15,209 nt of DNA from Promethearchaeota archaeon (GTDB lineage: Archaea > Asgardarchaeota > Lokiarchaeia > Sigyniarchaeales > SOKP01). The notes under the pieces are model-generated. The model was given only the letters and a program-made list of their open reading frames with translations, was not told where the DNA came from and ran no database searches. The DNA lies in NCBI GenBank assembly GCA_016930515.1, contig JAFGGO010000080.1:1-15209 (forward strand). The letters are read 5' to 3'. Shown here piece after piece: positions 1 to 15,209 of the stretch; position 1 is the stretch's first letter, and the number at the start of each line of letters is the position of its first letter. A program made the translations under genes and the position numbers.

Positions 1-1132
1 CATTCTTTTCCATAAAGTTAATAAATTCATTCATTGTGATATCTATTATTGTTTTTAGAGTCGTGTCAGCAATTCTTAGAGTCCGATGATATGAAATTTG
101 TGAGTAATCAAAGGCTCTAGCAATATACATCTGGATTACAGAAGGTAGCATTTTTTTATTATAAACTAGTTGATTAGGAATCGGAGAATCATTTTCAGTA
201 AGTTTAATATCACCAACTCCATATCCCTTTACAATCCGATGTATATCTATACTTCCAAATGGCGTTCCAGTAAAATATGATTCTCTTAAAATATAATCTA
301 ATTTATCAACATCCAAAGGACCATTTATTAAATGGCCAATTTTAATTCGATTTGACTTATCATATAAATCTTTATTAGATAAACCTTCGATTTTTTCTTT
401 ACCTTCAATTAAATTTGCTATATTTTCAACATTTATTTCAATATTATTATTGAATTGTCCAATTAGATCAAATAAATCCTTAAAAGGATTATTTTTAGGA
501 TTTAAATCTTCGAAAATATCCCCTCCTCTTATAATATTAGCGGTCCTGACTTCGTGATTATCTGGAAGGATGTTATTAATTTCATAATTCATTTTATGTT
601 GATAAATAAAATCATCAAATGCATGCTCTCCAAGATGGGAAAAAGGATAATGACCAATGTCATGAAGTAAAGCAGCAATACATAATTCAATATCATTATA
701 ATTATAATGTTTTCCATAAAGCCTTGGATTTTCCTTTATTGCATTAATTATATCAATAGTAATCTTATACGCTCCAAGAGAATGTTCGAACCTTGAGTGA
801 GTTGCTGTAGGGTAAACTAAATATGCTAAACCTTGATGTTTTATTCCTCTTAAACGTTGCATAAAAATCGTGTCTAATAATAGATAAATGTATTCCTCAT
901 TAATAGTGATAATTTTATGAATTGGAGTATTTATTATATCATTCTTTTTTAACTCAATTCCTAATCTATTATGATTTTTATATTGATCAAGTTGTTGTTG
1001 AAAAGAATTGAGTCCATTATTCCATCGATTTTCTAGACTTTCAAAAAGAAAATCGAGTTGTTGCAGAATTTTTAGTTTAGGCTTTGAATTTGTTTTATTT
1101 CTTGGGGTTCTTGGGGTTGCCTGATTTGCCAT
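1..1132 (-). CDS. SAMHD1-like / COG1078 HD-superfamily nucleoside triphosphate triphosphohydrolase (partial; runs off the left edge, 377 codons in window)
   Basis: Hand translation from ATG at 1132 is open to position 2 (MANQATPRTPRNK...MEKN). Motifs: INTPIH, DTIFMQRLRGIKHQG, VYPTATHSRFEHSLG (H117), AALLHDIGHYPFSH (H157-D158), NHE, GPLDVDKLDYILRES (D276), ARAFDYSQISYH. Missing from the ORF track because it has no stop codon in the window. Confidence 0.93.
   Translation of the reverse strand, partial: MANQATPRTPRNKTNSKPKLKILQQLDFLFESLENRWNNGLNSFQQQLDQYKNHNRLGIELKKNDIINTPIHKIITINEEYIYLLLDTIFMQRLRGIKHQGLAYLVYPTATHSRFEHSLGAYKITIDIINAIKENPRLYGKHYNYNDIELCIAALLHDIGHYPFSHLGEHAFDDFIYQHKMNYEINNILPDNHEVRTANIIRGGDIFEDLNPKNNPFKDLFDLIGQFNNNIEINVENIANLIEGKEKIEGLSNKDLYDKSNRIKIGHLINGPLDVDKLDYILRESYFTGTPFGSIDIHRIVKGYGVGDIKLTENDSPIPNQLVYNKKMLPSVIQMYIARAFDYSQISYHRTLRIADTTLKTIIDITMNEFINFMEKN
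1099..1118. repeat. 9-bp tandem duplication encoding Thr-Pro-Arg-Thr-Pro-Arg in the HD protein N-terminus
   Basis: ttcttggggttcttggggtt, period 9, read directly from the sequence. Confidence 0.8.
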
Positions 1133-1154
1133 AGAAAAAAGAAGAAAAAAAATG

Positions 1155-1167
1155 TATATAAATCTTT
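1155..1167 (-). promoter_or_regulatory. BRE/TATA promoter of the HD gene (probably a leaderless transcript)
   Basis: Minus strand reads AAAGATTTATATA, with the TATA ending about 23 nt before ATG 1132. The same AAAGATTTAWA motif lies upstream of maf and the FGase-family gene. Confidence 0.6.
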
Positions 1168-1414
1168 ACATTTCTGTATTAAAACATTCTTTATCAATGA
1201 ATTTATATTCAATTAAGAATTCCATTAATTCAATAATTTCTTCTTTAATAACGGTTCTCTCTGATTCTGTGTTTGATTTTTTTGAGAAATAGTTAGTTGC
1301 AGCTGTAATAAAATCCTCAAATTTTATTTTTCCATTATTTTGATTTAATTTTATCTTAAAAAACTGTAAGACTTGTGTTTTATTTGGTTTTTCTATTTTG
1401 CAATTAACTCCCAT
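1166..1414 (-). CDS. Small hypothetical protein (82 aa from ATG 1414; the track start is TTG 1423)
   Basis: Fills the gap between maf and the HD gene on the same strand and stops 33 nt before the HD start. Predicted helical; the C-terminal EEIIELMEFLIEYKFID resembles a winged-helix/PqqD-type last helix (weak). Confidence 0.6.
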   Translation of the reverse strand: MGVNCKIEKPNKTQVLQFFKIKLNQNNGKIKFEDFITAATNYFSKKSNTESERTVIKEEIIELMEFLIEYKFIDKECFNTEM

Positions 1415-1622
1415 AGGATACAATAATCATACACCATTATTTGAAATTAAATTATTATTTGTAAAAGAAGAAAATACCACTTAAAAAATTTAACCCATTA
1501 AAGATATTCTTATTTTAATAATAATTTTAAGATATTTTTTGTTTATGTCTTCATTAATCTTTTTTCAACAAGCAATAAAAATTTTTCCACGATTGCACTT
1601 AAGACTTTATCAATGTCATTTT

Positions 1623-2246
1623 TTAGATTAGATTTGTCGAAGTTGCGAAGAGGTTTATTTCGAATTCTTTTTTTAAAATATAGCGCAACTTGCTCATGGG
1701 TAAACCAAGCACATTCGAAGGTGAACCCTTGATAGATTCTACAAATAAACTCGCCGCTTCTCTCAAGGAATACGCTCCCGCTCTTCCCTTCCACTCTTCT
1801 AATTTTAAATACTCCTTGATTTCGTTATCAGATATAAGCGAAAACGTGACAAGTGTCTCGTCGTGGTCCACGACAATTTTTGAGGTTTTCGTGTCCGTAA
1901 TAGCTATCCCCGTCATAAGAGAGTGTTGGGTTCCCATTAATTGGTGTAAAATCACGAACGCTTCCTGTTCGTTACTTGCCTTTCCAATGATAGTTCCATC
2001 GTGGTAGATGACGGTGTCTGCAGCAACGATAATGGCCTCCTCGCCACGCTTCTTTAGTGTTTCTCTTGCGGTTATCGCTTTAAGCCGCGCCAGCGTTTTG
2101 ATCAATTCAATGGGGTTCGTTATTTCCTTCTTATAGGCATCTTCGTCAACTTGGGTTGCAAACACGCTAAAAGGAACTTTTGAACGCTCTAGTATCTTCC
2201 TGCGATCGATTGAAGCAGAAGCGAGCACTATCTTTTCCAAGGGCAT
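1623..2246 (-). CDS. maf: Maf-family nucleoside triphosphate pyrophosphatase
   Basis: LASAS..RR, VDE, LARLKA, IVAADT, IIGK, AGAY and GSPSNVLGLP motifs; 207 aa. Confidence 0.95.
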   Translation of the reverse strand: MPLEKIVLASASIDRRKILERSKVPFSVFATQVDEDAYKKEITNPIELIKTLARLKAITARETLKKRGEEAIIVAADTVIYHDGTIIGKASNEQEAFVILHQLMGTQHSLMTGIAITDTKTSKIVVDHDETLVTFSLISDNEIKEYLKLEEWKGRAGAYSLREAASLFVESIKGSPSNVLGLPMSKLRYILKKEFEINLFATSTNLI

Positions 2247-2289
2247 TCACGATTCTTTTCGTAAACCTTCGATAGTAAATATTCGTTGG

Positions 2290-2301
2290 TTTAAATCTTT
2301 T
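2290..2301 (-). promoter_or_regulatory. BRE/TATA-like promoter for maf
   Basis: Minus strand AAAAGATTTAAA about 44 nt upstream of ATG 2246, within the divergent intergenic region. Confidence 0.45.
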
Positions 2302-2315
2302 TACAAACAATCGCA

Positions 2316-2329
2316 GAAAAATTTAAGTA
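2316..2329 (+). promoter_or_regulatory. BRE/TATA-like promoter for the kinase-like gene
   Basis: GAAAAATTTAAGTA ending about 20 nt upstream of ATG 2349. Confidence 0.45.
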
Positions 2330-2348
2330 AAATCCACAAGTCTTTTTT

Positions 2349-3476
2349 ATGCAAATGTTGGCGACGATCTTTTTTATTGAATACCTTGCATTAGCGGTTT
2401 TTTGTGTCTTTTGTATCCTTGTCTATTTCAAAAATTCGAGGGAATCGGTTTTAAGCAACAAATATATGGGTCTTTTTGCCTTGATCGTCGTTTTTACCTG
2501 TATTTTTAGCATCCTGGCAAGAATCATAATCGAGCCAGGCTTGGAGATTAACGCCTTTTGGATGATAACCATTCTATTCGCTCCAATCGTTGCCTTGATC
2601 CTTTTGATATTCTTTTCCACGACGCTCAACAATGTTATTAAATATCGCTTTAGTTTTACGCTCAAATTTTTTTACGAACTCGAAACCAGATTGACACAAA
2701 AAATTCAGGTAATGAATCAAACGCGACAGGACACCGTGCGAAAGATCAATCACGTCCTCATGTTTGTAGGTTTATTGGTCCTCTGGTATATTTGCGTGGT
2801 TATTTTATTAAGTGTCGTTGGCTCCTTAAAAGGGATGATACCAGAAGAACAAAACGTGATATTGGTTTTTTTTCTCATGTTCTCGGATCAAATATCTCCT
2901 GCGAGTGCCTTGCTGAATTTCGGATGGTTTTATTACGTGATTTTTTACGTCTTTTACGTCCTATTTATTGTAATGATCGCCAACGAGTTTACCAGAAAAT
3001 CACACCGAACATGCCTTCCGTTTAATTACATCTCTCGAATCGTGCTCACGGACGAAGAAATAAGGAGTTACGGCACTTACTTGTATTTTTCGATTGGACA
3101 CTTGCTCGCTTCACTCTTTTGCCCACCAATGGTATTTTTCGCCATCCTTGGTGTAAGCTCTATCGCAGATCTCGTGGCGAGCCAAGTAGGAATTCGTTTT
3201 GGCAAGAAGCAAATCAGGTGGAATCGGAAGAAAACATGGGAAGGATCGATCGCCGCTTCGCTAGCCTGCTTTTTTATTTGTTTACTTTTTGTAGGAATTA
3301 CATTAAGTATACTGTTTTCAGTTGTGTTTCTAGTAGTGGACATTATCACGGGCGTCGGTTTTCGAAACTTGAACTTGTCTGATAATTTACTCACGCCAAT
3401 CGCCTTAACGCTCGTCTATATCTTCGTCGAAATGGCGTTTAATGTACCCCATCAAGCACTGTTGGTATTCTGGTAA
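2349..3476 (+). CDS. CTP-dependent polyprenol/diacylglycerol kinase-family membrane protein (SEC59/DGK1/VTE5-like)
   Basis: RKINH (RKxxH), SIADLVASQVGIRFGK...KKTWEGS (CTP-transferase signature) and DNLLTP motifs; many hydrophobic TM segments. Confidence 0.85.
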   Translation: MQMLATIFFIEYLALAVFCVFCILVYFKNSRESVLSNKYMGLFALIVVFTCIFSILARIIIEPGLEINAFWMITILFAPIVALILLIFFSTTLNNVIKYRFSFTLKFFYELETRLTQKIQVMNQTRQDTVRKINHVLMFVGLLVLWYICVVILLSVVGSLKGMIPEEQNVILVFFLMFSDQISPASALLNFGWFYYVIFYVFYVLFIVMIANEFTRKSHRTCLPFNYISRIVLTDEEIRSYGTYLYFSIGHLLASLFCPPMVFFAILGVSSIADLVASQVGIRFGKKQIRWNRKKTWEGSIAASLACFFICLLFVGITLSILFSVVFLVVDIITGVGFRNLNLSDNLLTPIALTLVYIFVEMAFNVPHQALLVFW

Positions 3477-3555
3477 AATATAAAAAAATATAATAACAAC
3501 TTGTGAATATTTTGTTTCAAGTAAAAGCTAAATTAAATAGATCTTTTGGATATTC

Positions 3556-4536
3556 GTGGCACAAGGAAAAAAACTAACCATTAACAAATTCGTGTTGGTC
3601 TTTTTAACCATCTTAAGCATTTTTGTTTTAATATATTATTTCTTTATTGATTTCAATCTTGGATGGAACGATATTGAAACGGAACTTAATAGAACACTCA
3701 CGTACGCTTTTTTTATTGTATATTTTTTCGCTCTGTCCCTTCTAATGCATTACAAATCTTATATTGCTCTTTATATCCTCATTTTAATTATTGGTGGCCC
3801 CATGTGGTTGATTCTTTACGCTTTTCAAACAGAAGGGTCCCTCATTGTTACGATCCGGAACGCATTGACCATTCCCTTGTTCGCAGTAGTTGCTCCGGGC
3901 TTGACTTTTAATTTCATGCAAATTATTAAAAACAAGTCGAAAAAATTCGCAAATAACTCTGTTTTAGGAAATTATCACATTCACGAAGGGCTTATCGGAG
4001 TAATCCTCGTTGTTATGGCTACTATATTATTAATTATTCGATATTTCGTAAATTCTAGCACTCTCCCTGAAGAATATCGTGAACTAATTCTCGCTCTCGT
4101 GGGTATTCTGCAGTTTCTACTCACCTATTCGGGAAGTTTCTTGGTCTTCAGGGATTTTCAAGATGTGATACATTTTAAGTTCCTTGAAAAAAAGCATCCT
4201 ACTCAAGCAACACGGAATGTTCACATTTCAGAAACATTTAACGAATTGAGTCCTGAATCGCTTAAATTTTTCAAACTAGCCTCTGCAAGATTATATCCTA
4301 TCGGAATACTCTTAAGCAGTCTTGGAGCAATAATGATCATCCACGCGCTCGACTTCTTGCCCTTAGAATTATTTGGTTTAACCCAAGAATCGGTTGCATT
4401 TTGGGGTTTTTTATGCATATTTTTCTCGGGGGCATTCATAGGATTTGACTGGTACCGTTTATTCGCACGATGTTATCCTCTCCTTTACGAAGAAGTCGAA
4501 ACAGTGAAACGGAAAATAAAAGATCAAGGTTATTAA
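3556..4536 (+). CDS. Hypothetical polytopic membrane protein
   Basis: 326-aa ORF with GTG start and about 8 hydrophobic segments; contains GNYHIHEG. Confidence 0.8.
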   Translation: MAQGKKLTINKFVLVFLTILSIFVLIYYFFIDFNLGWNDIETELNRTLTYAFFIVYFFALSLLMHYKSYIALYILILIIGGPMWLILYAFQTEGSLIVTIRNALTIPLFAVVAPGLTFNFMQIIKNKSKKFANNSVLGNYHIHEGLIGVILVVMATILLIIRYFVNSSTLPEEYRELILALVGILQFLLTYSGSFLVFRDFQDVIHFKFLEKKHPTQATRNVHISETFNELSPESLKFFKLASARLYPIGILLSSLGAIMIIHALDFLPLELFGLTQESVAFWGFLCIFFSGAFIGFDWYRLFARCYPLLYEEVETVKRKIKDQGY

Positions 4537-4573
4537 TAATTATAAATCTTATTAAAAAAAGTTAAAAAAAAGT

Positions 4574-5152
4574 TTATTTTTTGGTACTTAAATAGTATGC
4601 CAAACCACCAACAATTCCAACAATAGCGATAATAATTGCAACCCAAAACAATCCTGCAAACCAGGCGTTCACGTAATATGTATATGGCAAGGAATTAAAC
4701 GGCGTAACCCAGTGCCCGTCGATGTATACAATGAGGAGAAACGCAATTCCTACGAAAAATGAAAATGCCCCACCGACACCTCGACCACCTTTGTGTAATT
4801 TCGACTTCTTATTATCGCCGCTCTTGATGAATGCCTTCTCGTCTTCTGTTAATTTTAGCTTCCACAAATACCCCACATAAGCTCCAAGGATGCCCAATCC
4901 AATTGCAATCACGATTAATTCCCACAGGATGATTTCCACGAGAAACAATAGCACGGTTCCTATGGAAAATTCACCGAGAGTCGCCGTACCTTGGCGTCCC
5001 ACCCAGGAATTATTTATGTACGCAAACAACATTAACAAAAGTGCTGTAATGAAAAGAACAATCCAAACGCAAAAAACAACAAAAGCTCCCTTGTGGTTTT
5101 TTAACAGCTCCTTTACTTGCTTTAGTTCGATTTTTTCTTTATTTTCTTCCAT
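4574..5152 (-). CDS. Hypothetical membrane protein (about 4 TM segments)
   Basis: 192-aa ORF with hydrophobic segments separated by a Lys/Gly-rich loop; converges on the previous gene across T/A tracts. Confidence 0.8.
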   Translation of the reverse strand: MEENKEKIELKQVKELLKNHKGAFVVFCVWIVLFITALLLMLFAYINNSWVGRQGTATLGEFSIGTVLLFLVEIILWELIVIAIGLGILGAYVGYLWKLKLTEDEKAFIKSGDNKKSKLHKGGRGVGGAFSFFVGIAFLLIVYIDGHWVTPFNSLPYTYYVNAWFAGLFWVAIIIAIVGIVGGLAYYLSTKK

Positions 5153-5475
5153 TTTTTTTATCTACCAAATTTGATTTGTTAAATGCATGTTTTTGTTAAT
5201 ATATATAATTTATACTAATAAAATATGATGTGGAGACCAATTTTTGAAATTATTTTTTCGCTTTTTTAAGAACCAGCTAATTATCAGTTAATTACTCGCT
5301 AAATGGAGTTCTCTCTGATGATTGAAAATAAAATCGATATCGCGATAAATAATAATATGGGGATTAGAGTATTTTTTTTTTTCGTTATAGTACAAAAAAG
5401 TAGTAGAAAAACATTCACAATTTTAAGAGCTTCTTTTCAAGATTTAAAATAACATCAATCAAGAATTTTTTTACT

Positions 5476-5769
5476 TTAACCACCAAAATAGATGTAGAGA
5501 AACGCAAGATCGTCTCCGTCTTTCAATATTGTATTAAGATAATTGTTCCCTCGATATGTGCTTCCGTTAATAACTATAGAAAGGAAGGAACTAAATTGGT
5601 CTTTATTCTTTTTGTCCCAAAGAAGATCGTTAAATCCCGAACCGTATTTCTTGGATAATTGTGCAAATAGTTCCGTGAGCGTCATTTCGCTTTCAAAATC
5701 AAGCTCGGTGTTTATAACTTTCGTCAGCTCGTTAAATGGTGGGCTAAAATGAAATTTGAGTCTGATCAT
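5476..5769 (-). CDS. MoaD/ThiS/SAMP-family ubiquitin-like (beta-grasp) protein
   Basis: 97 aa; TLTELFAQL..KYG, IVING, LKDGDDL motifs and a C-terminal di-glycine (YIYFGG). Confidence 0.9.
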   Translation of the reverse strand: MIRLKFHFSPPFNELTKVINTELDFESEMTLTELFAQLSKKYGSGFNDLLWDKKNKDQFSSFLSIVINGSTYRGNNYLNTILKDGDDLAFLYIYFGG

Positions 5770-5935
5770 GGGAACATTCCTAGCGTTTTTTAAGGAACAT
5801 ATATTAATCCACGGATTTAATTTTAATGGTAATGATTGGTAATTCCAACCTATTCTTATCCTTCAAAATTAAGGCATGTTTTTTATTAAAGCTTTAACAG
5901 CAAATTAATAAAACGTGAGGCACTTGTAATAAACA

Positions 5936-6943
5936 ATGGCTCAAGTTTTTTTTATCTCGAAAAACAGCGTACGGGAGGCTTGGTTGTCTGCTCTTGGACA
6001 TGTGCTTTTTTTAGGAGACGACATCAAGACCGAATATGATAAGCCCGACGATCCCCCCTCGAAGGACGCCACGGTCATGATAGAAGTAAAGAACCCGATG
6101 AGAGATCCAATAGTGCGTCGGGGAAAAGTGCTTAAGGTAAAATCGAAGTACGGAAATTCTTACGAATTGTTCGGTTGCATGGCAGATACCTACTTGATGG
6201 GATCGATTCAAAGCGGGTATATCGAGGAGATTTTAGAAGGTTCGAACGACCATTATATATGGGATTCTGATGTGAGCTTTCCGTATTCTTACCACGACCG
6301 AATCTACAACTACGCTCCGTTTTCGCTGGAAGACGCGGTACACGTAGATTATGAACTTGATTTCATCGATCCTGCAGTCGTTAAGAACCAACAAAAGCTC
6401 TTGAAAACAGGGCGCATAGAGGTGAAAGCGAATGGAACTACTTGGAAGCTTAAAAACGGATTCGAGATAAGCCTTGATAAGAGCATATCAGAACAAATTG
6501 GAATAGAAAAAATACCCTTGAGTCTATTGAACCTTCCAAGGATAAATCAGGTGGATTATATCGTCAAGAAACTGAAAGAAAGTCCGTATAGCAGGAGAGC
6601 CCAAGCCATAACCTGGCGACCTTTAATCGATCCCTTCCACGAGGACCCTCCTTGTCTTCAGAGGATTTACATGCGTGTCAAGAACAACAAGCTTATCATG
6701 CAAACAATGTGGAGGAGTAGAGATTTGTTCCGTGCGTGGGAGGCGAATGTGAACGGAATGATACGAATACAAAAAAGCGTGGCTGACCAACTTGGCGTTG
6801 AAATGGGACATTATCTTGATTTTAGCAATTCGCTTCACGTGTATGGGAATACAATTACGGAACTCAAAGATATGATAGGCCGAATGCAAAATAGGGGGGA
6901 GCTTCCGGATGATTTTATTGAACTAATGGAAAAGAAAAATTAG
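5936..6943 (+). CDS. thyA: Thymidylate synthase, archaeal type, with a large internal insertion
   Basis: YSYHDRI, NQVDYIVKKL, SRRA, PPCL (catalytic C240), RSRD (R260-D263), N271 (the dUMP-specifying N177 equivalent, same spacing as E. coli) and SLHVY. Confidence 0.9.
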   Translation: MAQVFFISKNSVREAWLSALGHVLFLGDDIKTEYDKPDDPPSKDATVMIEVKNPMRDPIVRRGKVLKVKSKYGNSYELFGCMADTYLMGSIQSGYIEEILEGSNDHYIWDSDVSFPYSYHDRIYNYAPFSLEDAVHVDYELDFIDPAVVKNQQKLLKTGRIEVKANGTTWKLKNGFEISLDKSISEQIGIEKIPLSLLNLPRINQVDYIVKKLKESPYSRRAQAITWRPLIDPFHEDPPCLQRIYMRVKNNKLIMQTMWRSRDLFRAWEANVNGMIRIQKSVADQLGVEMGHYLDFSNSLHVYGNTITELKDMIGRMQNRGELPDDFIELMEKKN

Positions 6944-7047
6944 AAGGGTTAAAATCTAATTAGAATTTTATGCGAAGCCACACAATATAACTTGATATAC
7001 TAACCAGAAAATTTAATAATATCATGGAAGAAGAAGCTATTTGCTAA

Positions 7048-7066
7048 TTTTATTGGAGCAATAAAA
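7048..7066. promoter_or_regulatory. Perfect inverted repeat (8-bp arms), possible operator
   Basis: TTTTATTG-gag-CAATAAAA in the 311-bp intergenic region after thyA. Confidence 0.3.
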
Positions 7067-7254
7067 CAAATTGTGCATTTTACTCATTAAAATATACGAT
7101 ATCGCAATTAATTGTTAAGAATAAAAATTCTTAAATATCTTACTTACAAAAGAGTATGTGGATAAAATACATTTAAATTACAAAAATCCAACATATAATT
7201 AATGCTAAAAATAGTGCAATAAATCGCACTTCGATATTGCTTGTATCGGAAAGA

Positions 7255-7557
7255 ATGTCAGAAAATGAAAACGAATTCGAAATAAAGCATTATGTTGAAA
7301 TCATTCAGTATTTCGAAAGTCAAGACGACCCGATCCACAGGGAAATTTTTAGGGACACTCAATTGATCGAACTAATGAACGAGCTAAAACAAGATCCTGA
7401 TGTCCAAGAGGTTATCAAGAACTCGATAGTCATCATTAACGCTCTAGTTGATAAGAACGCTCCTTCCGATTTATACGATTCAGCGGGAAATCCGCGCGAA
7501 AGTCTTTCCAATGAGGAGCTGGAAATCTTAAAATCGAACTTAAAACAAGAACAATAA
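7255..7557 (+). CDS. Acidic hypothetical protein (100 aa from ATG 7255; the track start is TTG 7237)
   Basis: Clean ORF, E/D-rich, no recognisable motif. Confidence 0.75.
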   Translation: MSENENEFEIKHYVEIIQYFESQDDPIHREIFRDTQLIELMNELKQDPDVQEVIKNSIVIINALVDKNAPSDLYDSAGNPRESLSNEELEILKSNLKQEQ

Positions 7558-7642
7558 GTTCAATAAAATGATTATCGCTTCCTATTTATCAATACAAATC
7601 AAGGGAATGTAAAAAATTTGGGTTAAAAATTCAGTTCCTTAA

Positions 7643-8416
7643 TCACTTTTGCATTTCTTTGGAAAATAGTTTTGGAAAGATAATCTTCGTATTTTTCTCT
7701 ATCTGGCGCTCTAATTGCCCCAACTCTATTTGTTTAATTTCTGAAATTGAAGATAACACGTCTCGTATCATTGCAGGAGTCCCCACTTTTCCTGAATATT
7801 CCACAGGGCCGTCACTTTCTAGCAACAACCGTTCCAATGGAACATTCGAAACGACTTTTTTCGACACTGGAGAATATCCTATTGAGGGAGTTATGGAGAA
7901 GAAATATCCCCTATCAATGCCTTGCTTGAGCTGCTTTTCTGGTCCAGAATACCAATGTATGTTTACATTGGGGATATTAAAAGAGAGTAATGTTTCAAAA
8001 ACTTGATCTTCGGCGCCCTTACAGTGGATATTGACCGGTAAATCCAATTCCTGGGCTAAGACAAGCATTTTTTCAAAGATAATGGTTTGTAGAGGATATA
8101 AAGATTTATCCTTAATAAAATGGTGGTCAAGACCGATTTCTCCTATAGCGCAGATTTTATTCTGATTATGGCGAATGAGATCGATAACTGAGGGAAGTTG
8201 TGAAACAATATTTTCATTAACCTTTACTTCTTCGGGGTGTATCCCCAATGCGGGATAAATCTCATCATACCTGTTAGAAATTTCTAGTATTCTTTCCAAG
8301 CTAATAACGCTCATTCCAACACCGATAATTTTTAATACATTCTCGACATGAGCTTCCTGAATGATTTGATCCAGGGCTAGATATAAATTTACATGACAAT
8401 GAACATCAATTAGCAC
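7643..8416 (-). CDS. tatD: TatD-family metal-dependent hydrolase/nuclease
   Basis: IDVHCH, GIHP, AIGEIGLD, NIHC, IHWYSG and LLESDGP motifs; 257 aa with GTG start. Confidence 0.95.
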   Translation of the reverse strand: MLIDVHCHVNLYLALDQIIQEAHVENVLKIIGVGMSVISLERILEISNRYDEIYPALGIHPEEVKVNENIVSQLPSVIDLIRHNQNKICAIGEIGLDHHFIKDKSLYPLQTIIFEKMLVLAQELDLPVNIHCKGAEDQVFETLLSFNIPNVNIHWYSGPEKQLKQGIDRGYFFSITPSIGYSPVSKKVVSNVPLERLLLESDGPVEYSGKVGTPAMIRDVLSSISEIKQIELGQLERQIEKNTKIIFPKLFSKEMQK

Positions 8417-8528
8417 AAAAATTTAACATGCATCCTTCCATTTATATCCTCGTTTTCAAATTGAAAAGAAAAGTGGTTTAATGGTTAAGGAAATTAAAGC
8501 TCTCTTAAATAGGAAAATTTCGCATGTA

Positions 8529-8879
8529 TCACATGTTATTCACATTTTCCCTGAGTTGGGCTATTTTAAGCACGAGGTCGAACTTTTTTCTATTATTGGA
8601 AAATTCATCGTTTTCAAGCAACATTTTTGCGTGTTCTAACTGATTAAGCAAGAAATTCTTGAGGTCCTCAGTCGTAATATGTCCTAAAAGTTTTGGAATT
8701 GGTTCGATCTTGTCCATTTTTTTTAACCTTAACATGGATATTGCTTTGGCTATTTGAGATTGAAATCCTTGTGATTGGGTAGGATCAGCGTCTCCTAACC
8801 TATCAAATGAGTTTTTTAACCCATCAATAAAGTTTTCCAAGTCTTCGATTTCAATGATGTCGTTCCCAGTATTGGACAT
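8529..8879 (-). CDS. Hypothetical protein (116 aa from ATG 8879; the track start is TTG 8921)
   Basis: ORF co-oriented between the FGase-family gene and tatD; helical composition, no motif. Confidence 0.7.
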   Translation of the reverse strand: MSNTGNDIIEIEDLENFIDGLKNSFDRLGDADPTQSQGFQSQIAKAISMLRLKKMDKIEPIPKLLGHITTEDLKNFLLNQLEHAKMLLENDEFSNNRKKFDLVLKIAQLRENVNNM

Positions 8880-9022
8880 GATCTTGCTAGTATCAATCCT
8901 CAAATTCTTAATATAATACAAAAAACAATAAGATTATTTTAATATTTACTTCGAGTTTTTTGTACTGATTAGTGATACAGAAAAATGAATTCGTATGAGG
9001 ATTTTTTTAATACATACTTAAA

Positions 9023-9790
9023 TTAAGATATCAATTCAATCTCGTTTAAAAATTGTTCCGCTAGATTTTTTAATACTAGATTTTTCAAATCTTCGTTACG
9101 TAGTCTTAATCTGTCTGAAAACTCTATTTGAATTGCTCTAGACCTTGGATTATTAGATGCTCCGTGCTCTTGAACAATATAGCCTCCTTTTAATACAATT
9201 TCCTCTTCCCATGGATTTCCCGGCGCAATTGGTACACCTAATTTTAAAAACTTTCTTATTAATTTTCCTCGAATTGTATTGTTCCATTGTAATTTAGGAA
9301 TATCTTCAGAATAAAAAGATTTTAAATTATCCGTACCCAATATCACATCAACATCCCTAAATCCTGGTGGTCTTTTATGACTTTCAAAGCCGTGAATATC
9401 GATTAAGATGGAAATACCGTGTTTGGATATGTTTTCAGTTGTAATATTTCGTATCGTATCGTGATATTTTTTGAATATCTTGCTTGCGATATCTGATTTT
9501 TCGTAAAAAGCTTGATTAGGACTTCGATTTAAATCTATTTGAGATCTTCGTATTTTTGATACAACTTGAGAGGGCGTATGGCTTTTCCCTATTCTTTCTT
9601 GCGATATTTTTACGAACCAATCTGTTAAATCTTTAGCTAATTTCATCGTACCTTTATCGAATCCAAGAATTCCGCTCGTTCTTTTAGGAATGTTTTCGCA
9701 TTCAATACGCCCATCGTGAGGAACTGATAGAATGATGGGAATTGATCCTTGTTCGCAATGAACATACCTATTCATATCGTTCATTTTCAC
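9023..9790 (-). CDS. N-formylglutamate amidohydrolase (FGase)-family protein
   Basis: ILSVPHDG, IDLNR, YH, LIDIHG, DVILGT, GGYIV and AIQIEF motifs. Exact start uncertain (GTG 9790 or a nearby downstream ATG). Confidence 0.85.
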   Translation of the reverse strand: MKMNDMNRYVHCEQGSIPIILSVPHDGRIECENIPKRTSGILGFDKGTMKLAKDLTDWFVKISQERIGKSHTPSQVVSKIRRSQIDLNRSPNQAFYEKSDIASKIFKKYHDTIRNITTENISKHGISILIDIHGFESHKRPPGFRDVDVILGTDNLKSFYSEDIPKLQWNNTIRGKLIRKFLKLGVPIAPGNPWEEEIVLKGGYIVQEHGASNNPRSRAIQIEFSDRLRLRNEDLKNLVLKNLAEQFLNEIELIS

Positions 9791-9858
9791 TTATTCCTAT
9801 CGTGTACTAACGATACGATATTACGGTTGATAAATAAGGACATTGAATGCGGGAGCGC

Positions 9859-9871
9859 TTATAAATCTTTT
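9859..9871 (-). promoter_or_regulatory. BRE/TATA-like promoter for the FGase-family gene
   Basis: Minus strand AAAAGATTTATAA, matching the motif upstream of the HD and maf genes. Confidence 0.45.
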
Positions 9872-10016
9872 ATCCTGATGCTTGTTGCAATCAAAACGAG
9901 TGTTATTTAAAAATAATCAACGAAATTGTGTTCGTATAAACTCTTGAAAATGGACAATCAATTAATAACATTGATTATATAATGTTTGATTCTTATACTT
10001 AATAGCAAGTAATTGC

Positions 10017-11333
10017 TTGAAAAATAACATAAATATGCGTGAGTTCTTGGATAAGAAAATCGCTCTTGTTTTATATTACCACAAACACAATAAATACAGC
10101 TTTAACGCCTTAATTGGTGCCTTAGAATCGGAAAGAATAGATGATAAGGTAAGTATTTTCTTCTATAAAAATAAAGAGGCGCTTATTAGATGCTTACAGG
10201 GAATTGAGAATGACTATGAAACAGTTATCGCTTGTTTTTCGTTTTTTACGACTCAATTATGGGAAATTTACGAACTCTTAAGGAAATTAAAACGAAGAAT
10301 AAATAGAAAAAAGTATATCTTTGTTGCTGGGGGGCCACATCCTTCTGGAGATCCCCTTGGTACTCTCAAAATGGATTTTGATGTTGTGGTTTTAGGTGAG
10401 GGCGAAGAAACTTTCGTGGAACTAATTACAAAAATTTTAAATAGTCAGGATTACGCTAACATAAAGGGTATTGGAACAATAAAAACCAATGGAGAATATT
10501 ATTACGCGGGAAAAAGAAAATCGCTCGATTTAGATAGGTATGCTCCATTTCCAATAAAACAAGGCAAGTTTGGTCCTATAGAAATCACTCGTGGGTGTCC
10601 TTATCAATGCTATTTTTGTCAAACTTCTTTTTTGTTTGGGAGCATTCCTAGGCATAGAAGCATCGATTCAATTTGTAATTATGTTCGAATAATGAAAGAA
10701 AAAAATCTTACGGACATCCGATTCATAACGCCCAATGCATTTTCTTATGGTTCTCAAGATGGGCTCTCTCTTAATATTCCAAAACTCGAAGAACTTCTTG
10801 TAAAGATAAGGCAAATTATCGGACCAGAAGGGAGGATTTTTTTGGGGTCGTTTCCTTCTGAAGTAAGACCTGAACATGTTAACGATGTAACATTGAATTT
10901 AATAAAAACTCACGCTTCCAACGATAATATCATCATTGGGGCCCAGTCAGGTAGCCAAAAAATTCTAGATGTGTGTCATAGAGGACATGATGTGAGTGAT
11001 ATCTATGATTCAGTTGATTTAACAATTAAAAATGGTCTCAAGGTAAATGTTGATTTTATATTTGGGCTTCCAGGAGAGAATAATGAAGACGTCTTACTCA
11101 CAATAGATTTGATGAAGAAATTAAGCAGAAAAGGTGCGAGAATTCACGCACATGCTTTCATACCCCTTCCCATGACTCCTTTTGCTAGTAAAACCGCTCG
11201 AAGATTAGACGAAGTCCTGGTACGCGAGATAAGAGAATTGACTTCAAAAGGTCAAGCGTTTGGAGATTGGAAGAAACAAGAGCGAATCGCTGTTAAAATA
11301 TCTAAATATCTAAAGAGTACTAAAATTAGGTAG
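10017..11333 (+). CDS. B12-binding domain / radical SAM protein (TIGR04013, MJ1487-like family)
   Basis: YSFNALIGALE, GGPHPSG and GEGE in the B12-binding domain; EITRGCPYQCYFC (CX3CX2C); TPNAFSYGS, GSFPSEVRPE and GAQSGS. ATG 10035 is an alternative start. Confidence 0.9.
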   Translation: MKNNINMREFLDKKIALVLYYHKHNKYSFNALIGALESERIDDKVSIFFYKNKEALIRCLQGIENDYETVIACFSFFTTQLWEIYELLRKLKRRINRKKYIFVAGGPHPSGDPLGTLKMDFDVVVLGEGEETFVELITKILNSQDYANIKGIGTIKTNGEYYYAGKRKSLDLDRYAPFPIKQGKFGPIEITRGCPYQCYFCQTSFLFGSIPRHRSIDSICNYVRIMKEKNLTDIRFITPNAFSYGSQDGLSLNIPKLEELLVKIRQIIGPEGRIFLGSFPSEVRPEHVNDVTLNLIKTHASNDNIIIGAQSGSQKILDVCHRGHDVSDIYDSVDLTIKNGLKVNVDFIFGLPGENNEDVLLTIDLMKKLSRKGARIHAHAFIPLPMTPFASKTARRLDEVLVREIRELTSKGQAFGDWKKQERIAVKISKYLKSTKIR

Positions 11334-11361
11334 ATCTCCAAAAACCTTAGAAAAAGAACTG

Positions 11362-11985
11362 TCAGTTTTTTCCAGAAATGATGAGCATTACGATTTTATT
11401 AACGAACTTTCCTTTTTGTATCTTGCATGTGCGAGCAACTTTCTTATAATTAAATGAATCTGCCAAAGCGTCAATATAGGAAAGATTATATAAAATTGAG
11501 ACATTTTTGTTGTTTTTCATAAAAAGATTGTCCAATCGTTCTTGAATTTTATCGCTTTCAATGTCTACCTTTTGCATTACTCTTTTTTTTATTAAATCTA
11601 GAGCTCGATTAAAATGTATGTCTCTAATCCGTGAGATGAAGGCACTCAATACCATAGTATAGGTAATCAAAATATCAAATGTATTATCAGAATCGAGATT
11701 GTTTAATTTAAATTCGACATTATCTACAATTTCTTTTATGTCTTGTTCTTCGATACCTAGGATTATTTTAAATGGTAATAAAAATTGAAAATATTTGCCA
11801 TCGATAAAGAAATGAAGGTTCTTCTTGAAAAGATTCTTAAATTTATGAACGATCTGACCTGATTTGCTAATTTTTATTGAAATATCTGGAGTTCGACCAA
11901 TAATTAAATCGCGCCCGCTGTAATAGAACTGTTGGTTAATCAAGCTATCCGTAGCTTCGTATAATTTTTTTTTCGTCAGATCCAT
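11362..11985 (-). CDS. Hypothetical protein (207 aa from ATG 11985; the track start is TTG 12033)
   Basis: Long ORF converging on the radical SAM gene; no recognisable motif. Confidence 0.75.
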   Translation of the reverse strand: MDLTKKKLYEATDSLINQQFYYSGRDLIIGRTPDISIKISKSGQIVHKFKNLFKKNLHFFIDGKYFQFLLPFKIILGIEEQDIKEIVDNVEFKLNNLDSDNTFDILITYTMVLSAFISRIRDIHFNRALDLIKKRVMQKVDIESDKIQERLDNLFMKNNKNVSILYNLSYIDALADSFNYKKVARTCKIQKGKFVNKIVMLIISGKN

Positions 11986-12074
11986 CGCGCCTAAAGTAAG
12001 TATTTGTAGGTATCCAAGTCGTGATAAATTCAAATATAGATGTTATTTATTTAATCATGTTAATTATAATGTAC

Positions 12075-12110
12075 AATAATATTAAGATAGTATCTTTACT
12101 TAATATTATT
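12075..12110. promoter_or_regulatory. Perfect 12-bp inverted repeat with a nested 6-bp palindrome in the divergent promoter region
   Basis: AATAATATTAAG-N12-CTTAATATTATT, with internal AAGATA-g-TATCTT at 12084-12096. Confidence 0.5.
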
Positions 12111-12152
12111 TAAAAAATTTCCAAAAAATCAATATAAAAAGGTAAAATAGAA

Positions 12153-13874
12153 ATGGGTTTAAAATTAGCTTCGACATTAGCACTTACGGCTTTATTTGCA
12201 TTGATGTACGCTTTAATCTTCGTGATTGGCGTTTGGTTTCTTCCCGCAGGGTTGATTGGTCTTCTAATTATGATCGGTTTAACGCTTGGTATTGTTTTAT
12301 TGCAATATGGAATTTCGCCCTATATTATTCAATGGATTTACAGGATCGAATGGGTTTCGTACGAAGAGTATCAAGGGAGATACCCTCATTTGGCCGATAT
12401 TGTAGATCGCGTGGTTCAAATAAATGGAATTAAGCCTCCAAGGCTTGGAATCATTCACGATAAGAATCCGAACGCCTTTACATTTGGTCACACGAAAAAT
12501 AACGCAAGGGTCGTGCTTACGGAGGGTATCTTGGAATATTTGAACAAAGACGAACAGTCAGCAGTGTTGGCTCACGAATTAGGTCACGTGATTCATTCTG
12601 ATTTCATCTTAATGACGGTTGTATTCGCGATTCCCTTGGTTTTTTTAACAATTGGTCGATGGGCTTATTACACTGCGAGATTTTCTGGCGCAAGATCAAG
12701 AAGGGATGAAGAGGGAAATTATATAGCGTTATTACTTTTTGTTGTTGCCGTATTATCATATATTGCTTACTATATTGGATTTCTTATCTCTTTAATCATA
12801 AGCAGAATTCGAGAATATTATGCTGACGAACACGCCGCTGAAGTTCTCGAAAATCCGAATCCATTGGCTACCGGATTGGTAAAGATTGCCTATGGGTTAG
12901 TTGCTCAAACAGGAGGATCCTTAAAGGAGAGGAAAACGGCAAAAACTCGGGCTTTAAGAGGAATGGGTATTTTTGACCCTTCAAAGGCTAAAGGATTGGC
13001 GCTTACATCAATGAATTCCTCGGGAGGATATTCTATGGATGTCATTCAAGCCGCTGCTGCCTGGGACTTGTTCAATCCCTGGGCAAAATACTATCAGGCG
13101 TTTAGCACTCATCCACTTCCTGCGAAAAGGATCCAGAGGCTTAACAAGCAATGCGAAATTTTCGGAAAGACACCTGAAATCGATCTCTCAAAAGCAAAAG
13201 AAATTAAGGAGAAACAGGCTGGTAAATCGATGTTGGACGAATTCTTAGTAGATGTGACAATGAAAAATTTGCCGTTAATAGTACTTATCCTTATGGCCAT
13301 ATTTTCTGTCTTGTGGTTGTTTGGAACATTCAACTTCTTAGGATTAACTTTTCTTTCAGATGCCATATCGATAAAATGGTTCACATTATTATGGTTTGGT
13401 GCCTTTTATTTGATAGGATTTGCTTTCATAATCAAAACGGGTTTCACATATAAGAAAGGATACGAACCAAAAACTATCGTTGATCTAGTTACGAATGTAA
13501 AAGTCTCTCCAGTACGATGCGTGCCGGCAATAATCGAAGGAAAAATCGTGGGGCAAGGTATTCCTGGCTATTACTTCAGCGAAGATCTTTATTTTCAAGA
13601 CCAAACTGGATTAATGTACATAGATTATCGGTTTGGATTTAGGATCGCTGACTTGATATTTGCATTATCTAAGGCCAAGAGGCTAGTGGGTCAATCTGTA
13701 AGGATTAAGGGCTGGTATCGAAGGGGTCCAAGTCCATATTTCCAAGTAAACACGATAGAAACGGTAAATGGCAAGAGATATAAAAATTATGCTCGACATT
13801 TCACGTATATCTGGGCCGTTCTTGCTTTTCTAGTTGGAGCGTTATTATTCTATGTTGGATTCTTCGTGCTATAA
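12153..13874 (+). CDS. htpX: Long-form HtpX / M48 zinc metalloprotease with an extra C-terminal domain
   Basis: N-terminal TMs, NAFTFG, LAHELGH (HExxH), SRIREYYADE and STHP..KRI, followed by about 240 extra residues. Confidence 0.9.
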   Translation: MGLKLASTLALTALFALMYALIFVIGVWFLPAGLIGLLIMIGLTLGIVLLQYGISPYIIQWIYRIEWVSYEEYQGRYPHLADIVDRVVQINGIKPPRLGIIHDKNPNAFTFGHTKNNARVVLTEGILEYLNKDEQSAVLAHELGHVIHSDFILMTVVFAIPLVFLTIGRWAYYTARFSGARSRRDEEGNYIALLLFVVAVLSYIAYYIGFLISLIISRIREYYADEHAAEVLENPNPLATGLVKIAYGLVAQTGGSLKERKTAKTRALRGMGIFDPSKAKGLALTSMNSSGGYSMDVIQAAAAWDLFNPWAKYYQAFSTHPLPAKRIQRLNKQCEIFGKTPEIDLSKAKEIKEKQAGKSMLDEFLVDVTMKNLPLIVLILMAIFSVLWLFGTFNFLGLTFLSDAISIKWFTLLWFGAFYLIGFAFIIKTGFTYKKGYEPKTIVDLVTNVKVSPVRCVPAIIEGKIVGQGIPGYYFSEDLYFQDQTGLMYIDYRFGFRIADLIFALSKAKRLVGQSVRIKGWYRRGPSPYFQVNTIETVNGKRYKNYARHFTYIWAVLAFLVGALLFYVGFFVL

Positions 13875-13885
13875 AAATTTTACAT

Positions 13886-13910
13886 ATATTTTTTTTACAT
13901 TGTTCTTTTG
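13886..13910 (+). terminator. Oligo-T archaeal terminator after htpX
   Basis: T-run (TATTTTTTTTT..., then TTCTTTTG) directly after stop 13874. Confidence 0.4.
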
Positions 13911-13929
13911 CTAATTACGAAATAGAGGC

Positions 13930-15168
13930 TTGATGTGCTTGAAAAAAGTAGAGCTTTTAGCGCCATTAAAGAACCAAAAATCTTTAAATGCCGTGATAGG
14001 AAAAGCAGATGCCGTCTATTTTGGCGTCGAATCTTTAAACATGCGAGCGTTCAGCGACAATTTTAAGCTCGAAGATTTGCCCTCAATTGTTAAAAAATGC
14101 CACGATAATACTATAAAGGCTTATTTAACAACGAATGTTATCGTGTACGAAAATGAATTCGATCATTTATACGATATTTTAGCTAAAGCCGCTCGTGCAG
14201 AAATTGATTCGGTTATCGTTCACGATATAGGTGTCATACAAATCGCAAAAGAATTGGGGATTAAATTCCACATTTCAACGCAAGCTAATATATCAAATAC
14301 TCGCTCAGCATTGTTTTATGAATCGCTTGGATCGGAACGACTTATTTTAGCGAGAGAATTATCGCTCGACCAAATAAAGCATATAAAGAGCAAGTTAAAG
14401 CGCGCGCAGATAGAAATCTTTGTCCACGGTGCTCAATGTACTTCGATTTCTGGAAGGTGCTATTTTTCGGCAGAAATTTGCGGCTCGCAAGAATATTCCG
14501 CAAATAGAGGAAAGTGCGTGCAACCTTGCAGGAGGCGCTGGAGGATATACGACGACCAAGATAACGAGCTCTTATACGACGGATTTTTCTTCATTAATAC
14601 TAAAGATCTTTGCATGATAGAGCACATTCCTGACCTAATTAATACTAATGTGGACGCCTTTAAAATCGAGGGAAGAATGAGAGATTCGATATATATAGAA
14701 GAAACCACTGCTTGTTATAGGGAGGCCATCGATGCATATTACGATGGAAATTATAATGAAGAAATGGTCAAATCCTGGATAGAACGCCTCTCCAAGGTTT
14801 ATAATCGTGGCTTTTCAACGGGTTTTTATTATGGACTTCCGAAAGGGAGCGAAATATCCCAAATTGAAGAAGGAAATGTTTCTAGTTACCGGAAAAGAGA
14901 AATTGGAAGAGTTTTATCGTATTTTAGAGACAAGAATGTCGCAAAAATATTGCTAACTTCGGGAAAATTACGTTTACAAGATGTTATTTTTATTATAGGT
15001 GCTCACACAGATACTTACTTACGGCAAAATATAACCTCCATACAAATAAAACAAAAACAGAATCTAACCGAAACACCAATTGCATCTAAAGATAGAAATA
15101 TCGTGGTTGGTATAAAAGTCGATAAACCTGTGAAAAAAAATGACAAGATATATGTTTTAGACTACTAA
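13930..15168 (+). CDS. Peptidase U32-family Fe-S protein (TrhP/YegQ-like, probable RNA hydroxylation factor)
   Basis: ELLAP, ADAVYFG, HISTQ, LAREL, EIFVHGAQCTSISGRC...NRGKCVQPCR (four Fe-S cysteines), KDLC and KIEGR, plus a U32 C-terminal beta domain. Start could be 13930, 13933 or 13939. Confidence 0.9.
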   Translation: MMCLKKVELLAPLKNQKSLNAVIGKADAVYFGVESLNMRAFSDNFKLEDLPSIVKKCHDNTIKAYLTTNVIVYENEFDHLYDILAKAARAEIDSVIVHDIGVIQIAKELGIKFHISTQANISNTRSALFYESLGSERLILARELSLDQIKHIKSKLKRAQIEIFVHGAQCTSISGRCYFSAEICGSQEYSANRGKCVQPCRRRWRIYDDQDNELLYDGFFFINTKDLCMIEHIPDLINTNVDAFKIEGRMRDSIYIEETTACYREAIDAYYDGNYNEEMVKSWIERLSKVYNRGFSTGFYYGLPKGSEISQIEEGNVSSYRKREIGRVLSYFRDKNVAKILLTSGKLRLQDVIFIIGAHTDTYLRQNITSIQIKQKQNLTETPIASKDRNIVVGIKVDKPVKKNDKIYVLDY

Positions 15169-15172
15169 TTAG

Positions 15173-15198
15173 TTTCTTCTCTTTTTTTTGCTTTTTTT
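15173..15198 (+). terminator. Oligo-T terminator after the U32 gene
   Basis: TTTCTTCTCTTTTTTTTGCTTTTTTT directly after stop 15168. Confidence 0.5.
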
Positions 15199-15209
15199 AT
15201 AAAGCAGAA

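What the first reader, a model, noticed from the sequence alone, without database searches (positions are those of the whole stretch)
1..1132. SAMHD1-like triphosphohydrolase with a fully remodelled sugar-binding pocket
Seen: the metal ligands and catalytic residues are intact (H117, H157-D158, D276, GHxPFSH, NHE). So are the GTP-allosteric residues equivalent to SAMHD1 D137/Q142/R145 (DTIFMQRLR). Gap-free by-eye alignment shows KQLG replaced by KHQG (H99/Q100 at Q149/L150, nt 833-838). It also shows RD replaced by RE (E284 at D319, nt 281-283) and VYxH replaced by ISYH (S347 at Y374, nt 92-94, anchored by R339 and H349). Established: in SAMHD1, Q149 and D319 bind the 3'-OH, while L150 and Y374 form the steric gate that excludes 2'-OH ribonucleotides. 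Inference: four concerted changes around the sugar with an intact catalytic core suggest a new substrate class. Candidates are rNTPs, 2'/3'-modified or antiviral nucleotides, or alarmone-type nucleotides. The enzyme may be a nucleotide-depleting antiviral effector analogous to SAMHD1 and bacterial defence dGTPases.
Basis: partly seen in the sequence, partly recalled or inferred. Interest (0 to 1): 0.85.

Follow-up and report, generated by a model that had tools for sequence, protein, structure and literature searches.

The report
SAMHD1-like enzyme with small partner
An Asgard archaeon carries a rare, foreign-looking two-gene unit: a relative of the human antiviral enzyme SAMHD1 with a conserved rebuild of the pocket that reads the nucleotide's sugar, and a small winged-helix protein predicted to bind it. 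It is probably a virus-defence module that destroys nucleotides, but its substrate is untested.

Summary
Window 2-1132 (minus strand) encodes the first 377 residues of a SAMHD1/EF1143-family HD triphosphohydrolase. All catalytic, metal, triphosphate and guanine-allosteric residues are intact. H99/Q100, E284 and S347 sit where SAMHD1 has Q149/L150, D319 and Y374. The four changes are not private: all 12 members of a small Asgard clade carry them at every position they cover, and none of 238 other relatives has the set.

"Fully remodelled" is overstated. Y315 is kept, Q-to-H and loss of the Tyr are older changes shared with a wider group, and other subfamilies vary here too.

New points:
- The gene is cut by the contig end; its last 232 residues start contig C56.
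- An 80-98-aa winged-helix ORF (window 1166-1423) lies directly upstream in every intact copy. The model supports binding (ipSAE 0.83, best control 0.00).
- The pair is very AT-rich (23-28% GC against 35%) and occurs in 3 of 400 genomes of the phylum. It usually lies beside TIR, restriction, STAND or SIR2 genes.
- The adjacent Maf gene is not part of it.

Best reading: a nucleotide-depleting defence or abortive-infection module with an opened 2' gate. The substrate is unknown. The scan has noted SAMHD1-like enzyme plus small-partner pairs on other DNA before, though not this clade or partner.

The parts
2..1132 (-). N-terminal 377 aa of the SAMHD1/EF1143-type HD triphosphohydrolase. It runs off the contig end; the remaining 232 aa are at G000:C56:1-699 (+).
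   Evidence: (PDB 2o6i E 3e-26; SAMHD1 E about 1e-17). Full-length homologue P0007 modelled at pLDDT 92, with best structural matches SAMHD1 and EF1143.
833..838 (-). Codons for H99-Q100, at the positions of SAMHD1 Q149 (3'-OH ligand) and L150 (2'-OH steric gate).
   Evidence: Conserved H-Q in 9 of 9 clade members that cover the site.
281..283 (-). Codon for E284, at the position of SAMHD1 D319 (3'-OH ligand).
   Evidence: E in 12 of 12 clade members and in 0 of 238 others.
92..94 (-). Codon for S347, at the position of SAMHD1 Y374.
   Evidence: Gap-free HMMER alignment to 2hek and 6pwy between the anchors R339 and H349. S in 11 of 11 clade members.
1166..1423 (-). 85-aa partner gene (TTG start), a small winged-helix protein directly upstream of the HD gene on the same strand.
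   Evidence: A homologous 81-98-aa ORF sits in the same position at eight homologue loci (six other lineages); only the 5'-truncated copy L007 lacks it. The family has only 7 proteins in 5.8 billion. Winged-helix fold. Complex model of the Loki's Castle pair: ipSAE 0.83 against 0.00 for controls.
1133..1165 (-). 33-nt AT-rich spacer between the partner gene and the HD gene; the two are probably co-transcribed.
   Evidence: In homologues the two genes overlap by 11 nt or lie 35-70 nt apart.
1424..1622 (-). 199-nt AT-rich intergenic region. It marks the compositional boundary of the island (Maf gene on the far side) and is the likely promoter region of the pair.
   Evidence: partner 22.9% GC and HD 27.9% GC against Maf 42.9% and genome 35.1%.

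Best explanation
The flagged ORF is the larger gene of a two-gene accessory module of Asgard archaea (family-level kin of a MAG labelled Hermodarchaeota).

Gene 1 (window 1166-1423) encodes an 85-aa winged-helix protein. Gene 2 (window 1132-2, continued on contig C56) encodes a protein of about 610 aa with the SAMHD1/EF1143 architecture.

Shown:
- The enzyme keeps every residue needed to bind two metals and a nucleoside triphosphate and to cleave between P-alpha and O5'.
- It keeps the guanine-recognising allosteric triad.
- The residues around the sugar are replaced in a clade-conserved way (H-Q, E, S).
- The pair is compositionally foreign, very sparsely distributed and usually sits among defence genes.
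- The partner is modelled with high confidence onto a clade-specific insert and the C-terminal tail of the enzyme.

Inferred:
- The enzyme is a nucleoside-triphosphate triphosphohydrolase.
- Its 2' gate is opened and made polar by L-to-Q and Y-to-S. It therefore probably accepts ribo- or 2'-substituted nucleotides, perhaps alongside dNTPs.
- The winged-helix protein binds it as a restraining or sensing subunit.
- On virus infection the enzyme depletes nucleotides, which is defence by abortive infection or replication arrest.
For: Family and chemistry:
- Pfam HD domain. Best PDB sequence matches are EF1143, BT4208, 2hek and SAMHD1.
- The model of full-length homologue P0007 has pLDDT 92.3 and pTM 0.93. 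It matches SAMHD1 and EF1143 over about 540-600 alignment columns.
- R164, H167, H206, D207, H210, H215, H233, E234, D311, K312, Y315, R318 and R366 equivalents are conserved in the clade.

Pocket:
- H-Q/E/S is conserved in all clade members that cover the sites and absent elsewhere.
- The clade is monophyletic with SH-like support 100.
- The roles of these residues in SAMHD1 are documented (PMC7045340; PMC5207538).

Partner:
- Conserved directly upstream in every intact copy.
- The family occurs only at these loci.
- Winged-helix fold.
- Complex model ipSAE 0.83 (three runs 0.81-0.84, at least 55% shared contacts, partner pLDDT at least 79). Best of 3 controls was 0.00. That mark was reached by 58 of 80 solved complexes and 2 of 110 mismatched pairs. 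I know of no solved complex of this kind, so a pass from memory is unlikely.

Accessory or defence nature:
- GC 23-28% against a genome mean of 35.1%, in the lowest 0.1-3% of windows.
- An orthologue is found in 3 of 400 phylum genomes, and in 1 of 6 genomes of its own genus.
- Neighbours include PDC-S35 TIR proteins (E 2e-65 and 7e-26), type IIG restriction enzymes (E 3e-186), SIR2_2, GIY-YIG and HNH. In this genome the neighbours are a NACHT/STAND protein and a weak HEPN-like ORF.
- Two copies are degraded.
Against: - No activity, substrate or phenotype is known for any member.
- The defence role rests on guilt by association. 2 of 7 lineages show no recognisable defence neighbour. LRR and STAND genes are abundant in these genomes anyway.
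- The clade is not detected by PADLOC or NCBIfam antiphage dGTPase models beyond the HD motif.
- In human SAMHD1, single substitutions at L150 or Y374 abolish activity. The remodelled pocket could therefore mean a different binding mode or function rather than a simple switch to rNTPs.
- I could not inspect model coordinates, so the pocket geometry and the position of the partner relative to the active site are not verified.
- The complex was modelled for the Loki's Castle homologue pair, not for the window's own split gene.
Confidence: 0.5

Rival explanations
1. It is an ordinary dNTP-specific triphosphohydrolase. H/Q/E/S is a drifted but functionally equivalent way of holding 2'-deoxyribose: H and E still bind the 3'-OH, and Q still blocks the 2'-OH. 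Only the regulation, through the partner, is special.
For: Q-to-H and D-to-E are conservative for hydrogen bonding. Gln is about as bulky as Leu. Y315 is kept. The Tyr374 position is already non-aromatic in a wider group and in other subfamilies, so the family tolerates variation there. All characterised members of the family are dNTPases (PMC3190883 abstract, listed; PMC7045340).
Against: The four positions are strictly conserved within the clade while the rest of the protein has diverged to about 50% identity. L-to-Q and D-to-E are unique to it. In SAMHD1 even L150V and Y374F abolish dGTP hydrolysis, so the pocket is not free to drift.
Confidence: 0.25
2. It is a selfish toxin-antitoxin-like addiction pair with no dedicated antiviral role. 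The HD enzyme is the toxin and the winged-helix protein a directly binding antitoxin.
For: The unit is two genes with the small gene first. Binding is predicted. Distribution is patchy, GC is low and some copies are degraded. The scan's earlier notes describe similar SAMHD1-like enzyme plus small-partner pairs.
Against: It cannot be separated from the defence reading by sequence, and many such pairs act in abortive infection. The neighbours are mostly defence genes rather than plasmid or transposon genes. There was no match on viral contigs.
Confidence: 0.15
3. It is a housekeeping or house-cleaning nucleotide module acting with the adjacent Maf pyrophosphatase. This is the three-gene reading in the scan's other note on this stretch.
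For: Maf lies 199 nt upstream on the same strand. A thymidylate-synthase-like gene and TatD lie further along the window.
Against: Maf has 42.9% GC against 23-28% for the pair. No Maf is called near any of the homologue loci. The pair was not found with this query in 5 other genomes of the genus (68-96% complete) or in 132 of 135 family genomes searched.
Confidence: 0.05
4. It is not a triphosphohydrolase. The scaffold may act mainly as a nucleic-acid-binding protein or nuclease, or as a phosphohydrolase of a signalling nucleotide, for example one linked to the neighbouring TIR proteins.
For: PDC-S35 TIR proteins are adjacent in two lineages. SAMHD1's allosteric sites can bind oligonucleotides (PMC7854603 abstract). 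The partner has a winged-helix fold, which is often DNA-binding.
Against: All triphosphate-binding residues (R164, K312, R366 equivalents) and the catalytic H/E dyad are conserved. TIR adjacency is seen in only 2 of 7 lineages and in different orientations.
Confidence: 0.05

Closest known systems
Enterococcus faecalis EF1143 and related prokaryotic COG1078 dNTP triphosphohydrolases (PDB 2o6i/3irh/4lrl, 2q14, 2hek)
   Same: Best sequence matches (E 3e-26 to 1e-22). Same HD core, C-terminal lobe, catalytic and triphosphate-binding residues, and D/Q/R allosteric motif.
   Different: The known enzymes have KQ[LV]G, RD and VY[FY]H; this clade has [KHR]HQG, RE and IS[YH]H. The clade also has a 60-aa N-terminal helix, a 12-residue insert after PFSHxxE and a longer C-terminal lobe (about 575-605 aa against 370-480). 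It has an obligate small partner gene.
Human SAMHD1 and eukaryotic orthologues (C. elegans ZK177.8, Rhizophagus SAMHD1)
   Same: Same fold over the whole catalytic domain (Foldseek E about 1e-14, TM 0.5-0.69). Same catalytic mechanism residues and guanine-binding AL1 triad. SAMHD1 is a nucleotide-depleting antiviral factor.
   Different: There is no SAM domain. Four of the five sugar-contacting residues differ. The clade is closer to the prokaryotic branch than to eukaryotic SAMHD1, so it is not a special Asgard-eukaryote link.
Clover defence system (CloA dNTPase plus CloB regulator; PMC12265719)
   Same: A two-gene unit in which an HD dNTPase-type effector is restrained by the product of the adjacent gene.
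   Different: CloB is a nucleotidyltransferase that makes an inhibitory nucleotide. Here the partner is an 85-aa winged-helix protein predicted to bind the enzyme directly. CloA is a Dgt-type dGTPase.
Stand-alone antiphage dGTPases (Tal et al. 2022; PADLOC dGTPase; octameric Vdg, PMC13519002)
   Same: HD-domain nucleotide-depleting defence effectors found in defence islands.
   Different: They belong to the Dgt-type subfamily. The models match this protein only over the HD motif (30-40 bits against cut-offs of 152-400).
SAMHD1-like enzyme plus small antitoxin-like (Panacea/DarG-like) partner pairs noted earlier in this scan
   Same: A COG1078 enzyme tightly coupled to a small gene, in AT-rich mobile cassettes. 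A canonical-pocket example with a 175-aa upstream ORF occurs in a genome of the same genus.
   Different: The partner here is a different, much smaller winged-helix family. hhalign found no similarity to the 175-aa partner. The enzyme pocket is non-canonical.

Membership tests
SAMHD1/EF1143-type (COG1078) HD nucleoside-triphosphate triphosphohydrolases | HD-domain metal ligands H...HD...D | tested here: met
   H117, H157-D158 and D276; Pfam HD E 2e-7; conserved in the clade and the family.
SAMHD1/EF1143-type (COG1078) HD nucleoside-triphosphate triphosphohydrolases | Catalytic and triphosphate-binding residues (SAMHD1 R164, H210, H215, H233/E234, K312, R366) | tested here: met
   R114, H161, H166, H193/E194, K277 and R339 are present and are conserved in all or nearly all clade members (E194 is N and R339 is K in one member each).
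SAMHD1/EF1143-type (COG1078) HD nucleoside-triphosphate triphosphohydrolases | Whole-protein fold including the C-terminal lobe | tested here: met
   The P0007 model (pLDDT 92) matches 9mr6, 6pwy, 4lrl and human SAMHD1 at E about 1e-14 over 540-600 alignment columns. The window's own C-terminal part lies on C56. Tested on a 55%-identical homologue, not on the split window protein.
SAMHD1/EF1143-type (COG1078) HD nucleoside-triphosphate triphosphohydrolases | Guanine-nucleotide allosteric site 1 (D137, Q142, R145, N119) | tested here: met
   D87, Q92, R95 and N68 are present and conserved in the clade. This is sequence-level evidence only.
SAMHD1/EF1143-type (COG1078) HD nucleoside-triphosphate triphosphohydrolases | 2'-deoxyribose-specific pocket (Q149, L150, Y315, D319, Y374) | tested here: not met
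   H99, Q100, Y280, E284 and S347: only Y315 is kept. This lowers the claim 'dNTP-specific enzyme', not the claim 'works like a SAMHD1-type triphosphohydrolase'.
SAMHD1/EF1143-type (COG1078) HD nucleoside-triphosphate triphosphohydrolases | dNTP triphosphohydrolase activity and tetramer assembly | not testable with these tools
   Needs purified protein.
Antiphage dGTPase (Dgt type; NCBIfam NF041026, TIGR01353; PADLOC dGTPase) | Family HMM score above the curated cut-off | tested here: not met
   30.4 bits against a cut-off of 400, 39.7 against 152, and PADLOC 34 bits over 75 residues only.
Clover (CloA dNTPase plus CloB nucleotidyltransferase) | Adjacent Pol-beta-type nucleotidyltransferase partner | tested here: not met
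   The conserved neighbour is an 85-aa winged-helix protein with no Pfam or PADLOC hit.
Winged-helix domain proteins (the partner) | Three-helix bundle plus beta wing | tested here: inconclusive
   The model has pLDDT 73 with three helices and a short C-terminal strand element. Foldseek against the PDB found nothing at E <= 0.001. VIA-align top rows are almost all winged-helix domains, but Z is only 6-7. The Atlas structure search gives E2F/DP winged helix at TM 0.73, plus ArsR and MarR.

The most novel reading that the evidence does not exclude
The clade is the first SAMHD1-family enzyme that hydrolyses ribonucleoside or 2'/3'-modified nucleoside triphosphates. Candidates are NTP pools or antiviral chain-terminator-type nucleotides. 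It would be held inactive by a directly bound winged-helix subunit and released on infection. That would be a new kind of nucleotide-depletion immunity in the archaeal relatives of eukaryotes.
Probability: 0.25. Interest if true: 0.8.

Novelty: new variant of a known kind. Interest (0 to 1): 0.6.

Why it matters
SAMHD1-type enzymes are known only as dNTP-specific hydrolases. Their sugar selectivity rests on a handful of residues, and this clade has replaced almost all of them together and then kept the new set. If the enzyme acts on ribo- or sugar-modified nucleotides, that would extend nucleotide-depletion immunity beyond dNTPs. It would also give a natural template for re-engineering SAMHD1 specificity.

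The tightly linked winged-helix partner, predicted to dock on a clade-specific insert, suggests a protein-based way of keeping a potentially lethal nucleotide hydrolase in check. This would sit alongside the nucleotide-signal control recently shown for Clover.

The clade is tiny and confined to Asgard archaea, so its ecological weight is small. Its value is mechanistic.

Tried and rejected
- **Maf as part of the module:** rejected on composition and lack of conserved linkage.
- **Weak Pfam RNR_N hit of the 85-aa ORF:** 20 bits against a cut-off of 29.4, in 1 of 6 members. Rejected as chance.
- **Pfam and PADLOC on the partner:** nothing usable.
- **Foldseek against the PDB for the partner model:** no match at E <= 0.001.
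- **hhalign of the partner family against the 175-aa ORF upstream of a canonical COG1078 gene in a congeneric genome:** no similarity. My guess that this ORF is Panacea-like got no Pfam support.
- **The 220-aa ORF downstream on C56 as a PDC-S35 relative:** only a 34-residue BLAST match to one TIR neighbour, and none to the other. Not claimed.
- **Viral contigs:** no relative found.
- **Metagenome scan:** 5 clade loci, all lineages already seen, so no new independent contexts.
- **Nucleotide overlap between the window end and the C56 start:** none. The two contigs abut within about 0-2 codons by alignment, but the join is not proven.
Full report
**Observation.** The window is the first 15,209 bases of contig C132 of a 4.0-Mb, 190-contig assembly. 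The minus-strand ORF at 2-1132 starts at an ATG at 1132 and runs off the contig end. H99-Q100 are at nt 838-833, E284 at 283-281 and S347 at 94-92.

Pfam finds an HD domain. The NCBIfam and PADLOC dGTPase models touch only the HD motif and score far below their cut-offs. The best matches among solved structures are EF1143 (2o6i, E 3e-26), BT4208 (2q14), Aquifex 2hek, C. elegans and fungal SAMHD1, and then about 25 human SAMHD1 entries at E about 1e-17.

HMMER aligns the three pocket motifs without gaps:
- IKHQG against IKQLG or IKQVG.
- LRESYFTG against LRDAYFTG.
- QISYHR against QVYFHK (2hek) and KVYQHK (6pwy).

All solved relatives have the canonical pocket.

**Are the residue roles established?** The review PMC7045340 states that Gln149 and Asp319 hydrogen-bond the 3'-OH. 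It also states that Leu150, Tyr315 and Tyr374 pack around the base and deoxyribose, and that Leu150 and Tyr374 prevent bulkier groups at the 2'-proR position.

PMC5207538 refines this. L150 is the steric gate for the ribo 2'-OH, and Y374 clashes with 2'S substituents and lies on a mobile helix. L150V, L150A, Y374F, Y374I and Y374A are all inactive in human SAMHD1. The pocket is therefore not free to drift in SAMHD1, which makes a conserved four-fold replacement meaningful.

**Private or conserved?** A search of 5.8 billion proteins finds about eleven close relatives (47-60% identity, full length 574-604 aa). Similarity then drops sharply to about 30%. An exhaustive HMMER search agrees. One relative is labelled Candidatus Hermodarchaeota, another comes from the Loki's Castle sediment metagenome, and several come from Asgard MAG assemblies.

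In this clade H-Q is present in 9 of 9 sequences that cover the site, E in 12 of 12 and S in 11 of 11. Among 238 other nearest relatives none has the set.

A FastTree of 110 family members puts the clade on a long, fully supported stem. It sits inside a 26-row group (support 95). In that group the Tyr374 position is already A/I/V/T/S/P, and Q149-to-H is common. Only L150-to-Q and D319-to-E are unique to the clade.

Other large subfamilies carry other non-canonical sets, for example Q-L/T/S-or-A. Non-Tyr at 347 goes with non-canonical 3'-OH ligands in 47 of 67 cases. With Tyr at 347 the figure is 19 of 153 (descriptive only, since the sequences are related).

"Fully remodelled" is therefore too strong. 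Y315 (Y280) is kept and two of the changes are older. The clade-specific signature is nevertheless real.

Y348 is unlikely to replace Tyr374. Position 348 is His in 4 of 11 clade members, and canonical enzymes have aromatic residues at both positions. I could not check this on coordinates.

**The whole gene.** A search of the assembly with full-length homologue P0007 finds the missing C-terminal 232 residues at the very start of contig C56, with no other paralogue. The two contig ends share no nucleotide overlap. By alignment they abut within about 0-2 codons. The complete protein is therefore about 610 aa.

An AlphaFold model of P0007, built from a 74-sequence alignment, has pLDDT 92.3 and pTM 0.93. 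It matches fungal, nematode and human SAMHD1 and EF1143 over 540-600 alignment columns (E about 1e-14, TM up to 0.69 by target). The long C-terminal part is therefore the usual SAMHD1/EF1143 lobe with expansions, not a new domain.

**A conserved partner.** Directly upstream on the same strand lies an 85-aa ORF (1166-1423, TTG start, 33-nt spacer). An ORF of 81-98 aa occupies the same position at the eight homologue loci in alignment A3 (six other lineages). It either overlaps the HD gene by 11 nt or lies 35-70 nt away. These ORFs align with each other.

A profile search finds only seven such proteins in 5.8 billion, all at these loci. Pfam and PADLOC find nothing.

The partner's model has pLDDT 73 and three helices. 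Foldseek gave no significant hit. VIA-align's top rows are almost all winged-helix domains (MCM C-terminus, kleisin, histone H1, DpnI C-terminus, Rpa2, cullin WHB) at Z 6-7. The Atlas structure search gives E2F/DP winged helix at TM 0.73, plus ArsR and MarR. I call it winged-helix-like with moderate confidence.

A complex model of P0007 with its own partner scores ipSAE 0.83 (three runs 0.81-0.84, at least 55% of contacts shared, partner pLDDT at least 79). The best of three controls scored 0.00. That mark was reached by 58 of 80 solved complexes and 2 of 110 mismatched pairs. The model supports binding; it does not show it.

The confident contacts on the enzyme fall in four places:
- Residues 164-177, a clade-specific insert between PFSHxxE and the NHE dyad.
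- Residue 240.
- Residues 421-446 in the C-terminal lobe.
- The last three residues, next to a conserved C-terminal YN motif.

**Context.** The pair is compositionally foreign. The HD gene has 27.9% GC (C132 part) and 23.5% (C56 part), and the partner has 22.9%. The genome mean is 35.1%, so these values lie in the lowest 0.1-3% of 1.2-kb windows. The adjacent Maf gene has 42.9%.

Maf is not called near any homologue locus. It is therefore not part of the unit, contrary to another first-stage note on this stretch.

The clade orthologue is found in only 3 of 400 genomes of the phylum. All three are in the window's family (3 of 135). Within its own genus only G000 has it, 1 of 6 genomes; the other five are 68-96% complete. 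Two copies are degraded: one lacks the first 137 residues and one has an in-frame stop.

Neighbours in the seven independent lineages are:
- PDC-S35 TIR proteins in two lineages (E 2e-65 and 7e-26).
- Type IIG restriction-modification enzymes in two lineages (E 3e-186).
- SIR2_2, GIY-YIG, HNH and DUF3800.
- In this genome on C56, a weak HEPN-like ORF, two LRR proteins and a 1,259-aa NACHT/STAND protein.

Two lineages show no recognisable defence gene. No relative was found on viral contigs.

**Interpretation.** The enzyme is a member of the SAMHD1/EF1143 structural family in every respect except the deoxyribose-specific pocket. I therefore file it as working like a SAMHD1-type triphosphohydrolase, not as a proven dNTPase.

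Replacing the Leu gate with Gln and the Tyr with Ser makes the 2' side of the pocket roomier and polar. His and Glu replace the two 3'-OH ligands. By analogy with steric-gate logic, this suggests ribo- or sugar-modified nucleotides. This is inference only.

The genomic evidence points to an accessory, horizontally moving, probably defensive module. In it a small winged-helix subunit binds the enzyme as a restraint or sensor. The closest known logic is Clover, in which the adjacent gene restrains a dNTPase effector, but through a nucleotide signal (PMC12265719). Surveys of defence dGTPases (PMC13519002) do not describe this clade.

Earlier notes of this scan describe other SAMHD1-like enzymes with small partners on other DNA. 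A canonical-pocket example with an unrelated 175-aa upstream ORF occurs in a genome of the same genus.

**Verdict.** This is a new variant of a known kind. Interest is moderate to high because of the conserved pocket change plus the predicted protein partner. It is limited by the tiny clade, by widespread pocket variation in the family and by the lack of any functional data.

Noticed in passing
G000:C56 (L015) 852-1514, 1690-3357, 3388-7167, 7858-9483: Downstream of the HD gene's C-terminal part lie four ORFs. One is a 220-aa ORF with weak, sub-threshold HEPN hits. One is a 555-aa LRR protein whose C-terminus weakly matches DRT-associated nitrilase models. One is a 1,259-aa protein with an HSDR_N-like N-terminus and a NACHT/STAND NTPase domain. 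The last is a second LRR protein. GC stays low (25-31%) up to about position 7167.
   Followed up: partly
P0121, P0131 (1,482 and 1,494 aa) among about 30 proteins of 1,400-1,650 aa listed (P0127, also scanned, showed HD only): These are giant proteins with two SAMHD1-like HD domains. At least two of them also carry a C-terminal CYTH (triphosphate tunnel) domain. CYTH-family enzymes include inorganic triphosphatases, and inorganic triphosphate is the product of a triphosphohydrolase. Their pocket signature is Q-T/V/S with Asn at the D319 position.
   Followed up: partly
L019 (G005:C195) 921-1448 and 1483-3021: A genome of the same genus carries a canonical-pocket COG1078 gene (512 aa; NQLG, RDS, VYFH). 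It lies 35 nt downstream of a 175-aa ORF with no Pfam match. This is another SAMHD1-like enzyme with a small upstream partner, unrelated to the 85-aa family.
   Followed up: partly
L002 6710-7498 (-) and L005 438-1277 (+): PDC-S35-type TIR proteins (PADLOC E 2e-65 and 7e-26) lie next to the partner-HD pair in two different lineages. One is divergent and one is co-directional with a 273-aa unknown gene between. A functional link is possible but is seen in only 2 of 7 lineages.
   Followed up: partly
L007 7989-9320 and L018 562-2295: Two clade copies look degraded. L007 lacks the first 137 residues, and therefore the allosteric and HQ motifs and the partner gene. L018 is split by an in-frame stop into 314 and 210 aa. 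Both lie beside a type IIG restriction enzyme.
   Followed up: partly
window 1623-2246 (-): The Maf-like pyrophosphatase (Pfam E 5e-46) has 42.9% GC. It borders the low-GC pair directly and marks the island edge. Another first-stage note flags unusual specificity residues in it; I did not examine these.
   Followed up: no
window 5936-6943 (+), 7643-8416 (-), 10017-11333 (+): A thymidylate-synthase-like protein matches Pfam only over residues 201-319 of its 335 aa; another note flags an insertion in it. A TatD-family hydrolase and a B12-binding radical SAM protein lie further along. These look like ordinary host genes.
   Followed up: no
window 2349-3476 (+), 3556-4536 (+), 4574-5152 (-): Three ORFs of 375, 326 and 192 aa have no Pfam or PADLOC match.
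   Followed up: no
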